In this document: piece after piece, positions 1-64,000 of the stretch | Position numbering within the stretch: position 1 is the first letter of the stretch | How the letters are laid out: every line of letters begins with the position of its first letter | NCBI GenBank assembly: GCA_051958655.1 | Contig: JBQCFW010000114.1 | Location: 8,319-72,318, forward strand | DNA from: Agriterribacter sp. | GTDB taxonomy: Bacteria; Bacteroidota; Bacteroidia; Chitinophagales; Chitinophagaceae | Direction of reading: 5' to 3' | DNA: 64,000 bases | Translations under genes and position numbers: made by a program | The notes under the pieces: model-generated | The model's database searches: none | Told to the model about the DNA's origin: nothing | What the model saw: only the letters and a program-made list of their open reading frames with translations

Positions 1-370
1 TTGTAATAACCGATCCTTTACCGGCCGCTTCTATAATTTGCGGGAGGGAAGAAAAGATCGTTTTAGGATTTTCGAGTGTTATGGAATTTAATGCCGCCAT
101 GGCTCCCCATTGCACCCGGTTGTTTTTGTGACTCAGCAAAGCCAGGAATTCTTTTGAATAGGATGAAATGAGTGCAGGATTTATTTCGCCAATTTCGTAC
201 AGCACCTTTATGCAATCATTTTGAATGTCTTTGCTCTTGTTATTCAAGTTGTCAACAAGCTCCTGAACGGCCTTTTTGTCTTTTTTTGCTGCAATTTCCT
301 TCGCCAGCTCCTGGTTGGGCACTTCATCTCTGCGATTAAGAGAGGAGGCAAGTTGGTGTAATATGCTCAT
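1..370 (-). CDS. HEAT/ARM-repeat-like hypothetical protein, truncated by window edge
   Basis: Manual translation from ATG at 370: MSILHQLASSLNRRDEVPNQELAKEIA...DCIKVLYEIG...NRVQWGAMAAL, open to base 1; helical repeat pattern. Confidence 0.7.
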   Translation of the reverse strand, partial: MSILHQLASSLNRRDEVPNQELAKEIAAKKDKKAVQELVDNLNNKSKDIQNDCIKVLYEIGEINPALISSYSKEFLALLSHKNNRVQWGAMAALNSITLENPKTIFSSLPQIIEAAGKGSVIT

Positions 371-400
371 CTGTCCAGTATTTATGTTTGTTATTATTGT

Positions 401-922
401 TCAACGAACTTTTTGCATTAACGCCAGTAGCCCCTGTTTTGTTCCTTCAAAATAATTTCCCTTCCTGTATTCGGGAAGTATAACCTTGTCTATTATCTCT
501 TTTGTTTCACTGTTAGTCAACTTTGCTTCAATTCCATATCCATTACATATCCTGATTTTTCTAAGACCGGTACTTACACCGATCACAATACCGTTGTTAA
601 CGCCTTTTCTTCCAACACCCCAATGATTGGCAATCTTCAATATACAGTCATCAAATTCTTCCAATGAAACTCTTGAACCTTCAATGGTTATAATAGCAAT
701 CTGATTGGTTGTTTCCCGGTCAAAATTCGCAATGATAGAGTCGAGTTCCGATATTTGGTCTTTAGAAAAAATATGTTCATAATCGCTCGTCCAGCCCAGC
801 GGTTTAGGAAGAGAATCGACTTTATTTATTTTACCAGCCGTCGATTGCTGTCTGCCGGATGGCGGCTTTCTGCAACATAATAATGCAATAAATATTAATA
901 AGTATAAGAAAAACCTTTGCAT
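401..922 (-). CDS. TPM domain-containing lipoprotein (YgcG-like)
   Basis: DYEHIFS...QIAIITI...WGVGRKGVNNGIVI...IRICNGYGIE TPM signature; signal/lipobox LLCC; start moved to MQRFF (922). Confidence 0.85.
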   Translation of the reverse strand: MQRFFLYLLIFIALLCCRKPPSGRQQSTAGKINKVDSLPKPLGWTSDYEHIFSKDQISELDSIIANFDRETTNQIAIITIEGSRVSLEEFDDCILKIANHWGVGRKGVNNGIVIGVSTGLRKIRICNGYGIEAKLTNSETKEIIDKVILPEYRKGNYFEGTKQGLLALMQKVR

Positions 923-1124
923 ACTACAGCTTTCAGGTATTGTGTCGGAATTATGTCGCAAGTTAAGCATTGTCGCGTTTTGTTGTTATTTTCCCGCCTT
1001 CTTACATAATACAGGTTGTGTATTGCAAATTGTTACTGCTCACCCCCCTTTAAAAAAATTCCGGGGGATAGATAATAGTATTTAACCTGTTTACTACTTT
1101 TAGCAAACCAAATGAAAATCTACC

Positions 1125-2366
1125 ATGAGCTTCTTCCATACTTTTTCGATATTGATGGTGGTATCCGCCCTTTTTGCCTATTGGAATTTCAGGTATCTTA
1201 AACTGCCTCCGTCTATTGGGCTAATGCTGATTGCTTTGCTGGCATCGCTCGGGCTGGTTATTACCGGCAATCTTTACCCGGAAATCCTGGTTGATGTAAC
1301 GGATTTGCTGAGAAGCTTCGATTTTTCTGAGCTCTTACTGGATTCAATGCTGAGTTTTATGCTTTTTGCGGGTGCAATCCATATTAATTTGGACGACCTG
1401 AAAAAAGAGAAGATCCCGGTAATGGTGTTCAGCACGTTCAGTGTCGTCATCTCCACTTTTTTAGTTGGGGGGCTGGCTTACTATACACTTCCCTTGTTTG
1501 GCGTGCATACGGAGTTTGTATACTGCCTGCTTTTTGGATCGCTTATTTCGCCTACCGACCCGATAGCCGTTTTGGGAATTCTTAAAGACGCAAAAGTGCC
1601 CAAATCGCTGGAGACAAAAATTGCCGGCGAATCGCTTTTTAATGATGGAGTGGCGGTGGTGGTTTTCATCACTATTTTGCAGGCCGCGCGTTCGCCTCAA
1701 ATACCTGAGCTTTCGGATATTGCAAAACTGTTTTTTCGCGAGGCTGCAGGCGGGCTGTTGTTAGGCTTTGCGGTAGGGTATGTAGGCTACAAAATGATGC
1801 GCAAAATCGATAATTACCGGGTAGAGGTGATGATTACCCTGGCTATTGTGATGGGCGGTTACACGCTGGCTAGCATCGTGCATGTTTCTGGTCCTTTAGC
1901 CATGGTGGTGGCGGGTATACTGGTGGGCAATCACGGTAAACGCTTTGCCATGTCGGACCAAACGAGTGAGTATATTTCTAAATTCTGGGAGCTGATAGAC
2001 GACATCCTCAACGCCTTGCTTTTTGTATTAATAGGACTGGAATTGTTGATTGTGGAGGATATACAAAAATATCTTTGGATAGGTTTATTGATGATCGTTC
2101 TGGTATTGGCGGTCCGTTATATTTCGGTGCTCATTCCTTCTTTCCTCATCAGGATAACCGACAGGTTTCAGCATAACACCGTGCTTGTTTTAACCTGGGG
2201 CGGCTTAAGGGGCGGCATATCTATTGCGCTGGCATTGTCGCTTACACCAGATGTGGGTAAAGACCTGTGGGTTTCGCTCACCTATTTTGTTGTGGCTTTT
2301 TCTATATTAGTACAGGGGCTTACGGTAGGAAAACTAGCGAAGATGCTGAGGTTTGATAATCATTGA
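1125..2366 (+). CDS. Na+/H+ antiporter, CPA1/NhaP family
   Basis: About 12 TM segments; LISPTDPIAV, GESLFNDG and WGGLRGGISIALAL motifs. Confidence 0.92.
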   Translation: MSFFHTFSILMVVSALFAYWNFRYLKLPPSIGLMLIALLASLGLVITGNLYPEILVDVTDLLRSFDFSELLLDSMLSFMLFAGAIHINLDDLKKEKIPVMVFSTFSVVISTFLVGGLAYYTLPLFGVHTEFVYCLLFGSLISPTDPIAVLGILKDAKVPKSLETKIAGESLFNDGVAVVVFITILQAARSPQIPELSDIAKLFFREAAGGLLLGFAVGYVGYKMMRKIDNYRVEVMITLAIVMGGYTLASIVHVSGPLAMVVAGILVGNHGKRFAMSDQTSEYISKFWELIDDILNALLFVLIGLELLIVEDIQKYLWIGLLMIVLVLAVRYISVLIPSFLIRITDRFQHNTVLVLTWGGLRGGISIALALSLTPDVGKDLWVSLTYFVVAFSILVQGLTVGKLAKMLRFDNH

Positions 2367-2615
2367 GCAGGAAATTAAAAGAACCAAACAAAAAACAATT
2401 AGTAATCAGCGGATCAAAATAAGCAATGGGTATTTCCTGTTCACATCGTAACAGGTAACTAAGTAAAACCGGAGATTGCTGCGCAATGCCCAATGGCGTT
2501 TATATCGCTCCAATTTTTTTACTGCTCTTCTTACCAAAAGTCATTTGGTACTCGGGACGAAACATTTTTGAGTGAAGTGCATACTTCTGTTTCAAATCAT
2601 TTAAGGAATAATTTA

Positions 2616-3458
2616 TTACTTGCCTTTAAGGTTTGAATACAACTCTTTTGTGAAATTACTGGCTCCCTCATAATTCAGATGATGTTCATCTGCTCTCCAA
2701 CTATCCGGGCATTTCCAGGCACTGTAATCTAACAAGGTAATATCACTGAATTTTTCCCTGTAAGTTTTATAAAAGGCTTCCTGGTCATAGAACTTAGCGG
2801 GATTGAACATGGGCATATACAAAAAATAAAGCCTGATGTTTTTATCCTTGCATAGCTTCACGATTTTTTCCAGATATGAAAGGTTAACCTGAGACCCGGA
2901 CTCTTGCCACTCTGGCATTTTATAACTGTCTTTTCTGCTGTCAAATGCTTCTTCTCTTGCTTTAAAGCAGCCCAGGCTTCTAAGGTCGGATGGGATTCTT
3001 TTGATTATTTTTTGAGTAAGTAGTGTCGTGATGTGAGATTTAGCAATGGTATCATACACCTTCCATTCTTCTTTAGAAAATAATGGCAAATAGGTAGGCA
3101 GAAAATAACTCATTTCATTGTTTGAATAATATTTGGAATCGGTGTTTTTCCATGTATCTGTAGGGGCATATTGAAGATAAACTCTGTCAACCTGCGGATT
3201 GTATTTTAGCAACTCCCGTAGTTTAAGGTAGGTAAACATATATCGTTCCGAACCCATTGCCAGGTTTATGCTGTTTGGGAAAATAGAATCGTTTATTCCA
3301 CATTCAATGTGTGAAGCGCCCATAAACAAAACGTGAATGTTTTCAGGGAGTTTCCAATTCATATTTTTGACCTTGTAAACCCTGTAGGAAGAAAGTGATA
3401 CCAACATAACGATCACCAACAGAGAAAATAATGAGACGTTTCTTATAAATTTTTTCAT
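2616..3458 (-). CDS. SGNH/DltD-like periplasmic partner of MBOAT acyltransferase
   Basis: N-terminal anchor, FMGASH (Ser block), C-terminal DEHHLN (D-x-x-H); directly downstream of the MBOAT gene; start at MKKFIR (3458). Confidence 0.7.
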   Translation of the reverse strand: MKKFIRNVSLFSLLVIVMLVSLSSYRVYKVKNMNWKLPENIHVLFMGASHIECGINDSIFPNSINLAMGSERYMFTYLKLRELLKYNPQVDRVYLQYAPTDTWKNTDSKYYSNNEMSYFLPTYLPLFSKEEWKVYDTIAKSHITTLLTQKIIKRIPSDLRSLGCFKAREEAFDSRKDSYKMPEWQESGSQVNLSYLEKIVKLCKDKNIRLYFLYMPMFNPAKFYDQEAFYKTYREKFSDITLLDYSAWKCPDSWRADEHHLNYEGASNFTKELYSNLKGK

Positions 3459-3462
3459 CTTC

Positions 3463-4899
3463 TTAAAACTGAAAATATATAAATTGTTGTTCACTGCCGC
3501 CTAGCCAAAGTATTGCCAAAACGAGTGCGAAATAGAAGCTGAGCCTCAGTGGTCGGTACCACCATTGTATCTGTTTTTCCAGAGCGTGATTGCCTTCTCT
3601 TCCAAACCATTCGACAATTACAAAAAATGCAATCAATGCGTACAAAGATTTTGGAGCTACATGTGGAAGGCTTAACAACGATTTATTAAAGATGCCTCCT
3701 ATATAGCTAAAAGCATGATGAAGTGATTCTGCACGGAAGAATATCCACGCAAATGCAATTAACAAAAATGTTGTAATCAATTGCGCCAGTTCTTTTATTG
3801 ATGGAAGTACATTTCCTTTTGCTACTATTTCAATATTATTTCTGTTTGTTCGCGAAATAATTGCCGGCATCATAAAAAGCGCATTCAGCCCTCCCCATAC
3901 AATAAAGGTCCAGTTCGCTCCATGCCAAAATCCGCTTACCAAAAAGATTATAAAAGTGTTTCTAACTCTCATCCAGGTGCCCCCCTTACTACCTCCTAAC
4001 GGTATATATAAATAATCCTTAAACCAACTGGAAAGAGAAATATGCCAACGTCGCCAGAATTCCGATACGTCTCTTGAGAAATACGGAAAGTTGAAATTCT
4101 TGAGCAGCTCAATCCCCAACAACCTGGCGCTTCCCAGTGCAATATCGGAGTAGCCTGAAAAATCTCCATAGATCTGGAATGCAAACAGGATGGCTCCCAT
4201 AACAAGATTACTTCCGCTCTGGTCGGCACTGTTATTAAATATTTCGTTTGCATAGATGGCACAATTGTCAGCTATTACTACTTTTTTAAAAAGCCCCCAA
4301 AGTATTTGTCTTAAACCATCTATAGCTTTCGTATAATCAAACTTTCTTTTCTTTTCTATTTGGGGTAGCAGGTGCGTGGCTCTTTCAATGGGGCCGGCCA
4401 CCAAAAGAGGAAAAAAGCACACAAACAAGGTATAGTTAATCCAGTTGTAACTTGGTTGGATGCGGTTGTTGTAAATGTCAAACACATAAGACAGTCCATG
4501 GAAAGTATAGAACGAAATTCCAACGGGCAGGATTATCTTTAGTGTGGTGTAATGCGGCTGAAATCCGATGGTTTTTAATAATTCAGCGAATGAATCGATA
4601 AAGAAGTTGTAATATTTAAAAAAACCGAGAAAGCCTAGATTTATACCCACACTAATAACTAACCATAACTTTTTCCTGGCTTTTGTTTTAGCTTCATAAA
4701 TGGCGATTCCTGAAAGGTAATCGAGTCCGGTTGAAAACGCAAGTAAAAATACAAAACGCCAATCCCAGCATCCATAAAAGTAGTAGCTCGCAACCAGTAG
4801 CAATATATTTTGCCATTTAAGGGATCGGTTATTGAGCCACCAGTAAATGCAGAAAACCAAAGGAAAAAAGATCAGGTACGATAAAGAGTTGAAAAGCAT
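3463..4899 (-). CDS. MBOAT family O-acyltransferase (AlgI/DltB-like)
   Basis: LPVGISFYTF, FFPLLVAGPIER, DFSGYSDIA, FWRRWHISLSSW, SGFWHGANWTF. Confidence 0.95.
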   Translation of the reverse strand: MLFNSLSYLIFFPLVFCIYWWLNNRSLKWQNILLLVASYYFYGCWDWRFVFLLAFSTGLDYLSGIAIYEAKTKARKKLWLVISVGINLGFLGFFKYYNFFIDSFAELLKTIGFQPHYTTLKIILPVGISFYTFHGLSYVFDIYNNRIQPSYNWINYTLFVCFFPLLVAGPIERATHLLPQIEKKRKFDYTKAIDGLRQILWGLFKKVVIADNCAIYANEIFNNSADQSGSNLVMGAILFAFQIYGDFSGYSDIALGSARLLGIELLKNFNFPYFSRDVSEFWRRWHISLSSWFKDYLYIPLGGSKGGTWMRVRNTFIIFLVSGFWHGANWTFIVWGGLNALFMMPAIISRTNRNNIEIVAKGNVLPSIKELAQLITTFLLIAFAWIFFRAESLHHAFSYIGGIFNKSLLSLPHVAPKSLYALIAFFVIVEWFGREGNHALEKQIQWWYRPLRLSFYFALVLAILWLGGSEQQFIYFQF

Positions 4900-5294
4900 T
4901 TTTAGTTTTTTATGATTGTACCATAGACGAGCGGTTTTGACTTTGCTGAAACATGAGACTTTAACAGGAACGTTCTGTAATTGTAATGTGCCATAATTTT
5001 AACAAGCCGGAACATTGGATGGGTAGCTCAAAAGTCAGGGCTTGATACTAACGGCTATGTGTTTTTGTTATAATAGCTGCCACTTCGTTTATGTGAGCGG
5101 TGAGTTTTACAAGGAGCACTGCTTGATTCTCCGATCGCAAAGATCGTAGCTGAACTTCGACTGATTGCCGTAACAGCGACAACGCCTAGGCAATATCAGC
5201 AGCAGGTCGAAAATTCCCGCAAATGAACGAAAAAAGTGGGAATAAAAGAAAAATATAAAGGGAAAAACTAAAGTAGTAGCAAAGGTCAAAAAAA

Positions 5295-5423
5295 TAAGTG
5301 GAAGACCGAAGCAAATCTTAAGAACCCAATTGTAAAGCCAAAAGATTTCTCAACTTTTATCAAAACATCAGAGATGTCTTCCGGATCAATGTTGCAGAGT
5401 TCGTATGTGTTGAGGTCTGTCAT
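5295..5423 (-). pseudogene. Truncated remnant of a Bacteroidota hypothetical-protein gene
   Basis: MTDLNTYELCNIDPEDISDVLIKVEKSFGF resembles, from recall, the N-terminus of a longer Bacteroidota family; frame closes after about 45 codons; coordinates approximate. Confidence 0.4.
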
Positions 5424-5664
5424 AGCGTTGAAAATACTTTTGTTGTGCCTTTGCCGTTTCCTAAAGTCTGAAGAATTCTAAAAATCTTTCTTCGGCTGGA
5501 TATTTACCTTCATTGAACCTATTTCTCCATGCAAAGCTGTTGTGTTCATGAATGTCATTTGCAAGCATTTAGTTCGGTTGCTTCTTTAACTTCTTTTGAC
5601 TTTGAACTACTTAAAATGACAAGAAACAAATCCCAAATCACAAATCAGAAATCAGCAATCAACA

Positions 5665-6408
5665 TCAGTCCCTGTACGCTCTTCCTGTAAGGTTCAGGAA
5701 CAATCCCTCCAGCCCATCCTGTTGATGTTCCTGCAGCAAAGCGGAGAGTGAATTGCTGGCAATGATCTCGCCCTGGTCTATCATCGCTACTTTATTGCAA
5801 AGGTCTTCTGCTTCTTTCAGTTGGTGAGAAGTGTATATAAGCGTCATGCCCTGGTTGTTGAGTTGCTTAAGGTAGCCAATGATAGCGTGCCTTGTTTGCA
5901 CATCTACGCCTACGGTTGGTTCGTCGAGGAAAAGTATTTGCGGCTCGTGCATTACTGCTATGGCAAGGTTCACCCGGCGTTTCATTCCTCCCGAAAATTG
6001 ATGAACCGCTTTTTTTCTCACTTCCTGCAATGCCATTACCGTTAACAGCTCATCTGTTTTGCGAGCAATCTGTGCTTTGCTTAAACCTGCCCATGCGCCA
6101 AAAAATTCCATGTTTTCCGTGGGACTTAGTTCGTGGTAAAACGAAAAATCCTGCGGCACAAAACCAAACAGTGTATTGATTTTCTTTTTGTGGTCTTTTA
6201 TTTCATGTCCCAACAGTTGCACCGATCCGGTTTCGTACGGAAGCAGCCCCGTCATGATGTTCATGAGCGTGGTTTTGCCGGCACCGTTCGGTCCAAATAT
6301 GCCAAACCGCTCGCCCTGCTCTACCTGCAGGCTGAGGTTGGGAATTACCTGTCTTGCCTGGCCTTTGTAGCCGAAGCTTAGGTTTTGTATGTTAATGGCG
6401 GGAGACAT
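5665..6408 (-). CDS. ABC transporter ATP-binding protein (dar/flexirubin-cluster type)
   Basis: Walker A GPNGAGKTT, signature FSGGMKRR, Walker B ILFLDEP. Confidence 0.93.
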   Translation of the reverse strand: MSPAINIQNLSFGYKGQARQVIPNLSLQVEQGERFGIFGPNGAGKTTLMNIMTGLLPYETGSVQLLGHEIKDHKKKINTLFGFVPQDFSFYHELSPTENMEFFGAWAGLSKAQIARKTDELLTVMALQEVRKKAVHQFSGGMKRRVNLAIAVMHEPQILFLDEPTVGVDVQTRHAIIGYLKQLNNQGMTLIYTSHQLKEAEDLCNKVAMIDQGEIIASNSLSALLQEHQQDGLEGLFLNLTGRAYRD

Positions 6409-6569
6409 TGGTAGTGGTAGGTGGCAAGTGGTAAGTGGTAAGGTGAAAGGTGTGAGGCATAAGACGTAAGGTGTAAGTGACAGGCATTGACTTAGTAATT
6501 AATGTTTATGGTAATGAAGATATGTTGAAATGCAAGGGCTGTGCGCTGATGTCCTTTCCTTCGGGGAGG

Positions 6570-7598
6570 CTAGGAGGGGCTTCTCATCTTCTTTACAGCC
6601 ACCGCCAACTCCTTAAACGCTACTTTTTCCATTTCTGCAATTTCCAGCAGCATATCACCCATATTGTTGTAATCCTGCTGGGTGGTTAACCGTCCTTTAT
6701 AAATACCCGATGCCTGCACGGCTGCATCACGCCAACGGTCACCCGCTTTTGTAAATTGCTGCGATATGTTCATCAGTTCGTCTATAGGGTGGTAAGCATA
6801 TGCCTGTTGCAAAAAAGCTCCATATATAAACCTGAACCCGCCTCCGCCTGTACCTATCTCTTCCTGCATGCGCACCAATTGCGCCAGGTAGCTGCGCGAT
6901 TTTTCAATCCCGAGCGAATCACGCCACTGCTTTATTTTTTTTGCTGTATATCGTATGCCGCTAATACCGGCAATATTGCCTGGTATGTGCAGCATGTCTC
7001 TTACGTTCCTTTTTATACCGGTAACAATGGCTGCTTTCACTTGCTCGTCGGTTACCGGGCGTCTTTCCCTGGGATAATATAGTTGTCCACGGGGAGCCAA
7101 TGGGCCCTTTGCAAATCTTACCCTTTTCAGCTCATAGCTGCTCATGGTAACAATGGTTTCCATAATAGGGTCGCTGATCAGGTAATTGTCGCCCTCTTTA
7201 CCTACTACAATCAGGTTGTGTGCATTGAAGTGAAAGCGGTATTCTTTTGGAAAGTAGGGGAGATAGTAAACACCTACCTGGCATGCTGCCGGCTCGCCTG
7301 CATTCAGGCGGGCATCGAGTTCCAACTGCGCTTTTTCTTCCGACGAAAATTTTTTGCGTAAGATGGGAATGTCAAGCGATTTACAAGTGCGTTTGAATAT
7401 CATGCCCGGCATGGTGCGGAACGATATGGCCGGACCGCCGTTTACCTTCATAAAAGGGATGTATATAAAAAACAATCCCGAACCAATGCCAAAGGCAAGC
7501 GGCTCGGTAATTTGCTGAACGCCGTAATGTTTTAGAAGACTGGTGGTAACACCATTTTCGCAATGAGCCGCCTGTGCGTGTGTAAAATCGAGTTTCAT
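6570..7598 (-). CDS. BtrH N-terminal / C39-like protein typical of dar clusters
   Basis: HCENG...FHFNAHNLIV...ISDP papain-like Cys/His/Asp pattern; position downstream of darB. Confidence 0.8.
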   Translation of the reverse strand: MKLDFTHAQAAHCENGVTTSLLKHYGVQQITEPLAFGIGSGLFFIYIPFMKVNGGPAISFRTMPGMIFKRTCKSLDIPILRKKFSSEEKAQLELDARLNAGEPAACQVGVYYLPYFPKEYRFHFNAHNLIVVGKEGDNYLISDPIMETIVTMSSYELKRVRFAKGPLAPRGQLYYPRERRPVTDEQVKAAIVTGIKRNVRDMLHIPGNIAGISGIRYTAKKIKQWRDSLGIEKSRSYLAQLVRMQEEIGTGGGGFRFIYGAFLQQAYAYHPIDELMNISQQFTKAGDRWRDAAVQASGIYKGRLTTQQDYNNMGDMLLEIAEMEKVAFKELAVAVKKMRSPS

Positions 7599-7646
7599 TC
7601 GTATATTAATGTATGCTGTTGAATTTTACAGCACTGCTATATTGTT

Positions 7647-8051
7647 TTATAAAGCGGAAAGAATTTGTTGAGCATTCTTTAATTCCTGCGGTGTAATTTC
7701 AAACAGCTCCGCATATTTCTGTATTTTTTTTTCGGACAGTGTATTAAAAACAGCTGGTTTAAGGTGGCGTTTTATCTGCCATTGCCAAAATCCGGTATAA
7801 GCGGCAACAAGCGGTAAATCCATAATTTTCAGTTCCATAAAATAAAGAATGGGACTGGCTTCGTTGTTGAGCACTTTTCGTTTTGCTTCTGCCACTTTTT
7901 TTTCTATATCGCCCCAGGCAATGTCGAGTGCTTCTGTCTTAATATTCCAGCCGTTGCTGATGCCGGTGGTATAGTTGCCGTTTTCATCAACCACATACGA
8001 TACTTCATTGCCCAGCGCACCTTTGTCCTGCGGAATGTCTTCCTTTTTCAT
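7647..8051 (-). CDS. Conserved hypothetical protein of dar/flexirubin clusters
   Basis: MKKEDIPQD...YVVDENGNY...SPILYFMEL...WQIKRHLKP; sits between darB and the BtrH-like gene. Confidence 0.75.
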   Translation of the reverse strand: MKKEDIPQDKGALGNEVSYVVDENGNYTTGISNGWNIKTEALDIAWGDIEKKVAEAKRKVLNNEASPILYFMELKIMDLPLVAAYTGFWQWQIKRHLKPAVFNTLSEKKIQKYAELFEITPQELKNAQQILSAL

Positions 8052-8186
8052 GCAAATATTAGTTTAAAGAAGGAATAGCGGTCAGCTATCGGCTTTCAGC
8101 AGTCAGCGCTCAGCAATCAGCTTTCTGTGGAATCTGCCAACAGAGCACCTATACCTGATGGCTGAAAGCTGATCGCTGGCAGCTTA

Positions 8187-9335
8187 TCAGCAAACCGTAA
8201 GCAATCCATACATATATGAAAAGCGGGAACTTTCCGGCACCAGCAATAATATTTTATCGCCCACTTTCAGCTTATCGCTGTTAAACAATTCATCTACCAT
8301 AAAATAAACCGAAGCTGCGCCCACATTGCCCACCGTACTTAAATTTACAAACCATTTTTCATACGGAATTTCGATGCCGTTTTTTACATGCTCCTGGTAA
8401 ATTTTGTCTTTAAAAAAGTTGCTCGACATGTGAGGCATGTAATAAGTAATATCGTTGGGGGTAATTCCTTTCGTATCAAACAGGCGTTTCAGCATTTTGC
8501 CACCGTAGGGAACAATATTTTCGCTCAGCAATTTTACATCCTGCTTAATGCTTAAAACAGATTTTTCGTTCATTTCGTTGTGGTCGAACTCAAGGTAGCT
8601 CTTCAATGTGCCGTCTGGCTGCTTTTCGGCACCCATATACATGCACGATTCCATATGGTCGGCATAGGATATTCCTTCCAGCCATTCTATCTTTAAGCTT
8701 AACCCGGTTTCATTTTTTTTGTTGCTCAGCAAAAACGCGGCAGCACCATCAGAAAGCATCCAGCGCAAAAACTCTTTATCAAAGCTGATGTATGGATTTT
8801 GCTCCAACGCTTCCAGTTTATGCACTTCGTCTTCGAACTGGTGCGCTACCAGCGAAGCCGAAAACCGTTCTGAACCGGTAGCGATCGCCTTTTTTGCATC
8901 ACCTGTTTTTACAGACATGTAGGCATACTTGAGCGCATGCATTCCCGCACAGCAAACACCGCTGGGTGATACCACTTCGAGCGAACCCATTTCGGGCAGC
9001 CAGCCATGAACCATGCACGCGTGAGAAGGCATCATTTGATCGGGAGAAGAGGTGCCGCACGACAATACATCGATTTGTTGAATGCCCTGGTGATCGTTCT
9101 TAAAAAGTTCCTTTATGGCCAGTGCTGTAAGCTGCGCATTGGTATGAGTGGTTTTGCCGCCTTTTTCCAATGCATAATAGCGATTGGTAATGGCATTGTT
9201 GCGCAAAACAATTCTGCGCGATTTGGAAGGTTTTCCGTTGATATAGCCAAGGTATTCTTCCATTTCGTCGTTCGATACAGGGTTATTCGGAAAAAAATGC
9301 GATGTTCTGTTAATATAAACTTCGTTCAATGACAT
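8187..9335 (-). CDS. darB: DarB/StlD-type beta-ketoacyl-ACP synthase III
   Basis: SGVCCAG catalytic Cys, EFLRWMLSDGAAA, PHMSS, GNVGAAS; adjacent to darA. Confidence 0.9.
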   Translation of the reverse strand: MSLNEVYINRTSHFFPNNPVSNDEMEEYLGYINGKPSKSRRIVLRNNAITNRYYALEKGGKTTHTNAQLTALAIKELFKNDHQGIQQIDVLSCGTSSPDQMMPSHACMVHGWLPEMGSLEVVSPSGVCCAGMHALKYAYMSVKTGDAKKAIATGSERFSASLVAHQFEDEVHKLEALEQNPYISFDKEFLRWMLSDGAAAFLLSNKKNETGLSLKIEWLEGISYADHMESCMYMGAEKQPDGTLKSYLEFDHNEMNEKSVLSIKQDVKLLSENIVPYGGKMLKRLFDTKGITPNDITYYMPHMSSNFFKDKIYQEHVKNGIEIPYEKWFVNLSTVGNVGAASVYFMVDELFNSDKLKVGDKILLLVPESSRFSYMYGLLTVC

Positions 9336-9398
9336 CTTATGATTTATAGAAATTTCGAAAATAAAATAATATCATATATCGTACCGCTAAAAAGGCAG

Positions 9399-10307
9399 TT
9401 ACTTCAAATCAACACCTGCATAATATGCTTTTTGTTTTTGTATGCGTTTTGACAAAAATGGTCTGAAAAACAGAGCGTCTACCAGCAAAATAACAGGAGC
9501 AGCAACAAATAAGGCAATCAGTATATAATATTTGAAGGCTACCAGCCAGGGACCTTTGTTTTTCTTTTTTGCTATAATGCCCGACCATATTTTAAATATT
9601 TTTCCCGCTTTCCTTTCAATAAACATCAGGTAGTACCTGATGTCTACAGCTTTTTGTGCAACCAGCTTTGGCTGCAATGTATCCCACTCATTTTTCAACA
9701 AATGGTTTTTCACGGTTTCGCCAAATATAGCGGAATTAGCTATATCTTCATCCGATACGCCGGGTCGGGGAAAAATCCCCCATTTGCGGTCTTTTTTGCC
9801 GGTGAGCATCCAGTAAAAAATGGTTACAAGGCTGGTATAATTATCATGCTTGTCTACCAGTGCAATATTGCCCACCAGTTTAGCGCCCGCTTCCTTCAAC
9901 CTTATTTTTATCTTTTCCTGTGCATTTATCCACATATTCCTGCATCCGCTGATGGTGACCACCGGTGTATTTTTTGCCACGGCTTTAAAAGTTTCATGCA
10001 TCAGCAATGAATTGATGGGAATGCTGGGCGACAAGAACCAGGGTTGATATCCTATAATAATAAGATCGTAAAAAGGCTCTTTAAACGAAAATGTTTCCAG
10101 CGGTTCGGGTATGCCATCCACGCTGTGCGGCATCGCTTCAAAAAATATGCGGGTCGTCCACGGAAAAGGGAATTTCTTCTCAGGGTGAATGCGTACCTGC
10201 TCCAGCGTAACACCAGGTGTATTTTGCAGGGAACTGGTAAAATGATGGAGAATCTCCTCCATTTGGCCCGACTGTGTAAAATACGCCACTAATATTTTTT
10301 TGCTCAT
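9399..10307 (-). CDS. darA: Dialkylresorcinol-condensing enzyme DarA
   Basis: YFTQSGQ, FPFPWT, YQPWFLSPSIP, GCRNMW...AQEK, FPRPGVSDEDI motifs. Confidence 0.9.
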   Translation of the reverse strand: MSKKILVAYFTQSGQMEEILHHFTSSLQNTPGVTLEQVRIHPEKKFPFPWTTRIFFEAMPHSVDGIPEPLETFSFKEPFYDLIIIGYQPWFLSPSIPINSLLMHETFKAVAKNTPVVTISGCRNMWINAQEKIKIRLKEAGAKLVGNIALVDKHDNYTSLVTIFYWMLTGKKDRKWGIFPRPGVSDEDIANSAIFGETVKNHLLKNEWDTLQPKLVAQKAVDIRYYLMFIERKAGKIFKIWSGIIAKKKNKGPWLVAFKYYILIALFVAAPVILLVDALFFRPFLSKRIQKQKAYYAGVDLK

Positions 10308-10320
10308 GCGCTCGCCAGGA

Positions 10321-10809
10321 TTAGAAATCTGTAGATTTTAAAATTTTAGATTTTTTGGTGTAGTTCAATACAGTTTGCTGTACAGGCGAAGATAAACTTT
10401 TAAAGTTTTTGCGCAGATGTTCATGGTCTTGTTCCAGGTTTTTGTAATAACCCAGAATTTTAGGTGCATTTTCCTGGATCATCAAACGTAAAAAACGAAA
10501 TTCGGTATTGTCGGGGTCGCCCTGAAGCGCAGTTTCCAGCTTTTCCTTTCCCGCCTTAAACTCCTGTAATTTTTTTCCGGGGCCTTTTAACAGCCCGGCT
10601 TTTTTCATCATTAAGGCGCCTTCAAAGGCCAGTTGAACCGTTGGATCACCTTTGCCAACCACTGCCAGTTCCTGGTTAATGGTAGCAAGATCGGTACTGG
10701 AAAGTGCGGCATAAAACGATTTACGGTCGGTTTGCTGGGCAAAGCCTGCCTGCCATTGCAGCAGCGTTGCCATCAATGCGGTAATAAATATCGATCTGGT
10801 CATTTTCAT
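10321..10809 (-). CDS. Exported hypothetical protein upstream of darA
   Basis: Signal peptide; AFEGALMMKKAG...FRFLRLMIQENAPKILGY; start at MKMTRS. Confidence 0.7.
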   Translation of the reverse strand: MKMTRSIFITALMATLLQWQAGFAQQTDRKSFYAALSSTDLATINQELAVVGKGDPTVQLAFEGALMMKKAGLLKGPGKKLQEFKAGKEKLETALQGDPDNTEFRFLRLMIQENAPKILGYYKNLEQDHEHLRKNFKSLSSPVQQTVLNYTKKSKILKSTDF

Positions 10810-10966
10810 TGAAGGGGCAAATATACCAAGAATAATGTTTTGCACTTTACATTTAAAACTGCTATAACTTTGATTATTATGATTTTGTAATCAATCTATT
10901 TGTTAACGCGGTTTTAAAAAGAGATTCAAATATACCTGTACACCACAATCCTTTTTATGCCCGCAT

Positions 10967-10974
10967 TATCTTTG
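10967..10974 (+). promoter_or_regulatory. Bacteroidota sigma-A -7 element TATCTTTG
   Basis: Exact TAnnTTTG match 20 nt before the ATG at 10995. Confidence 0.6.
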
Positions 10975-10994
10975 ACCTATCAAATTTTATTGTT

Positions 10995-11537
10995 ATGATG
11001 AAAAAACTATTGAGCACCGCATTTTTGATCTCTGCAATGTACGTTACGGGGTTTTCGCAAACCGAGTATAAAAGTGCGATCGGAGCCAGATTAGCGCCTG
11101 AGTCTTATTACGATTTCTTTGCTTTCTCGTATAAGACCTTTGTAACCAATGCCGGGGCGTTGGAATTTAATGCGGGTGGCGGAAGCCGAAGACAGGGTTA
11201 TTATCTGAATAATGATTTCAACCGGGTAAACCCTTTTAGTCTTTCCGTTTCGGCAACCTATCAGCATCACTTTAAAATTCCCGTGCAAGGGTTGCAGTGG
11301 TTTGTTGGTGGCGGTTTAGTGGCTTATAATTCATTTTCAGACGAAGGTGATTACCGTGGCTTTGGCTTTGGTCTTTACCCAACCGGCGGCGTAGACTGGA
11401 AAATTCCTAAAGTGCCCATCAATTTAACAGCCGACTACCGGCCAACTTTCCTGGTTACGCGACCCGACAAGCAGGGCGACAGCTTTGAAGCCCGCAATTT
11501 TGGTATTGCAGTAAGGTATACTATTGGAGAGCGTTAA
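10995..11537 (+). CDS. Small outer-membrane beta-barrel protein
   Basis: Signal peptide, alternating amphipathic strands, C-terminal GIAVRYTI. Confidence 0.75.
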   Translation: MMKKLLSTAFLISAMYVTGFSQTEYKSAIGARLAPESYYDFFAFSYKTFVTNAGALEFNAGGGSRRQGYYLNNDFNRVNPFSLSVSATYQHHFKIPVQGLQWFVGGGLVAYNSFSDEGDYRGFGFGLYPTGGVDWKIPKVPINLTADYRPTFLVTRPDKQGDSFEARNFGIAVRYTIGER

Positions 11538-11560
11538 TATATCAATACTATTATTAAATG

Positions 11561-11590
11561 AGCCCCGGCAATTGACCGGGGTTTGTTTTG
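11561..11590 (+). terminator. Intrinsic terminator
   Basis: AGCCCCGG-caattga-CCGGGGTT hairpin followed by a T-rich tail. Confidence 0.7.
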
Positions 11591-11661
11591 TGGTTAAAGC
11601 AAAAAATAATTTTTATATTTGTTGAGTATAGATAATATTTATTAGATTAAATTCAACAAAA

Positions 11662-11961
11662 ATGTTAACTGTATTCTCTGAATACAATGCTATTAAGAAT
11701 TCAATTTCCGAATTGATAGAAGTGAGCGGGTATAGAAATGACTACCTTGCCAGGAAGGTTGGAATAAGCCAGGCTAACTTTTCTGCAAAAAAGCAACGTG
11801 GTAGCTGGACTGATAAAGAAGTTCAAAGACTTGTGGAGTTACTTACCAGTGTAAATGAAGAAGTAGAGGATATGCTGATGCTGAAAGTTGCAAAAGCGCG
11901 TGAAGCCGAAACACCCATTACCTACGAAGAATATAAAAAACAACTGGCATCTTGGAAGTAA
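11662..11961 (+). CDS. Antitoxin (HTH N-terminus, acidic C-terminus) of type II TA pair
   Basis: LARKVGISQANFS HTH; EDMLMLKVAKAREAETPITYEEY tail; overlaps the RelE-type gene; TATATTTG promoter element at 11614-11621. Confidence 0.75.
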   Translation: MLTVFSEYNAIKNSISELIEVSGYRNDYLARKVGISQANFSAKKQRGSWTDKEVQRLVELLTSVNEEVEDMLMLKVAKAREAETPITYEEYKKQLASWK

Positions 11962-12209
11962 TATTCGCGCCATCCTATTTAAAAGACCTAAGGGGATTAC
12001 CTAAACACGTTGTAGCCGCTGCCGATGAGGTTGCGCAAAAACTGCACAAAGCCAAAAGCCTGCAGGATAGTGGCGTAGATTATAAGAAGATGAAAGGTGA
12101 GAAGGATTATTACCACATACGAACAGGCGACTACAGGATCATTGCAAAATACATTCGCCCACAGGTAATAATGTTGTTGATAGGAACCAGGGGCGATGTG
12201 TATAAATGA
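11952..12209 (+). CDS. RelE/ParE family toxin
   Basis: 85 aa; MEVIFAPSYLKDL...KKMKG...YHIRTGDYRII...GTRGDVYK. Confidence 0.85.
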   Translation: MEVIFAPSYLKDLRGLPKHVVAAADEVAQKLHKAKSLQDSGVDYKKMKGEKDYYHIRTGDYRIIAKYIRPQVIMLLIGTRGDVYK

Positions 12210-12257
12210 TTTTGCCTTTCGGCTTCTACCTTTGCCCTTTCACCTCTCACCTTTTCC

Positions 12258-12265
12258 TATCTTTG
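12258..12265 (+). promoter_or_regulatory. Bacteroidota sigma-A -7 element TATCTTTG for the GT2-MMPL operon
   Basis: Exact TAnnTTTG match just upstream of 12282. Confidence 0.6.
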
Positions 12266-12281
12266 CCGGTCATTTTTAACT

Positions 12282-13490
12282 TTGGCCCTGATGAGTGGAA
12301 AAGCTATACAGCAAGACATATTCGGCAGCTCAGGAATCTGTGTTCTTATTCCCACCTATAACAATGCCGCTACCATTGGGCAGGTAATTGAAGATGTAGC
12401 ACAATTTACCCGCAACATCATCGTAGTAAACGACGGGTCGACCGATGTTACCGACCAGGTTGTGACCGCTTTTCCTTTTGTAGCCTATGTAAGTTATACC
12501 AATAATAAGGGCAAGGGCTGGGCTTTAAGAACCGGTTTTAAAAAAGCGGTGGAACTGGGGTACAGGTATGCTATTACCATTGACTCAGACGGACAGCATT
12601 TTGCCAAAGACCTTCCCGTTTTCCTGGAGAAAATACAGCAGCAGCCCGACTCCATTATTATAGGCGCCCGCAATATGAACCAGGCCTCGGTGCCCGGTAA
12701 AAGCAGCTTCGGCAATAAGTTCTCTAATTTCTGGTTTAAGCTCGAAACCGGTATCGAGGCGCCGGATACGCAATCTGGTTACCGCCTGTACCCGGTAGCA
12801 GCATTAAGAAACATGCGATTCATTACCCGCAAATATGAATTCGAAATTGAGGTGCTGGTAAGGGCTGCCTGGAAGGGCATTAAAGTATTGTCTGTGCCCG
12901 TATCGGTATATTATGCGCCGAAGGAAGAAAGAATATCGCATTTCCGTCCGTTTAAAGATTTTACAAGAATCAGCATCTTAAATACTTTCCTGGTATTGAT
13001 CACTTTTTTATACATCAAACCCAGGAACTTTTTTCGCTCGCTTTTTCAAAAAGAAAAGTGGCGCTCCTTTTTTAAAGATCACTTATTGAGTGCGCATGAA
13101 CCCAATCATGTAAAAGCCCTGTCGGTTGCCTTTGGTGTGTTTATGGGCATTGTGCCTATATGGGGTTTTCAACTGGTTACGGCCATCTTTCTTTCCTTTT
13201 TACTCAAGTTGAATAAAGCCATTGTTATTATAGCGGCCAACATCAGCATACCACCCATGGTTCCGCTCATCATTTACACCAGTTACAAAACCGGCGCCAT
13301 ATGGATGCAAAATGGCGGGGGCGACCTGTTGTTTAGCGATGAACTTACATTTGAAAGTGTGCGAAATAATTTTCAGCAGTACCTGTATGGCAGCATTACC
13401 CTGGCTGTACTGGCGGCAATTGCAGGTGGACTGATAACCTGGTTGTTGCTGCTGCTGTTCCGGAAAAATGTAAAAACCGCAGTTAATTAA
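12282..13490 (+). CDS. GT2 glycosyltransferase fused to DUF2062 (flexirubin/aryl-polyene cluster type)
   Basis: VLIPTYNN, VVNDGSTD, TIDSDGQH, DTQSGYRLY; hydrophobic C-terminal DUF2062-like region. Confidence 0.88.
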   Translation: MALMSGKAIQQDIFGSSGICVLIPTYNNAATIGQVIEDVAQFTRNIIVVNDGSTDVTDQVVTAFPFVAYVSYTNNKGKGWALRTGFKKAVELGYRYAITIDSDGQHFAKDLPVFLEKIQQQPDSIIIGARNMNQASVPGKSSFGNKFSNFWFKLETGIEAPDTQSGYRLYPVAALRNMRFITRKYEFEIEVLVRAAWKGIKVLSVPVSVYYAPKEERISHFRPFKDFTRISILNTFLVLITFLYIKPRNFFRSLFQKEKWRSFFKDHLLSAHEPNHVKALSVAFGVFMGIVPIWGFQLVTAIFLSFLLKLNKAIVIIAANISIPPMVPLIIYTSYKTGAIWMQNGGGDLLFSDELTFESVRNNFQQYLYGSITLAVLAAIAGGLITWLLLLLFRKNVKTAVN

Positions 13491-13495
13491 AAAGC

Positions 13496-16400
13496 ATGGC
13501 GCGATTCTTTTCCGGCATATATCATTTTTTCAGGGGGAGAAGATGGCTGTTGTTTGCCCTGTTTTTCGGGTGCCTGGCGCTCACTGCTTTTTTTGCGTCA
13601 AGGCTCACGTTTGAAGAAGATATTTCCAAAATACTTCCCAAAGATGCCAGCGTGGCAAAGCTCAACGAAGTGTTCCGGCAATCGAAGTTCATGGACAAGC
13701 TGGTAGTAATGGTATCGTTGAAAGATTCAACCGCCAGCGAACCAGACAGTCTGGTGAATTTTGCCGATGAATTTACGAACGATATTGAACAAACGCTCGC
13801 CCCTTATATTAAGGAGCTTCATTACCGCGTGAGCGACGACATGACGCTGACCATGCTGAACATGGTGCAGGAACATTTGCCCATATACCTTACCCCACAG
13901 GACTATTCCACCATTGATAGTTTGATTGCGCCGGCGGCAGTAAAAGCTACTTTGCAGCAAAACCTGCAAACGCTCAGTTCGCCCGCCGGCTTTGGTTTAA
14001 AAGATTTTATCAGCAACGATCCTGTAGGCATTTCGTTCATTGCTCTAAAAAAATTGCAGCAGTTGCAATACGATGAAAACTTTGAGTTGTATGATAACTG
14101 CGTAATGACCCGCGACCAAAAAACACTGATCTTTTTTATTACGCCCGCTTATCCGCCCGATAATACCGGGAAAAATGAGCTGTTCCTCAAAGGGCTCGAC
14201 AGTGCCATTGTTGGGGCAACAGCTGCCCGCCCCTGGATAGACGCGGGTTATTTTGGTGCGACAGCGGTATCTGCCGGAAACGCAGCACAACTAGGTAAAG
14301 ACACCTTGTTTACGCAAGGCATTACCGTTGTATTCCTGGTGGTTTTTATAGGATTGTATTTCAGGCGGGTGGCAGCCCCGCTGCTGATTATGATACCGGT
14401 TGTATTTGGAGCGCTGTTTTCGCTAACGGTCATTTATTTTTTAAAAGGAAGCATATCCGTAATAGCCGTGGGTACCGGTTCGGTAATTCTTGGCATAGCC
14501 GTTAATTATTCGTTGCATGTTTTCAACCATTACCGGCATACACGCAGCATTGAAAAAGTAATTGATGATCTCGCTTTTCCGCTTACCCTGGGCGGCGTTA
14601 CCACTATCGGTGGTTTTTTCTGTCTCAATTTTGCCGCATCGGATATGCTGAAAGACCTGGGCACGTTTGCAGGTTTCAGTTTGATTGGAGCTTCTTTGTG
14701 TTCACTGATTTTTCTGCCGCATCTGATAAAACCTGCTAAAGCCACATCCGCCAATGTCAGTACACATCACACCTGGCTCGACAGGATGGCTTCTTTAAAA
14801 CCCGAGCACAACAAATACCTTATTGCTGCAATTGTTTTTATTACTGCCGGACTACTCTATTACGCAGGTAAAGTAGGCTTTGAAACAGACATGAACAACA
14901 TGAGCTATATGCCCGAAAAGCTCAAACAATCTGAGGCAAGATTAAACAAGATCAACGAAGCAGCATTGCAATCGGTATACATAGTAACCGAAGGCGAAAA
15001 CCTGGATGCAGCTTTAATGAACAATGAAAAGCTCACCAGCCAAATTGAAACGCTAAAAGAACGAGGTATTGTGAACCGCTATTCAGGTGTATCGGTATTA
15101 TTGCTTTCTGAGTCGCTGCAAAAACAAAGAATACAACAATGGCAACGGTATTGGACACCCGAAAAAAAGCAATTGCTGTTAACCGCACTGAATGAGGAGG
15201 GCAAACCACTGGGGTATAGTGCCAAAGCTTTTGACCGGTTTACAGCGGTGCTCAATAAACCTTATGGAATTGTTGATACAGCAGCAATGGCCGACATCAG
15301 GAAGGCCTTCCTGGATGATTACGTGAACGAACAACCGCACAAAGCATCGGTGGTATCATTGCTGAGAGTGTCGCCCGAAAACAAGGCTGCGATCTACGAA
15401 CAATTTAAGGATGAAGCTCAAACAACGGTGCTCGACCGGCAATACCTTACCCGCAAACTGGTAGCGCTTATTAATGTGGATTTTTCAAACATTGCGCTCA
15501 TCACTTCGTTGTTTGTATTTGCCATACTGTTAATCACCTATGGAAGAATTGAGTTAGCGCTCATGGCATTTTTACCCATGCTCATCAGTTGGATATGGAT
15601 ACTGGGCATTATGGGCTTGCTGGGCATTCAATTCAATATCATCAACATCATTGTTTCCACCCTTATTTTTGGTTTGGGCGACGATTACAGCATCTTCATA
15701 ATGGATGGCTTGCTGCAAGAATACAAAACCGGCAAAAAAAATCTGTCCTCCTTCAAGTCCTCTATCCTGTTATCAGCCGTTACAACCGTTGCTGGTTTGG
15801 GTGTGCTCATCTTTGCCAAACATCCGGCGTTGCAGTCAATAGCCGCGATCTCTGTCATTGGAATTTTGTGCGTGGTAATGATCTCGCAGGTTTGCATTCC
15901 CTTTTTGTTTGCACTGCTTATTAAAAACAGGACGGCAAAAAAGCTATTTCCGTGGACATTCTGGGGATGGCTGAGATCGATGTTTGCCAATGTATGGTTT
16001 ATCCTGGGCAGCATGGTATTGGTAGTGACGGGCGTGATACTCATTAAGCTCAATCCATTCAATAAAGAAAAAGGCAAGTACCTGTTTCATGTGCTGGTGT
16101 CTAAATTTTCATGGTCGCTCATTTATATAATGGGCAATGTTAAAAAAGAGATCATCAATCCGCATGGCGAAAACTTTTCAAAGCCTTCCATTATTATTGC
16201 CAATCATCAGTCGGGGCTCGACAATTTTTTGATGATGATGCTGTATCCCAAACTGATTTTGTTTACGAACGACAGGGTAAGAAATGCGCCCATTTCCGGC
16301 TTTGTGGTAAAAATGGCTGATTATTACTCCGCTTCGGGCGGCGTTGAAAACACGCTTGAATTGCTGGAAGAAAAAATAAAACGAGGTTACTCGATTGTTA

Positions 16401-17365
16401 TCTTTCCCGAAGGTACCCGTTCAGCCGACGGCGAAATGAAACGCTTTCACAAAGGAGCATTTTATCTGGCTGAAAAGCTGAAGGTAGATATCTTGCCTAT
16501 CATCATTCACGGCAGCGGCTACACGATGACCAAACATGATATGCTGGTAAAAAATGGCCGCATTACGCTTACAATATTGCCGAGGATATCGCCATCCAAC
16601 GAAACTTACGGCGCTGGTTATGCGGAACGCGCTAAAACGATAGGGAAGTATTTCAGGGCGGCCTATGGCGAAGTGCGCAACAACTTACAGCAGCCTGCCT
16701 GGTACAAAGAGCAGTTGTTTTATAATTATATTTACAAAGGGCCTGTGCTGGAATGGTATATGCGCGTAAAAGTAAGGCTTGAAAAAAATTACGAGCCCTT
16801 TCATGCATTGCTGCCACAGCAGGGAAAGATGCTGGATATTGGCTGCGGCTACGGGTTTATGTCGTACATGCTGCATTTTGCCGCACCGGGCAGAGATATT
16901 ACCGGAATAGACTACGATGAGGAAAAAACGACCGTTGCCAACCATTGTTTCAGCAAAGATGAACACATCCGGTTTAAGCACGCTGATGTAACGAATTATA
17001 TTTTTGAAAAATACGATGCCATCATTGCTGCCGATATGCTGCATTATCTGCCCGAAGAAAAACAGGAACAGGTGATCAGGCAATGCATTGACGCTTTGAA
17101 CACCGGCGGCGTATTGATCATTCGTGATGGCAATAAGGAACTGGAAGAAAGACACAAAGGCACCCGGCTTACGGAATTCTTTTCTACCCGCTTTTTTGGT
17201 TTTAATAAAGTTACCGACCAGGGGCTTTCCTTTTTATCTGGTAATACTATTCGGCGACTGGCGAAAGAATATACACTTGATTGCCGGGAAATAGATGATA
17301 CAAAGTACACCTCTAATATTATTTTTGTTTTAAGCAAAAGCCATCAAGCAGATGAAGCAATATGA
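13496..17365 (+). CDS. MMPL/RND exporter fused to PlsC-type acyltransferase and class I SAM methyltransferase
   Basis: Two TM blocks with GIAVNYSLH and GLGDDYSIF; NHQSGLD and FPEGTRS (acyltransferase); LDIGCGYG (methyltransferase). Confidence 0.9.
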   Translation: MARFFSGIYHFFRGRRWLLFALFFGCLALTAFFASRLTFEEDISKILPKDASVAKLNEVFRQSKFMDKLVVMVSLKDSTASEPDSLVNFADEFTNDIEQTLAPYIKELHYRVSDDMTLTMLNMVQEHLPIYLTPQDYSTIDSLIAPAAVKATLQQNLQTLSSPAGFGLKDFISNDPVGISFIALKKLQQLQYDENFELYDNCVMTRDQKTLIFFITPAYPPDNTGKNELFLKGLDSAIVGATAARPWIDAGYFGATAVSAGNAAQLGKDTLFTQGITVVFLVVFIGLYFRRVAAPLLIMIPVVFGALFSLTVIYFLKGSISVIAVGTGSVILGIAVNYSLHVFNHYRHTRSIEKVIDDLAFPLTLGGVTTIGGFFCLNFAASDMLKDLGTFAGFSLIGASLCSLIFLPHLIKPAKATSANVSTHHTWLDRMASLKPEHNKYLIAAIVFITAGLLYYAGKVGFETDMNNMSYMPEKLKQSEARLNKINEAALQSVYIVTEGENLDAALMNNEKLTSQIETLKERGIVNRYSGVSVLLLSESLQKQRIQQWQRYWTPEKKQLLLTALNEEGKPLGYSAKAFDRFTAVLNKPYGIVDTAAMADIRKAFLDDYVNEQPHKASVVSLLRVSPENKAAIYEQFKDEAQTTVLDRQYLTRKLVALINVDFSNIALITSLFVFAILLITYGRIELALMAFLPMLISWIWILGIMGLLGIQFNIINIIVSTLIFGLGDDYSIFIMDGLLQEYKTGKKNLSSFKSSILLSAVTTVAGLGVLIFAKHPALQSIAAISVIGILCVVMISQVCIPFLFALLIKNRTAKKLFPWTFWGWLRSMFANVWFILGSMVLVVTGVILIKLNPFNKEKGKYLFHVLVSKFSWSLIYIMGNVKKEIINPHGENFSKPSIIIANHQSGLDNFLMMMLYPKLILFTNDRVRNAPISGFVVKMADYYSASGGVENTLELLEEKIKRGYSIVIFPEGTRSADGEMKRFHKGAFYLAEKLKVDILPIIIHGSGYTMTKHDMLVKNGRITLTILPRISPSNETYGAGYAERAKTIGKYFRAAYGEVRNNLQQPAWYKEQLFYNYIYKGPVLEWYMRVKVRLEKNYEPFHALLPQQGKMLDIGCGYGFMSYMLHFAAPGRDITGIDYDEEKTTVANHCFSKDEHIRFKHADVTNYIFEKYDAIIAADMLHYLPEEKQEQVIRQCIDALNTGGVLIIRDGNKELEERHKGTRLTEFFSTRFFGFNKVTDQGLSFLSGNTIRRLAKEYTLDCREIDDTKYTSNIIFVLSKSHQADEAI

Positions 17366-18863
17366 CGTAGTGATCATAGGAAGTGGTATTGGGGGACTGA
17401 TATGCGGTAACCTGCTGGCAAAGGAGGGGCTGCATGTATGCGTGCTGGAAAAGAACAAACAGATCGGCGGAAGTCTTCAAACATTTTCAAGAGAAAAAAC
17501 CATTTTTGATTCAGGTGTTCATTATGTGGGAGGATTGGCGGAAGGACAAAATCTTTACCAGGTGTTTAAATACCTGGGATTGATGGATAAACTGAAATTG
17601 CAGCGCATGGATGAAAATGGTTTTGACAGGATTATTATTGACGACGATGAACAGGAATACAGATTGGCGCAGGGATATGAGAATTTCATTCAGCAACTCG
17701 TAGCTTTTTTCCCCGACGAAGAAGCTGCTATACGCGAATATTGCAGGTGGGTAAAAGATGTGTGCAATAAATTTCCGCTGTATAATTTGCGTACGAACGG
17801 CTTATACGAAGAAAAGGCAGAAGTGTTGCAGATAGATACAAAAACATTGATTGAATCGCTTACCGATAATAAAAAACTGCAGGCGGTGCTGGTGGGCAAC
17901 AATGCCTTGTATGTAGGTATACCGTATGAAACGCCTTTTTATGTGCATGCGTTGATAGTGAACAGCTATATTGAAAGTGCCTGGAAATGTGTAGACGGCG
18001 GATCGCAGATTGGCAAGCTGCTTGCCCGCAACATAAGAGAAGCTGGCGGAGAAGTGATAAGGCATTGCGAAGTGATAAAGCTGCAGGTGGAAGACGGCAG
18101 GGTAGCTTATGCAGAAGCGGCTAATGGCGACCGTTATTATGGTAAAGATTTTATTTCGAACATCCATCCTTCCAAAACACTGGAAATTACCGAAACCGAA
18201 TTGATACGGAAAGCCTATCGCCACAGGCTCGGCAGCCTGGAGCATACCATCTCTTCTTTTTTAGTACACATTGTGCTGAAGCCAGACTGTTTTCGTTACT
18301 TTAAACACAATTACTATTACCATAAAGAAGGCGAAATATGGAACCTGGCTGATTATACCGAAGACAATTGGCCGCTGGGTTATGCATTGTTTGTTCCTCC
18401 CTCATCAAAAACAAACCAATATGCAGACGCCATGACCATTTTTACCTACATGCGTTATGAAGAAGTGGCTCCCTGGGCGCATACTTTTAACACGGTTTCT
18501 GCCGAAGAAGACAGGGGAGCATCGTATGCTGCTTTTAAAAAATACAAAGCAGCAATATTGCTAGACCTGGTGGAAGAAAGATTTCCGGGATTGAAAAACT
18601 GTATTCAGTCATATACAACTTCTACACCATTGTCATATCGCGATTATATCGGCAATTACGACGGATCGTTGTATGGCATTGCAAAAGATCATAAAGATCC
18701 TTTGAAAACGTTTATTTCACCCCGTACCAAAATCCCCAATCTTTATCTTACAGGACAAAACATCAACATACATGGTGTGTTGGGTTCTACCATCAGCGGG
18801 TTGTTAACCTGCATAACATTATTGGGCAACGAAAATATTGTTGAAAAAATTAAAGATGCGTAA
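17352..18863 (+). CDS. Phytoene-dehydrogenase-like NAD(P)/FAD oxidoreductase (flexirubin-cluster type)
   Basis: IIGSGIGG Rossmann motif, FDSGVHYVGG, LYLTGQNINIHGVLG. Confidence 0.88.
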   Translation: MKQYDVVIIGSGIGGLICGNLLAKEGLHVCVLEKNKQIGGSLQTFSREKTIFDSGVHYVGGLAEGQNLYQVFKYLGLMDKLKLQRMDENGFDRIIIDDDEQEYRLAQGYENFIQQLVAFFPDEEAAIREYCRWVKDVCNKFPLYNLRTNGLYEEKAEVLQIDTKTLIESLTDNKKLQAVLVGNNALYVGIPYETPFYVHALIVNSYIESAWKCVDGGSQIGKLLARNIREAGGEVIRHCEVIKLQVEDGRVAYAEAANGDRYYGKDFISNIHPSKTLEITETELIRKAYRHRLGSLEHTISSFLVHIVLKPDCFRYFKHNYYYHKEGEIWNLADYTEDNWPLGYALFVPPSSKTNQYADAMTIFTYMRYEEVAPWAHTFNTVSAEEDRGASYAAFKKYKAAILLDLVEERFPGLKNCIQSYTTSTPLSYRDYIGNYDGSLYGIAKDHKDPLKTFISPRTKIPNLYLTGQNINIHGVLGSTISGLLTCITLLGNENIVEKIKDA

Positions 18864-20523
18864 ACTAAAGGCGATAGGGAAGTGGCTGCTGTACATACTG
18901 GGTGGAATACTGGTATTGCTTTTGTGCGGCTTTATATACCTAATATATGTAAGCAAGGTCGATTCACCGGCTGTTGCCAATAACGCTATTGCCGCGGCAC
19001 AACGCACCGACCATGGTAATGGTTTTTACAGTTACAATAACAACTGGTTTCGCAAAAGCAAAACGGGCTTGTATGAGTTGTATGTGGAAGGAGATGCGTT
19101 TGAGCGCGGCGTTATCAATGGCAAACTGAGTAAAGAGCTGGTGGTGGCGCAGGAAGATTATTTTAATGCACAGATCAGCAAAATGATCCCTTCGCGTTCC
19201 TACCTGCATTTTTTAAAGTATGTTATTGGCTGGTTCAACCGCAACCTCGACAAGAATGTAACAGAGGAATACAAGAAGGAGATTTACGGCATATCATTAT
19301 CCGCCTCCGATCAATACGATTATATCGGCTCCAATTACCAGCGCATACTCAATTACCACGCGGCTCACGATATAGGCCATGCGCTGCAGAATATGGCTTT
19401 GGTGGGTTGCACTTCGTTTGGTACCTGGGGCGCAGCATCGGAAGACAGCACTTTGATTATTGGCAGAAATTTTGACTTTTATGTGGGGGACGATTTTGCT
19501 AAAAACAAAATTGTGCTGTTTGAAAACCCAACACAGGGATATAAGTTTATGAGCATTACCTGGGGTGGTTTTATAGGTGTGGTATCGGGTATGAATGAAA
19601 AGGGGTTAACCGTTACCATTAACGCAGCCAAAAGCGGTATTCCCGCCGGATCGGCCACGCCTGTATCGCTGGTAGCAAGAGAGATACTGCAATATGCTTC
19701 CAACATTAAAGAAGCCACTGATATAGCACGCAAAAGAACCATGTTTGTTTCCGAATCGTTTTTGGTTGGCAGCGCGGCAGATAACAAAGCTGTGATCATT
19801 GAAAAAACACCTGATACCCTTGACGTATACGATCCGCATGCGGACCAGATATTGTGCGCCAATCATTTTCAGAGCAAGGCTTTGGGCGGATCGGAACCCA
19901 ATATAGAGCAGCTGAAAATGAGCGCTTCGCCTTACCGTTACAAACGATTGCAGGAGCTGGTGCAGGAAAAGGGAAAGAACACCGTACAAAAAACCGCCGA
20001 AATTTTGCGCGACAGAAAGGGATTGAACGATGCGGATATAGGGGTGGGAAACGAAAAGGCATTGAACCAACTGATAGCGCATCATGCCGTGATATTTGAA
20101 CCTGCAAAATTACTGGTATGGGTATCCGCATCTCCTTATCAGTTGGGAGAATTTGTTGCCTACGACCTGAAAAAAATATTTTCCATGCAGGGAATGCAAA
20201 CCAATGTTGAAGTAAGAGACAGTGCGCTTTCTTTACCTGCCGATACATTTTTGTTGTCACAACAATACAGGGATTTTGAAAAGTACCGTTATTACAAAAT
20301 GGAAATAGCGGAGGGAAACGAGATAAACGTCGACAGTCTCATCAGCAGCAACCCGCAGTTGTATCATACTTATGTACTGGCGGGCAATTATTATTTTGCA
20401 CGTAAACAATACAAGGAATCCATTCCCTATTATCAAAAAGCATTAACTAAAGAAGTGGCCACCGAAACCGAAAGAGAGCAAATCAAAAAACAAATAGAGG
20501 CAGCACAAAAGCAATTGCAATGA
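18856..20523 (+). CDS. C45 family Ntn hydrolase/acyltransferase with C-terminal TPR-like helices
   Basis: LVGC|TSFG nucleophile Cys, GRNFDF, SGMNEKG; C-terminal YVLAGNYYFARKQYKESIPYYQKAL. Confidence 0.85.
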   Translation: MRKLKAIGKWLLYILGGILVLLLCGFIYLIYVSKVDSPAVANNAIAAAQRTDHGNGFYSYNNNWFRKSKTGLYELYVEGDAFERGVINGKLSKELVVAQEDYFNAQISKMIPSRSYLHFLKYVIGWFNRNLDKNVTEEYKKEIYGISLSASDQYDYIGSNYQRILNYHAAHDIGHALQNMALVGCTSFGTWGAASEDSTLIIGRNFDFYVGDDFAKNKIVLFENPTQGYKFMSITWGGFIGVVSGMNEKGLTVTINAAKSGIPAGSATPVSLVAREILQYASNIKEATDIARKRTMFVSESFLVGSAADNKAVIIEKTPDTLDVYDPHADQILCANHFQSKALGGSEPNIEQLKMSASPYRYKRLQELVQEKGKNTVQKTAEILRDRKGLNDADIGVGNEKALNQLIAHHAVIFEPAKLLVWVSASPYQLGEFVAYDLKKIFSMQGMQTNVEVRDSALSLPADTFLLSQQYRDFEKYRYYKMEIAEGNEINVDSLISSNPQLYHTYVLAGNYYFARKQYKESIPYYQKALTKEVATETEREQIKKQIEAAQKQLQ

Positions 20524-20894
20524 TCAAAGGAACGGGTATAGACATTGCTGAACCGGAAAGAATAGCCCGCGCCATTGAAAAGGAGCGCGGTTTCAGGGAG
20601 CTTGTGTTTTCGCAAACCGAAATAGCTTATTGCGAATCTAAAACAAACAAATACCAGCATTACGCTGCAAGGTTTGCCGCAAAGGAAGCTTTTTTTAAAG
20701 CCCTTGGCACCGGCTGGAAAAATAATACAGCCTTTAACGAGGTGGAAATATTCAATGATGTGGAAGGAAAACCGGGCATCAGGCTATTGGGAGAAACTGC
20801 CGCCACGCTGGCGCATTTACATTCATCTGCTATCTTTCTTTCTTTATCTCACGTTTCCCATTTGGCCACTGCTATTGTAATTATTGAAGGATAA
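20520..20894 (+). CDS. acpS: Holo-ACP synthase (4'-phosphopantetheinyl transferase)
   Basis: GTGIDIAE, AARFAAKEAFFKALGTG, LSLSH; ATGA overlap with the upstream gene. Confidence 0.92.
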   Translation: MIKGTGIDIAEPERIARAIEKERGFRELVFSQTEIAYCESKTNKYQHYAARFAAKEAFFKALGTGWKNNTAFNEVEIFNDVEGKPGIRLLGETAATLAHLHSSAIFLSLSHVSHLATAIVIIEG

Positions 20895-21004
20895 AGCTGG
20901 TTGTTTTTGGAATTGTAACAGCAAGCTAAGTCTTATCGTGGGGCGTGAGACACGACCACGGCGAGGAAAGAATAAAGCTGGTTGTCTATAACCCAACAGT
21001 CAAG

Positions 21005-21037
21005 AAGGTTTCCAACCTTCCAAAGGTTGGAAACCTT
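21005..21037. repeat. REP-like palindrome, family 1
   Basis: AAGGTTTCCAACCTT-cca-AAGGTTGGAAACCTT perfect inverted repeat; related copies at 21939, 46312, 56274. Confidence 0.85.
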
Positions 21038-21308
21038 AGATTACAATGCCATCCATCAGATCGCCGTTCAGGCGGGCCGATGGAAAAGCCGGCCGGCCTG
21101 AACGGTATTGGGCGCAGCCGGCGGTGTGACCGATAAAAAGAAAACAGGAACGAAAGTTTAGAATATGTAAGCCGCAGCTTCGCAGACAGATCTATTTAGC
21201 TTATTACAAACAGCAAGAGCCATGTAAGGATGGATTTAATGCATCCATATCCGCTTTCTACAGAATGCATTTTGCTTTTTATATATTGCGTACTATAAAA
21301 GCAATCTT

Positions 21309-21923
21309 ATGCTTCACATGCTCTATATCATTGCCATTACTGCCGAGGCAATAACGGCGGCACTATCTGCCGGCAGACGTAATATGGATTGGGTAGGAGT
21401 GTTTATCATAGCGTGGGTAACCGCGTTGGGCGGTGGCACCATCAGGAATATATTGTTGGGGCACTATCCCATGTCGTGGGTGGAACATCCGGAGTATTTG
21501 TTAATAACTGCAGGCGGCGCTGTGTTTGCGGGAATCATCGCCCGGTTTATGAACCGGTTAAAGACATTGTTCTTATACCTCGATGCAGTTGGGCTGGTTG
21601 TATTTACAATTATCGGGTGCCAGTTAGCAGAAAGCCTGCATCTTCCAACAATAATAATATTATTAAGCGGCGTTATAACCGGTTGCGCCGGCGGTGTGTT
21701 GCGCGATGTGCTTTGTAACGATATTCCCCTGTTGTTTCGCAAAGAGATATATGCCAGCGCATCTGTAGTTACCGGCGGCATATATCTGCTTACGCAATAC
21801 TGGGGTGGTACTATGGAATGGGCGGTGATCATTGCGTGCGTTTTTGGTCTTGTATTGAGGCTGTTGTCTATTCACTATGAATGGCAGATGCCAAAATTTG
21901 TGTATCACGACGATCTTCATTAG
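21309..21923 (+). CDS. TRIC/UPF0126 (YadS-like) membrane protein
   Basis: Duplicated TALGGGTIR / TGCAGGVLRD motifs, about 7 TM segments. Confidence 0.9.
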   Translation: MLHMLYIIAITAEAITAALSAGRRNMDWVGVFIIAWVTALGGGTIRNILLGHYPMSWVEHPEYLLITAGGAVFAGIIARFMNRLKTLFLYLDAVGLVVFTIIGCQLAESLHLPTIIILLSGVITGCAGGVLRDVLCNDIPLLFRKEIYASASVVTGGIYLLTQYWGGTMEWAVIIACVFGLVLRLLSIHYEWQMPKFVYHDDLH

Positions 21924-21938
21924 CAAAGCATGGTGCAG

Positions 21939-21967
21939 GGTTGCAAACCTTCTAAAGGTTGGCAACC
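21939..21967. repeat. REP-like palindrome, family 1
   Basis: GGTTGCAAACCTT-cta-AAGGTTGGCAACC. Confidence 0.8.
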
Positions 21968-22026
21968 TTACCCAGTCGAAAATGCTGTTGGGTTTTGGTT
22001 AACTTTGAAGCGTTAAAAAAAGTATC

Positions 22027-23205
22027 ATGAAAGAAGTAGTAATTGTATCGGCTGTGCGCACGCCCATTGGCAGTTTTGGTGGCGCGTTAAAAAGTTTATC
22101 GGCAACGCAGTTGGGCGCTGCAGCAATAAAAGCTGCTGTTGCTAAAAGTGGTATTTCGGCGGCAATGGTGCAGGAAGTGCTGATGGGTTGCGTAATACAG
22201 GCCAATCTTGGACAGGCGCCTGCCAGGCAGGCTGCAAAATTTGCAGGTTTGCCTGACGAAGTAATTTGTACCACGGTAAACAAAGTATGCGCAAGTGGAA
22301 TGAAGGCTGTTGCCCAGGCCGCGCAAAGCATCCTGTTGGGTGACGCTGATATTATTGTTGCCGGCGGCATGGAAAGCATGAGCAATATTCCTTTTTATGC
22401 CGAAAATATGCGGTGGGGTAACAAGTACGGAAATACATTGCTGATTGATGGTTTGATAAGAGACGGATTGACCGATGTATACGACGGAAAAGCCATGGGA
22501 TTTGCTGCTGAATTATGCGCAAAAGATTGCGGTATTACCCGCGAGGAACAAGACGCTTTTGCCGTTGAAAGTTACAAGCGTTCGCAGGCTGCCTGGGAAA
22601 AAGGTTTGTTTGCGGAGGAAGTGATACCGGTAGAAATTCCGCAGAAAAAGGGAGATGCTGTGTTAGTAACCAGGGATGAAGAACCTTTTAATGTAAAGTT
22701 TGATAAGATAGCAACACTAAATCCTGCATTTGAAAAGAATGGAACAGTAACGGCAGCCAATGCTTCTACGCTCAACGACGGGGCAGCAGCGTTGGTAATT
22801 ATGAGTCGGGCAAAAGCAAACGAACTGGGGTTGAAACCAATTGCGAAGATCGTTTCTTATGCTGATGCTGAACAGGCGCCTGAATGGTTTACCACTACGC
22901 CGGCCCTGGCCGTTCCCAAAGCGGTAGCAAAGGCCGGACTCGCCATGACGGATATTGACTTTTGGGAAGTGAACGAAGCTTTTAGCGTGGTAGGAATTGA
23001 GAACAGCAGGCGAATGAAACTGAACCCTGCTGCTGTAAACGTGCATGGTGGGGCAGTAGCTTTAGGCCATCCGCTGGGTGCCAGTGGAGCACGCATATTG
23101 GTTACGCTTGTGCATGTGCTGAAAGCAAATAAGGCAAGGTTTGGTGCAGCCGGAATATGCAATGGTGGAGGCGGCGCCAGCGCCATGGTTATTGAAAATA
23201 TATGA
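22027..23205 (+). CDS. Acetyl-CoA C-acetyltransferase (thiolase)
   Basis: [33 protein letters not shown]. Confidence 0.95.
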
Positions 23206-23499
23206 GAATAAGGTGTAGGGTAGAAGGGGAAAGGTTTGGAGTTGGACGTTTATCGTTTGTTCATGCCTGAATGAGCGTGAGGTTTTGCATAAAGCAATAA
23301 AAGGCCAGGTTGAGTGGAAAGCTTTCTTCCTGTGTTATGTTAGGGATAAATAATCAGCTTTTTCTTTTCCGATATTAGGGTAAGAGAAAAAGCAACAGAA
23401 AATGAATAATTTTTTCCATGGTTTTTAAGGGATGTGAAAGTGCATATTGAAATATGCCTGATCATTTTCTGTTGCAATTCAGGTCAATGTTTTACGGAC

Positions 23500-23670
23500 G
23501 GTAAGTGGTAAAGCACTGTTATCTTCTAAAGGGTAAAGATTCGGTGGTGTTTTGTTGTTGGCTGCGTTGGTTTTCTAAAGGTTTCGGTTTACAGGTTTTT
23601 CACGGATTCGGTTTCAAAAACGGGCTTCAAAGGTTAAGGTTTTGGGATCGGGATATATTGGATTATTGAT
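23500..23670 (-). ncRNA. Candidate small RNA/leader element, copy A
   Basis: Promoter-like TTTCTTTG, then AATCCAATA..CGATCC, an AAACC-rich body and AACAGTGCTTTACC; homologous to 51600-51735; no ORF. Confidence 0.4.
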
Positions 23671-23904
23671 ACAAAGAAACGTTGATAAAATGTTTAAAAA
23701 AATAGGAGATTATACTTTTGCGGTGTAAATAAAACTTAGGAAATGATGTAAGAAGAATGCTACACGTTAGTAAGTTTACTATTAAACAGTTGTCGAAAGA
23801 GAAGGGAATTGAATATGTAATTTGCAAATTGTTGTATACAGCCTTGATTGATGGCGTGTTGGATAAATAAAGCGAAACAGTATTTTTACTAACTGTTGGT
23901 AAAA

Positions 23905-25035
23905 CTACGCTCCGGAGTATTCCCGGTTTTGCAAATGAAGAGGCATTGTTACTGTAATAGTGGTGCCTTGCCGCGGAGAACTTTTAATATCATATTTTCC
24001 CCCTAACATTTTTGTACGTTCCTTCATGCTGATTAATCCGAAGGTTCTTTTACTCAGCGTGTCCTGTTTAAAACCAACTCCATCGTCTTTGATTGAAAGT
24101 ATCAGTACTGTTGCCTGTTGCTGCAGGGTTAGCCAGATATTTTTGGCATTTGCATGGCGTGCTACATTGGTGAGCGATTCCTGCACTATCCTGAACAAGC
24201 TTATTTTTGCTGTATCTCCCAGCGGCGGGTCTATATTCAATCCGGATAAATAGGTGCGTATTCCCCACTTTTTTTCAAACTCCATTAATTGCCACTCTAT
24301 TGCAGCTACCACGCCCATATCGTCCAGTATGCTAGGCCGGAGCTCCGCAGATATTCTCCGTACAGATGTGATCGTTCCATTAATCATCTTCATCAATTCC
24401 GTTGTGGTGGATTTTAATGACTCATCAGCAATATCCAGCTTTTTTAAAAGCCAGGATATCTGCATTTTAATAACGCTCAACTGCTGACCTAATTCGTCGT
24501 GTACTTCCCGGGCAATATTCGCTCTTTCCTTTTCCCTTGCATTGTGCAGGTGCCTCCACAAAAGCCGCAGCTCCTCTGCTACGGAGCTGTTCTGCGAAAA
24601 TTTTTCCTGCCACTGCAGTTTTTCTTCATTCAGTGTTATCATTTCGGTAACGTCTTCCGCCTTACCTATAATCCAGGATATTTTCTTCTCGCTATTTTGC
24701 ACAGGAACGAACAATGTGCGCCAGAAGCGCTTTTCAAATGTTCCGTCGCTCCTGCCAATATCATATCTCATAATACCGGCTGTGTAGGATTCGCCCAATT
24801 CAATTGTTCGGTTAACAGCAGTCCTGATAAATTCAATGCTACTGGATGTGTCGTTGGGGTTGTCAGGAAATACTTCGTCCAGTCTTTTTCCAACAACGGC
24901 ATCGGGGTTAATGTCAACGACCTTTAGATAGGCATTGTTGAAAGCCACAACAGTAAGATCTGGCTTAAAAACAACGTAAGCGTCGGGAGTTGTTTCAAAC
25001 AGCGTTTTGAAATCATTGTGGGTCAGCACATGCAT
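23905..25035 (-). CDS. PAS-domain sensor histidine kinase (HisKA_3 type)
   Basis: N-terminal PAS; IAREVHDELGQ H-box; ESLTNVARHA, DDGVGF, TFGLISMKER. Confidence 0.9.
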   Translation of the reverse strand: MHVLTHNDFKTLFETTPDAYVVFKPDLTVVAFNNAYLKVVDINPDAVVGKRLDEVFPDNPNDTSSSIEFIRTAVNRTIELGESYTAGIMRYDIGRSDGTFEKRFWRTLFVPVQNSEKKISWIIGKAEDVTEMITLNEEKLQWQEKFSQNSSVAEELRLLWRHLHNAREKERANIAREVHDELGQQLSVIKMQISWLLKKLDIADESLKSTTTELMKMINGTITSVRRISAELRPSILDDMGVVAAIEWQLMEFEKKWGIRTYLSGLNIDPPLGDTAKISLFRIVQESLTNVARHANAKNIWLTLQQQATVLILSIKDDGVGFKQDTLSKRTFGLISMKERTKMLGGKYDIKSSPRQGTTITVTMPLHLQNREYSGA

Positions 25036-25181
25036 AATTCATACGTTAGACATAGATAATATTTTCGGATTACTCAAACCATGCACTCAAAACCAGCATT
25101 CTAAAGGTAATGCAATTTAAATTGTGTTAACAACAAATGAATGTTTAAACATTATACATTATAGCCTGAGATGTCCGGCCG

Positions 25182-26441
25182 TTACGCGGGCACTCCCGCA
25201 ACGGCTGCTTTTTTTCTTTCCACCATGCGCTTAACCCTGAACAACAGAAATATACTGATTAAAGAAATAAATACAACCACGTAACCTACCCAGTTGTAAT
25301 GTTCGAGGGGGCTCATTTTATCTTTTTGAGTGACAATAGTGCCTGCAGCGGCTGCGGCTATTCCGCCTGCAATTTGCTGAAGCGAGGAATTAATGCTCAT
25401 AAAGGCGCCACGGTCGGGCATATCGGGAACGGCGCTTGTTAATGCAGTAGATGGAACCATGCGGCTCATTATTCCCATCATCATTAAAATATTGATGATA
25501 ATTACAAGCCACAGCGGCGTTACTGAAAGGTTGGTGTAAAAAACTACGATTATCATCATCCATACCGAAGCAATGGTAAAGAGTGTAAACTTGTCTATCT
25601 GGTCGCTCAACTTTCCTATAAGCGGCATTACAATTAACGAGCTAAGGCCGGCAATCATAAACAGCATAGGAAGATCGTCCTGTGTAATTTTAAGGTTGTT
25701 AATGGCAAAGGCAGTACCAAACGGCATCATCATAAATCCACCTATCGACAAAAGGGCGGTAGCAGTAAAACCTATGCGGTAATCTTTGCGGTAAATGGTA
25801 TGGAGTAAATGTTTTACAGGCGACTGTGAGCGTGTAACAGCCAGATGTTTATTTACCGGCTGCAAATACCAGAAAATAATCAACGCCACAACAATGGCGA
25901 GCGCTGCCACCATTAAAAAGGGGGCTTCCCAGCCCCAATAATTAGCCAATGCCAAACCAATGGGCACCCCTAATACCTGGCTGGCTCCAAATCCCATCTG
26001 CACAAATCCCATTACCCTGCCCCTTTGTTCCAGTGCAAAAATATCTGTGATAATGGCCATGGATATGGAACCAATAACACCGCCAAACAAACCGGTGATA
26101 ATACGTGCAATAATAAGCGCCTCGTAGGAATGAGCCAGTCCGCAAAAAATGGTACCTATAATAAAGCCGGAATAAAAGAACAGCAATAGCTTTTTCCGGT
26201 CGAACCGGTCGGCAAAGCCTGCAGTAAGCAATCCCGAAGCGCCGGCACTAAAGGCATAAGCCGATACGGCCCAACCAAATTTAGAGGGAGAAAGGTTTAA
26301 CGATTTCATCATAAGATCGCCTAAGGGCGACATCACCATAAAATCGAGTATAACTGTAAACTGCGTAATAGCGAGTACAAAAATTACAAATTTCATGTAG
26401 CCTGTAAACGGCGGTATTACAATTGGCGGGCTCTGTTTCAT
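25182..26441 (-). CDS. MFS transporter
   Basis: 12 TM segments; GFADRFDRKK motif A. Confidence 0.92.
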   Translation of the reverse strand: MKQSPPIVIPPFTGYMKFVIFVLAITQFTVILDFMVMSPLGDLMMKSLNLSPSKFGWAVSAYAFSAGASGLLTAGFADRFDRKKLLLFFYSGFIIGTIFCGLAHSYEALIIARIITGLFGGVIGSISMAIITDIFALEQRGRVMGFVQMGFGASQVLGVPIGLALANYWGWEAPFLMVAALAIVVALIIFWYLQPVNKHLAVTRSQSPVKHLLHTIYRKDYRIGFTATALLSIGGFMMMPFGTAFAINNLKITQDDLPMLFMIAGLSSLIVMPLIGKLSDQIDKFTLFTIASVWMMIIVVFYTNLSVTPLWLVIIINILMMMGIMSRMVPSTALTSAVPDMPDRGAFMSINSSLQQIAGGIAAAAAGTIVTQKDKMSPLEHYNWVGYVVVFISLISIFLLFRVKRMVERKKAAVAGVPA

Positions 26442-26445
26442 TTTT

Positions 26446-26670
26446 TCAAGTTAATTCGGCGCATTCATAGCCATGCGTATTGATCAGTTCAATGATCTGT
26501 TCATGTTGTAAAGAAGGAGAAACAATTCTTAAAACACAGTCCACATCGTGCAGGTCAACATTCCATTGCTTAATGCATTGATGGTTGTTCAACAAGCTTT
26601 TGATACGATTTACATCTTCGGCAGACCTGATATTGGTTTTGAAGATGAGTATGTTTTGAAAGTTTTCCAT
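26446..26670 (-). CDS. Small HMA-fold-like hypothetical protein
   Basis: ILIFKTNI...WNVDLHDVDCVLRI...GYECAEL; operonic between TetR and MFS. Confidence 0.7.
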   Translation of the reverse strand: MENFQNILIFKTNIRSAEDVNRIKSLLNNHQCIKQWNVDLHDVDCVLRIVSPSLQHEQIIELINTHGYECAELT

Positions 26671-26679
26671 AGCGATGCT

Positions 26680-27270
26680 TTAGTTTTTGAGTGCTTTTAT
26701 TACAAGGCTAAATGTTTGCCATACTATCTTATCGGTTGCTTTGAATGGCTTACCGCCTACCGTTCTACCTTCATTGTGAAAACGAACAAGCGAATACAGC
26801 GGGGCAAATGCAACAGACCAGAAAACACCGAGCGGCATTTCATTGATTTCATTGCGTTCCACGGCATTTTTGCAAAACCTTCCCATACGCGAAGCAAATT
26901 CATCCATCAAAAATTCAAATACCTGGTGCTGGTAAGTAGAACTTCTGAGTTGCTCAAAAAACAGTGCCAGGCCTGGATGTTGGGTAAGGTAAGCAAACCT
27001 GTTTTTCCATTGTACTTTCAAACCTTCTTCAAACGATGCATCCGGATCAAAATCTTTAAAAGTGGCTTCGATAAGCGTTTTTGCTTCTTCCTGCGCAATT
27101 TTGATAATAAGGTCGTCTTTGTGTTTGTAATAAATGTAAAGAGTGGCAACAGAAATTTTGCATTGCCTTGCCAGCTTGTTCATGCTAAAACCCTCAAAAC
27201 CATCGCTTGTTAACAGCTCAATGGCTTTTTGTTTAACCAGCTTTTCTTTTTGAACGTCCCTGATCCGCAA
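26680..27270 (-). CDS. TetR/AcrR family regulator
   Basis: GFEGFSMNKLARQCKISVATLYIYY HTH. Confidence 0.9.
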   Translation of the reverse strand: MRIRDVQKEKLVKQKAIELLTSDGFEGFSMNKLARQCKISVATLYIYYKHKDDLIIKIAQEEAKTLIEATFKDFDPDASFEEGLKVQWKNRFAYLTQHPGLALFFEQLRSSTYQHQVFEFLMDEFASRMGRFCKNAVERNEINEMPLGVFWSVAFAPLYSLVRFHNEGRTVGGKPFKATDKIVWQTFSLVIKALKN

Positions 27271-27364
27271 AACTAATTTTTTTCAAAAGTAAGCGAATAT
27301 TCATTTATTATTCAATTTTTTTATTCGCGTCAGGTCCCGCCGGCTTTTACTTTTTGGGTCGAGG

Positions 27365-27453
27365 TGGGATGAAAAGGTGGCAAAGGTTCGGAACTTTGCA
27401 AAAACGTTCACCTGCTTTTCAACAAGTTTGTAAGTTCCGAACCTTACTCATCC
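27365..27453. repeat. About 90-bp dispersed inverted-repeat element
   Basis: AAGGTTCGGAACTT...AAGTTCCGAACCTT arms; near-identical copy at 44938-45026. Confidence 0.85.
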
Positions 27454-27510
27454 AACATTGTATTTTAATCCGATGTTCCTCATCAGTAATCAAACTCCGT
27501 TTGAATTGTG

Positions 27511-27855
27511 TTAATCGGTTTCCTTGTTTCCGAGCATCAGTATTTCCCTGATCTGTATGTCGGTAACGTATCGTTTAATGCCGTCTTTGTCTACGTAACT
27601 GCTGTTTACCAGCTTACCTTCAATAGCTACCTTGCTGCCTTTGCTAAGGTATTTTTCTATCAATTCGGCATTTTTACCCCATGCAATTGCATTGTGCCAT
27701 TGGGTTTCCTTAATGCTTTCTCCTTTAGCGTTGCGATAGACTTCGTTGGTAGCGATAGAAACACGGGCCTTTTTTTTGCCGGATTCTGTGTTGCTCACAT
27801 CGGGATTGCTACCCAGGTTGCCAATCAATTGCACTTTGTTTTGTAAGGCGTTCAT
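27511..27855 (-). CDS. ssb: Single-stranded DNA-binding protein (short, no acidic tail)
   Basis: NKVQLIGNLGSNP, TQWHNAIAW, KGSKVAIEGKL OB-fold; 114 aa. Confidence 0.92.
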   Translation of the reverse strand: MNALQNKVQLIGNLGSNPDVSNTESGKKKARVSIATNEVYRNAKGESIKETQWHNAIAWGKNAELIEKYLSKGSKVAIEGKLVNSSYVDKDGIKRYVTDIQIREILMLGNKETD

Positions 27856-27950
27856 AAAGCTTCGTTTAAATTGTTTACGATTGTATGTAGTTGTTTTAGC
27901 GCTTCAACCCTACAAAGTTGCATATCCGCAACTGATGGACCCGGTATATA

Positions 27951-28000
27951 AATGTTTATAATCGATCTTAGTCGTTTGTAAACGTTTAAAAACGTTTAAT
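27951..28000. promoter_or_regulatory. 10-bp-phased direct repeats between divergent ssb and zinc-finger gene
   Basis: aatgtttata/atcgatctta/gtcgtttgta/aacgtttaaa/aacgtttaat; CGTTT at 27973, 27983, 27993. Confidence 0.45.
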
Positions 28001-28082
28001 TCGCTGTCATTTCTGTTTCGCAGGGTTGTTGTAAAACTGTAACTTTAAGCAATGCTCAACCGAAAGGCCTAATTGTAAACCT

Positions 28083-28481
28083 ATGATATCATCTATACCT
28101 ATGGCATCGCATTGCCTTCATTGCAACAAGCTGATAAAAGGCCGCATGGACAAGAAATTTTGCGATAGCTGGTGCCGGAATGCCTATCATAACAAACTGA
28201 ACAGCAACTACACTTCACCCTTGGTTCGTACTATAAACAGCATACTTAAACGGAACCGTAAAATACTGGGAACACTTCTGTCTGCCGAAAGGGGAACCGC
28301 CCGTATTTCGAAAAAGAGGCTGCTGGACATGGGCTTTAATTTTGGATATCTTACTCACCAGGTGATCACTAAAAAGGGGCAGACTTATGTTTTCTGCTAT
28401 GAATATGGTTATTTGCTTTTAGAAAGCGACTTTTACCTCATTGTGGCCCGCACCCAAAAACGCGATCTCGAAACAGGGTAA
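28083..28481 (+). CDS. C4 zinc-ribbon hypothetical protein
   Basis: CLHC...GRMDKKFCDSWCRNAYHN; RNRKIL; GFNFGYLTH. Confidence 0.75.
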   Translation: MISSIPMASHCLHCNKLIKGRMDKKFCDSWCRNAYHNKLNSNYTSPLVRTINSILKRNRKILGTLLSAERGTARISKKRLLDMGFNFGYLTHQVITKKGQTYVFCYEYGYLLLESDFYLIVARTQKRDLETG

Positions 28482-28527
28482 AAATGAGGTTGTACGTATA
28501 AAAATTATATCTTTGTAGTATAAAAAG

Positions 28528-28803
28528 ATGCTAACAATGGATGCTAAAATAACGCTAAGCTTTAATGCTCAAATTATCAGCCAGGCAAAGCAGTATGCCG
28601 AAGAGCAGGGCATAAGCCTGAGCAGGCTTACCGAAATTTTATTGCGTAAGCTTACATCCGGCGGGTATAAGTCCATCGAAGATTTTCCCGTTGAAGATTG
28701 GGTAAGCATGGTTTCGGAGGGAGAGGCTGCTTATATCACCAAGCCTAAAACAAGCAAGCAGCTAAAAAACGAATTCAATAACACCCGGAAAAAACGCCAA
28801 TGA
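28528..28803 (+). CDS. DUF6364-like RHH antitoxin
   Basis: KITLSF...AKQYAEEQGISLSRLTE; ATGA overlap with the PIN gene; TATCTTTG at 28508-28515. Confidence 0.75.
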   Translation: MLTMDAKITLSFNAQIISQAKQYAEEQGISLSRLTEILLRKLTSGGYKSIEDFPVEDWVSMVSEGEAAYITKPKTSKQLKNEFNNTRKKRQ

Positions 28804-29225
28804 CGCTCTTCCTGGATGCAAATATACTAGTATCGGTTCTCAACAAGGAATATCCTCTTTTTACTTATACAGCGCGTATTATGAGTTTGGCCGGCAAGCG
28901 GCCCTATATACTTAAAACCTCCACCGTATGCCTGGCCATTGCTTATTATTTTGCCGAAAAAAAACAAGGAACTGCTGCTGCAAAAAGTAAAATAGCACTT
29001 TTAATGCAACACATTGACATCACCGACTCTGGTGAAAAAGAAGCCATGCAGGCTATTGCCAACAAAAAGGCGAACGACTTTGAAGATGCTTTGCAATACT
29101 ACAGCGCTGTAAACGCCCGGTGCACCTGTTTGTTAACAGACAATGTAGACGACTTTTATTTTGCCGACATAGAAGTGTTACAACCCGAAGTGTTTTTTAA
29201 TAAATATTTTCTTCGCAGAAAATAG
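28800..29225 (+). CDS. PIN-domain (VapC-like) toxin
   Basis: LFLDANILV, DFEDALQY, TDNVDDF acidic PIN residues. Confidence 0.88.
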   Translation: MTLFLDANILVSVLNKEYPLFTYTARIMSLAGKRPYILKTSTVCLAIAYYFAEKKQGTAAAKSKIALLMQHIDITDSGEKEAMQAIANKKANDFEDALQYYSAVNARCTCLLTDNVDDFYFADIEVLQPEVFFNKYFLRRK

Positions 29226-29332
29226 TTGTAAACGGTTGCTTTTTCACTCTCTTCAATGATGTTTCTCCGCTACTTTTGAACGGTTTACCTCAATTATTTT
29301 GTAGTTTCTCGGGTAAAAAGCTATTTACAGTC

Positions 29333-30373
29333 ATGAAATCAAAAAAAGGGCAGTTGGTTATACACGTAGTAAGTTGTGCCATTTTTTTGACGCTGCCTTT
29401 CTTTTTTTCCCCCGACGGTCCCAACAGGTTGGATGCATTTTTACGCAACCCGGAATCGGCCAGGGAAATGCTTCGTTATCTTTTACTGATCCTGTTCTTT
29501 TATCTTAACTATTACGTACTTGTTCCCAGGTTGTATTCAAAAGGCAGGTATGTAGAATTTGCGCTGATCGTTGCCGTTTGTTTTATAGTTACAATGCTGT
29601 TGCCCGGCTTAATGCCCGGTATGCAACACGAAATGCGACCGCCTCCGCAATGGCATCGCGGAGAATTCAGAAGCCCCCCCGGTTCCAACCGCTTTTTCTT
29701 TAATGCCCGGCAGCACGTGTTTCTTTTCCTGGCATCTTTTTTCTTTTCGCTTATGCTGCGCATCCGCGAAAAATTGCACCAGGCAGAAGAGGAGAAATTG
29801 CAGTCGGAACTATCGTATTTAAAAGCCCAGGTAAATCCTCATTTTTTATTCAATACGCTTAACAGCATTTACGCATTGGCCATTGCAAAGTCAGATGATA
29901 CCGCTACTGCAGTGGTAAAGCTCTCCGGCATGATGCGCTATGTGCTGAGCGATGCAGTGCAGGATTTTGTGCCGCTTGAAAAGGAAATAAATTATCTGCA
30001 GGATTTTGTGGAATTGCAGGAACTAAGGTTTGGCAACAATATGCCCGTTCGGTTTAAGGTTACCGGCAACGCTGCCGGGAAGCGCATTGCACCAATGCTG
30101 CTGATAACGTTTGTTGAAAATGCTTTTAAGTATGGTGTGAATGCCGAAGATAAAATGCAGATCGATATTGATATTGTGATAGAAGAGCGCGCCCTTACTA
30201 TGAAAACATACAACAAAAAAGTGAAAGTACAGCAACAAACAGAAGTGAGCAGCAGGTTGGGCATTACCAATACAAAGAACAGGCTCAAGCTCTTGTATCC
30301 CTCCACACACGAACTTATTATTAACGAAACCGGCGAAGACTTTCGGGTTTTGCTTACCTTAACGTTGTTATGA
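29333..30373 (+). CDS. LytS/YehU-type sensor histidine kinase
   Basis: LKAQVNPHFLFNTLN, FVENAFKYG, LGITN; N-terminal TM segments. Confidence 0.92.
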   Translation: MKSKKGQLVIHVVSCAIFLTLPFFFSPDGPNRLDAFLRNPESAREMLRYLLLILFFYLNYYVLVPRLYSKGRYVEFALIVAVCFIVTMLLPGLMPGMQHEMRPPPQWHRGEFRSPPGSNRFFFNARQHVFLFLASFFFSLMLRIREKLHQAEEEKLQSELSYLKAQVNPHFLFNTLNSIYALAIAKSDDTATAVVKLSGMMRYVLSDAVQDFVPLEKEINYLQDFVELQELRFGNNMPVRFKVTGNAAGKRIAPMLLITFVENAFKYGVNAEDKMQIDIDIVIEERALTMKTYNKKVKVQQQTEVSSRLGITNTKNRLKLLYPSTHELIINETGEDFRVLLTLTLL

Positions 30374-31062
30374 TAAAGGCCATAGCGATAGACGATGAAA
30401 TTCCGGCACTCAGCATCGTACAGCATTTTTGTGAACGCACGGAATTTATCCAGTTGGAGAAAACTTTCAATCAGCCAACAGAAGCGCTTAAGCATTTACG
30501 TAAGTTTCCTGTTGATCTTGTTTTTTTAGACATTCACATGCCATCGCTCAGTGGTATAGATCTGTACAAGGCGGTGCAGCAGGATACAATGGCTATTTTT
30601 ACTACCGCTTACAGCGAATATGCCGTGGAAGGCTTTAACCTCAATGCAGTAGATTACCTGCTGAAACCATTTACCTACAAAAGATTTTTGCAGGCCGCAG
30701 AAAAGGCAAAGGATTACTACAACTACCTGCGCGAAAAAGAAAAAACAAAAGAGCAATATCTTTTTGTGCGTGCCGATTATACGCTGGTTAAGATCAATAT
30801 AGCCGATATAGTGTACATTGAAGGGTACGACGATTATCTTAAGATTCACCTGGTAAACCAAAAGCCTGTTATTACCAGGATGACCTTAAAAAACATGCTT
30901 GAAAAATTGCCTTCTCAGCAATTCATACGCGTGCACCGTTCTTACGTGGTGCCGCTTACAAGAGTAGAAAGCCTGCGCAACAAAGTCATTACATTAGGTG
31001 GGGTAAAGCTTCCGCTTGGTAACAGCTACGAAGAAAATTTCTTAAAATACTTTAACAGGTAA
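30370..31062 (+). CDS. LytTR family response regulator
   Basis: IAIDDE, VFLDIHMP, YLLKP; C-terminal FIRVHRSY. Confidence 0.93.
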   Translation: MIKAIAIDDEIPALSIVQHFCERTEFIQLEKTFNQPTEALKHLRKFPVDLVFLDIHMPSLSGIDLYKAVQQDTMAIFTTAYSEYAVEGFNLNAVDYLLKPFTYKRFLQAAEKAKDYYNYLREKEKTKEQYLFVRADYTLVKINIADIVYIEGYDDYLKIHLVNQKPVITRMTLKNMLEKLPSQQFIRVHRSYVVPLTRVESLRNKVITLGGVKLPLGNSYEENFLKYFNR

Positions 31063-31068
31063 AGGAGT

Positions 31069-31097
31069 TTTGCCGCTACATTTTTTGCGTTTGCCGC
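31069..31097 (+). promoter_or_regulatory. Putative LytTR operator (direct repeats, 21-bp period)
   Basis: TTTGCCGC at 31069 and 31090, upstream of a CATATTTG -7-like element and the 31170 gene. Confidence 0.5.
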
Positions 31098-31169
31098 ATT
31101 TTTTTTGGACGCACAAATACTCTTGTCATATTTGTTTCAACATTCATTTTTCCACTTAAAAATACAATT

Positions 31170-31874
31170 ATGGAAAGGAAAAGTTTTTTGAAACAAGGCA
31201 TCGCCGCATTGGGTGTAGCCTTTGTGGCTCCGTTAACCAGCGCCTGTAAAAAAGACGATGCGACAACCGTTGATGAGGAAACCGGTTCTGAAGGTTGCAC
31301 CGTAGCACCTACAGAAACAGAAGGTCCATTTCCTACCAAAAATCCTTCGGCATATGAGCGAAGCGATATAAGGGATGGCAGGTCGGGGCATACTATGACT
31401 GCCAATATCACTATTGGACAGGTGAGCAAAAGCTGTGCTGCTCTGGCAGGTGCTATTGTAGACATATGGCATTGCGATGCTGAAGGTAATTATTCTGAGT
31501 ATGGTGGATCGGGTATGCAATCCAATAACTATACTGCTGTGCATTTTTTACGCGGCAGGCAGGTTACCGATGCAAACGGCCTGGTAACATTTACCACCAT
31601 CTTTCCCGGCTGGTACCAGGGGCGTGCCACGCACATTCATGTTCATATTTACAATGCAGGCGGCAGTTCGCTTAAGGTAACTCAGATCTCTTTTCCCGAA
31701 GGAGCCGGCAGCGCCGTTGCAGCCGTAAATGGTTATAGTAAAGGATTGAGCGGGTATACTTACAATGCCAGCGACAATATTTTTAGTGACGACAAAAACG
31801 GTGTGGAAATGGCTACAGTTACCGGCAACACCACCGATGGATTTGAACTGAGTATTCAATTGAATGTAGCCTGA
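31170..31874 (+). CDS. Exported intradiol ring-cleavage dioxygenase-like lipoprotein
   Basis: ERKSFLK plus lipobox TSAC; TEGPF, DIWHCDAEG.Y, LRGRQVTD, PGWYQGRATHIH. Confidence 0.85.
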   Translation: MERKSFLKQGIAALGVAFVAPLTSACKKDDATTVDEETGSEGCTVAPTETEGPFPTKNPSAYERSDIRDGRSGHTMTANITIGQVSKSCAALAGAIVDIWHCDAEGNYSEYGGSGMQSNNYTAVHFLRGRQVTDANGLVTFTTIFPGWYQGRATHIHVHIYNAGGSSLKVTQISFPEGAGSAVAAVNGYSKGLSGYTYNASDNIFSDDKNGVEMATVTGNTTDGFELSIQLNVA

Positions 31875-32395
31875 TGAAAATGAACAAGAGTTACCGCAGC
31901 ATTACGTTGTGCTATCGTAAAATAATCAGCGCAATCTCGGCGCAGGGCTGGGAAAAAATGTTGTTGGAAGACACGTACAAAGAGTTTAAAATGCAGTTCC
32001 AGTTGTATAACCAGCGGCAACAATATTTTACTTTCAGTCATTTGCTACAGGCTGTGCCAGGCGCACAACAATTGCATTTTCTGGTGAGCGCTGCAGCTAC
32101 GGGATATGTGCAGCAACTGGGCGATAAAATGCCGGATATAAAAGACAATCTCGGGCTATCGTTTATAAAGTTTCAGCATTTCAGGTTCGAGGTCATACAA
32201 TCCGACATCAGGAACATTTCTGCACATACCGTAGCGCTCAATTTTATCAGTGAGCCTTTTTTGTGGATAGATACAATGGGCAACTGTATTTTACTGGCAA
32301 ATCCTGCGTTGATAAACGAGCCGCATATTCAAACGCATATGCTGCCGTTGCAACCTTTTTTAAGCATTCATTCAATACTAAATACAGAAGCATGA
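31874..32395 (+). CDS. Hypothetical protein
   Basis: 173-aa ORF coupled to both neighbours. Confidence 0.6.
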   Translation: MKMNKSYRSITLCYRKIISAISAQGWEKMLLEDTYKEFKMQFQLYNQRQQYFTFSHLLQAVPGAQQLHFLVSAAATGYVQQLGDKMPDIKDNLGLSFIKFQHFRFEVIQSDIRNISAHTVALNFISEPFLWIDTMGNCILLANPALINEPHIQTHMLPLQPFLSIHSILNTEA

Positions 32396-33117
32396 TACAG
32401 CAAACCGCTGCAAAAATATACCTGGCGCAGGAACGCGGCTGTAACGAGAATGCCTGCATGAGAAGTTACAGCACTTTCAACTTCGGCAATTTCAACCATG
32501 CACATAAGCAACCCTTCAGCAATTTGTATGTTTGGAATGATGATACGCTGGCACCAGGACAATCGATAAAAACCTATATTGATAAAGATGGGTATATCGT
32601 TTTTATTCCTTTGGTGGGAACCATAACATACAGGCATAACCGCGAAGACAATGTGGTGATAGATGCAGGGCAGGTATATATAAGCTATGTTCGCAGCGGA
32701 ACCGTGGTGGAAGTAACAAACAGTTTAAGCGAAGCGCTCGTTAATTTTTTGCATATTAGGATTGCCGCAGTTAAAGCGGATAATTCAGAAGACACAGCCC
32801 TGCTCAAATTCGATATCGATGCAAATAAACACGATTGGGTTACAATAAGCGCTGTATATGGCAGCAAATTAGTTGATAAGCTTCCTTTTTACATTGCTAT
32901 TGCAAAACTCGGTGGCAGGAGCGAGGTTGGCTATACATTGAGGAACGAAGGAAATGCTGTTTTTGCTTTTTCGGTTGAAGGCGCTTTTGAAGTGCAGAAC
33001 CGCCTGTTGCACCAAAGAGACGGGCTGGCGTTGTGGGATGTGCCTATTGTTGAGCTGGAAGCATTGAGTAATCATGCAATTATTATTTTGTTTGAAATGC
33101 CACTTAGGCAATCATAA
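32392..33117 (+). CDS. Pirin-like (YhhW-type) bicupin protein
   Basis: RSYSTFNF, VWNDDTLAPG, GAFEVQNRLLHQRDGLALW; start MIQQ at 32392. Confidence 0.8.
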   Translation: MIQQTAAKIYLAQERGCNENACMRSYSTFNFGNFNHAHKQPFSNLYVWNDDTLAPGQSIKTYIDKDGYIVFIPLVGTITYRHNREDNVVIDAGQVYISYVRSGTVVEVTNSLSEALVNFLHIRIAAVKADNSEDTALLKFDIDANKHDWVTISAVYGSKLVDKLPFYIAIAKLGGRSEVGYTLRNEGNAVFAFSVEGAFEVQNRLLHQRDGLALWDVPIVELEALSNHAIIILFEMPLRQS

Positions 33118-33756
33118 CAGTTGTTGCAGCTGGCTGATAAAGTCAGTTCTTTGAATCATTTCAGCACCCAGGCTTTCCAGGTGGGGCGTATATACCTGGC
33201 AGTCAATCAGCACAACCGCTTCCTGGTTTAAATGTTCCACATATTTAATAAAGGCAAATTTGCTGGCATTGCTGGCGTGGCTGAACATGCTTTCTCCAAA
33301 AAAAACTTTTCCCAGTCGTATGCCGTATAAGCCGCCCACCAATTTTTCGTTTAGCCACGCTTCGGCGCTGTGTGCAAACCCTGCTTCGTGCATTTTGCAA
33401 TAGGCTCTTTCCACCTCGTCGGTTATCCACGTACCGGTTTGGCCCGGCCTGAAACTGGTTTTGCAGTTGCGGATAACGGCGGCAAAATCCTGGTTGATGG
33501 TAAACCGGAAGCTCTCTTTCCGGATGAGTTGCTGCATGCTTTTGCTCACCTTCAGTTTTTCAGGAAAAAGCACAAACCGGGGATCGGGGCACCACCAAAG
33601 CGGCACATCTCCCTCATACCACGGAAAAATTCCGTTCCTGTATGCCAGCAGCAGTCTTTCCACAGAAAGGTCGCCCCCCATTGCCAGCAATCCATCTGGT
33701 TCTGCCAGGTTTACGGGAGGGAATATCAGTTCGCTTCTCAACGCAAAAACCGCCAT
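33112..33756 (-). CDS. aat: Leucyl/phenylalanyl-tRNA-protein transferase
   Basis: GLLAMGGDLS..RLLLAYRNGIFPW, WWCPDPR, GTWIT, FFGESMF, IDCQ. Confidence 0.95.
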   Translation of the reverse strand: MAVFALRSELIFPPVNLAEPDGLLAMGGDLSVERLLLAYRNGIFPWYEGDVPLWWCPDPRFVLFPEKLKVSKSMQQLIRKESFRFTINQDFAAVIRNCKTSFRPGQTGTWITDEVERAYCKMHEAGFAHSAEAWLNEKLVGGLYGIRLGKVFFGESMFSHASNASKFAFIKYVEHLNQEAVVLIDCQVYTPHLESLGAEMIQRTDFISQLQQLL

Positions 33757-33864
33757 GCCGCGAAGGTAATAAAGAGAGCAATAGCCGATATGTATAATTT
33801 GTTGCATGTGTGCCGGATAACCGTTTGCCACTTTTTTAAACAGGTTTAAAAAAAACTGCGCTTT

Positions 33865-33894
33865 GTGCAACGGAATATGGTGTAGCATTGTCAC
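33865..33894 (+). promoter_or_regulatory. Putative ECF sigma promoter, copy 1
   Basis: GTGCAACGG-N14-TTGTCAC, 17 nt before the sigma ATG; same motif and spacing at 36069. Confidence 0.7.
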
Positions 33895-33911
33895 CTTATT
33901 TGTAGATCCGG

Positions 33912-34475
33912 ATGACAGATTATCAACAACTGGTAAGGGATTGCCTAAAAGGAAAAGTATCCGCCCAGCAAAAGCTGTATGAGCTTTTTGCCGAGCAGAT
34001 GCTGGCTATTTGCTATCGATATACCAAATCGCTGGCAGATGCCGAGGATGTATTACAGGAAGGCTTTGTAAAAGTGTTCAAATACCTGCACCAATACCGC
34101 TCTGAAGGTGAACTGGGTGCCTGGGTACGACGCATTATGGTGAATACAGCTATTAACTATTTAAAACAAAACAGTAAGTATCAATACGATCTGTCGTTTA
34201 CAGATCTCACATTGCACCCTGTTTCGGAAGACAATCCGCAGGTGCATATGCAGGCAAAAGAGCTGGCCAACCTGGTGAGGCAGTTGCCCACCGGGTATCA
34301 AACAGTATTTAACATGCATGCAGTAGAGGGGTATACCCACGTAGAAATTGGAGAGATACTGGGTATAAATGAAGGCACTTCCCGCTCACAATATATGCGG
34401 GCAAGAAATCTGCTGATAAGCTGGATTGAAAAACATTCTGTAGAATCTAAACTGGGACAATATGCCGGAAAATGA
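33912..34475 (+). CDS. ECF RNA polymerase sigma factor
   Basis: AEDVLQEGFVKVF, WVRRIMVNTA, region 4 HVEIGEILGINEGTSRSQ. Confidence 0.95.
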   Translation: MTDYQQLVRDCLKGKVSAQQKLYELFAEQMLAICYRYTKSLADAEDVLQEGFVKVFKYLHQYRSEGELGAWVRRIMVNTAINYLKQNSKYQYDLSFTDLTLHPVSEDNPQVHMQAKELANLVRQLPTGYQTVFNMHAVEGYTHVEIGEILGINEGTSRSQYMRARNLLISWIEKHSVESKLGQYAGK

Positions 34476-36000
34476 GTTTGAAAAGCAGGTGCAGCAGATC
34501 TTCGGCGATATGCGGCTGAAGCCATCTGACGCGGTATGGTCCAAAGTACGGGAACGGGTAAGCCATGAAAAGAAACGCCGGCGGATGCTGGTGTGGCTGC
34601 CGGCAGCATTGCTGCTGCTGGGTGGCGGTATGTATTGGGCTTTGGACACTAACAATTCCCTGCAAAAAAACAAGCATGAGGCAGAAGCTGTTGCCAATGC
34701 AGGCAATAGCTCCGAAGCCGTTGGCTCCAACAATGCCCACCCGCAAGCCGCCGATGCGCCTGAAAACAATAGCGGGAATACGCCATCACAAACTGCGCCG
34801 GGTGCTGCGCTGCCAAACGAAAGCAGCAAAAGTAAGCCTGGAGATATCCGTGAGGCTGAGTTACCTCCTGCCGCCACCACTACCCAACAGCAGGTAAACA
34901 AAAGCATCAGTTCCGGTGCTGCCAGCAATGGGCGCAGCTTACCCGTTAATGAAGCGGCAGGAAAAAAACTTATTCATCTGCAAAACAAGCCCGCGCAAAA
35001 AAATACAGTGGCGGATGATGTAAATACCAGCGTCATTAATGTAGGCGGCCAGGAAACTGCAACCTCAAATAATACAGACCAATCGTTGTTACCTGTGTTG
35101 GGAACATACCAATACGTTGATGGATATGAAGGGTTGAAAGACATAGCTGGCGAAAAAGAACTAAAGCATTTTGATGCAAAAAACAACAAGCCCGTTATAA
35201 AGCTCGCCAAAAGAAAATCGTGGGAGTGGGGCGTAACTGCTCAGGCAGGTGTATCAATGGTTGGCAAAGGGCTGTCAAACATTTTCAAAAACGGACTGTT
35301 TGAAAAGGCCGAAAGCCTTGATTACATGCAATATGCTACGCCCGCTACACCCAATGGCAATTTTTTGGGCAGCCAGGGACAAGGTAATTTGGTGGCTGCC
35401 GCGCCCGCGCCCGCTTCGGCTGTAAAAGCAGGTATGGCGTGGAATGCAGGCATATTTGGCAAATGGCATGTTAGGCAAAAGCTTGCACTTACTTTTGGAG
35501 CAGAATACAATTTATATACTACCAACAGGGAAGTAGGCAATATTGTGGACCCTCAGTATTTTAACACAAACAACAGCAATGTCTCTGCTGATGCAAATGC
35601 AAGGTTTGCCGCTTATTATACCGGGAGCGACGGCATAAATTATACCAACCGCTATCACTTCGTGCAGGTTCCGGTGGGCATTCAATGGCAACTTAACAAA
35701 GGAATTAAAGTGCCGCCTGTCCAGTTAGATGCAGGTTTGGTATTTGGGTATCTTGTTAGTACCAACGCGGTGCACTACAAGGGAGGCGTTTATTACGAAG
35801 ACAAGAGCCTGTTCAATAAATTCCAGACAGGATTGTATGCCGGGTTCTCCGTAAAGCTGTTTCAACATGCACAACGGCCATTGTATATTGGCCCAACGGT
35901 GCAATACAATCTCTCGGGTGTAGCAAAACCTTCATCGGGAATTAAACAGAACTTTGTATATGGCGGTTTAAAAGCACAATGGGTTTTGTTTAAGAACTGA
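34462..36000 (+). CDS. Dual-membrane-spanning (Dma-like) anti-sigma factor: N-terminal anti-sigma segment, TM helix, disordered linker, outer-membrane beta-barrel
   Basis: NEFEKQVQQ...KPSDAVWSKV, RRR-preceded TM helix, about 190 aa A/N/S/P/Q-rich linker, C-terminal amphipathic strands ending QWVLF; overlaps the sigma stop. Confidence 0.8.
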   Translation: MPENEFEKQVQQIFGDMRLKPSDAVWSKVRERVSHEKKRRRMLVWLPAALLLLGGGMYWALDTNNSLQKNKHEAEAVANAGNSSEAVGSNNAHPQAADAPENNSGNTPSQTAPGAALPNESSKSKPGDIREAELPPAATTTQQQVNKSISSGAASNGRSLPVNEAAGKKLIHLQNKPAQKNTVADDVNTSVINVGGQETATSNNTDQSLLPVLGTYQYVDGYEGLKDIAGEKELKHFDAKNNKPVIKLAKRKSWEWGVTAQAGVSMVGKGLSNIFKNGLFEKAESLDYMQYATPATPNGNFLGSQGQGNLVAAAPAPASAVKAGMAWNAGIFGKWHVRQKLALTFGAEYNLYTTNREVGNIVDPQYFNTNNSNVSADANARFAAYYTGSDGINYTNRYHFVQVPVGIQWQLNKGIKVPPVQLDAGLVFGYLVSTNAVHYKGGVYYEDKSLFNKFQTGLYAGFSVKLFQHAQRPLYIGPTVQYNLSGVAKPSSGIKQNFVYGGLKAQWVLFKN

Positions 36001-36068
36001 GCTGAATAAATATTTTTTGAAAATGACGGACCAAATGCTCCGTCATTTTTTATTTTATTTAACAGGCA

Positions 36069-36098
36069 GTGCAACGGCGATGTTATACGGTTTGTCAC
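36069..36098 (+). promoter_or_regulatory. Putative ECF sigma promoter, copy 2
   Basis: GTGCAACGG-N14-TTGTCAC, 11 nt before the ATG at 36110. Confidence 0.7.
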
Positions 36099-36109
36099 GG
36101 TTTAAACTT

Positions 36110-37402
36110 ATGTATATGCCCAAAATTAGTTCAACCGCGAGTTTGTTGCTGCTAACTGTATTAGTGGCTTTGCAAAGCTGTGTTAAAGACAGGTGCACAC
36201 AAACCTACAGCTATTTCAGTCCCGTATACAAAACCTCCGAAGCTGTAAGAGCCAATATTAAAAGCAATGAGCCAAAAACGCTGGAACGAACCGGGAAGCT
36301 ATATATAAGGGGCAATTACATTTTTTTGAATGAAGTAGACAAAGGCATACATGTAATAAACAATGCTAATCCCGCCGATCCCGTAAACGTTGCGTTCATC
36401 GATATTCCGGGTAACATGGATATGGCAGTAAAAGGCAACATATTGTATGCAGATGCCTATACCGATTTAATGACCATTGATATTACTGATCCACTCAAAG
36501 CCAAATTGATAAGCGTTACAGAAAATGCTTTTCCTTACCGCCAGTATTACGGAGCATTTTATGCAGATACTTCTATGGTAATTGTGGATTGGGTAAAACG
36601 CGATACTACTGTTGATATGGACTGTGGTAATGGCGGCTTTTTTGGAATTGAGCTCAATAAGAAAGATGCATTTCTGTACAACGATGTAGCGGCATACTAC
36701 AATACATCAGCAGAAAGTCTCTCATCGGCAGCAAGCGTATCGCCTTTTGGTGTAGGTGGATCGATGGCAAGGTTTGCAATCGTAGAAAATTACCTGTACG
36801 CCGTAACGCTCAGCAACCTGAATGTTTTTTCTATTGCTGCACCACAAACACCTTCTTTCAATAATACGAAGGCGATAGGAATGAATATCGAAACAATTTA
36901 TCCCTTTAAAAATAAATTGTTCATAGGTTCTACCAACGGCATGTTCATTTATGATATTTCCAACGGCGGCGATCCTGTAAAGCAGGGCAGCTTTGCGCAC
37001 GTTGCCAGTTGCGACCCGGTTATTGCCGACGATGCATATGCTTATGTTACACTCCGCTCGGGCAATAGCTGCAACGGCTTCACCAACCAGATGGAAGTGC
37101 TCGATATTGCCGATGTCAACAATCCATCGCTTGTAAAAACCTATCCAATGACCAACCCCTTTGGACTGTCGAAAGATGGGAACCTGCTTTTTATATGCGA
37201 TGGAGCAGACGGTTTAAAGATTTATAATGCGGCCGATGTAAACAACATTAAGCTCATTACTACGGTGGGAGGTTTTACTGCATACGACGTAATAGCCAGG
37301 AACGGCGTAGCCCTGGTAGTAAGTACCGATGGGCTGCATCAATACAGCTATAATAATGTGAATGATATACAATTGCTAAGTAAAATACAAATTACAAAAT
37401 GA
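36110..37402 (+). CDS. LVIVD-repeat (beta-propeller-like) lipoprotein
   Basis: Lipobox LQSC; GNYIFLNEVDKGIHVI, IPGNMDMAV, GVGGSMARFAI, SCDPVIA, YAYVTLRSG. Confidence 0.85.
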   Translation: MYMPKISSTASLLLLTVLVALQSCVKDRCTQTYSYFSPVYKTSEAVRANIKSNEPKTLERTGKLYIRGNYIFLNEVDKGIHVINNANPADPVNVAFIDIPGNMDMAVKGNILYADAYTDLMTIDITDPLKAKLISVTENAFPYRQYYGAFYADTSMVIVDWVKRDTTVDMDCGNGGFFGIELNKKDAFLYNDVAAYYNTSAESLSSAASVSPFGVGGSMARFAIVENYLYAVTLSNLNVFSIAAPQTPSFNNTKAIGMNIETIYPFKNKLFIGSTNGMFIYDISNGGDPVKQGSFAHVASCDPVIADDAYAYVTLRSGNSCNGFTNQMEVLDIADVNNPSLVKTYPMTNPFGLSKDGNLLFICDGADGLKIYNAADVNNIKLITTVGGFTAYDVIARNGVALVVSTDGLHQYSYNNVNDIQLLSKIQITK

Positions 37403-37998
37403 AAAACATTTTAATAATTAGCCTCCTGCTTCTTGCACTGAGCTACGCAGCGCAGGCTCAACAACCCGGAAAGGTTGTATTCCGCTCCATTCAACAAGTA
37501 TCGCTTATTAACGGCAACGATGCAGTATCTGCCGGTTTGCAAACTGTAAATGGTTTTGCGCTGAAGGGATGGTTTGCCGGAGCAGGGGTGGGGCTCGATT
37601 TTTACCGCTACCGCTCGGTGCCGCTGTTTGTCGACCTGCGCAAAGAAATTCCCCTGAAGAAGAACAAAATATTTGTATATGCTGATGGCGGCTACAATTT
37701 GCCCTGGGTAAAGAACCAGGATGTTTACAGGGAGTGGGCAAATAATAGCTTTTACAAAGAAGAATATGATTACAAAGGAGGGGCATACATAGACGCGGGG
37801 TTTGGGTATTCCATCGGGTTTAAGTCAGGGAATGCTTTTCTGCTCAGCGCAGGTTATTCCTACAAAGCGTTCGACGCTTCTAAAACCACCACCACCAAAT
37901 GGAGCATAGGAACACCGCAGGAAAGCGGGCAAACCGATGTTCAGAAATTTTCGTATCGGTTCAACAGGGTAATGGTGAAAATAGGCTGGCAATTTTAA
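37399..37998 (+). CDS. Outer-membrane beta-barrel protein
   Basis: Signal peptide AQA; GAGVGLDFY, VPLFVDLR, terminal KIGWQF; ATGA overlap with the LVIVD gene. Confidence 0.8.
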   Translation: MKNILIISLLLLALSYAAQAQQPGKVVFRSIQQVSLINGNDAVSAGLQTVNGFALKGWFAGAGVGLDFYRYRSVPLFVDLRKEIPLKKNKIFVYADGGYNLPWVKNQDVYREWANNSFYKEEYDYKGGAYIDAGFGYSIGFKSGNAFLLSAGYSYKAFDASKTTTTKWSIGTPQESGQTDVQKFSYRFNRVMVKIGWQF

Positions 37999-38016
37999 GT
38001 GAAAACAGCATTGCAC

Positions 38017-38099
38017 ATGAAATATTTTTATTTATTGCAGTGATGTTGATAAGGGCAGGCGGCTGCGAAAAAGACAAAGATGCTGCGGGAACAAGTTAA
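38017..38099 (+). pseudogene. Possible frameshifted lipoprotein remnant
   Basis: Adding one T to the T5 run at 38025-38029 gives MKYFLFIAVMLIRAGGCEKDKD (lipobox); followed by a stop and heptamer repeats. Confidence 0.3.
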
Positions 38100-38204
38100 C
38101 GCTATGGTTGATGGACTGCAAACCTCAAACTCCAAACGACAAACTTCAAACGACAAACTTCAAACTCTGACGCTGACCGCTGATACCTGACGGCTGATTG
38201 CCCT

Positions 38205-39131
38205 CTATCCCTTTAAAAATTTCAGATTCCGTTTTATACCCGAAAACTTTGCACGTTTCAGCGGCGAATGTTTGAAGATCTTTTTGAAACTTTCTTCCGT
38301 CAGCTCCTCCCAGTCGCGGGTGGTGAAATTCAGTAATTCGGGGTAAGCCGTAAAAGCAGCTTCTTGTGTGGGTTTGCTGAAACGGTTCCAGGGGCAAACA
38401 TCCTGGCAGGTATCGCAACCAAACATCCAGTTGTCGAACCTGCCTTTCACATTATCCGGTATCAGCATATCTTTTAACTCTATGGTGTAGTAAGAAATGC
38501 ATTTGCTGCCGTCTACCACCCGGTTGTCGGCAATGGCATTGGTAGGGCAGGCGTCTATGCATTTGGTGCAGGTGCCACAAAAATCCTTTGCCACCGGGTC
38601 ATCGTACGCAAGCTCCAGGTCGGTAATAAGCGTTGCTATAAAAAAGAAGGAGCCAGACTGTTTGTTAATAAGATTGCCGTTTTTTCCTATCCAGCCCAAC
38701 CCGCTACGTTGTGCCCAGGAGCGCTCCAATACCGGCGCGGAATCAACAAATCCCCTGCCGTTCACTTCGCCAATTTCTTCCGTTATGGCTTGCAGCAGCA
38801 GGTTCAGCTTTTTTTTTATTACCTCATGGTAATCGTCTCCCAGCGCATATGCCGACACTTTAGGACCACCGGTTGCCGGACTGGCTGCCGGGTAATAATT
38901 CAACAGCAGGGTAATGACCGATTTCGCCCCAGGCACCAGTTTCAGGGGGTTAACCCTCAGGTCGAAATAGTTTTCCATATACTTCATTGAGCCATTGTAC
39001 CCTTTATTCAGCCATGCCTCTAAACGCCGCGCATCGTCATCTAACGGTACCGCACGTGCGACGCCGCAATAATCAAAGCCCAATTCCGTTGCTTTATTTT
39101 TAATAAATGCGGTATGTTTAAAAATGGTCAA
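38205..39131 (-). CDS. queG: Epoxyqueuosine reductase
   Basis: [43 protein letters not shown]. Confidence 0.95.
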
Positions 39132-39217
39132 TTAATAAAAAATAAAATAGAAGATATATGGTAGATTTTATAAATAAATATAATTTGCACCCACAAATCC
39201 TAAACTGTTAGTTAATC

Positions 39218-41224
39218 ATGAAAAAAATTCCTGGCCTTATCCTGGTGCTGCTATGCTTAGCAACAAGTCCGCTTATTGCGCAAGATAAGCTGAACCTTAA
39301 ATACGGAAAAATAACTCCCGCCGATTTCGATTTATCCAAGCACAAGTTTGATACCAGCGTGAGCGCCGTGGTAATTGCGGATGTGGGCAGATCAGATTTT
39401 GAAGGAAACATAAAAGGATGGTTTTCCCTGACTTTTAAAAGGCATACCCGTATTAAAATATTAAACAAAAACGGGATGGATGCTGCTGATGTGAGTATTC
39501 CTTTATTTTTTATAGGAAACGCCGAAGAGAAAGTATCTAATTTAAAAGCCAGCACTTACACACTGGAAGATGGAAAAGTGGTAGAAACAGAGCTGGACAA
39601 GAAGTCTATCTTCAAAGATAAGTACGACAAAAACCACATGACGGTGAAGTTCACGCTGCCTGGTGTAAAAGAAGGAGCGATTATAGAATATAGTTATGTA
39701 GTTACTTCTGATTTTTTACAAAATCTCCAACCTTGGGAATTTCAAGGCGAATACCCCATTTTGTGGAGTGAATATGAAGTAAAGATGCCGGCGTTTTTCA
39801 ATTATGTATTTCTTTCCCAGGGCGTAATGGTTTTAGACCACAATGTAGAAACCACAAGAGAAAACTATGTGGTTACAGAACCAGGTGGCGTTTCTGCGTC
39901 GTCCAGCTACAGGTTTTCTTCTAACGCGACTCTGCACAAATGGGTGGCTAAGAATGTACCGGTTCTAAAAACAGAGAGCTTTACATCAGATATAGACAAC
40001 CATATTTCAAAAATTGAATTCCAGTTATCGCAATACCGGTTTCCGAATATGCCTGTAAAAGATGTAATGGGTAACTGGGCAACGGTTGCAGTAGAATTGA
40101 TGAAGGATGAAGATTTTGGTTTAGGTCTTACCAAATCCAATAACTGGCTGGATGATGAACTGGCACCCGTTGTGCAGGGCACAACCGATAAGCTGGAAAA
40201 AGCAAAGAAGATTTATGCATACGTAAGAGATAAATTTACTTCCACCGGAACGCGAGGTATTTATTTATCCACTTCATTAAAAACAATCAACAAGAATAAG
40301 AGCGGTTATGTTCCGGATTTGAACATGCTGCTGACAACGATGTTACGGCAACAGGATATTGAGGCCTACCCGGTCTTACTGAGTTTGCGCTCACGTGGAT
40401 ATACACACGAATTTTATCCGTTGATGAATAGATTCAATTATGTGATTTGTGGTGTTAAGATCGATGACAAATTTTACTATCTGGACGCGAGCGATCCGAC
40501 ACTTGGATTCAACAAACTCTCAAGTGAGTGTTATAACGGGCATGCAAGGATAATTATGCCTGATGTTGCAAAGGCCATTTATTTCCAGGCCGATTCATTG
40601 GTAGAAAAAAAGCTCACATCTGTATTCATGCGCAGTTCTAAGCCAGGCGAATGGGATGGACATTTCTCCAGCAATATGGGCTATTATGAGTCGATAAGAG
40701 TAAGATCGAGCGTAAAATCAAAAGGCGAAGAGCCCTTTTTTAAAGCCATTCAAACCAGTTACACAGCCGACTGGTCTATCAACAATCAGAAAATCGATCA
40801 GATAAAAGAATTGGAAAAACCGGTTAAAGTAGAATATGATTTTGTGATGAAAACGGAAGAGGATATGGTTTATTTCAATCCCATGATGAATGAAGGTTAT
40901 AAAGAGAACTTTTTAAAATCTGCAGAGCGTTCCTATCCGGTAGAAATGCCTTATTGTTTTGATGAGACGTACATTTTTACCATGGAAATTCCACAGGATT
41001 ATACAGTAGAAGAAATTCCCAAATCTGCCAAAGTGAATTTTGGCGACAAGGATGGCTATTTTGAATACATGATAGACAAAAGCGGTGAAACGATCAGGTT
41101 AAGGTCAAGAATAAAATTAAACAGGGCTACTTATGCACCAGAAGAATACAACGATCTGCGTGATTTTTTTAGTTATGTGGTGAAAAAACATGCAGAACCA
41201 ATCGTATTTAAAAAGAAAAAATAA
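39218..41224 (+). CDS. DUF3857/transglutaminase-like protein, catalytic Cys absent
   Basis: DUF3857 VKEGAIIEYSY; TG-like core KSGYVPDL and FNYVIC in place of Cys and His. Confidence 0.85.
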   Translation: MKKIPGLILVLLCLATSPLIAQDKLNLKYGKITPADFDLSKHKFDTSVSAVVIADVGRSDFEGNIKGWFSLTFKRHTRIKILNKNGMDAADVSIPLFFIGNAEEKVSNLKASTYTLEDGKVVETELDKKSIFKDKYDKNHMTVKFTLPGVKEGAIIEYSYVVTSDFLQNLQPWEFQGEYPILWSEYEVKMPAFFNYVFLSQGVMVLDHNVETTRENYVVTEPGGVSASSSYRFSSNATLHKWVAKNVPVLKTESFTSDIDNHISKIEFQLSQYRFPNMPVKDVMGNWATVAVELMKDEDFGLGLTKSNNWLDDELAPVVQGTTDKLEKAKKIYAYVRDKFTSTGTRGIYLSTSLKTINKNKSGYVPDLNMLLTTMLRQQDIEAYPVLLSLRSRGYTHEFYPLMNRFNYVICGVKIDDKFYYLDASDPTLGFNKLSSECYNGHARIIMPDVAKAIYFQADSLVEKKLTSVFMRSSKPGEWDGHFSSNMGYYESIRVRSSVKSKGEEPFFKAIQTSYTADWSINNQKIDQIKELEKPVKVEYDFVMKTEEDMVYFNPMMNEGYKENFLKSAERSYPVEMPYCFDETYIFTMEIPQDYTVEEIPKSAKVNFGDKDGYFEYMIDKSGETIRLRSRIKLNRATYAPEEYNDLRDFFSYVVKKHAEPIVFKKKK

Positions 41225-41227
41225 TCT

Positions 41228-43138
41228 ATGAGGAAAACATATTTATTACCTGTGGCAGTTTTGCTATTTGCCATTTCTGCGTTTGCGGGCGACGTTGATT
41301 ACGCCGTGAGCAAAATTCCTGAAGCGCTTTCAAAGAAAGCAAATGTTGTAATGCGCACAGATGAATTGCGGTTTGAGGTAGTGCATTTAGGGAAAAGCAT
41401 CACTAAAAGAAAATATGCCATTACCATATTGAATGAAAACGGCGATCGGGAAGCATTTTTGTACTTGTGGTATGATAAGTTGCATTCAATCGAATCTATG
41501 GATGGTAATTTGTACGATGCTGCGGGGAAAAAAATCAGAAGTCTCAAAAAAAGTGAAATCAAAGATCGGAGCGCCACGGACGATATAAGCCTGGCAGATG
41601 ATAACAGAATCAAGGTGCATAATTTCTATCACAGAAGTTACCCTTACACGGTAGAATATGAATACGAGCTCCAACACGCCGGAACTTATACCTTCCCGCA
41701 TTGGCAACCTATAAGCGACGAAAAGTATGCAGTAGAACAAAGTGCTTTAACCATTGTTGTGCCGCCAGACATTTCTTTTCGTTACAAGGCTTTCAATTAT
41801 AAGTCTGAACCGGTAACCGGCAACGAAAAATCAGATAAAACTTTTCGCTGGGAAGTCAAGGGCCTGGAACCTGTTGAATTGGAGTATGCAAGCCCCTCCT
41901 GGGACTATATTGTGCCAACCGTATATACAGCTCCCAATAAATTCAAACTTGATAAGTATGAAGGCGATATGTCAACCTGGGAAGAATTCGGGAAGTTCAG
42001 CGCGCAGTTGAACAAAGGGAGAGACAATTTACCGGACGATATTAAGCAGAAAGTTCATTCCTTGGCAGATGGTTTGAAAACCGACAAAGAAAAAGTAAAA
42101 GTATTGTATAAGTATATGCAGCAAAATACCCGGTATATAAGCATACAATTAGGTATTGGAGGGTTGCAACCCTACGACGCCACCTATGTGGCTACTAAAA
42201 AATATGGCGATTGTAAAGCGTTATCGAACTATATGTATTCGCTTTTGAAAGAGGCGGGCATCAAATCTCATTACACCTTAGTGCGTGCCGGTAAAGGTGC
42301 TTCCTATATGTTAAAAGATTTTCCGTACGATCCTTTTAACCACATTATCTTATGTGTTCCTTTGCAAAAGGATTCTGTGTGGCTGGAATGCACCAATCAA
42401 ACTCTGCCTGCTGGTTACCTCGGAGGTTTTACGGATGACCGGTATGTATTGTTGATTGATGAAACTGGCGGTAAACTGGTTAAAACACCCAAATACAGCA
42501 TGCAGCAAAATATGCAGGTGCGCAATGTAGCAGGCAAAGTGGCAGAAACCGGTATGCTTACCATCCACATTAACTCCTCGTACAAAGCATTGCAACAAGA
42601 CAGATTGCACAGCGTGGCTACTTCGCTTTCACGCGAAAAACAACTGGAATATCTGAAAGAGCAAATTGATCTTCCTCATTACGATGTTGCAAACTTTAGT
42701 TTTTCCGAAGATAAAGCATCATTACCAACGCTTACCGAACATCTGGAAATAAATGCCACCAACTACGCTTCCGTAACTGGTAAGCGATTGTTTGTAAATC
42801 CGAATATTATCAGCAGGATGTATATCAAGCTTAAGGCAGAGGAGAAAAGAAAATATCCTATTTCATTAGGAATGGATTATGTAGATATAGATACTGCCGT
42901 AGTGGAAGTGCCGCCCGGATATACTCCCGAAGCGATGCCAGGGCCTTTGAAACTCGAAGGGAAGTTTGGGAAATTTCAATGTTCTACCGAATTTAAAGAC
43001 AACAAACTCGTGTATCACAGGTATATTGAAAAACGTGGCGGCGAATACCCCGCCTCTGACTACGCAGAGCTTGTAAAATTTTACGACCAGATTTATAAGG
43101 CAGACCGCACCAGGGTAGTGCTCGTAAAAAAAGAATAA
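41228..43138 (+). CDS. DUF3857/transglutaminase-like protein with catalytic Cys-His
   Basis: NTRYISIQLGIGG, YGDCKALS, FNHIIL, WLECT. Confidence 0.88.
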   Translation: MRKTYLLPVAVLLFAISAFAGDVDYAVSKIPEALSKKANVVMRTDELRFEVVHLGKSITKRKYAITILNENGDREAFLYLWYDKLHSIESMDGNLYDAAGKKIRSLKKSEIKDRSATDDISLADDNRIKVHNFYHRSYPYTVEYEYELQHAGTYTFPHWQPISDEKYAVEQSALTIVVPPDISFRYKAFNYKSEPVTGNEKSDKTFRWEVKGLEPVELEYASPSWDYIVPTVYTAPNKFKLDKYEGDMSTWEEFGKFSAQLNKGRDNLPDDIKQKVHSLADGLKTDKEKVKVLYKYMQQNTRYISIQLGIGGLQPYDATYVATKKYGDCKALSNYMYSLLKEAGIKSHYTLVRAGKGASYMLKDFPYDPFNHIILCVPLQKDSVWLECTNQTLPAGYLGGFTDDRYVLLIDETGGKLVKTPKYSMQQNMQVRNVAGKVAETGMLTIHINSSYKALQQDRLHSVATSLSREKQLEYLKEQIDLPHYDVANFSFSEDKASLPTLTEHLEINATNYASVTGKRLFVNPNIISRMYIKLKAEEKRKYPISLGMDYVDIDTAVVEVPPGYTPEAMPGPLKLEGKFGKFQCSTEFKDNKLVYHRYIEKRGGEYPASDYAELVKFYDQIYKADRTRVVLVKKE

Positions 43139-43168
43139 GCCCGTTCCGGGCCTGTTATAACTATTTGT

Positions 43169-43205
43169 AAAAAGCGGCAGTGGTTTCTCCCCGCCGCTTT
43201 TTTAT
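43169..43205 (+). terminator. Intrinsic terminator
   Basis: AAAAGCGGC...GCCGCTTTTTT hairpin after the DUF3857 pair. Confidence 0.65.
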
Positions 43206-43349
43206 TACGCAGCTCATATTCCGCATGATAAGTAAGTACAATTAAATGCCTTTTTAGCGTCAAGTTTTTCTGCGATTATGCCTTACCTTTAGCCCCCTCC
43301 AAATAAGGGGATAACGATTATTTGTTTCACAAAAAACAGTAAATATAGT

Positions 43350-44678
43350 ATGAGCATTATAACAGGGAGCCGCGAATATTTTCCGGGTATAGGTAAAATC
43401 AAATTTGAAGGTCAGCAGTCAGACAATCCGTTGGCATTTAAATGGTACGATGAGAACAAGGTAGTTGCTGGCAAAACGATGAAGGAACATTTTCGTTTTG
43501 CGGTAGCTTACTGGCACACCTTCTGCGGTACCGGTGCCGATCCTTTCGGACCGGGTACAAAACTATTCCCGTGGGATGAGAATGCCGATGCCGTACAAAG
43601 AGCAAAAGACAAAGCCGATGCAGCTTTTGAATTTATTACCAAGCTGGGTGTTCCATACTATTGCTTTCACGATATAGACCTGGTAGACGAAGGCGGCTCT
43701 TTATCTGAATACGAAAGCAGGCTGAAGTCTGTGGTAGATTATCTTAAAGGCAAACAAAAAGAAAGCGGTGTAAAGCTGCTGTGGGGCACTGCCAATGTGT
43801 TTTCCAACCCGCGTTATATGAACGGTGCTTCTACCAATCCTGATTTTAATGCGGTAGCCTATGCCGGTGCGCAGGTTAAAAATGCGTTGGATGCAACTAT
43901 TGCATTGAACGGAGAAAACTACGTTTTCTGGGGTGGCAGAGAAGGCTATATGACGCTGCTGAATACGGACATGAAGCGCGAACTGGATCATTTAGGTCAA
44001 TTCCTCACCATGGCGCGCGATTATGCGCGTGCAAATGGCTTTAAAGGCACTTTCTTTATTGAACCCAAACCCTGCGAGCCCACCAAGCATCAATACGACT
44101 ACGATGCTGCAACCGTATTAGGCTTTTTAAGGCATTACGGGCTGGACAAAGACTTCAAATTAAACCTCGAAGTAAACCATGCTACGCTTGCAGGTCATAC
44201 TTTTCAGCACGAACTGCAGGTAGCTGCTGATAATGGTATGCTGGGCAGCATGGATGCCAACAGGGGCGATTACCAGAACGGCTGGGATACAGACCAGTTT
44301 CCGGTAAACCTGAATGAGCTTGCCGAATGCATGCTCATTATTCTCGAAGCGGGTGGCTTTGCCGGTGGCGGTGTGAATTTTGATGCCAAAACACGCCGCA
44401 ATTCTACCGACCTGGAAGATATTTTTCATGCACATATCGGCGGTATGGACGCATTTGCCAGGGCGCTGGTAATTGCCGATAACATCCTGCAGAAATCTCC
44501 CTATAAAAAATTCCGTAAAGAACGCTATGCATCTTTCGACAGCGGAAAAGGAAAAGAATTTGAAAGCGGTAAATTAAAGCTGGAAGATCTGAGGAATTTT
44601 GCCGCCGAAAATGGCGAGCCCAAACAGATCAGCGGTAAGCAGGAATGGTTGGAAAACATTATCAACCAGTATATCTGA
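43350..44678 (+). CDS. xylA: Xylose isomerase (class II)
   Basis: [51 protein letters not shown]. Confidence 0.97.
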
Positions 44679-44778
44679 GGGCCTGAAAGATAATTTCCTG
44701 CAGATTTTCGCGGATGTTGATCACAGGTACTGAATCCATCAGCATTTCACCGTAAAATACAGATATGTTATTAATGAA

Positions 44779-44823
44779 TGCCGCAGATTCGCAGATGAAA
44801 CAAACTAATCTGCGATCTGCGGC
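44779..44823. repeat. GCAGAT-type intergenic palindrome
   Basis: TGCCGCAGATTCGCAGAT...ATCTGCGATCTGCGGCA. Confidence 0.7.
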
Positions 44824-44937
44824 ATATTAAGTACGAAGTGGACTAATTAACCGGGCATCGCATAACAATTTATTTATAGCCAAATCATCTTTTTAACGTA
44901 GGTTTGCGCGCTTTTTAAATCACTGTTGTTTTGTTGG

Positions 44938-45026
44938 CGATGAAGAGGCTGCAAAGGTTCGGAACTTTGCAAAGACGCTCACCTGCTTTTTCAACAAGTT
45001 TATAAAGTTCGCAACCTTAGTCATCC
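44938..45026. repeat. About 90-bp dispersed inverted-repeat element, second copy
   Basis: GCAAAGGTTCGGAACTTTGCAAA...CACCTGCTTTT...TCATCC, near-identical to 27365-27453. Confidence 0.85.
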
Positions 45027-45075
45027 TTAACTGAACGGCATTCTTTTTTAAACCTGTGTTATAAAACTGAACATA

Positions 45076-46266
45076 ATGAAACTTTCATCGAGATTGCAAA
45101 AATTCAACGAGCCCGAAACACTGAAAATGGCAAAACTGGGTCGTGAATTAAGAGCCAAAGGAATAGATGTGATTGACCTGAGCCTGGGCGAGCCCGATTT
45201 TGATACTCCCGAGCATGTAAAGGAAGCTGCCAAGGTAGCTATCGACAAAAATTTCAGTCACTATACGCCTGTAGCCGGCTATGCCGACCTTCGTGAGGCG
45301 ATTTGCACCAAGCTGAAGCGCGACAATAACCTGGATTATAAGCCTGAAAATGTGCTGGCGTCCACCGGGGCCAAACAGAGCTTGGCAAACCTGATACTGG
45401 CGATTGTTGACATCGGCGATGAAGTGATCATTCCCACACCGTTCTGGGTAACTTACTCAGAGCTGGTGAGGTTGGCTGATGGAAAGCCTGTTTTCATCCA
45501 GTCGTCTATTGAAAGCAAATACAAGATCACGCCGGTGCAACTGGAAGCGGCTATTACGCCTAAAACAAAGTTGTTCATGTTTTCTTCACCCTGCAATCCT
45601 TCGGGATCGGTGTATACGAAAGCAGAACTGGAAGGACTTGCGAATGTTTTCCGCAAACATCCGGATATACTGATCATTTCCGACGAGATATACGAGTACA
45701 TTAACTACAATGCAAAACACGAAAGCATTGCACAGTTTGCTGACATCAAGGATCGCGTAATTATCGTAAATGGTTTGAGTAAAGGTTTTGCTATGACCGG
45801 CTGGCGCCTTGGCTACATTGCCGCCGACCCCATTATTGTAAAAGCCTGCGAAAAGTTGCAGGGACAATTAACCAGCGCTACCTGCTCTATTACACAACGT
45901 GCTGCTATAGACGCTTTAACCGGCGATCTTACTCCCTCGCACGAAATGCTGAAAGCGTTTACCGAACGCCGTAAGCGCATATTGGATTTATTGAAAGAGA
46001 TTCCTGGTATTGAATGTGCAGAACCCGATGGCGCTTTTTATGTGTTTCCAAAAGTGAATGCTTATTTTGGTAAAAAAGATGGCGACACTGTTATCGCTAA
46101 TGCAGATGACCTGTGCATGTATCTTTTGAACACAGCGCATGTTTCAACGGTTACGGGTACTGCTTTTGGCGAACCAACGTGCATCAGGTTGTCGTTTGCC
46201 AACAGCATGACGAATATTGAAAAAGCCGCCGAGCGTATTAAAAAAGCGCTGGCTGCGTTGAAATAG
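45076..46266 (+). CDS. PLP-dependent aminotransferase class I/II (AspC-like)
   Basis: GEPDF, SSPCNPSG, DEIY, GLSKGFAMTGWRLG. Confidence 0.93.
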   Translation: MKLSSRLQKFNEPETLKMAKLGRELRAKGIDVIDLSLGEPDFDTPEHVKEAAKVAIDKNFSHYTPVAGYADLREAICTKLKRDNNLDYKPENVLASTGAKQSLANLILAIVDIGDEVIIPTPFWVTYSELVRLADGKPVFIQSSIESKYKITPVQLEAAITPKTKLFMFSSPCNPSGSVYTKAELEGLANVFRKHPDILIISDEIYEYINYNAKHESIAQFADIKDRVIIVNGLSKGFAMTGWRLGYIAADPIIVKACEKLQGQLTSATCSITQRAAIDALTGDLTPSHEMLKAFTERRKRILDLLKEIPGIECAEPDGAFYVFPKVNAYFGKKDGDTVIANADDLCMYLLNTAHVSTVTGTAFGEPTCIRLSFANSMTNIEKAAERIKKALAALK

Positions 46267-46540
46267 CGGTCAGCCGTCAGCAGTGAGCTATCAGCAATCG
46301 ACTATATTTAGATTGCCAACTTTTTTAAAGTTGGCAATTTTTTTTGCACCTGCGCCAATACCATCCATCAGGCTGCCTTAGTAGCGGCCGATATATAGCC
46401 GGTCGGCCCGCCGGAATGGGTCTTTGTGGAATAGCAGGCGGTCTGACCGACAGCAACTATCGCTGTCAGCTATCAGCAATCGACAATCTAAGGTCGCCAA
46501 CTTTTTACCTGACCGCTGATTGCTGACAGCTGACAGCTTC
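46265..46540. repeat. Composite intergenic repeat (heptamer arrays, family 1 palindrome at 46312-46338, CCATCCATCAG module)
   Basis: AGCTATCAGCAATCGAC twice; ATTGCCAACTTT-ttt-AAAGTTGGCAAT; module shared with 21043-21115. Confidence 0.75.
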
Positions 46541-46679
46541 TCGCTTCTTGTTTTTTTTAAATACTTTGTTTGAAAAAATCGGAAGTCCTATCTTAGCAGC
46601 TGCACTTTTCAGCGTTCATCTTCTAATCTTCGGCTAAAACACTGTCCGGTTTGCTGCTCTATTCAAATCAAAATTTTGT

Positions 46680-49163
46680 ATGAAGAAAATCTGCTCTGTT
46701 TTAACAACCGCTATCTGTTTCCTGGCTTGTGTGGCATACGCCCAGGATACTGTTTATTTTAACCAGGGTTTTATGGCCAATGGCATACACAAGTATGGAA
46801 GAGAAGCATTGTATACCGACCTGCTGGTACACCAGTTGTATACGGGTACATTAAAAAAGCCTGCCGACGGCAGCGTGCTGGGTACCAACAGCGAAGGACA
46901 GGAAATAAAATGGATGCTGGTAACTGCCGATTCTGCACACCGTTTCAGGTTGCCACGCCCGGCGGGAGGATGGAACAGGAGAGGCGGCGGCTTTTCTAAC
47001 AGCAGCTATTTGTATGTAACCTATACTTCCGACAAAGAAAAAACGGCATTGCTCAACACCAAAGGAAGCAGCACCGTGTATGTAAATGGTGAGCCGCATA
47101 CAGGCGATCCCTATGCATCGGGCTGGTTATACATACCCGTTATGCTTAAAAAAGGGTTGAACGAGTTTTACATTCGTTCGGGTTTTGGTACTTCCGCCGC
47201 ACTCATCTTTCCTTCAAAAAGCATTTCATTAAATACTGAAGATCCCACTTTGCCGGTGCTGGTTTTACAACAGAACAATGCCGATGCTAAGGGCGCTGTG
47301 GTAGTTATTAATGCTACTGCAAAACCTCTGTCGAACTTGTCTGTTAAATCTGTATTGGCAGGAAAAGAAGCCATCACTCCATTACCCTCTGTACCTGCCA
47401 TGAGCAGCCGGAAAGTAGCTTTTGCATTTGATGGATCGGGCATTACAGAAAAGGGCAACCACGCGGTAAGCCTGTTGTTGTTGAAAGGAAATGCATTGGT
47501 GGACGAACAAAAGGTGAACATTGAAGCCGTATCTTCGGGGCAATCTTACAGTAATACTTTTATAAGCGATATAGACGGAAGTCTCCAATACTATGGCGTT
47601 ACTCCTCAGTCTTCTAACGATAAAACCAACGCTGCTTTGTTTCTTTCTGTGCATGGTGCAGGAGTAGAAGCCATTGGACAGGCAAGAGCATACAAACCGA
47701 AAGACTGGGGCACGCTGGTTGCCGCTACGAACCGCCGCCCGCGAGGCTTTAACTGGGAAGACTGGGGCAGACTGGACGCGCTGGAAGTATTCAACATTGC
47801 AAAGACCAGCTTTAAGCCCGATCCTCAAAAAATATATTTAACCGGACACTCTATGGGCGGGCACGGAACCTGGTACCTTGGCGCTACTTACCCGGATAAA
47901 TGGGCAGCCATTGCGCCTTGTGCCGGCTATCCTACCTTAAAAGAATACGGCTCGCACGACGGAAAAATTCCGGACAGCACATCGTCTGTGGCTGAACAAA
48001 TGTTACTCAGGGCAGGCAACCAGAGCGATGTGGTGAAGCTCGCCCAAAATTACCGGCCGCTGGGGGTATATATTTTTCACGGCGATTCAGACAGGGTAGT
48101 ATCTGTTGAGTATGCGCGGCAGATGCGCAAGGTGCTGGCAGACTTCCATCCAGATTATGCCTACAACGAATATCCCGGTGGCAGTCACTGGTTCGGCGAT
48201 CACAGTGTTGACTGGGCACCGCTGTTCAGCTTTTTTAAATCGCATACCATATTGCCGGACAGTGCTGTAAACAATATTGATTTTAAAACATCCAGCCCCG
48301 GTATTTCAGCTACTTACCGCTGGGCAACTATTTACCAGCAGGAGTATCCGTTGCAATTCAGCCGCGTGCAACTCGCCCGCAATGTATCGGGTAAAGCAAT
48401 TGTTGGTACAACTGAAAATATATCGCTGCTCAAACTTGCTATTACTTCGTTTGAGCCGGGCGCCGCCGTAAACATTACGCTCGACAGCCTGAACACGGTG
48501 AACTATACTGTAAAAAGCGCTACCGACAGCGTATTCCTGGCTAAAAAAGACGACCAATGGACGATCGTTGCGGCGCCGGGCCTTGAGCAAAAAGGACCGC
48601 ACCGGTATGGCACTTTTAAAGAACCCTTTAACCATAAAATGATATTTGTGTATGCCACCAAAGGCAATAAGGCGGAAAATGAATGGGCATTTAACAAAGC
48701 CCGCTACGATGCGGAAACCTGGTATTACCGTGGCAATGGCGCGGTAGACATCATTACAGACAAAGAATACGCCACCGGCAAATATGCAGGCAGGGGAGTA
48801 GTGCTGTATGGCAATGCGCAAACCAATGCAGCCTGGAGTTTATTGCTGAGTGATGCGCCTATACAGGTGCAGCGCAACAACATTAAGGCGGGCAGCAAAG
48901 TATGGCAGGGCGATGATATTGCTGCTTATTTTGTTTGGCCGGTTAAGGGATCGCCCAACACTTCGGTTGCGGTAATATCGGGCACCGGATTAAAGGGAAT
49001 GAACGCCGCCAATGCCAACCAGTATTTTGCCGGCGGAAGCGGTTTCCCAGATTACATGATCTTCAGGCTGGATATGCTGCGCGAGGGAAGCAGCGCCATA
49101 GAGTCGGCGGGATTTTTTAACAATGAATGGAAACTGGAAGAAAGGAATGGGTTTGTGAAATAG
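46680..49163 (+). CDS. Secreted modular alpha/beta-hydrolase (esterase/peptidase S9-like)
   Basis: Signal peptide; SVHGAG, TGHSMGGHG nucleophile motif, FHGDSD, GGSHW. Confidence 0.85.
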   Translation: MKKICSVLTTAICFLACVAYAQDTVYFNQGFMANGIHKYGREALYTDLLVHQLYTGTLKKPADGSVLGTNSEGQEIKWMLVTADSAHRFRLPRPAGGWNRRGGGFSNSSYLYVTYTSDKEKTALLNTKGSSTVYVNGEPHTGDPYASGWLYIPVMLKKGLNEFYIRSGFGTSAALIFPSKSISLNTEDPTLPVLVLQQNNADAKGAVVVINATAKPLSNLSVKSVLAGKEAITPLPSVPAMSSRKVAFAFDGSGITEKGNHAVSLLLLKGNALVDEQKVNIEAVSSGQSYSNTFISDIDGSLQYYGVTPQSSNDKTNAALFLSVHGAGVEAIGQARAYKPKDWGTLVAATNRRPRGFNWEDWGRLDALEVFNIAKTSFKPDPQKIYLTGHSMGGHGTWYLGATYPDKWAAIAPCAGYPTLKEYGSHDGKIPDSTSSVAEQMLLRAGNQSDVVKLAQNYRPLGVYIFHGDSDRVVSVEYARQMRKVLADFHPDYAYNEYPGGSHWFGDHSVDWAPLFSFFKSHTILPDSAVNNIDFKTSSPGISATYRWATIYQQEYPLQFSRVQLARNVSGKAIVGTTENISLLKLAITSFEPGAAVNITLDSLNTVNYTVKSATDSVFLAKKDDQWTIVAAPGLEQKGPHRYGTFKEPFNHKMIFVYATKGNKAENEWAFNKARYDAETWYYRGNGAVDIITDKEYATGKYAGRGVVLYGNAQTNAAWSLLLSDAPIQVQRNNIKAGSKVWQGDDIAAYFVWPVKGSPNTSVAVISGTGLKGMNAANANQYFAGGSGFPDYMIFRLDMLREGSSAIESAGFFNNEWKLEERNGFVK

Positions 49164-49170
49164 GTTTAAG

Positions 49171-49202
49171 TTGTAGAGACAAGGAATGCCTTGTCTCTAC
49201 AA
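49171..49202. repeat. GTAGAGAC-type REP palindrome
   Basis: TTGTAGAGACAAGG-aatg-CCTTGTCTCTACAA between convergent genes; contains the helicase stop codon. Confidence 0.85.
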
Positions 49203-51398
49203 CTTTAACCTCAAATCCGCCAATACCATTCTTATTTCTCCGTAGGAATAATCATCGCCGAGCTTTTCTTTGATGATGGTAGAAGACGATGTTTCGCCGG
49301 CTTCTTCAATCGCCTGTTTTATTTTTTGAATTTTTTCTTCCGGTAAAAGCTCGGCAAGCGTTACTTCTCCCGTTGGAATAAAATAAGCCAGGTGTCCTTC
49401 AATGGTTGTCGGAGCCAGCTGCCGTTCTGTAGCAATGTCGCGGATGGTTTTGCCTGCCTTGTACATGTCAAGGCTCATCCTGTGAGAATCGCCTTTTTTA
49501 GCTTTTACTTTTACAGGTTCTTCTTTTATCACTATTATTTTGTGGTGCTGTTGCTGTAGCAGCAATAAATCGGCAACCCTCATTCCTTTCAGCAATCCCT
49601 CCGAAAGTGGTACAGCCTGTTCTACCTGCATTTTTTTGCGAATGAATTCCACATCCAGCTCCTGAAGTTCTGCCAGGTATTTTTTTACTTTCGATAACGG
49701 TTTAACCACTTCAATATGTTCCTTTACCAGGGCTTGCAGGTTAGCGATGGATTGTACAAAATAGCCAGATGCTGCACTCACCCGCTCATTCAGTTTTTCA
49801 TACCCAACATCTGCTGTTTCGGCTAATAATACTGAAAGTTGTTTTTGAAATTTTTCGCTCACTTCCAGTAATTCCCTGCATTGTTGCAGCAGTTTTTCAG
49901 CCCATAATATGCTATTGTTCTTATCGGGCAACTGCCGGTGTTCATACGCTTCAAAGTGTTGCTCCACCCGGTCGAACAATTTTGCAAAACTGAAAGTTTG
50001 CGACAGTGACGTCGTTAGGAAAATCCGCTGGTCCTCTTCCAGCTGTGTGTCTAATTCAGTTTCATCCGCTTCGGTTGCTGCAAAACCAATCACTCTCGGG
50101 TCGGTATGAATGCTTTCGGGGTAAATGCGCGAGTATAAGATCAGTCCATTCAGCGATGTAAGCCTGCTCAATGCCACATATACCTGCCCTGCAGCAAACG
50201 AAGCGCCTGCATCGATGATCGCTTTTTCAAAAGTCAATCCCTGGCTTTTGTGGATAGTGATTGCCCAGGCAAGCTTTATTGGATATTGAGTAAACGATCC
50301 CAGTTCTTCTTCCTCAATGCTGTCTTTTTCATTATCGTACCGGTAACGAATGTTTCTCCATGTTTCCTTTTCCAGCAACAATTCTTCCTCTCCGGGAAAA
50401 TCAATGTATATTTTATCCTTGTCAATTCTGCGTACTGTACCAATCTTTCCGTTGTAATATCTTCTTACCTCTCCCTTATCGTTTTTTACAAACATAATTT
50501 GTGCACCCGGTTTAAGCTGCAGGTTCATGTCGGCAGGTACAGCCCTCTCGTTAAAATCGCCATTGATCTCTCCTTTAAACTCATACATTTTGCCCGCCAG
50601 CTTGCTCAACTCCTGCCTGTTAATGGCATCGGCTCTTGCATTGTGTGTGGTAAGCGTAATATAATTCTCATCCTTTACCGGTTCAAAACCAGGTTTGTAA
50701 TAGCGGTGCAACGTTGCAAGATCGGCTTCTGTTGCCAGGTTGTTGCGGATATTGTTGAGTATATTGATGAACTCAGCTTCGTTTTGGCGATAGATCTTTT
50801 TAAGCTCCAGGTATACCGGTGGCGACTGTCGCACCGCCAGGGCATCGAAAAAGAAAGGGCTTGCATATACTGCCTGTAAAATTTCCCATTCCTCTGTGCC
50901 AACCACCGGCGGCAATTGAAACAGATCGCCGATGTACAACATTTGTACGCCACCAAAAGGAACCAGCAGTTGTTTGCGGAAATGCCGCAATATCGTATCA
51001 ATTGCATCCAGCATGTCTGCACGCAGCATGCTCACCTCATCTATAATCAACAGCTCCAACTCCTGCAGCAACTGCCGTTTGTCTTTATTAAAACGAAGAT
51101 TACGAAACAAACCGTGCTCGTTGGTGGCAACGCCGCCGGGCTGTGTTTGCCGTGTAGGCAAAAAGGGACCAAAGGGCAACTGGAAGAAGGAGTGCATGGT
51201 AGTGCCTCCGGCGTTAATGGCGGCTACCCCGGTGGGCGCTACAATTGCCATTTTTTTAGTGCAATGTTCTTTCAGGTAACGTAAAAAGGTGGTTTTACCG
51301 GTGCCCGCTTTGCCTGTTAAAAAAATGTGGCGGTTGGTATTGCATACAAATTGTAATGCCCGTTGAAAATACAGGTTCGATGTATCGTAGTTGTTCAT
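49197..51398 (-). CDS. Pif1/RecD-like SF1B helicase with C-terminal HTH
   Basis: GKAGTGKTT, APTGVAA, IIDEVSM, GDLFQLPPV, AWAITIHKSQGLT, YVALSR; C-terminal IATERQLAPTTIEGHL. Confidence 0.92.
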   Translation of the reverse strand: MNNYDTSNLYFQRALQFVCNTNRHIFLTGKAGTGKTTFLRYLKEHCTKKMAIVAPTGVAAINAGGTTMHSFFQLPFGPFLPTRQTQPGGVATNEHGLFRNLRFNKDKRQLLQELELLIIDEVSMLRADMLDAIDTILRHFRKQLLVPFGGVQMLYIGDLFQLPPVVGTEEWEILQAVYASPFFFDALAVRQSPPVYLELKKIYRQNEAEFINILNNIRNNLATEADLATLHRYYKPGFEPVKDENYITLTTHNARADAINRQELSKLAGKMYEFKGEINGDFNERAVPADMNLQLKPGAQIMFVKNDKGEVRRYYNGKIGTVRRIDKDKIYIDFPGEEELLLEKETWRNIRYRYDNEKDSIEEEELGSFTQYPIKLAWAITIHKSQGLTFEKAIIDAGASFAAGQVYVALSRLTSLNGLILYSRIYPESIHTDPRVIGFAATEADETELDTQLEEDQRIFLTTSLSQTFSFAKLFDRVEQHFEAYEHRQLPDKNNSILWAEKLLQQCRELLEVSEKFQKQLSVLLAETADVGYEKLNERVSAASGYFVQSIANLQALVKEHIEVVKPLSKVKKYLAELQELDVEFIRKKMQVEQAVPLSEGLLKGMRVADLLLLQQQHHKIIVIKEEPVKVKAKKGDSHRMSLDMYKAGKTIRDIATERQLAPTTIEGHLAYFIPTGEVTLAELLPEEKIQKIKQAIEEAGETSSSTIIKEKLGDDYSYGEIRMVLADLRLKL

Positions 51399-51599
51399 GT
51401 GTTTCACAAGTATAAGCCAACAAACTAAATATTGCTCAATAAATAAACCGGTTAGTACTGTAAGTTAAAAGAAACAATGGAATAGCAAAGCAGTTGCCGA
51501 ATGTTTTGTAGTAAATTATCTACATCATTGCTGTAATATTTTTTACGAATTAATAATATAATTGACTATGTTTTTAAAGCGATAAAGCCTTTTACTTTG

Positions 51600-51735
51600 T
51601 AGTAACAAATCCAATACCCCTCGATCCTTTTTCCTGTTTACCTCTGACAACACAACCTCTCTAACCAGTTTTACTTATTGAAAGATTATTGCTAAATAAT
51701 TCTAATACGACCCGAAACCAACTGTGCTTTACCTC
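51600..51735 (+). ncRNA. Candidate small RNA/leader element, copy B
   Basis: TTACTTTG, then AATCCAATA...CGATCC and AACTGTGCTTTACC; homologous to 23500-23670; no ORF. Confidence 0.4.
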
Positions 51736-52151
51736 GGAGCCCAAACACCGGGAAATAGAAGCTATCCTGTGAGATTCCTGATTCTCATTTGTTCAGATTT
51801 CTGTTTTCTGGTGTTTTTTTTAGTGGTGAGCCGTCAGCTATCAGCGGTTAGCTATGTTTGAAATTTATTGTTGATCGTTTGTAGTTCCAACGATAAACAT
51901 CAAATAAAAAACGCTAAACATCTCCATTCCAATCTTGTATACTGGCTTCTGCTTCTTCCGTCATTTCAACGAAGGAGAAAATGCCTTGTGCTTTTTTGCT
52001 TCTTATTTTTTGTTTCTTGGCTTTTTGTTTCATTAAATTGGAATTGTTTTTGGTATACATGCAAAGTATGACTCTGTTACAGGCTTTTTTGTTGTGGAGT
52101 CAATGCAATGTTGTGCCTTGCATAAGGCTATTGTTTACTTTAAGCACCACT

Positions 52152-52415
52152 ATGTATAAAGTTCAATTATTTGAAGGCGGTATGCTGGATACATTACAGC
52201 GAAGCGTGAATGAATGGATGGCTGAACGCAGAGATATAACAATATTCAAAGCTGCATTGAACACGGTTGCAGAAAATTATCATACTTTTTTTATATTGTA
52301 CACCACTGCCAATGCGCAGGAAGAGGAGTTGAAGGAGCTTGCCGCAGAAGTGCAGCCCGAGCAATCGGTGGAGGCTACCGTTATAAACCCTGAAGTGTTG
52401 AAAGCAACCAGCTAG
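52152..52415 (+). CDS. Small acidic hypothetical protein
   Basis: MYKVQLFEGGMLDTLQRSVNEWM...; start at ATG 52152 with an A-rich upstream context. Confidence 0.6.
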   Translation: MYKVQLFEGGMLDTLQRSVNEWMAERRDITIFKAALNTVAENYHTFFILYTTANAQEEELKELAAEVQPEQSVEATVINPEVLKATS

Positions 52416-52425
52416 ATTGTGTACA

Positions 52426-53055
52426 ATGATGAATATACTTCCATTTGACGGAGAAGCTTTTTTATACAAAAATATTTTTCCTGCTAACGAGAGCGACAGC
52501 TATTCTACGTTGCTTGCAGCCAACATTGCATGGAAGCAAGAAGCAATTGTACTATTTGGCAAAAAAGTAATGCAGCCAAGACTTACTGCTTTGTCTGGAG
52601 ATGCTGGCAAAGCCTACCGGTATTCGGGCATTACCATGCATCCTTTACCATGGAACGGGGAACTGATGGAAATTAAAACCAGGGTGGAAGAATTGTGCGG
52701 GCATCAATTTTCTACCGCATTGCTGAATTATTACAGGAATGGACAAGATAGCATGGGATGGCACCGTGATAATGAAAAGGAATTGGGCATGAACCCTGTA
52801 ATTGCTTCTGTAAGTTTTGGTGCTGAAAGAATATTCCAGTTCCGCCACTACAAGGAAAAAAGCAATGTTCAATCTGTGCTGCTCACGCATGGAAGCCTAT
52901 TGCTGATGCAGGGAGCCACGCAACATTGCTGGTATCACCAATTACCCAAAACAAAAGTGAGCATGGGAGAGCGGATCAACATTACTTTCCGGCAGATACA
53001 GGGCGAGACAGGCTCCGCCAAAGATAAAATACAAGATAGCTTTCCCACCCGCTGA
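52426..53055 (+). CDS. alkB: AlkB-like (ALKBH2/3-type) 2OG-Fe(II) dioxygenase
   Basis: QPRLTA, LLNYYRNGQDSMGWHRDNE (HxD), WYHQLPK, RINITFR. Confidence 0.9.
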   Translation: MMNILPFDGEAFLYKNIFPANESDSYSTLLAANIAWKQEAIVLFGKKVMQPRLTALSGDAGKAYRYSGITMHPLPWNGELMEIKTRVEELCGHQFSTALLNYYRNGQDSMGWHRDNEKELGMNPVIASVSFGAERIFQFRHYKEKSNVQSVLLTHGSLLLMQGATQHCWYHQLPKTKVSMGERINITFRQIQGETGSAKDKIQDSFPTR

Positions 53056-53896
53056 ATTGTTTGAACAGTTTTTCGATCTTGCCTGCTTCTGCTCTGCTTT
53101 GTATGAGGTTGAGGGCTGTTAAGGCATTCAGCAGTCCTATATCACCCACAGGAATAGCGTTCGCATCCCTCATCGTTTTCATCAGCACATAATTAGCGGT
53201 CCATGTGCCAATGCCTTTAAATTGTGTTAATGCCAGTTGTCGGCTTTTAAAATCGGGCAGTGCCGAAAGTTTTTCCTTGCTTATTTCCCCGTTTACAAAG
53301 GCTTTTGCCGTGCCTATAATGTAATTGGCTTTGCTGCTCGAAAACTGCATTTTTTTCAATGCTTCCGGATCAAGTTGCGCCAACGCCTGGGGCTCGGGAA
53401 AAATATACAAAGGTTCGTTGTTGAAATGAAGTGTGGTACCATAGGCTTCGGTTAGCCGTCGTTTAAGTGTATAGGCAAATTTCAGGTTGATCTGTTGCCC
53501 CGTAATGCTCCATATCAGCGCTTCAAACAAATCGGGAATACCTACGGCGCGCAATCCCCAAAAGTCGTTTTGCATATGTGCCAGGCGTTTGTTTTTTCCA
53601 AGCAACCGGTAAAAAGGAGCGAGGTCTCTTTGCAGGTCGAACCAGTCTGTTATATACACTCCAACATCGTTCATCACTTCTTTACTCAAAGCATTGCCGT
53701 ACGCTGTAGCTTCAATATGATTGTTGTTGGTGCTTACAGAAATAACAAGGTTTTGATTATGGATGCGAACAGCTTTAATAACACTTTCAGCTTGCAGGCG
53801 GTGCATACAATCATCATAATTCCGGTTAAGGAACCACAAACACTCTTTAAAACTGAATAACGGTGGAAGGGGAAGGGTAAGCGTAACAGAATTCAT
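52982..53896 (-). CDS. alkA: DNA-3-methyladenine glycosylase II
   Basis: AlkA_N-like start; ITGQQINL, HhH-GPD KGIGTWTANY...PVGDIG. Confidence 0.88.
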   Translation of the reverse strand: MNSVTLTLPLPPLFSFKECLWFLNRNYDDCMHRLQAESVIKAVRIHNQNLVISVSTNNNHIEATAYGNALSKEVMNDVGVYITDWFDLQRDLAPFYRLLGKNKRLAHMQNDFWGLRAVGIPDLFEALIWSITGQQINLKFAYTLKRRLTEAYGTTLHFNNEPLYIFPEPQALAQLDPEALKKMQFSSSKANYIIGTAKAFVNGEISKEKLSALPDFKSRQLALTQFKGIGTWTANYVLMKTMRDANAIPVGDIGLLNALTALNLIQSRAEAGKIEKLFKQFSGWESYLVFYLWRSLSRPVSAGK

Positions 53897-53950
53897 CGGG
53901 CAAAATTACCATACTTCTCGGATGGATTGAAATCCATCCTTACATATGTG

Positions 53951-54040
53951 ACCGAGCCTACGGTTCTGCCTCGTCACAAAGAGCCAGAGCCGTAGGCTCG
54001 ATTTAATATGGCCGCCTGGGATTTTAATCCCAGCTTAAAG
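53951..54040. repeat. About 90-bp REP-doublet-like element, family 2
   Basis: CGAGCCTACGGTTCTG...CAGAGCCGTAGGCTCG, then GCCTGGGATTTTAATCCCAGCTTAAAG; second copy at 57798-57886. Confidence 0.85.
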
Positions 54041-54041
54041 G

Positions 54042-54473
54042 CTAAGGCGCTTCTATACTAATGCCTTCATGCACCAGTTCCATGGTTTCTATAGCCACTT
54101 CGTTGGCATCCGCTTTTAGGTCGGAAGATTGCAGCTTGCAGGGCCATGCATTTTTTATTTTCCATACCCGTACCGGTTCGTGCGCTTCGTTCAGCAGTTT
54201 TATCAAAACGTCCCTGCGCTCTACCTGGTTAAGCGATATGGAGTTGAACCAGTTGAAAAAATCGTTATCGCTTTTTGTTACACCCCGCTTTAATATGATG
54301 TTGGTAAATTTTCGAAGTCCCGGCATTTTGATGGCTGAAGATTCGGGGGCGCTTCCTTCGCGGTACTCCACCACCTGGTGTTCCATGCCAAGCCCGGATA
54401 CCTCGGTGAAACCAATATTGTTGCCTCCCCATTCCACAATAAAATGACTAACAGGCAAAGGATACTTTCCCAT
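54042..54473 (-). CDS. Phage-tail tube protein, T4 gp19/Afp1-Afp5 (contractile injection system) family, orphan
   Basis: YPLPVSHFIVEW, FTEVSGL, EYREG, KMPGLRKFTNIILKRG, NAWPCK, EVAIETMELVHEG; start MGKYP at 54473. Confidence 0.92.
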   Translation of the reverse strand: MGKYPLPVSHFIVEWGGNNIGFTEVSGLGMEHQVVEYREGSAPESSAIKMPGLRKFTNIILKRGVTKSDNDFFNWFNSISLNQVERRDVLIKLLNEAHEPVRVWKIKNAWPCKLQSSDLKADANEVAIETMELVHEGISIEAP

Positions 54474-54570
54474 AATAAAAGCAGTTAAATGTTTAAAATA
54501 AACCCGGATTTTCGGCGTCATGTCACTGGTAAGATAAAAAACGTTTGGCGGTTTTGGAAGAGGTATTTAG

Positions 54571-54612
54571 GATTTATGATTTATGATTTATGATTTGTGA
54601 TTTTTGATTTGA
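54571..54612. repeat. Heptamer tandem array (GATTTAT/GATTTGA)
   Basis: Six degenerate 7-mers. Confidence 0.8.
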
Positions 54613-54737
54613 GATCGAGAGATGTCTGCCCGTTCACTTCTGCCTGCTTTTCTTTTATCTTTCACTTTTCACTTCTGATAGCTGCCCGCTGCCCGAAATG
54701 CCAGGCACAGTAACATGTGATTGCACGGGAGGTTTGT

Positions 54738-55022
54738 TTAAGAATGTTTTTTTTCTGAGTGCCCAAGGTCTTTGGCAGGGTTTACAATATCGCGCACCAG
54801 TTGTTTGAGTTCTTTTATTTCGGGGAAGCGACCTTCTGTTTTCCGGTCGAAGATCATTTTGTCATCTATATATACAGTGTAACGCCCGGTTGTTTCCGAA
54901 GGAAGCAGTGTTACACCCTTTATATCTTCAGCAAAAGTAGTAAGCAGCTCCTGCGCCATATAGGCAGCGCGAAGCATCCAGCCACATTTGGGACAATATT
55001 CAATTTGTATCGTTTTTTTCAT
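54738..55022 (-). CDS. SelT/SelW/SelH (Rdx) family protein, Cys form
   Basis: IEYCPKCGWMLRAAYMAQELL, GRFPEIKELKQLVRD. Confidence 0.9.
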   Translation of the reverse strand: MKKTIQIEYCPKCGWMLRAAYMAQELLTTFAEDIKGVTLLPSETTGRYTVYIDDKMIFDRKTEGRFPEIKELKQLVRDIVNPAKDLGHSEKKHS

Positions 55023-55178
55023 GTAAAATATTTTTGGTGATGGGTTATCAGCAGAGGTAAGATGAAAAGTCAAAAGTTAAAAATGAAAGGTTGATGCCGG
55101 GGTTTTAATTTTTAAATATGTTGTTTCTAGTACTTCTTGTCCGAAAGCTGACGGCTGAAAGCTGATAGCTTATGCGTT

Positions 55179-55583
55179 TCATTCCCGGCGCTTTTTATTT
55201 TTTCTTCCCGGGTTTGCCATAATCTCGTCTACTGTTTTAAGCGGACCATCGTCGGTCTTTTTCTTGATAAATATAGTGCGGTAAATAACCTGCGAAGGAT
55301 TTTGCCTGTTTTTTACAGTGATATTTATTTTTTCTTCTTTGGTTTCGAACGGCAGCCACAAACTGTTTCCCGAAAATTTTCCGTAGGAGCTGGCAAAGAC
55401 CAATTGAGAACTGTCGAGCGGGCGGATCTTTCCGTCAGACAATTTTCCCTCTACGTTGATATAATTATAGGTACCTTTTTTCAGGCTGTCCGTATACAGG
55501 TTAAAGTAAATGCTGTCTACCTTTTGTGCAAAAAGTATAGCCGGAAATGATATTACTACCAGGATGAGTATCGTTTTTTTCAA
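55179..55583 (-). CDS. Exported hypothetical protein
   Basis: Signal peptide; FNLYTDSLKKGTYNYINVEGK. Confidence 0.7.
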   Translation of the reverse strand: MKKTILILVVISFPAILFAQKVDSIYFNLYTDSLKKGTYNYINVEGKLSDGKIRPLDSSQLVFASSYGKFSGNSLWLPFETKEEKINITVKNRQNPSQVIYRTIFIKKKTDDGPLKTVDEIMANPGRKNKKRRE

Positions 55584-55805
55584 GCGCGTATATTTAGTAA
55601 ACCTAAGACGGCGGCTCCGCTATAAAATTACATGCAAAGCCGGCAAATAAACAAATGTTTACTTTTTTGTAACAATTGCGCCAGAAAACCTGCAGTTGTC
55701 GTAAAATGCCCCCTTATTGTCGTTACCGCACACGGTTTGTTTAAAAAACAAGTCGGATGTTTGTGTAACAAAACCAATCAATAAAACCTAACAAAACTTA
55801 TTACG

Positions 55806-56231
55806 ATGGCAACGCAAGAAAAAACCGTAATTACAATTGAAAACACAGTAAATGCCCCGGTTGAAAAAGTATGGAAATACTGGAACGAGCCCGACCATAT
55901 TACAAAATGGAACAGCGCTTCTCCCGACTGGCATACACCCTGGGCAAAAAACGATCTGAGAGTGGGCGGAAGTTTGGCGGCTCGGATGGAAGCGCGCGAC
56001 GGAAGTTTTGGTTTTGATTTTGGAAGCGTATACGATGAAGTGAAGCCCAATGAATACATTGAATATACGCTCGGTGATGGACGGAAAGTAAAGATCAGTT
56101 TTACATCGTCGGGTAATACCACTCACATTGTAGAAAGCTTCGACGCCGAAACAGAGAACAGCGAAGAAATGCAGCGTATGGGCTGGCAGGCTATTCTCGA
56201 CAGCTTTAAAACATACACAGAAACGAACTGA
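55806..56231 (+). CDS. SRPBCC/AHSA1 family protein
   Basis: APVEKVWKYWNEP, DLRVGG, GWQAILDSFK. Confidence 0.9.
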   Translation: MATQEKTVITIENTVNAPVEKVWKYWNEPDHITKWNSASPDWHTPWAKNDLRVGGSLAARMEARDGSFGFDFGSVYDEVKPNEYIEYTLGDGRKVKISFTSSGNTTHIVESFDAETENSEEMQRMGWQAILDSFKTYTETN

Positions 56232-56273
56232 TATTGTTGAAATGTATTTGCCTGGGCGCCGGTTTGTTTTATA

Positions 56274-56306
56274 AAGGTTTCCAACTTTTTAAAAGTTGGA
56301 AACCTT
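56274..56306. repeat. REP-like palindrome, family 1
   Basis: AAGGTTTCCAACTTT-tta-AAAGTTGGAAACCTT; overlaps the end of the 56289 gene. Confidence 0.85.
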
Positions 56307-57659
56307 GCCTCTCCATTTTTCAATCGCATTGCTGATGGCGCTTATAATCCAGTCGCAATCGTTTTTTGTAATCACCAGCGAAGGGCGCATGGTAAGAATG
56401 TTGCCTTCAATTACTTTCAATGCCACGCCCTGTTGCAAACAGTGATACATAATAGCCTCCGCAGCACTATCCGCTCTTTCTTTACTAACCGGATCTTTCA
56501 CCAGGTCGATGCCCAGGTGAAAGCCACGCCCCGCAATATTGCCAATAATGGGGTATTGCTGTTGCAATTGTTGCAACTGTTCCATAAGGTAGGCGCCCAG
56601 TTTTTCAGCATTTTGAACGAGTTGATTTTTTTCGATGTAGTTGATTGCTGCCAGCCCCGCTGCAGAGGAAAGCGGGTTTTTTTCGTGCGTAAAATGCCCG
56701 ATGGAGCGGTGCTGTAAAACATTGTACTTTTCTCGGGTAACAATGCCAGCCAGCGGCACCACGCCGCCGCCTAAAGATTTGCCCAGCACCAACACATCGG
56801 GTGTAACAAAATGTTCGCTGGCAAACCATTTGCCCGTTCTTCCAAATCCTTCAATAATCTCGTCGAATATGAGCACGATGCCGTAATCATCGCAAATGTT
56901 GCGCACCTGCTGCCAGTAATATTCCGAAGGCACAACCGGCGTTGCGGAAATAGGTTCGGCTATCAGCGCGGCAACGTCCGGGTTTCGTTTAAGGATGTTC
57001 GTTATCTGCCGGATATATTCATCGTCAATCTGTTTTTGATCGGTAAAGCCCCAGGGGTTGCGGTAATAATTGGGAAATTCAACATGGAAGGCGCCGGGCA
57101 CCATGGGGCCCTGCCCGTTGGTAAAATGTTCTTCGCCACCTACAGCAGAAGCCTGGAAGCCATTGCCATGATACGAGTCCCAATATGAAATGGTTTTCCA
57201 CCTGCCGGTAACCTGCTTTGCCAATGCAATTGCCATTTCAATTGCCTCCGATCCGCCGGGGCAAAGCAATACCCGGTCCAGGCCTTCCGGCGTTATTGCC
57301 ACCAGTTTCTTAGCCAGCTGCACTGCCGGTATATTTGTATACCGGCGTGGCGTAAACGCTAAATGCTCCTGTAACTGTTTTATTACAGCGGCAATTACTT
57401 CCGGGTTAGAAAAACCTGCGTTGTGCACGCCATTTCCATGCAGGTCGAGGTACTTTTTGCCATTCAGATCATATATATAAGCACCTTCCGTTTTACTCAG
57501 CACATTCATTACAGGAGTAGAAAGTGCCTGGTGCAGAAAATATTTTGCATCTTCTTTTATCCAGTACTGTGTATCGTCGTCGAGCGACTGGTTGTATAGC
57601 TTTCTTAATTCGCTGCTGTTGTTGTCGCCTTGCTCGGTTGAAATTTTCAGGGATTGCAT
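56289..57659 (-). CDS. pbfA: Class III PLP enzyme, PbfA-like (R)-1-hydroxy-2-aminoethylphosphonate ammonia-lyase homologue
   Basis: QGDNN, FLHQALSTP, DLHGNGVH, TPRRYTN, WDSYHG, VGGEEHF..GQGP, FDEI, GKSLGGG (Schiff-base Lys); subfamily call from recalled motifs. Confidence 0.7.
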   Translation of the reverse strand: MQSLKISTEQGDNNSSELRKLYNQSLDDDTQYWIKEDAKYFLHQALSTPVMNVLSKTEGAYIYDLNGKKYLDLHGNGVHNAGFSNPEVIAAVIKQLQEHLAFTPRRYTNIPAVQLAKKLVAITPEGLDRVLLCPGGSEAIEMAIALAKQVTGRWKTISYWDSYHGNGFQASAVGGEEHFTNGQGPMVPGAFHVEFPNYYRNPWGFTDQKQIDDEYIRQITNILKRNPDVAALIAEPISATPVVPSEYYWQQVRNICDDYGIVLIFDEIIEGFGRTGKWFASEHFVTPDVLVLGKSLGGGVVPLAGIVTREKYNVLQHRSIGHFTHEKNPLSSAAGLAAINYIEKNQLVQNAEKLGAYLMEQLQQLQQQYPIIGNIAGRGFHLGIDLVKDPVSKERADSAAEAIMYHCLQQGVALKVIEGNILTMRPSLVITKNDCDWIISAISNAIEKWRGKVSNF

Positions 57660-57797
57660 GGGATGTGTAATTTGGTTGATTGGAGTAGGAAGTTAAGTAA
57701 GATAATTGGTGAATAAGCCAAATAGTTAATTGAGTAAGGCAAGTAAGATTTGTTGGCTTGGTGCGGGATGGATTAAAATCCATCTTTACAATGTTCG

Positions 57798-57886
57798 ACC
57801 GGGCCTGCGGCTCTTGCTGTTTACAAGGAGGCAGAGCCGTAGGCTCGATGAATACAGTTGCCTGGTCTTTTAATCTCAGGTTAAAG
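57798..57886. repeat. About 90-bp REP-doublet-like element, family 2, second copy
   Basis: ACCGGGCCTGCGGCTCT...CAGAGCCGTAGGCTCGAT...GCCTGGTCTTTTAATCTCAGGTTAAAG. Confidence 0.8.
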
Positions 57887-57926
57887 GGGAAGCCTTGAAA
57901 CCCAAAACCCAAAACTCTAAATCTCC

Positions 57927-57982
57927 AACTCCCAACTCCCAACTCCCAACTCCCAACTCCCAAACCCCAAACCCCAAACCTC
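57927..57982. repeat. Heptamer tandem array (AACTCCC)5(AAACCCC)2
   Basis: Directly visible 7-bp periodicity. Confidence 0.9.
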
Positions 57983-57983
57983 T

Positions 57984-59981
57984 CTATTCCTCTATCTCCA
58001 CTATTTCATAAATTTTTACTTCGGGTATGGTAAGCCGTAATAAACCATTTTCAAAGCTGGAAGCCACAGCTTTATTACCCGGCTGCAACACAACCTTCGA
58101 AGGTTTTTTTTGCAGGCGAAGCGAAACCTTGAGGTCTTTTACCGGCGTTACTTCTTCGTATACCAATACATTAGGGTTGTTATGAGGACCATTGGTGTTG
58201 ATCAGATGCACGTACATCCTGCCGTTTTTCCTGGTAAGCACCTGGTGTATGTTGGACGATCCTTCTACTGTTGAAATAAACGACGGCACCATTTCCTTGA
58301 TCACCGCACTTACCAGTTCTTTGGATAATGCATTTTGATTGCTGTTGTAAAAGCCACCCATATTCATATAAATGCCTGCGAATTGCCCTTTGCCGTATGG
58401 GTGGATGCTGGCAAGACATTCGTCTGTTTTAAAACGCCAGTCGTCTGCTTTCAACCTGACTCCTTTTTGAATTGCGTTGGTACTTACTTTTACCGGTTGG
58501 TAATCGGTGTGCATCACCACAATGCGATCGTTGAAACCTGCAAACAGGTTTGTCTTTTTTTGAATGGAATCTACGATGGATATGCCCAACTGGTTTTTAA
58601 AATCCGTTACGGCTTCAGCCCCAATGATCAACAGCTTACCGCCGTTGTTTACGTATTCGGTAAGCTGTACCCGTATGGAAGGATCGATGTGCGGCCATTC
58701 AGGAACAACCAGCATGGGATATCTGAGCAACCTGCCGGGTAACTGGTGATCCATCAAAATATCTACCGGCAACCGGCTATCCAGCAAAAGGTTCAATACG
58801 CCCTTCAGCGCTTCCTGGTAATGAGCGGTATACAGGTTGTTTGTTTCATTTCTTTTCCATGCATAGGTAGAATAGAGCAGCCCTATTTGCGGAACGCTTT
58901 CTCCCTTAAAAGTCTAGGCTTTCCGCTCGTTGCAAAAACGAACAATGTCTGCCATTTTCCTGAACTGGTATGGCTCGGGCGATCCGTCGCGGTTTTGTTG
59001 CCAGTAGGTTTGAAATCCGCCGCCCTGCGCCAATACCTCGGCAGCCTCCTGTTGCAATTGCGGCAAGGATTTGGTGCCTTTTGAATTATTTTTCCATGCA
59101 AAAGACCACGACATCAGGTCCCAGGGTTTGCCTTGTAATGCAAGACAACGGCTCTCAAATGCCGAACTATACAGGCTATTGGAGCCTGCTACATCGCCCG
59201 ACAAATAATCAACGGGGATATTAACCGGTTCGGGCATCATAGACGAAAAAGACCAGTTGCTGGTTACCATAAACCCCGGAGCAACTTTGTGAACGGCGTT
59301 TGCATATTTGGCGATGTAATCGCGGAAGGTTTTTCTATGAAATTCCATCCATTCAAAATAATAAGGTTCGCCCGGTTTTTGCGGAATAGTGCTGATGCCG
59401 GTTGCTTTTGTAAAAGCGGCTTTGGCGGCAGGAGCATAATCGGTGCCCAGCACCCAGCAGTCGCCATCCACCCAAACGCCATCCAGCTTGTAATCGACAG
59501 CCAGCTCTTTTAGCTGCGGAATCAATAACGAGTCTGTATAAGCGCTAAAGAGCGAAGTGGCGGTTTCGCTCCGCCCGCCATCGGCATTTATGCGCGCCCA
59601 GTGCGGATGAAGAGCCAGCGCCTGGTTGTCCCATACGCCCGAATAATGCGCAAACAAAGGTACCTTATGCCTTGCCGTTACTTCGCGCCATATTCTCATA
59701 ATATCTTTGGCAAAAGCAGGAGCGGGGTTTCCTACTTTGGTAGGATAGCTGGATATGCCCGCATGCCCCTTACAGTCTACCTGTATAAAATCGGGCTGAA
59801 TCATCCGCAGCATAGAGTCGATCATTCCGGGCGTAAAGGTTTTGCCAATGCCCGAATCGGAAAGACCTGCATGAAAATCGAGATGCAAACCTGCGAAGCG
59901 CTCGCGTGGCTGACCCTTTGCGATCAAAATTCCCAGCAGGAACGCTGCCAGTATTGTTGCACATTGTTTACCAAACATCAT
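57984..59981 (-). pseudogene. GHL6/GH29-like glycoside hydrolase with trimerisation-like domain, interrupted by one in-frame TAG at 58914-58916
   Basis: ORFs 58914..59981 and 57984..58796 share a frame and are joined by 39 open codons; GLHLDFH, IQVDCKGHAGISSYPTKVG, GVWVDGDCW. Confidence 0.8.
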
Positions 59982-59986
59982 TGTAA

Positions 59987-60694
59987 TCAGATTTTATTTC
60001 CATTGTATACCGTTATTGCCGATCCCTGCGCCAGCAAAATACTGAGTGGCTGCGACTGTTGTAAAAAAGCAAAGTCTTTTCCATACAGCCCTTCAAAATC
60101 ACACACCACTTTATATTCTTTTACAGGATACACATTCCAGCGCGGATGCTCTACCTTGTACTCCTTGGTGGTATTGTTTCTTTGCTTAGCATAGCCCCAG
60201 TAATGCTCCGTAATAAACTCTTCTTCACTGTCTTTGGCAATGGGTAAACTTTGCGACGATGCCGTAATGTCTATTTCATTCACCAGCCGTCGTCCCCACC
60301 GGTATTTTACCGCCAGCGATTCCGGCAAATGCGTAACCGAAGACCAGGTGGGCATGGTTTGGTATTTTTCCTGGTAAAAAGCATTTGCAATAAAAGTGAT
60401 GGCAAACCGCGGCACAATTTCTTTAATAAACACCACGCCTCTTTTCCATTCCCCGTTTTGCCGGAACCGCACATAAAACCGAAGATTAATCTCTTCGAAA
60501 TTGGTATGAAACGGCACCGCTATCCCCTTCACCCTGGTATTGAAAAACCGGAAAGCCACCAGGCTCACATAACAAATGTTATTAAAAGTGTCAAGTTCTG
60601 TTTTAGGCGGAAGATAGGGCAGCAACGTAGCCGGAGCCACTTCGTAATTTGCCATTGCAAGGTTAAGCCATTCGGCTGTTAAAAAGGGTTTCAT
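59987..60694 (-). CDS. YqjF/DUF2071 family protein
   Basis: FLTAEWLNLAMANY, NFEEINLRFYV, FITEHYWGY. Confidence 0.88.
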   Translation of the reverse strand: MKPFLTAEWLNLAMANYEVAPATLLPYLPPKTELDTFNNICYVSLVAFRFFNTRVKGIAVPFHTNFEEINLRFYVRFRQNGEWKRGVVFIKEIVPRFAITFIANAFYQEKYQTMPTWSSVTHLPESLAVKYRWGRRLVNEIDITASSQSLPIAKDSEEEFITEHYWGYAKQRNNTTKEYKVEHPRWNVYPVKEYKVVCDFEGLYGKDFAFLQQSQPLSILLAQGSAITVYNGNKI

Positions 60695-60764
60695 GGTTAA
60701 TTTAAAATTTGAGATTTGAGATTTGAAATTAAATCTCAAATCATAAATCATAAATCAGCAACCC

Positions 60765-61286
60765 TCAAATGCTTCTGATCTCGGTACTCAGTCCCCAGTT
60801 GCCTTTTAATTTTAATACTTTTTCTATCACGTCGCGCACACATCCCTTGCCTCCATTGTATGGAGAGATATAATGCGATATGCTCTTTATTTCGGGCACT
60901 GCATCGGCCGGGCAACATGCCAGCCCCGATGCCTGCATCACATCATGATCAGGAATATCATCGCCCATATACAATATTTCTTCTTTTGTAAGGTTGTGCT
61001 TAGACATGTATTCGTTAAAATGTTCTATTTTGTTATGCACTTTATGATACACATCGTGTATCCCCAAATTTGCCATGCGTTCCACCACAGCAGGCACATA
61101 TCCCCCGGTAATGACGGCAATTTTATATCCTCTTTTCGCAGCCAGTTGCAATGCGTAGCCATCTTTGGTGTTCATCGTCCTGATGTATTCGTTGCCAATT
61201 ACAATGCCTATCGATCCGTCTGTCATTACGCCATCTACATCAAAAATAAAAGTAGTGATCTGTTTAAAATGTTCCAGGATGTTCAT
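60765..61286 (-). CDS. kdsC: KdsC/YrbI family HAD phosphatase
   Basis: FDVDGVMTDG, DGYAL, AVITG, YMGDDIPD, GKGCVRDVIE. Confidence 0.9.
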   Translation of the reverse strand: MNILEHFKQITTFIFDVDGVMTDGSIGIVIGNEYIRTMNTKDGYALQLAAKRGYKIAVITGGYVPAVVERMANLGIHDVYHKVHNKIEHFNEYMSKHNLTKEEILYMGDDIPDHDVMQASGLACCPADAVPEIKSISHYISPYNGGKGCVRDVIEKVLKLKGNWGLSTEIRSI

Positions 61287-61556
61287 AGCGACAAACTTAT
61301 AATACAAATGCTGTATTACCAACTGGGGAAAGCAATCAGCTTTCAGCGATCAGCGATCGGCAATCGGTGTAATTGGCGCTTTGCCCTTTGGAGTTAGAAG
61401 TTTACGGTTTTTGAAGAACAATAAACAACAAACGCTAAACCCAAAACAACCAAGCTGATAGCTGATCGCTGACTGCTCAAAAAAATCTCTTTTATTGTTC
61501 CTGTCATTCTGTTTAACTTCAGCGCTTAAAAAACCTAAACCTGTAATTTAACTAGG

Positions 61557-62969
61557 ATGAATAAACGAAGCCTCATTCCTGTTTTGTGCGCCATACTCCT
61601 TTTAGGACATGCTTATGCGCAGGACAAAACAGATTTTACCACCATTGCACTCAACAGCCTCGATGCGTTTACCGTTTCGGGAGACAACTGGATCGTATCT
61701 TCTGACGCTGAAGGTGATTTTGAAAAAGAAGGGATACTAAAACCCATTGCAGGTGCAGGCGTTCTGGTAAACAATCAATCTAAAAAGAACAAAGCCCATC
61801 TGGTAACCAAAGAGAACTTTGGGGATGTTGAGCTGGAACTGGATTTTATGATGGCAAAGGGATCTAACTCCGGCGTATACCTGCAGGGACGATACGAAGT
61901 GCAGTTGTTTGACAGCTGGGCAAAAACCAACCCAACTTATGTAGATTGCGGAGGCATTTACCAGCGCTGGAATAATGCAACCAACAGCGGTTATGAGGGA
62001 ATTGCGCCTTTGGTGAATGTGGCACGCGCTCCCGGTTTATGGCAACACCTGAAAATAAAATTCAGGGCGCCGCGGTTTAATGCAGAGGGCGTAAAAACAG
62101 AAAATGCCATTTTTCAAGAAGTATATCTCAACGGCGTGCTGGTGCAGCAGCAGGCTTCCGTTACCGGGCCAACAAGAGCATCTTATTTTGAAGATGAAAA
62201 AAGTGTGGGTCCTTTAATGATACAGGGCGATCATGGCAACGTAGCCATCCGCAATATTCGCTATCGTGCGTTGAATACCGATAACAGTACACCGGAGAAA
62301 ATAAGGCTGGTAAATCCCATCATCGTTACACCTGAAAACAAACCCTATTTGTTGCGCAGCTTTTTAAGTTATGGAAAAGCGATGATTACACATGCCATTT
62401 CGGTGGGCAGTCCCAACCAGCTTAATTATTCTTATGACCTCAAACGCGGCGCATTGCTGCAGGTGTGGAGAGGACAATTTGCAGATGCCACCGATTTATG
62501 GTATGAGCGCGGCGAACCGTACCAGCGCGTTGTTCCAATGGGAAGCCTGATACAATTGTCTGATGCTCCTTCAGTGGCGGCATTGCAGGATGTAGCGTCT
62601 GCGCCATGGCCCGAATCTGCGTCGTTTGATGATGTAATACTCAAAGGTTATACACTCGATGCTGAAAGAATGCCAACGTTCAGGTATACACTACAAAACG
62701 CATCAGTGTCCGACAAAGTAGCCATTGATGGTGCTACCGGCATTACGCGCACCATTAGTGTTACCGGCGCATCCGCTCCAATGTATCATCGGGTGATAGC
62801 GGCAAAAACGCTCAAACAGGTAAAAAAAGGATTGTACCTGGCGGCAGACGAATCGCTTTACATCCGGTTCGACGAAAAAGCGAAACCTGTTATCCGCACC
62901 GCCGGCAACGCGCAGGAACTGCTGATTCCTGTTGACAATGCAGCCATCACCTATTCCCTCATCTGGTAA
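61557..62969 (+). CDS. DUF1080 (3-keto-disaccharide hydrolase) domain secreted protein
   Basis: GSNSGVYLQGRYEVQLFDS, RAPGLWQ, LMIQGDHGNVAIRNI. Confidence 0.88.
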   Translation: MNKRSLIPVLCAILLLGHAYAQDKTDFTTIALNSLDAFTVSGDNWIVSSDAEGDFEKEGILKPIAGAGVLVNNQSKKNKAHLVTKENFGDVELELDFMMAKGSNSGVYLQGRYEVQLFDSWAKTNPTYVDCGGIYQRWNNATNSGYEGIAPLVNVARAPGLWQHLKIKFRAPRFNAEGVKTENAIFQEVYLNGVLVQQQASVTGPTRASYFEDEKSVGPLMIQGDHGNVAIRNIRYRALNTDNSTPEKIRLVNPIIVTPENKPYLLRSFLSYGKAMITHAISVGSPNQLNYSYDLKRGALLQVWRGQFADATDLWYERGEPYQRVVPMGSLIQLSDAPSVAALQDVASAPWPESASFDDVILKGYTLDAERMPTFRYTLQNASVSDKVAIDGATGITRTISVTGASAPMYHRVIAAKTLKQVKKGLYLAADESLYIRFDEKAKPVIRTAGNAQELLIPVDNAAITYSLIW

Positions 62970-62982
62970 TCTTCAACAAATC

Positions 62983-64000
62983 ATGACAACTCAATCATAT
63001 CGTTTCCCTCTCAATAAACTAAAATCGTTCATACCTGCATTGTTGCTGATGCTGGTTGCAGGAACGGCAAATGCCCAGGCAGACACCACCATTCATGTGC
63101 AGAAAGAAGAAGATTTTTATCCCATTCAATCCATTCCAATTCCTGAAGGCATTTTGCTGGAAATAGGGGGGATGACTTTTTTGCCCGATGATGCACTGGC
63201 AGTATCAACCAGGAGGGGAGAAGTGTGGATCATTTCCAATCCTTACCTGCGCAATGGAGCGCAACCTCGTTACAGGCTGTTTGCACAGGGCATGCATGAA
63301 GTGCTGGGGCTGAACTATATTAAAGGAGATATCTATGCCGTACAACGGTCGGAACTTACCCGCCTGCGCGACCTGGATGGCGACGGCGAAGCCGACGAAT
63401 ATGAAACGGTGTATTCCTGGCCGTTAGCTGCCAATTATCATGAGTTTTCCTATGGCCCGGTGCTGGATAAGGATGGCAATATGCTGCTCACGCTCAACCT
63501 GGCGTGGGTAGGCGATCATGGCGAAAGTTTATCGAAGTGGCATGGATGGATGGTGAAGATTACGCCCGACGGGCAGTTGAAACCTTTTGCGGCAGGCATG
63601 CGGTCGCCCGCAGGATTTGGACTGAACAGCGCCGGCGATATTTTTTACGCCGAAAACCAGGGCGACTGGGTAGGATCGGGAAGCATTACGCATGTAGCCG
63701 AAGGCGATTTTGTAGGCAACCCGGCAAGCCTGGTATGGTCGCACCTGCCAGGATCGACAGTAAAACTCACAAAATCAGATATACCCGACACGGGTGAGCC
63801 CAAATACGATGTTGCCAAACGTGTGCCCGGTTTAAAGCCTCCAACCGTTTGGTTCCCGCATACGATATTGGGTATTTCCACATCGGGCATATTGAATTAC
63901 GATGACAAAGGAAAAATGGGACCGTTTAAAGATCAATTGTTCGTGGGCGACCAGGGACAGAGCAAGATCATGCGCGTATACCTCGAAAAAGTGAAAGGCG
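62983..64000 (+). CDS. Secreted glucose/sorbosone-dehydrogenase-like beta-propeller protein, truncated by window edge
   Basis: Manual translation MTTQSYRF...LEIGGMTFLPDD..AVSTRRGEVW...NYHEFSYGP...GMRSPAG...ENQGDW; open to 64000. Confidence 0.75.
   Translation, partial: MTTQSYRFPLNKLKSFIPALLLMLVAGTANAQADTTIHVQKEEDFYPIQSIPIPEGILLEIGGMTFLPDDALAVSTRRGEVWIISNPYLRNGAQPRYRLFAQGMHEVLGLNYIKGDIYAVQRSELTRLRDLDGDGEADEYETVYSWPLAANYHEFSYGPVLDKDGNMLLTLNLAWVGDHGESLSKWHGWMVKITPDGQLKPFAAGMRSPAGFGLNSAGDIFYAENQGDWVGSGSITHVAEGDFVGNPASLVWSHLPGSTVKLTKSDIPDTGEPKYDVAKRVPGLKPPTVWFPHTILGISTSGILNYDDKGKMGPFKDQLFVGDQGQSKIMRVYLEKVKG

Follow-up and report, generated by a model that had tools for sequence, protein, structure and literature searches.

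We propose that copy A, a complete minus-strand unit at about 23387-23759 of the window (the whole 64,000-nucleotide stretch of an Agriterribacter sp. contig that was analysed), very probably belongs, as a functional copy, to a genus-wide family of small RNA (sRNA) genes that are present in multiple copies and transcribed independently, and with equally high confidence we regard the family as one of co-regulated, trans-acting sRNA genes. Each predicted RNA (150-540 nt) is built of the 5' end AACAAAUCCAAU, an unstructured motif arm, a hairpin with the loop AACCGUCC and a terminator, and the RNAs probably regulate genes by binding either a protein or other RNAs. Around ten copies of the family occur per genome across the genus. 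Multicopy regulatory sRNAs are a known kind of regulator, and the architecture of the present family is unusual; the family has apparently not been described before. To our knowledge, Bacteroidota are without Hfq and CsrA and hardly use the Shine-Dalgarno interaction, and nearly all the examples of their post-transcriptional control that we know of come from gut Bacteroides. The family is real and statistically well supported, large and sharply defined, and it belongs to a soil and wastewater genus of the Chitinophagaceae, in a phylum where post-transcriptional control is poorly understood.

Copy A lies in a 700-bp gap that extends from the stop of a thiolase gene at 23205 to the stop of a histidine-kinase gene at 23905, and that the first-pass annotation had correctly described as gene-free. 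The two genes form a convergent pair, with the thiolase gene (22027-23205, plus strand) being convergent with copy A and the PAS-HisKA_3-HATPase histidine-kinase gene (23905-25035, minus strand) lying upstream of copy A on the same strand. The strings that had been quoted from the minus strand of 23500-23700, namely TTTTTAAA-N13-TTTCTTTGTATCAATAATCCAATATATCCCGATCC, six AAACC motifs, CAACAACAA and AACAGTGCTTTACC, are all present, and that interval is inside the unit but covers only its middle, the complete unit comprising a promoter block, the RNA and a long-stem intrinsic terminator. The predicted sRNA, of about 280 nt (23387-23667, minus strand), is bounded by the promoter box and the terminator T-run, and we infer that it starts near 23664-23667, about 5-8 nt past the -7 box. 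The claim that the conserved part holds no ATG-led open reading frame (ORF) is borne out, with the longest one in copy A having 1 aa in sense and 5 aa in antisense. Across the family units the median longest ATG-led ORF has 17 aa in sense and 24 aa in antisense, no conserved ORF was found on either strand, and a coding function of the RNAs was ruled out by this check on both strands. What had been read as a promoter-driven RNA is indeed a non-coding unit running from a promoter block to a hairpin with a T-run, and it shows the features by which an intergenic sRNA gene is generally recognized: a promoter, an intrinsic terminator, freedom from ORFs and conservation above that of the neutral flank.

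The promoter block of copy A, about 90 nt long (23668-23759, minus strand), is matched by the nhmmer profile with E=5.5e-21; in G011, the closest species, the orthologous block has 94-98% identity to it. From 68 distinct units of this and related genomes the consensus CGTAnnTTTCC..TGTAG..TGAC(A/T)AAACAAT.ATA..N7..CTATTTTTT-N16-gTTTCTTTG was obtained. Near-invariant in these units is a -33-like element, read as CTATTTTTTT at 23696-23705 of the minus strand, 16 nt upstream of the -7 box; the latter is the TAnnTTTG-like TTTCTTTG (23672-23679, minus strand), the core CTTTG of which is invariant in all the units. Sigma-A promoters of the Bacteroidota type carry TTTG at -33 and TAnnTTTG at -7, and it is to this type that the two elements of the family presumably belong. 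The elements further upstream look like sites for an activator. In our model the sigma-A-type -33/-7 core and the conserved upstream sites together would form the shared switch of all the copies. As this 90-nt promoter block is common to all members, a single regulator probably turns on all the copies jointly. The segment that follows the box, tGTAACAAAUCCAAU, is nearly invariant in the 68 units, the RNA 5' end AACAAAUCCAAU is invariant across the family, and this end is unpaired in the predicted folds of copy A and of the second copy in the window, copy B. The family units are presumably transcribed.

The first-pass annotation had supposed a multicopy family on the strength of two copies, and the supposition holds, since these are not an isolated pair: the promoter-block profile finds 18 sites at E<0.01 in the 6.6-Mb assembly. 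About 11 of the 18 are stand-alone units, with a strong hairpin and T-run 125-400 nt downstream and no ORF (C156:722, C79:3352, C42:1660, three in tandem on C89, C8:2785, C40:30945, C90:11487, C59:11321 and both copies of the window). The remaining, weaker sites are promoter-like blocks standing before protein genes. Those with E from 1e-6 to 3e-3 (C41:3988, C197:36848, C40:29489, C90:19753 and C76:10718) precede a GAF-HisKA_3 kinase, three small uncharacterized ORFs and a protein of 927 aa that has tandem repeats and, at its N-terminus, a signal-peptide-like segment. These protein genes may form a regulon that shares the sRNA promoter.

On C89 the three tandem units are about 390 nt apart (12626-13499, minus strand), the third of them being without the usual 3' domain, and the array is also found in the sister genome G011 (C134). 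This array, together with those at loci L054 and L048 of other genomes, suggests growth of the family through local duplication. Several species encode a diverged stand-alone receiver protein about 50 nt past a copy-A-type sRNA terminator (L066:5869-6261, also L011, L044, L042 and L012; PF00072 with E=2.5e-5, below the cut-off), and at C89:23600-23962 of the present genome a 120-aa receiver-like ORF lies behind a family promoter block of its own and a truncated sRNA-like leader. The stand-alone receiver protein may belong to the regulatory circuit. The neighbours of the C89 array and of copies A and B are heterogeneous, and in these neighbourhoods no gene of an RNA-binding protein adjoins the copies.

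Downstream of the 5' end, copy A has a G-poor arm (23541-23660, minus strand) with AUCC/AACC(UGAAAACC) repeats, which is predicted to be unstructured, being unpaired in the centroid fold. The arm contains about 10% G and the whole copy A RNA 11%, and the RNAs of the whole family have 11-15% G versus 22% in the genome. The arm units are of the form (R)AUCC/AACC, frequently as GAUCCUUUGAAAACC, and the spacing between successive motifs is mostly 6-9 nt (mode). The reiteration of AAACC that had been remarked in copy A is above chance, with six motifs in its body versus 2.06 in dinucleotide shuffles and with six reached in 5 of 2000 shuffles; the core motif of the family, however, is AUCC/WWCC at 6-9 nt spacing, with AAACC being a local variant in copy A. 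In 41 units ATCC occurs 308 times, whereas 88.7 are expected and the maximum over 200 shuffles is 111. Among the paralogs the number of motifs ranges from 3 to 17 and the RNA length from about 125 to 540 nt. In the orthologs of the more distant G008 and G015 the arm sequence has diverged, yet it is still G-poor and holds 7-14 WWCC motifs. The arm appears in these comparisons to behave as a motif array, in which the count varies, the spacing is regular and the sequence turns over while the motif density and the G-poverty are kept.

The RNA had been called weakly structured. This is true of the 5' two-thirds, which are predicted to be unstructured (in the single-sequence fold of copy A the first 120 nt are unpaired and the 3' domain is folded), but not of the 3' third, which is a conserved structured domain with covariation. 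The domain includes the hairpin P1 (CAGUG...CAUUG; 23485-23518, minus strand), whose loop ACCGUCC at 23496-23502 is conserved family-wide; in the family the P1 stem reads GCAAUGU/ACAUUGC, and UUUUAACCGUCCGUUUAAA is the conserved loop, with the loop motif AACCGUCC conserved across the family. Then follows the intrinsic terminator (23387-23475, minus strand), made of the closing stem GCAACAGAAAAUGA/UCAUUUUCUGUUGC and UUUUU (23387-23391), as found by RNAalifold, by the alignment to the covariance model described below and by the single-sequence fold. Between the strands of the copy A closing stem lie a variable hairpin and a C-rich unpaired stretch. Across the family two forms of terminator occur, one short and GC-rich (C156 type) and the other a long-range stem of 15 bp (copy-A type), the latter being the commonest across the genus; here a variable hairpin and the single strand AAUCCCCUUCAUAACCUUAAUC, which is conserved, lie inside the stem GCAACAGAAAAUGG/CCAUUUUCUGUUGC, with the U-run coming after it. 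The inner hairpin differs in sequence between species with its pairing kept.

A covariance model, as the first-pass annotation had proposed, was built from the 3' domain (R1); it scores 90.4 bits on copy A (23387-23540) and matches 43 sites in the fetched loci. By RNAalifold, the closing stem has 15 pairs, 5 of which show compensatory change, and in the R1 alignment 97.2% of its cells are paired, with 6 pairs changed on both sides. Over the whole R1 alignment 95.7% of the cells are paired, versus at most 57% when the partners are slid, and 7 pairs show compensatory change on both sides, a number reached by none of 500 shuffles, these covariation counts being taken from an alignment fitted to the R1 model itself, in which most stem pairs are invariant. 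The compensatory changes in the stems point to selection acting on an RNA.

The footprint of copy A was taken in 50-nt bins against its syntenic ortholog in G011. While the flanking genes, the thiolase gene among them, are about 90% identical, the promoter and RNA of copy A (23400-23749) are 94-98% identical and the segment upstream of them (23750-23899) 86-90%; the spacer beyond the terminator (23200-23399) falls to 59-69%, with gaps, so that the conservation ends at the terminator. In the orthologs of G008 and G015, with 69% identity overall, the promoter core, the 5' end, the P1 loop and the closing stem are kept. Across paralogs and species the most conserved segments of the RNA are the 5' end and the P1 loop.

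A search of related genomes, which had also been suggested, found the 20-nt 5' signature (up to 2 mismatches allowed) in 27 of 33 Agriterribacter genomes with 1-15 copies each, whereas the reversed control pattern gave one match in total. Four of the six genomes without the signature keep the 3' domain by R1 (G014, G016, G017 and G287). By BLAST, the family is present in 15 of 18 congeners, and the pattern scan finds it in the cultured A. humi YJ03, Terrimonas sp. NS-102 and Pollutibacter soli JS81. Among the 151 Chitinophagaceae genera sampled the family is multicopy in Agriterribacter only: outside the genus, nothing convincing came from R1 run on 200 Chitinophagaceae genomes or from the 5' pattern run on 250, the traces there being single matches with 2 mismatches and one match at E=7e-4. 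BLAST found the family in none of 12 genomes from other families of the order, and no viral contig matched it. One species, G018, has 12 sites of an expanded sub-family whose 5' signature is the variant CTTTGTGTAACAAACCCATT.

The comparison with Rfam, likewise suggested at the outset, brought no matching family in Rfam 15. The whole window at gathering thresholds gave no match, and only noise came from 23200-23950 at E up to 10 and, with E up to 1, from six core copies of three genomes, with scores of 13-29 bits that are far below the cut-offs. As to partner proteins, the first-pass annotation had stated that Bacteroidota lack Hfq and CsrA, and both are absent from this genome, the best PF17209 (Hfq) match having 12.7 bits and the best PF02599 (CsrA) match 13.8 bits versus the cut-off of 27 bits. 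The genome encodes five single-RRM (RRM_1) proteins, and none of their genes is on the same contig as an sRNA locus.

Of the systems described so far, FopS/GibS of Bacteroides thetaiotaomicron comes closest: it comprises 14 paralogous sRNAs, each with a conserved, unpaired seed at its 5' end (the R1/R1' sequence of FopS), which associate with the RRM protein RbpB and repress translation of susC-type mRNAs at the start codon, and their consensus structure has been deposited in Rfam (PMC11697453). Like the Agriterribacter family, it belongs to the same phylum, has many independently transcribed paralogs per genome, each of them having a conserved, unpaired 5' end and, after it, an intrinsic terminator, and resides in a host without Hfq and CsrA and with small RRM proteins. 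By contrast, the Agriterribacter RNAs are 2-5 times longer than FopS, they have the reiterated AUCC arm and the conserved two-helix 3' domain, and, unlike FopS, they share an extended promoter block of 90 nt and are confined to one genus of the Chitinophagaceae. No Rfam match connects the two, this comparison having been made through the Rfam 15 scans, and a susC-type target signal as of FopS was not found in the crude complementarity test at ORF starts. Another RNA-based system of the Bacteroidota, the RNA-guided transcription by dCas12f-sigmaE with its few susCD-proximal targets and hth-associated ncRNAs, was considered, and no link to the family was found (PMC13472631).

In anatomy, the family resembles CsrB/CsrC and RsmX/Y/Z of the Gammaproteobacteria, which are also paralogous, carry a short reiterated motif in variable number, have a body that turns over quickly with its motif density kept, and possess a dedicated upstream activating sequence and an intrinsic terminator. 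The motif of CsrB/RsmZ, however, is GGA in hairpin loops, while that of the family is AUCC/AACC in a G-poor unpaired arm; there is no homology, and the partner CsrA is absent from this genome. Similarly, CrcZ/CrcY of Pseudomonas are long (about 400 nt) and have about six reiterated A/C-rich single-stranded motifs. CrcZ/CrcY titrates Hfq/Crc and is transcribed from a two-component-dependent promoter. There, the motif is AANAANAA, the partner is Hfq/Crc, of which Hfq is absent in this genome, and the promoter is sigma-54-dependent, whereas the family promoter looks sigma-A-like; again there is no homology to the family.

Judging from the anatomy, we tentatively favour, at a little short of an even chance, the reading that a protein recognizing single-stranded RNA would be bound and titrated by the arm, which would serve it as a multivalent landing pad. 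The titration would be analogous to that by CsrB/RsmZ or CrcZ, with another motif and another partner, the first candidate for which would be one of the five RRM proteins. Such titration is favoured over seed pairing because the arm behaves like a motif array, and because a crude genome-wide test gave no excess of complementarity at translation-initiation regions. If the arm does titrate a protein, this would mean a new class of global RNA-binding regulator in the phylum. A further-reaching claim, that the family is the first CsrB/CrcZ-type protein-sequestering sRNA system in Bacteroidota, in which co-regulated paralogs titrate via AUCC a global protein that is neither CsrA nor Hfq, we consider improbable as it stands; here a KH protein or Rho would be other candidate partners, and the RNAs would be under the control of a dedicated promoter that responds to a signal, possibly relayed by the HisKA_3 kinases and receiver proteins that adjoin several copies.

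A serious rival, though less likely than not, is that the family is real but acts by base-pairing, with the 5' end AACAAAUCCAAU and/or the P1 loop AACCGUCC being the seeds for mRNAs and the repeated arm serving a chaperone or RNA stability. That the 5' end and the P1 loop are the RNA segments conserved best, and that the former is unpaired in the folds, is what would be expected of seeds; such strict conservation is seed-like as in FopS, and the titration model needs neither. FopS moreover provides a precedent in the phylum that is multicopy, has a 5' seed and has an RRM partner (PMC11697453). In the target test, duplex energies of four conserved elements were computed against positions -50..+30 of 4,900 crude ORF starts, and the complementarity was not above that of shuffled seeds or of inner-gene windows; for the 5' end, 42 starts reached -13 kcal/mol or better versus 62.9±26 for the shuffles, the test being a crude one with guessed ORF starts and duplex energy only, which a few specific targets could escape. 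Perfect 11-mer complements of the conserved elements are not in excess in the genome either. Besides lacking an enrichment at ORF starts, the base-pairing explanation leaves the reiterated, rapidly changing arm unexplained. It should be noted that protein titration and seed pairing are not mutually exclusive.

Since rut sites are C-rich, G-poor stretches of untranslated RNA with regularly spaced YC, the arm could also be thought of as a Rho-loading (rut-like) substrate, with the RNAs being Rho decoys or having their lengths set by Rho. With C being about twice G over 100-400 nt, with the regular spacing of CC, with YC every 6-9 nt and with no translation, the arm does have this look. We nevertheless hold it very unlikely, because every unit has a strong intrinsic terminator and the conserved 3' domain, which would be needless for a mere Rho substrate.

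Still less probable is that copy A is the 3' UTR of the upstream PAS-HisKA_3 kinase gene, or a cis-acting leader or attenuator. It is true that copy A shares the strand of the kinase gene and lies 240 nt past its stop, that no terminator is predicted between the two, and that the spacer there is 86-90% conserved; but copy A has the full promoter block that is common to about 10 other units in unrelated contexts, some convergent and some tandem, and the next downstream gene, that of the thiolase, is convergent with copy A, so that there is nothing for a leader to control. The notion of an element acting as DNA, be it a decayed MITE-like mobile element or an array of protein-binding or GATC methylation sites, fits the multiple and partly tandem copies (three units on C89) and the GATC within many motifs, but is the least credible of all, as the paralogs have diverged, the orthologs keep synteny and exceed the flanking genes in conservation, inspection by eye showed no terminal inverted repeats, viral contigs are without matches, the strand asymmetry is strong with a consistent promoter-to-terminator polarity, the compensatory stem changes point to selection at the RNA level, and the core motif is ATCC and not GATC.

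The shared promoter, the motif arm and the covarying 3' domain offer three experimental handles: the promoter motif can lead to the regulator and the regulon, the RNA can be used as bait for the partner protein, and the paralogs provide a natural variation in motif number.

For copy B, which had been taken as the second copy, the blocks are indeed shared: on the plus strand at 51.57-51.73 kb they occur in the same order as in copy A, with AACTGTGCTTTACC at 51720-51733. It is nevertheless a divergent member, the 3' end of which is not conserved in the sister species. Its promoter block (51512-51603, plus strand; nhmmer E=2.5e-19), which aligns with that of copy A and is 88-100% identical to G011, includes the -7 box TTACTTTG (51592-51599, plus strand), and the RNA part (51604-51822, plus strand) has the 5' end AACAAAUCCAAUA and the block AACUGUGCUUUACC (51720-51733). 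Against G011, the promoter and the 5' half are 82-100% identical, while in the 3' part (51750-51849) the ortholog has a 32-nt indel. The 3' hairpin and U-run of copy B are of a type of their own, unlike those of the family, and R1 gives no match on it. The copy is divergent from a PIF1/HTH_40 helicase gene.

Finally, we note some further observations. A REP-like dispersed repeat with CAGCTATCAGC occurs 167 times in the genome versus about 3 expected, with sites in the window at 51828-51860, 46467 and 61454; one copy of it abuts the copy B U-run, and there is a similar cluster past the unit at C40:30945. Convergent with copy B is a lysine-rich ORF of 48 aa (MKQKAKKQKIRSKKAQGIF...; 51914-52060, minus strand), which has 80-94% DNA identity in G011 and may be a small protein gene. 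At 55759-55778 the sequence GTTTGTGTAACAAAACCAAT matches the 5' signature of the family with 2 mismatches, and an identical variant is present in G011.

Follow-up and report, generated by a model that had tools for sequence, protein, structure and literature searches.

A candidate Dma-type sigma/anti-sigma switch with an adjoining LVIVD lipoprotein and small-barrel operon in Agriterribacter

In the soil bacterium Agriterribacter sp. (Chitinophagaceae), an ECF sigma factor, a 512-aa protein, an LVIVD lipoprotein and a 199-aa barrel are encoded in a row, within the 64,000-nucleotide stretch of DNA analysed here (the window). Do these four genes form one system, in which the first two control the last two? 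We consider it likely that the whole is an envelope signalling unit of the Das/Dma type with a hard-wired output operon; its gene structure, folds, promoter geometry, conservation and regulon membership were established in silico.

All features of the module lie on the forward strand. The gene of the ECF (group IV) sigma factor (33912..34475, 187 aa) overlaps that of the 512-aa protein (34462..36000), a predicted Dma-type anti-sigma factor, by 14 nt. An intrinsic-terminator-like hairpin with a 12-bp stem and a T run (36019..36060) then separates the anti-sigma gene from the second of two ECF-type promoters. This is followed by the gene of the LVIVD-repeat (beta-propeller) lipoprotein (36119..37402, 427 aa; alternative ATG at 36113) and that of a small outer-membrane beta-barrel (37399..37998, 199 aa), where the stop of the former and the start of the latter share an ATGA overlap. 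The module ends at 37998 and not at 38099, as the initial annotation had it, since the latter position belongs to a spurious ORF. A long minus-strand ORF (33112-33894) covering the first promoter motif was rejected as an over-extended aat gene; the conserved aat start is at 33750, which places the motif in the divergent intergenic region between aat and the sigma gene.

The sigma factor is readily recognised by profile search (Sigma70_r2 1.5e-16, Sigma70_r4_2 2.8e-14, TIGR02937 above its cut-off). Its sequence matches in the PDB are SigE, SigW and RpoE, and its identity within the genus is 87-99%.

The lipoprotein had been assigned to the LVIVD family from the sequence, and the profiles bear this out: PF08309 scores 21.5 bits on the window protein, against a cut-off of 20.2, and is found in 33/33 orthologues (best 4.7e-26). 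The lipobox reads LQSC, and VKD comes directly after Cys22. Both the lipobox and C-x-K-D are conserved among 53 orthologues; the C-[VILMF]-K-D pattern that comes after the lipobox agrees only in part with published export signals. The last gene was also correctly read as a barrel, as its AF2 model is all-beta (pLDDT 84) and Foldseek matches it to OmpW, NspA, the OprF N-domain and the OmpA TM domain. The protein has a signal peptide and ends in GWQF, the terminal Phe being conserved among orthologues, while profile searches gave no match to a Pfam family. The initial annotation knew of no description of an LVIVD-plus-barrel output, and our literature searches found none either; according to these searches, the pair and its promoter are so far undescribed.

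The gene order sigma-Dma-LVIVD-barrel is present in 14/14 genomes of the genus, and all four genes are retained at 52 of the 68 informative named Chitinophagales loci. At the remaining 16 the LVIVD gene is missing, and therefore the output is not obligatory: five of these loci keep the barrel alone, and 11 have neither LVIVD nor barrel and still contain the switch. Sigma, Dma and LVIVD genes are adjacent also in four other Bacteroidia families, with a recognisable barrel in two of them; the same-strand order is found in three, and LVIVD is divergent in G322.

The same distribution can be read differently, with the LVIVD protein and the small barrel on the input or feedback side, e.g. as partners in the outer membrane that determine how stable the Dma barrel is, so that their induction would reset or tune the switch. 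Some ECF regulons contain modulators of their own anti-sigma factor. Here every component would be in or on one membrane, and the barrel is linked to the anti-sigma gene at least as tightly as LVIVD is; at the five loci with sigma, Dma and barrel but without LVIVD, no separate promoter precedes the barrel. However, LVIVD-barrel pairs, and lone LVIVD genes too, occur under the same promoter far from any Dma gene, the 11 loci above retain the switch without either output gene, and the small barrel and the Dma barrel are not homologous (hhalign probability 8%). We therefore consider an input or feedback role unlikely.

The motif GTGCAACGG-N14-TTGTCAC is found without a mismatch at 33865-33894 and 36069-36098 on the forward strand, and at these two sites only in the whole window, even when 2 mismatches are permitted. 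The chance expectation for the window is 0.02, and 2 matches were obtained in 0/100 shuffles. A search of the 6.6-Mb genome with the full motif returns the same two sites and no others, so the identical motifs initially noticed before the sigma and LVIVD start codons are exact copies, unique in window and genome. In the first copy, TGCAACG at 33866-33872 forms the -35-like element and TTGTCA at 33888-33893 the -10-like one, 18 nt from the sigma ATG (33912). In the second, the elements are at 36070-36076 and 36092-36097, and the distances to the candidate LVIVD ATGs are 19 nt (36113) and 25 nt (36119). On sequence grounds, we predict that the sigma/anti-sigma operon is autoregulated from an ECF-type promoter at 33865..33894 and that a second copy at 36069..36098 drives the LVIVD-barrel operon. 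The sequencing runs that contain this sequence are DNA metagenomes, plus one 151-nt contig from a run guessed to be RNA.

The initial annotation had named a lack of conservation upstream of orthologues as grounds for refuting its reading. The conserved core, TGCAACG-N15-TTGTCA, in fact precedes the sigma gene at every one of 76 Chitinophagales loci. All of the 75 tabulated sigma sites have GCAAC and TGTCA, while their spacers differ in sequence; the geometry is constant at 28 nt and the median distance to the ATG is 18 nt. A strict pattern also finds the core before 47 of 61 LVIVD genes, most of the others having near-variants, and LVIVD paralogues remote from the switch are preceded by it as well. 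In total, 80 loci (883 kb) contain 126 matches, 1-2 per locus, versus 1 for a reversed control, and eight whole genomes of relatives contain 35 versus 2 for the control.

In the present genome, a position weight matrix (PWM) gives 10 sites of at least 20 bits, compared with 0.7 in shuffles. Most of the strong sites are located 12-45 nt ahead of lipoprotein genes, and the site before one 270-aa lipoprotein gene is retained in three relatives. The predicted regulon in this genome consists mainly of lipoproteins.

A real motif need not be read by one sigma factor only. A paralogous ECF sigma might read some or all of the copies outside the operon, and LVIVD would then not be under the switch alone. 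The genome encodes about 50 ECF sigma factors, and at least two further sigma genes are paired with barrel-tailed partners (C112, C113; sigma identity 42-44%). The C112 sigma is preceded by GCAGCA-N14-TTGTCT, somewhat like the switch motif, and cross-recognition of some sites is therefore possible; a GCAGC variant is also present at a split-LVIVD locus on C68. However, the LVIVD and sigma sites agree in hexamers and spacing in nearly every lineage. Further, in at least two of the four other families a lineage-specific variant precedes both the sigma and the LVIVD genes, TGCAAGG...CATCT in one and CCAACC...GTCTAA in another. The LVIVD motif thus shifts together with the motif of the sigma gene between families, which indicates the adjacent sigma factor and makes reading by a paralogue quite improbable.

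The assignment of the 512-aa protein as the anti-sigma factor comes from its architecture. It contains a single hydrophobic stretch at residues 43-61, with KKRRR just before it, and can be divided into a head (aa 1-42), a TM helix (43-62), a tether (~63-245) and a barrel (~250-512). In the AF2 model, residues 65-238 have pLDDT <50, i.e. a disordered linker of roughly 175 aa, while the barrel (residues 253-511) is mostly >85 and the head only about 60. The best PDB fold matches of the barrel are OmpA, OmpW, Ail, NspA and OmpX, with TM 0.5-0.62 on target (Foldseek). OMP_b-brl_2 scores 24 bits, under the Pfam cut-off of 27, and PF13568 is recorded for many homologues. Conservation is highest in the head (identity 0.58, versus 0.15 for the linker), where E7, P21 and W26 are invariant. 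The initially proposed head-TM-linker-barrel architecture is thus recovered by model and fold search, in agreement with the description of Dma proteins (PMC10927553). We predict that the protein is a Dma-type anti-sigma factor, by the architecture described for Dma1, with a sigma-binding head and a barrel in the outer membrane. That it is instead an ordinary outer-membrane protein, with a signal sequence, cleaved or not, as its hydrophobic segment and only incidentally next to a sigma gene, would suit the very short head and the profile searches, which detected no known anti-sigma domain in the first 70 residues, but is highly improbable given that the conserved 42-residue head far exceeds a signal-peptide n-region, that sigma/partner pairing and the 14-nt overlap are kept in 80/80 loci, and that Dma1 was shown by experiment to span both membranes at full length and to bind Das1 through its N-terminus (PMC10927553).

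We suggest that the unit could work as follows, where sigma binding, the two-membrane span, proteolytic release and the type of stimulus are carried over from the work in Bacteroides. At rest, the 42-residue cytoplasmic head of the 512-aa chain would keep the sigma factor bound at the inner membrane, and the disordered tether of this chain would pass through the periplasm to its small outer-membrane barrel. Upon outer-membrane damage, or a signal there, the anti-sigma factor would be degraded, and the released sigma factor would guide RNA polymerase to TGCAACG-N15-TTGTCA promoters. The copy before its own operon would give positive feedback, the copy past the terminator would drive the translationally coupled LVIVD and small-barrel genes, and further copies elsewhere would drive a second LVIVD lipoprotein gene and several other lipoprotein genes. 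The LVIVD propeller and the barrel probably act as a joint outer-membrane pair, which may here take the role of the NigD lipoproteins of Bacteroides.

The Dma switch of Bacteroidota was described in 2024, with Dma1 homologues in 27/29 Bacteroidota, soil organisms included (PMC10927553). The initial annotation was therefore right that a Dma-type system is present in this non-gut lineage, but this is not new; the family and its spread are already published and the present locus is another member. The closest systems are Das1-Dma1 (BT_4720/BT_4721) of B. thetaiotaomicron and EcfO-Reo of B. fragilis and Phocaeicola vulgatus (PMC10927553, PMC13114119). Like the present one, they are confined to Bacteroidota, have a sigma gene followed by a head-TM-tether-small-barrel anti-sigma factor, a likeness of architecture, and control a small, largely lipoprotein regulon. 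The Das1/EcfO regulons of Bacteroides and Phocaeicola consist of NigD lipoproteins, one of them encoded beside the operon (PMC10927553, PMC13114119), namely NigD2/BT_4719 for Das1-Dma1. Here, in contrast, the regulated and adjoining lipoprotein is of the LVIVD family, and the adjacent output is a two-gene operon that includes a dedicated small barrel. Profile searches found NigD_N absent from this genome and LVIVD absent from the B. thetaiotaomicron control, and no promoter motif is given in the Bacteroides papers covered here (PMC10927553, PMC13114119).

In Das2-Dma2 (BT_1559/BT_1558), the sigma and Dma genes are likewise followed by genes of unknown function, BT_1557-1555, which are in the operon and are most induced upon deletion of the anti-sigma factor (PMC13088901). 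These encode DUF4943, DUF4858 and an enoyl-ACP-reductase-like protein, and neither a propeller lipoprotein nor a barrel (PMC13088901), while the output here has its own promoter past a terminator.

E. coli RpoE-RseA shares an autoregulated ECF sigma, a sequence relative of the present one, that is freed from a membrane anti-sigma factor under outer-membrane stress, as well as an AAC-containing -35 element with a fixed spacer. However, RseA is confined to the inner membrane and its sensing of the outer membrane is indirect, via DegS and unfolded porins, whereas the single chain here is predicted to extend into the outer membrane. FecA-FecR-FecI also couples an outer-membrane barrel to an inner-membrane anti-sigma factor and an ECF sigma, but there the two are encoded as distinct proteins, the barrel being a TonB-dependent transporter, while here barrel and anti-sigma factor would be one polypeptide and the barrel is small.

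The genes of the module overlap in two pairs. The ECF sigma gene (33912-34475, plus strand; Sigma70_r2 and r4_2) shares 14 nt (34462-34475) with the gene of its 512-aa partner (34462-36000, plus strand). The LVIVD lipoprotein gene (PF08309; from the candidate ATGs 36113 or 36119 to 37402, plus strand) is followed by the gene of a 199-aa small barrel (37399-37998, plus strand), whose ATG overlaps the LVIVD stop codon (ATGA). On one side lies aat, coding for leucyl/phenylalanyl-tRNA protein transferase, on the minus strand with a conserved start at 33750, and 3' of the module queG is found on the opposite strand. A longer aat reading frame (33112-33894, minus strand), which would begin at a GTG at 33894 and cross the sigma promoter, was rejected, as both the orthologue alignments and the Pfam match favour the ATG at 33750.

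The motif GTGCAACGG-N14-TTGTCAC occurs twice in the window, at 33865-33894 and 36069-36098, both on the plus strand and with 0 mismatches. The window contains no further match at up to 2 mismatches, with 0.02 expected, and the two module copies are the only full matches in the 6.6-Mb genome. The identical copies that the initial annotation had read before the sigma and LVIVD genes are thus real, and the pair is unique in both window and genome. The first copy is located inside the 161-nt divergent gap between aat and the sigma gene, with 18 nt from the end of its TTGTCA to the sigma ATG (33912). The second is placed 3' of a terminator-like hairpin (12-bp stem and T run, 36019-36060) and ends 19 (or 25) nt 5' of the LVIVD candidate ATG at 36113 (36119).

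The sigma factor is of the group IV type, i.e., it contains only the sigma-2 and sigma-4 regions (Sigma70_r2 and r4_2). It scores above the cut-off of TIGR02937, a generic model and the sole NCBIfam model passed, and its closest solved relatives in a PDB sequence search are SigE, SigW and RpoE. NF058625, the PG0214-type sigma family, was tried as a specific assignment and discarded, as it is unspecific: the match is below cut-off and the model hits about 49 sigma genes.

The partner has a single hydrophobic window, residues 43-61, immediately preceded by KKRRR, which fits an N-in topology. In the AF2 model, built from 43 homologues, helices are predicted at residues 5-15 and 23-62, followed by a linker (residues 65-238) with pLDDT below 50 and no confident structure, and by a C-terminal beta-barrel (residues 253-511) with pLDDT mostly above 85 and 8-10 strands. 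The top PDB folds for this barrel found by Foldseek are OmpA, OmpW, OpcA, Ail, NspA and OmpX, with target-normalised TM scores of 0.5-0.62. OMP_b-brl_2 (PF13568) gives 24 bits on the partner, under the cut-off of 27, and is the family recorded on most database homologues. Hydropathy, AF2 and Foldseek together recover the transmembrane helix, the linker and the C-terminal barrel that had been proposed for 34462..36000. The best conserved part among homologues is the head, with a column identity of 0.58 and E7, P21 and W26 invariant, while the linker, at 0.15 identity, is the least so and varies in length; the whole proteins measure 446 to 552 aa. Domain and profile searches found no known anti-sigma domain in the head, and a PDB sequence search with the head gave nothing meaningful.

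The sequencing runs that carry the locus are low-coverage DNA metagenomes of a strain about 98% identical, in which the flanking genes are evenly covered. The one run guessed to be RNA contributed a single 151-nt contig, inside the anti-sigma linker. Start sites cannot be read from these runs, so the case for the motif as a promoter is built on comparative evidence. As a sequence-based argument for a putative promoter, this evidence is strong. All 14 genomes of the genus share the gene order aat / sigma-partner-LVIVD-barrel / queG; in 13 of them the motif precedes the sigma gene, and the remaining genome has a near variant there. A wider scan, with one genome per species, gave 80 named loci from Agriterribacter, Terrimonas, Pseudobacter, Puia, Segetibacter, Ferruginibacter, Ginsengibacter, Flavisolibacter, Paraflavitalea and other Chitinophagales. 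The sigma gene is visible beside the partner in 79 of these 80 loci; the remaining contig begins at the anti-sigma gene. Conservation of the motif upstream of orthologues had been set beforehand as a test, and the motif is present in every locus with a readable sigma upstream region (76/76) and, by a strict pattern, upstream of the LVIVD gene in 47 of 61 loci. The majority of the remaining LVIVD genes have one-base variants, e.g., GCCAC or AGTCA.

The 75 tabulated sigma sites are 28 nt long, with positions 2-6 (GCAAC) and 24-28 (TGTCA) invariant, while each spacer position has one base in at most about 55% of the sites; the median gap to the ATG is 18 nt. The pattern GCAACN-N15-NTGTCA matches 126 times over the 883 kb of loci, versus 1 match for a reversed control, and each locus has one match (sigma) or two (sigma and LVIVD). 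The geometry of the candidate promoter is that of ECF promoters, in which the -35 element contains AAC, the -10 element contains GTC and the spacer between them is fixed. Other Bacteroidia families have a differing motif, yet it too is located ahead of both the sigma and the LVIVD genes, e.g., TGCAAGG...CATCT in one genome and CCAACC...GTCTAA in another. Of the arguments available that both promoters would be read by the adjacent sigma factor, this co-variation of the sigma and LVIVD motifs across families is the strongest.

The two genes behind the second motif copy encode predicted cell-envelope proteins. The window LVIVD protein matches PF08309 with 21.5 bits, marginally over the cut-off of 20.2; all 33 aligned orthologues match the family, the best with an E-value of 4.7e-26. 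A PDB sequence search with the LVIVD protein gave no meaningful solved structure. Each of the 53 complete LVIVD orthologues has a lipobox and then C-[VILMF]-K-D, with a single acidic residue after the lysine. Lauber et al. (2016, cited in PMC10927553) reportedly described a surface-lipoprotein export signal of Bacteroidota that follows the lipobox cysteine and has either the form K-(D/E)2 or the form S-(D/E)3. The 199-aa protein has a signal peptide, a conserved C-terminal GWQF and an all-beta AF2 model of 8-10 strands (pLDDT 84), which resembles OmpW, NspA and the OprF N-domain (TM 0.5-0.65) as well as the OmpA transmembrane domain. Neither Pfam nor NCBIfam has a family that matches it, and a comparison of the small barrel with the anti-sigma barrel found no homology.

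In 68 named loci the sequence extends far enough downstream of the anti-sigma gene; of these, 52 have both the LVIVD and the barrel gene, 5 have only the barrel and lack a second promoter, and 11 have neither. One carrier of the module, Terrimonas sp. NS-102 (locus L063), is a cultured strain. LVIVD-barrel pairs also occur away from the sigma/anti-sigma switch, and the LVIVD lipoprotein family is found in 39 of 151 sampled Bacteroidia genomes. In at least 4 genomes, from four other families, an LVIVD gene adjoins an ECF sigma gene with a barrel-tailed partner, the small barrel being recognisable in two; this count is a lower bound, because the anti-sigma profile is weak outside Chitinophagales. 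A short contig deposited under the name of a 'Bacteroides fragilis' MAG (locus L114, CALSAT010000454.1, 3434 bp) encodes a sigma factor 69% identical to that of the window, together with an anti-sigma gene and the start of an LVIVD gene that has the Chitinophagales motif, and is probably a mis-binned Chitinophagaceae contig.

The Agriterribacter genome contains about 49 ECF sigma genes. At least 2 further pairs of an ECF sigma and a long single-TM partner with a barrel-like C-terminus are present, on contigs C112 (17375-19358) and C113 (12632-14451). The C112 partner has the head motif DEFEK...PS..W in common with the window partner and is followed by a gene for a 211-aa lipoprotein; upstream of its sigma gene GCAGCA-N14-TTGTCT is found.

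A weight matrix from 23 orthologous sites, with a threshold of at least 20 bits, gives 10 sites in the genome versus 0.7 in shuffled sequence. These strong sites include both window sites, one 18 nt ahead of a second LVIVD lipoprotein gene (contig C123), others 19-45 nt ahead of lipoprotein genes of 270, 239, 121, 204 and 103 aa, and one ahead of a gene for a DUF2911 secreted protein. A 28-bit site (C12:7668-7696, minus strand) is located about 150 nt 5' of a RidA/L-PSP-like gene, and the motif of the RidA-like gene also occurs in a relative (locus L136, G008:C1:378450-380100), the distance being about 120-150 nt over the two genomes. The RidA-like gene is the only conserved candidate target without export, and its leader is long.

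The third of the three LVIVD loci in the genome is a split locus (C68:26543-28618), with the variant motif TGCAGCG-N15-CTGTCA upstream and a 246-aa exported protein encoded after the split LVIVD genes. This split form, in which two neighbouring genes encode lipoproteins of about 180 and 250 aa that correspond to the N- and C-terminal halves, is widespread in Bacteroidia.

In 8 whole genomes of the genus, TGCAAYG-N15-TTGTCA gives 35 matches versus 2 for the control. The matches are found ahead of the sigma gene and of all three LVIVD paralogue groups, ahead of orthologues of the 270-aa lipoprotein (three genomes) and of the RidA-like gene, and ahead of other lipoproteins, including PD40-propeller, BNR/Ycf48-like propeller and serpin types (loci L137, L139, L140 and L143 taken together). 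The serpin lipoprotein is from a relative (locus L139, G012:C1:539420-541050; Serpin 1.7e-105), and its position behind the same promoter points tentatively to a connection of the switch with proteases. No serpin, PD40 or BNR lipoprotein was found near the module or in a search of the Agriterribacter genome, so such regulon members are lineage-specific. The predicted regulon is small, lipoprotein-rich and partly fluid, with the LVIVD lipoproteins as its constant members.

We suggest that the module is an autoregulated ECF sigma factor that would be held by an envelope-spanning anti-sigma factor and released by a signal at the outer membrane. Once free, the sigma factor would use promoters of the type TGCAACG-N15-TTGTCA to transcribe the LVIVD-barrel operon and a few lipoprotein genes, as well as the operon in which it is itself encoded. 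We consider this mechanism, taken as a whole, highly probable, which agrees with the initial annotation: its observation is confirmed and its interpretation supported. The architecture, promoter and regulon were read in silico, and by analogy with Bacteroides the sigma binding, the release and the stimulus may be similar. It can also be speculated, although we regard this as rather unlikely, that the LVIVD propeller lipoprotein and the small barrel dedicated to it are the two parts of one device in the outer membrane, an ancestral hard-wired Dma effector across non-Bacteroidales Bacteroidia and the functional equivalent of the NigD lipoproteins of gut Bacteroides. The device would remodel or repair the outer membrane or drive vesiculation once the sensor trips. 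In this reading, protease inhibitors in the regulons, such as the serpin lipoprotein with this promoter in one relative, would suggest that the sensor is naturally triggered when proteases attack its exposed loops or its tether.

The closest known systems are the sigma/anti-sigma pairs Das/Dma and EcfO/Reo. The Dma family was defined by this architecture by Pardue et al. (PMC10927553), and the window partner matches the published description in gene overlap, head, transmembrane helix, linker and barrel. In the same study, the N-terminus of Dma1 binds Das1, and full-length Dma1 is found in membranes with its C-terminal barrel, an eight-stranded OMP_b-brl_2, in the outer membrane. The ECF21 sigma factors (Das/EcfO) are from Bacteroidota and are encoded beside a Dma-type partner (PMC13088901); the study that reclassified the ECF sigma factors contains no discussion of ECF21. 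The relatives of the window sigma, from Agriterribacter, Terrimonas and other Chitinophagaceae, also have an adjacent Dma-type partner. The proposal of a Dma system in a non-gut lineage is supported, but not as the first such example, since Dma1 homologues have already been reported in 27 of 29 Bacteroidota, soil organisms among them (PMC10927553).

The regulon of Das1/Dma1 consists of NigD1, NigD2 (which adjoins the operon) and BT_1287 (PMC10927553). In Phocaeicola vulgatus, EcfO-Reo, a proposed outer-membrane stress sensor, controls three nigD genes (PMC13114119), and in the Dma2 system the strongest induction is that of the genes immediately downstream (PMC13088901). The window locus likewise combines a Dma sensor with a neighbouring lipoprotein output and is likened to Dma1 (WP_008766767.1) by architecture, not by sequence. 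However, the output differs, being LVIVD and barrel here and NigD in Bacteroides. NigD_N (PF12667) has no match in the whole Agriterribacter genome, with B. thetaiotaomicron positive as control, and LVIVD has none in B. thetaiotaomicron, compared with the three loci in Agriterribacter. With the same positive control, NigD_N was found in 0 of the 151 sampled Bacteroidia genomes and so, as a marker for Bacteroidales, pointed to no genome usable as a bridge; either NigD_N is limited to Bacteroidales, or this order is perhaps missing from the sample. A literature search found no link between LVIVD and ECF or Dma systems, in line with the initial annotation, which knew of no description of this output pair, and the Dma literature found does not mention a promoter.

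To our knowledge, Dma/Das is the only one-polypeptide link between the bacterial surface and the transcription machinery, and we know of no established signal or output function for it, Bacteroides included, nor of an established function for the LVIVD repeat family, which here gains its first regulatory context. The sensor and the lipoprotein-neighbour logic were already known, while the output pair is widely conserved and undescribed. Compared with the published work, what is new is an explicit promoter, by which regulons can be read directly from genomes, and a conserved simple output, a propeller lipoprotein and a small barrel, in lineages with cultured soil representatives. Comparing the NigD-type with the LVIVD-type outputs could reveal what the pathway protects or builds.

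Follow-up and report, generated by a model that had tools for sequence, protein, structure and literature searches.

To our knowledge, the tube proteins of contractile injection systems (CIS) have been regarded solely as components of a whole machine. The window analysed here, which is the whole stretch of 64,000 nucleotides, comes from a soil bacterium of the Chitinophagaceae and carries an intact open reading frame of 143 aa on the reverse strand (54042-54473) for such a protein, which raises the question of what a tube subunit does where the rest of the machine is missing. An earlier note on this DNA had described an intact tube gene of the gp19/Afp1-5 type and had offered two explanations, a trans-acting tube for a distant locus or a tube or filament that stands alone and has taken on a new role. 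Solitary tubes of such kind were not found described in the literature searched. The features of the locus are collected in Table 1.

Table 1. Positions of the tube gene, its parts and its surroundings within the window.
Feature	Position	Strand	Basis and remarks
alkA-like DNA glycosylase (HhH-GPD), downstream neighbour	52982..53896	-	Pfam; no injection-system link
REP-like composite, three hairpins, between tube stop codon and alkA start	53897..54041		inverted repeat 53943-54010
Probable full gene, 159 aa (16-residue N-terminal extension + Cis1/Afp1-type tube domain)	54042..54521	-	stop codon 54042-54044; ORF list; in-frame ATG conserved in clade
Tube domain, 143 aa (MGKYPLP...), PF06841	54045..54473	-	Pfam, PDB 7adz, AF2, dN/dS
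Block of 122 nt identical to sister species G320/L002	54425..54546	-	covers box, extension and first 16 tube-domain codons
Putative N-terminal extension, MTPKIRVYFKHLTAFI	54474..54521	-	net charge +3, no acidic residues, amphipathic
Promoter-like box, TATCTTAC	54529..54536	-	6/8 matches to Bacteroidota -7 consensus TAnnTTTG; 7 nt upstream of ATG 54521
Heptamer array (ATTTATG, ~6.6 copies), upstream of tube gene	54565..54615		TRF
Deletion junction (about 54690/54691)	54686..54695		pairwise alignment of upstream regions with G320
Rdx/SelW-like redox protein, upstream neighbour	54738..55025	-	PF10262 E=1.2e-29, TIGR02174; no injection-system link

By profile searches, the window tube protein was found to match PF06841 (Phage_T4_gp19) with E=2.7e-49 and 166.9 bits (cut-off 28.2) over 130 of the 134 profile positions, and TIGR02241 was matched as well (144.9 bits, cut-off 62.4). 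Among PDB entries, phmmer recovered Alg1 of AlgoCIS, which is the nearest relative with a solved structure (7adz, E=1.9e-62), and All3324 of the Anabaena tCIS (7b5h, E=3.5e-59), and the adaptor subunits were far weaker (Pvc5, 9e-12; Afp5, 1.4e-10). The protein is assigned by these matches to the Cis1/Afp1 inner-tube type rather than to the Afp5/Cis5 adaptor type, and the description as an intact tube of the Afp1 type (PF06841, 7adz) holds, with the correction that the gene probably starts at ATG 54521. The NCBIfam CIS1/CIS5 equivalog cut-offs say nothing on membership, because they are missed by the window tube and by genuine operon tubes alike. An AF2 model of the tube domain (pLDDT 77.7) contains a beta-barrel and one helix (H69-80). 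All 28 invariant positions of a 38-sequence tube alignment are kept, and near-invariant residues of operon tubes are replaced at several sites (K8V, F9S, K47A, F66T and S92K); the identity to 76 operon-encoded tubes is 61-67%.

The remainder of an injection machine was searched for in the source genome, whose assembly is 99.2% complete and consists of 224 contigs. PF06841 has a single match in the whole genome, and the sheath family PF04984 has none. When a complete Paraflavitalea eCIS operon was used as a tblastn query, the tube alone was recovered, and custom HMMs for the sheath, the CIS_tube adaptor, VgrG, gp25 and gp6/J (each from some 50-95 operons, with 95 sequences for the sheath) had no significant match in the six-frame translation of the genome. 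Likewise, no match to the A1 sheath profile or to gp25/TssE (PF04965; control genomes G005 and G265 positive) was present in the source genome, and neither a second tube paralogue nor the adaptor (CIS_tube, PF19266) was found beside tube1. TssC/VipB (PF05943) was absent from the source genome and from 17 other lone-tube genomes, with a positive E. coli control. By contrast, sheath-tube1-tube2 and further operon genes occur in 76 of 80 related loci, wherever the contig extends. The sheath is also missing in G320, the independently assembled sister species, and in G326 and G324, all of which have the same lone tube. The absence of sheath, baseplate and spike genes that had been remarked on for the 64 kb is therefore true genome-wide by Pfam, tblastn and custom HMMs. 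Because there is no sheath or baseplate, the window tube does not belong to an eCIS or T6SS-iv locus, nor, with no TssC/VipB sheath, to a T6SS of types i-iii. PADLOC gave no match for the tube, for the lone sheath genes of relatives described below or for their neighbours.

A comparative analysis of related genomes was used to characterize the distribution of such lone tubes. Within the genus, a lone tube occurs in 9 of 33 genomes (67-97% identity), none of which (0/9) has an operon-type tube, and adjacent tube1 and tube2 genes of an eCIS operon occur in 12 of 33, all 12 with a match to the sheath profile; lone and operon tubes are thus mutually exclusive within the genus. In a family sample of 301 genomes, a sheath was absent from 18 of the 95 tube-positive ones. 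No CIS parts lie near the lone tubes in any locus context fetched. Even within the genus the locus varies, being alkA/SelW in the source species and G320, and lying beside acetyl-CoA hydrolase in G048, G326, G184 and G303, where a 225-aa gene just upstream of the tube encodes a Pr6Pr-family membrane protein whose homologue in the source genome sits on another contig. The arrangement PFK-pyruvate kinase-tube-GH20 is the conserved locus of one lone-tube sub-group and is found in three genera. All-against-all neighbour clustering of 25 lone-tube loci revealed no partner gene common to all. The lone tube persists in genomes, the source genome included, that lack any other part of a contractile injection system.

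Lone sheath genes were also identified in some of these relatives. Four of the nine lone-tube members of the genus (G048, G184, G303 and G317) have one (403-473 aa), and for about 9 kb around it no further CIS gene is present. A fifth, truncated by a contig end, was detected in G308, next to a weak match to the gene upstream of operon sheaths. Other genera with lone sheaths are represented by G254, G069 and G231. The sheath locus is syntenic in G048 and G303 (adenine deaminase-sheath-M20 peptidase), and the same locus in the source genome, which is without a sheath, reads adenine deaminase-[280-aa gene]-M20.

Purifying selection on the lone tube is strong. Compared with the sister species L002/G320, the tube has a dN/dS of 0.038 (dS 0.32), neighbouring genes having values of 0.032-0.18, and third codon positions take 23 of the 28 differences in the tube domain. 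Other pairs of lone tubes gave dN/dS values of 0.04-0.10. The lone tube is inherited mostly vertically.

Phylogenetic analysis further separated lone from operon tubes. The lone-tube label requires 5 changes on the tree, compared with 22 when labels are shuffled, and a single branch (marked 95) holds all 22 extension-bearing lone tubes and one other sequence. When the tree was constrained to one clade of these 22, its likelihood was above that of the free tree (p-AU 0.79), although with 141 columns and the long branches of lone tubes, which are longer than those of operon tubes, long-branch effects on this clade are possible. The operon tubes closest to the lone ones come from outside the genus. 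The extension-bearing lone tubes of the Chitinophagaceae fit one clade apart from the operon tubes sampled, and we propose that the solitary chromosomal Cis1/Afp1-type tubes of this family constitute a distinct subfamily, long split from the eCIS tubes of operons. The window gene appears to show all the traits of this proposed subfamily, namely the solitary context, the clade and an extension behind a -7-like box.

The extension concerns the start of the gene, which is probably ATG 54521 (159 aa) and not ATG 54473. In lone tubes, the sequence upstream of the tube domain reads in frame as 16-19 basic and hydrophobic residues that are missing from operon tubes, and sister groups have a full membrane-spanning helix (20-25 hydrophobic residues) in place of this short extension. 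The median number of upstream open codons is 26.5 for 28 lone tubes versus 5 for 128 operon tubes, and the in-frame upstream ATG is conserved across the clade. A motif, [FY]-x-K-x-L-[IT]-x-x-[IL]-M-G, is common to the extensions of lone tubes; it is no artefact of AT-rich sequence, because distant members such as L191 encode the same amino acids by different, GC-containing codons. Three close pairs show six codon changes in the extension, five of them synonymous in frame (P=0.005); the corresponding figures for the other frames are 1 of 6 and 1 of 7. More distant pairs show mostly non-synonymous changes, so the extension is less constrained, and across the clade its variable sites are spread evenly over the codon positions (11, 11 and 10). 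Most gene callers, NCBI's included, give the 143-aa form, and some give 159-162 aa. AF2 predicted no confident helix in the extension of the 159-aa form (pLDDT 30-35). The downstream ATG 54473 has an A at -3 and an AT-rich stretch upstream, features that are favoured at Bacteroidota start sites, and this stretch is unstructured.

Ahead of the upstream ATG lies the promoter-like box, which is also found 6-7 nt from the ATG in G317, G326, G048, G324, G303, G184, L191, G103, G150, G117 and G231, a spacing that is fixed in at least 10 lineages. We infer that the box may be a promoter, in which case the mRNA would be leaderless or near-leaderless. The exact TAnnTTTG consensus does not occur in the intergenic region upstream of the tube gene, and a common -33 element was not found upstream of the lone tubes. 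The region is part of the invariant block in Table 1: the difference map against G320 has 0 differences from -73 to +49, and the remaining codons of the tube domain differ at 16% of their third positions. An RNA element in this block was considered and rejected, as no Rfam family was found and the stability is ordinary (z=0.56).

Taken as a whole, the reading that we favour, and regard as rather probable from sequence and analogy, is that the window gene encodes a reused, probably membrane-tethered protein that forms rings or tubes and works without the contractile machine. Translation would begin at ATG 54521, the mRNA having a short leader or none and the conserved -7-like box as its promoter, and from this start the protein would bear a 16-residue basic, amphipathic N-terminal peptide, which may tether it to the cytoplasmic membrane. 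Hexameric rings or short stacks would probably still be formed by the tube domain, because all of its invariant positions are kept. The N-terminal arm and the 39-47 hairpin loop, which we take to be the regions mediating ring stacking, are changed in the window tube, and these changes would fit a lost need to match a sheath, an initiator or a cap. Both membrane binding and oligomerisation are suggested by the character of the sequence and by analogy with the sister groups that have membrane helices, and the extra hydrophobic N-terminal piece of the lone tubes makes them look put to another use, probably one linked to the membrane. The earlier proposal of a tube or filament standing alone in a new role thus gains evolutionary support from the low dN/dS (0.038), the single clade, the housekeeping loci and the extension. 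A wider and distinctly more tentative suggestion is that in the Chitinophagaceae, and probably in other Bacteroidota, the tube may have been reused as an independent structural protein anchored in the membrane by an amphipathic peptide or a membrane helix, and paired in some species with a solitary sheath, giving at the cytoplasmic membrane a ring, filament or conduit that does not inject and needs no baseplate, spike or ATPase.

Several other explanations should be weighed against the favoured reading. If the gene started at ATG 54473, the product would be a soluble, Hcp-like cytoplasmic ring of 143 aa, the conserved upstream 48 nt would be a 5' untranslated leader, and the hexamer, free and unconnected with the membrane, might function for instance as a carrier or chaperone. 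Such a protein would suit the A at -3 and the AT-rich unstructured region of this short start, its annotation by most gene callers, the lack of structure in the AF2 extension and the even spread of clade-wide variable sites. On the other hand, the changes in close pairs are mostly synonymous in the extension frame only, the L191 motif is written in GC-containing codons, many lineages keep the ATG at a fixed spacing from the conserved box, and hydrophobic membrane helices occupy the same place in sister lone tubes; a soluble ring is therefore considered unlikely. The lone sheaths of relatives suggest another possibility, in which the tube is one half of a dispersed sheath and tube module (as in G048, G184, G303 and G317) whose sheath has been lost here, leaving a tube with reduced or no function. 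The recurrence of lone sheaths in the genus and beyond it, and the syntenic locus that has a sheath in G048 and G303 and none in the source genome, would agree with such a loss. However, the dN/dS of 0.038 comes from a pair (the source genome and G320) in which both genomes are without a sheath, so constraint on the tube continued in its absence; moreover, G326 has no sheath although its tube is 96% identical to that of G048, and many lone-tube genomes of the family lack one. We regard this explanation as improbable.

The two remaining explanations connect the gene with a contractile system that either was once present or is still hidden. An eCIS operon lost not long ago might have left the gene as a decaying remnant, still intact by chance, and this could be suspected from the commonness of such operons in the genus (12/33), the mutual exclusion of lone and operon tubes and the longer branches of lone tubes. 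The data already contradict this possibility, which we consider very improbable: purifying selection is equal in strength to that on housekeeping neighbours, the lone-tube clade is deep (67-75% identity within the genus, dS saturated), none of the lone-tube loci fetched has a CIS fragment next to the gene, and the nearest operon tubes are from other genera. Orthologues were found to be intact and constrained rather than decayed, and synteny revealed no recently deleted eCIS locus beside the gene. As for the trans-acting tube proposed in the earlier note, a contractile system elsewhere in the genome might be too divergent to be detected or be missing from the draft, and in an assembly of 224 contigs an accessory locus could in principle fall in a gap. 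Nevertheless, Pfam, tblastn and custom profiles found no sheath, adaptor, spike, gp25, gp6/J or TssC in this 99.2%-complete assembly, and three further independent lone-tube assemblies are sheath-less as well. The tube cannot act in trans in the source genome, because there is no machine for it to join, and this role is hardly credible.

A comparison with known systems helps to place the favoured membrane-tethered tube. Alg1 (AlgoCIS of Algoriphagus machipongonensis, PDB 7adz) and the clade Ib Bacteroidota Cis1 proteins have the same fold and family, but the window tube, unlike them, is not beside sheath, tube2, adaptor, spike or baseplate genes, and it has the probable N-terminal extension that operon Cis1 tubes lack. 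It has been reported that the N-terminus of Alg1 is even shorter than that of Pvc1/Afp1 (PMC8894135). Afp1 and Pvc1 (Serratia Afp and Photorhabdus PVC; PDB 6rao and 6j0b) are more distant members of the same family (E about 6e-29) and, unlike the window tube, are encoded in operons and act inside a sheath. A close sequence relative is All3324, the tube of the thylakoid-anchored CIS of Anabaena (PDB 7b5h, E=3.5e-59). The Anabaena tCIS is an intracellular, membrane-attached CIS, and a complete machine anchored through its baseplate, whereas here the tube protein is alone and any anchoring would be through its own N-terminus. Orphan hcp genes are T6SS tube genes located away from the main cluster, in genomes whose T6SS uses them. 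The window gene resembles them in standing apart from a cluster, but neither PF05943 nor PF04965 is present here, and Hcp belongs to another sequence family. If the favoured reading is true, a tube protein that is kept at housekeeping-level constraint across the family where the machine is lacking, and that bears an added anchor-like N-terminal piece, would plainly exemplify the reuse of a phage-tail component by the cell. It may also provide a simple one-gene system (two-gene with the lone sheath) for the study of initiator-free tube polymerisation and other ring roles.

Annotation pipelines give lone tube genes the label "phage tail protein", which can lead to false prophage or eCIS calls in Bacteroidota genomes. 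For the window gene, both membership in a prophage contractile tail and a recent phage origin were examined and rejected: the best phage match has 34% identity, no relative was found in viral contigs, the neighbours are DNA-repair and redox genes, and the GC content of the gene (45.3%, versus 43.9% for the genome) indicates a native base composition.

The surroundings of the gene were as previously described, with Pfam confirming its site between alkA and a SelW-like gene and with REP-like and heptamer repeats at 53897-54041 and 54565-54615, though both are genome-wide families and were for this reason rejected as a mobility signature. With the two flanking intergenic sequences as blastn-short queries, 112 matches were obtained, and those examined were all to the REP-like element, whose exact hairpin core motifs have 8-39 copies in the genome; period-7 arrays were detected by TRF at ~7 sites in the window and 581 in the genome. 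The REP-like element is kept in G320, where one of its stems shows paired changes. The alkA-like gene was looked for in 12 genus members and found in G320 only. At the deletion junction, G320 has ~700 bp that seem to represent another gene, lying between the tube and the SelW-like one, of which the source genome keeps the 5' stub alone.

The tube ORF of the window, listed with the other features in the table, matched nearly the full PF06841 (T4 gp19 tail tube) profile in Pfam (E=2.7e-49) as well as TIGR02241. The nearest solved structures were the AlgoCIS inner tube (7adz, E=1.9e-62) and the Anabaena thylakoid-anchored contractile injection system (CIS; 7b5h, E=3.5e-59), and Pvc1/Afp1 scored ~6e-29 versus only ~1e-11 for the adaptor subunits Pvc5/Afp5. 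Since tube structures outscore these adaptors, the protein is assigned by sequence comparison to the Cis1/Afp1-type tube subunits. The AF2 model showed the expected beta-barrel and one helix (pLDDT 77.7), and all 28 invariant positions of a 38-sequence tube alignment are kept. The following residues, shared by at least 90% of the tubes from extracellular CIS (eCIS) operons, are replaced in the clade of the window tube: K8V and F9S (N-terminal arm, before strand 1), K47A (39-47 hairpin loop, where E44 and Y45 are also variable), F66T and S92K. In tail tubes, neighbouring rings make contact partly through the N-terminal arm and the long hairpin. This pattern is compatible with a protein that has kept its fold and probably its ring, and whose fit to sheath, initiator and cap is no longer required.

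Coordinates and sequences of the features (G, genome; C, contig; L, fetched locus; P, protein)
Feature	Source	Position	Detail
Tube ORF	window	54042-54473, minus strand	143 residues, N-terminus MGKYPLP
REP-like element	window	53897-54041	145 bp, tube stop codon to alkA; composite of three hairpins
Period-7 tandem arrays	window	5626, 6409, 38115, 54565, 57901, 60707	
Box before alkA	window	53901-53908, minus strand	TAATTTTG, exact
Additional ~700 bp	G320	L002:9050-9760	
Tube1-tube2 pair	G261	L135, G261:C181:378-1270	
Divergent tube locus	G281	L120, G281:C1:180000-199900	
Solitary sheath gene	G048	L112:10177-11388	
Solitary sheath gene	G184	L114	
Solitary sheath gene	G303	L181:9658-10866	
Solitary sheath gene	G317	L177:9346-10764	
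Solitary sheath gene	G254	L116	
Solitary sheath gene	G069	L187:9345-10841	
Solitary sheath gene	G231	L188:9462-10943	
Extension peptide before canonical start	window		MTPKIRVYFKHLTAFI
Extension peptide before canonical start	G048		MLLRARHYFKYLIYFL
Extension peptide before canonical start	P0008		MMHWLQRIRRFVNSLIKRI
Extension peptide before canonical start	P0027		MRIIRFIKHLIRCI
Extension peptide before canonical start	G150		MKLLHLITAFFKKIIHQI
Extension peptide before canonical start	G112		MKFFHSLIHFIKRLIRY
Extension peptide before canonical start	G103		MGLLKTILHCVKKTINRL
Promoter-like box	window, G317, L191		TATCTTAC
Promoter-like box	G048, G326, G303, G184, G308		TATCTTCA
Promoter-like box	G324		TACCTTCA
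Promoter-like box	G103		TACTTTTA
Promoter-like box	G150		TAACTTTC
Promoter-like box	G117/G231		TATCTTTT

The earlier note had described an intact tube gene with no other CIS part in the 64 kb. This was confirmed and, by a search for sheath and baseplate genes, found to hold for the entire genome (6.6 Mb, 224 contigs, 99.2% complete; window on contig C114). Exactly one PF06841 match was present in the genome, and neither the PF04984 sheath, the T6SS sheath PF05943 nor gp25/TssE (PF04965) was found. With a canonical Paraflavitalea eCIS operon (L015; sheath, tube1, tube2, CIS_tube adaptor, VgrG, gp25 and gp6/J) as tblastn query, the tube was the sole match in the genome. Custom HMMs, one per CIS part and each built from ~50-95 operons, gave no match for sheath, adaptor, VgrG, gp25 or gp6/J in the six-frame translation, and a 25-sequence sheath profile (A1) likewise gave none in the genome. 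The tube is thus the only contractile-system gene of this genome, which excludes here the suggestion that it acts in trans for a distant locus. An assembly gap is an unlikely reason for the absent parts, because A1 also found no sheath in three genomes with the same lone tube: G326, G324 and G320 (L002), the last being the sister species, in which the tube has 97% identity and the synteny is conserved. Regarding a recent phage source, the best phage homologue is 34% identical and no relative was found on viral contigs; the base composition of the gene is native to the genome.

Among the 80 best loci in relatives, with each species represented by a single genome, 76 are canonical operons in the order sheath-tube1-tube2, followed by adaptor, VgrG, gp25 and gp6 where the contig extends, and their tubes are 61-67% identical to that of the window. 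The remaining four comprise the three closest matches (97%, 73% and 70% identity) and one at 65%. In a 301-genome family sample, tube matches occurred in 95 genomes and sheath matches in 91, and 18 tube-positive genomes, most of them at least 98% complete, had no sheath. No other CIS part was found within ~8 kb in 17 regions around lone tubes, except for a tube1-tube2 pair in G261; this pair lies at the start of its contig, and the following 8 kb contain no adaptor, spike or baseplate genes. Within the genus (33 genomes), the lone tube is the sole tube in nine (67-97% identity), and operon tubes (tube1 adjoining tube2; 48-64% identity to the window tube) are found in twelve, all with sheath profile matches; the two were never found together in one genome.

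Another tube type, highly divergent at 38-43% identity and probably belonging to a different CIS class, adjoins a 537-603-aa sheath in G281 (gp25 gene ~14 kb away), G314, G170, G044, G180, G190 and G094, and is also present in G178, there with no adjoining sheath. Fourteen genomes of the family scan had a sheath match and no tube match (E<=1e-5), including seven with full-length sheaths (G064, G078, G158, G181, G247, G277 and G298); these are additional lone sheaths or else eCIS types whose tubes are divergent.

Comparison of the tube with that of the sister species gave dN=0.012 and dS=0.316 (dN/dS 0.038; 0.032-0.18 for seven neighbouring genes), and the tube domain differs at 28 nucleotides, 23 of them third codon positions. 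Among lone-tube orthologues in other close pairs, dN/dS was 0.04-0.10. Because identity falls to 67-75% and dS is saturated in deeper pairs of the genus, the solitary state predates the divergence of these species. The reading of the gene as a decaying remnant is contradicted by this age, the low dN/dS and the mostly third-position differences. In one sub-group (G112, G226, G119 and G233), the tube directly follows phosphofructokinase and pyruvate kinase genes; these genomes, G150 and G254, from three genera in all, have GH20 hexosaminidase and NagB/PIG-L-type neighbours in common.

Several relatives with a lone tube also have a lone PF17482 sheath of 397-499 aa; other CIS genes are absent within ~9 kb of it, and the tube is distant or on another contig. 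In G048, G184 and G303, of the same genus, a minimal 403-aa sheath lies between adenine deaminase and M20 peptidase genes; in G317, a 473-aa sheath is 212 kb from the tube; and G254, G069 and G231, of other genera, show the same arrangement. gp25 (PF04965) was not found in G048 or G254. At the adenine deaminase-M20 locus, the window genome has an unrelated 280-aa gene and no sheath remnant, and G326, with a tube 96% identical to the G048 tube, has no sheath either. The tube is kept more widely than the sheath and, since both genomes of the pair used to measure constraint lack a sheath, it is constrained independently of the sheath.

In a 128-row tree that included operon tubes, the lone-tube label required 5 changes (mean 22 with shuffled labels), and the window tube paired with L002 and then with other lone tubes of the genus on starred branches. 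In a second tree (75 rows), one starred branch (95) held all 22 lone tubes bearing an N-terminal extension and one other; forcing the 22 into one clade gave a likelihood above the free search (p-AU 0.79), so these tubes fit a single clade. The phylogeny is unrooted and based on 141 columns. Operon tubes are very uniform, and the branches of lone tubes are much longer than theirs, so long-branch effects may bear on the clade. Further lone tubes with no hydrophobic extension (L122 in G081, L125 in G105 and L128 in G117; N-termini such as MPNNEPGNWP) group with tubes of proteobacterial operons, which suggests that they arose separately.

The ORF listing contains a longer tube frame from ATG 54521. 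Ahead of the canonical MG/MA start, a median of 26.5 codons stay open in lone tubes (n=28) versus 5 in operon tubes (n=128), and in the former an in-frame ATG occurs at a conserved position. The resulting peptides have a net charge of +3 or +4, zero acidic residues and an amphipathic pattern. At the same position, the sister groups G069/G091/G105 and G117/G231 have 20-25 hydrophobic residues followed by lysine, a predicted membrane-spanning helix. The extension might instead be an AT-rich untranslated leader that merely resembles a peptide, and some caution is in order: distant pairs differ mainly in amino acids, AF2 yields no confident structure for it, most gene callers pick the 143-aa form, and the second ATG has an A at -3, which is preferred at Bacteroidota start sites. 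Against such a leader, 5/6 codon changes in the three closest independent pairs are synonymous in the extension frame (1/6 and 1/7 in the other frames; P=0.005), the L191 motif is written in GC-containing codons (CGC ATC CGT AGA ...), and isoleucine and arginine codons vary by lineage while the residues are unchanged. Translation of the extension is considered likely.

In every lineage examined, a promoter-like box similar to the Bacteroidota -7 element TAnnTTTG lies 6-7 nt upstream of the extension ATG; neither the exact consensus upstream of the tube nor a -33 element common to the lineages was found. With this short distance, transcription would start on the ATG or immediately ahead of it; the mRNA would then be leaderless or nearly so, which would favour the long (159-aa) form. 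In addition, 122 nt around the short start (-73 to +49) show zero differences from the sister species, whereas 16% of third codon positions in the rest of the gene are changed. This block has no Rfam family and no unusual fold, and constraint on a promoter and initiation region would account for its invariance. The best-supported account is an old, distinct subfamily of solitary tube proteins that gained a membrane-type N-terminal extension and its own promoter, in agreement with the earlier suggestion of a stand-alone tube. Such proteins probably function as rings or short tubes tethered to the membrane; no description of solitary tube proteins of this kind was found in the literature searched.

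As first described, the tube lies between an alkA-like glycosylase gene (downstream) and a Rdx/SelW-like gene (upstream; Pfam), with alkB-like, AHSA1-like, aminotransferase and helicase genes in the wider surroundings. The REP-like element and heptamer array reported to bound it are present, but both belong to genome-wide families and are not tube-specific. The REP-like hairpins are dispersed over dozens of other sites, often in composite clusters, and their core motifs (GGATGGATTGAAATCCATCC, CCGTAGGCTCG and CTGGGATTTTAATCCCAG) have 8-39 exact copies in the genome. A blastn-short search with the two flanking intergenic sequences gave 112 matches in all, of which those examined were all to the 3' element. 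The sister species has kept this element, one stem of which shows paired changes. The heptamer array is one of 581 period-7 arrays (~88 per Mb), which are intergenic and varied in unit sequence; many arrays of period 14 and 21 also occur.

The tube locus varies within the genus, being next to alkA/SelW in the window genome and G320 and beside acetyl-CoA hydrolase in G048, G326, G184 and G303; among the genus members compared, the window-type alkA is restricted to the window species and G320. Between its SelW-like and tube genes, the sister species carries an additional ~700 bp, apparently a further gene encoding a signal-peptide-bearing protein, which is deleted in the window genome except for a 5' stub (junction ~54690/54691). 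The box before alkA lies only 4 nt upstream of its start ATG (53896), which suggests a leaderless alkA transcript.
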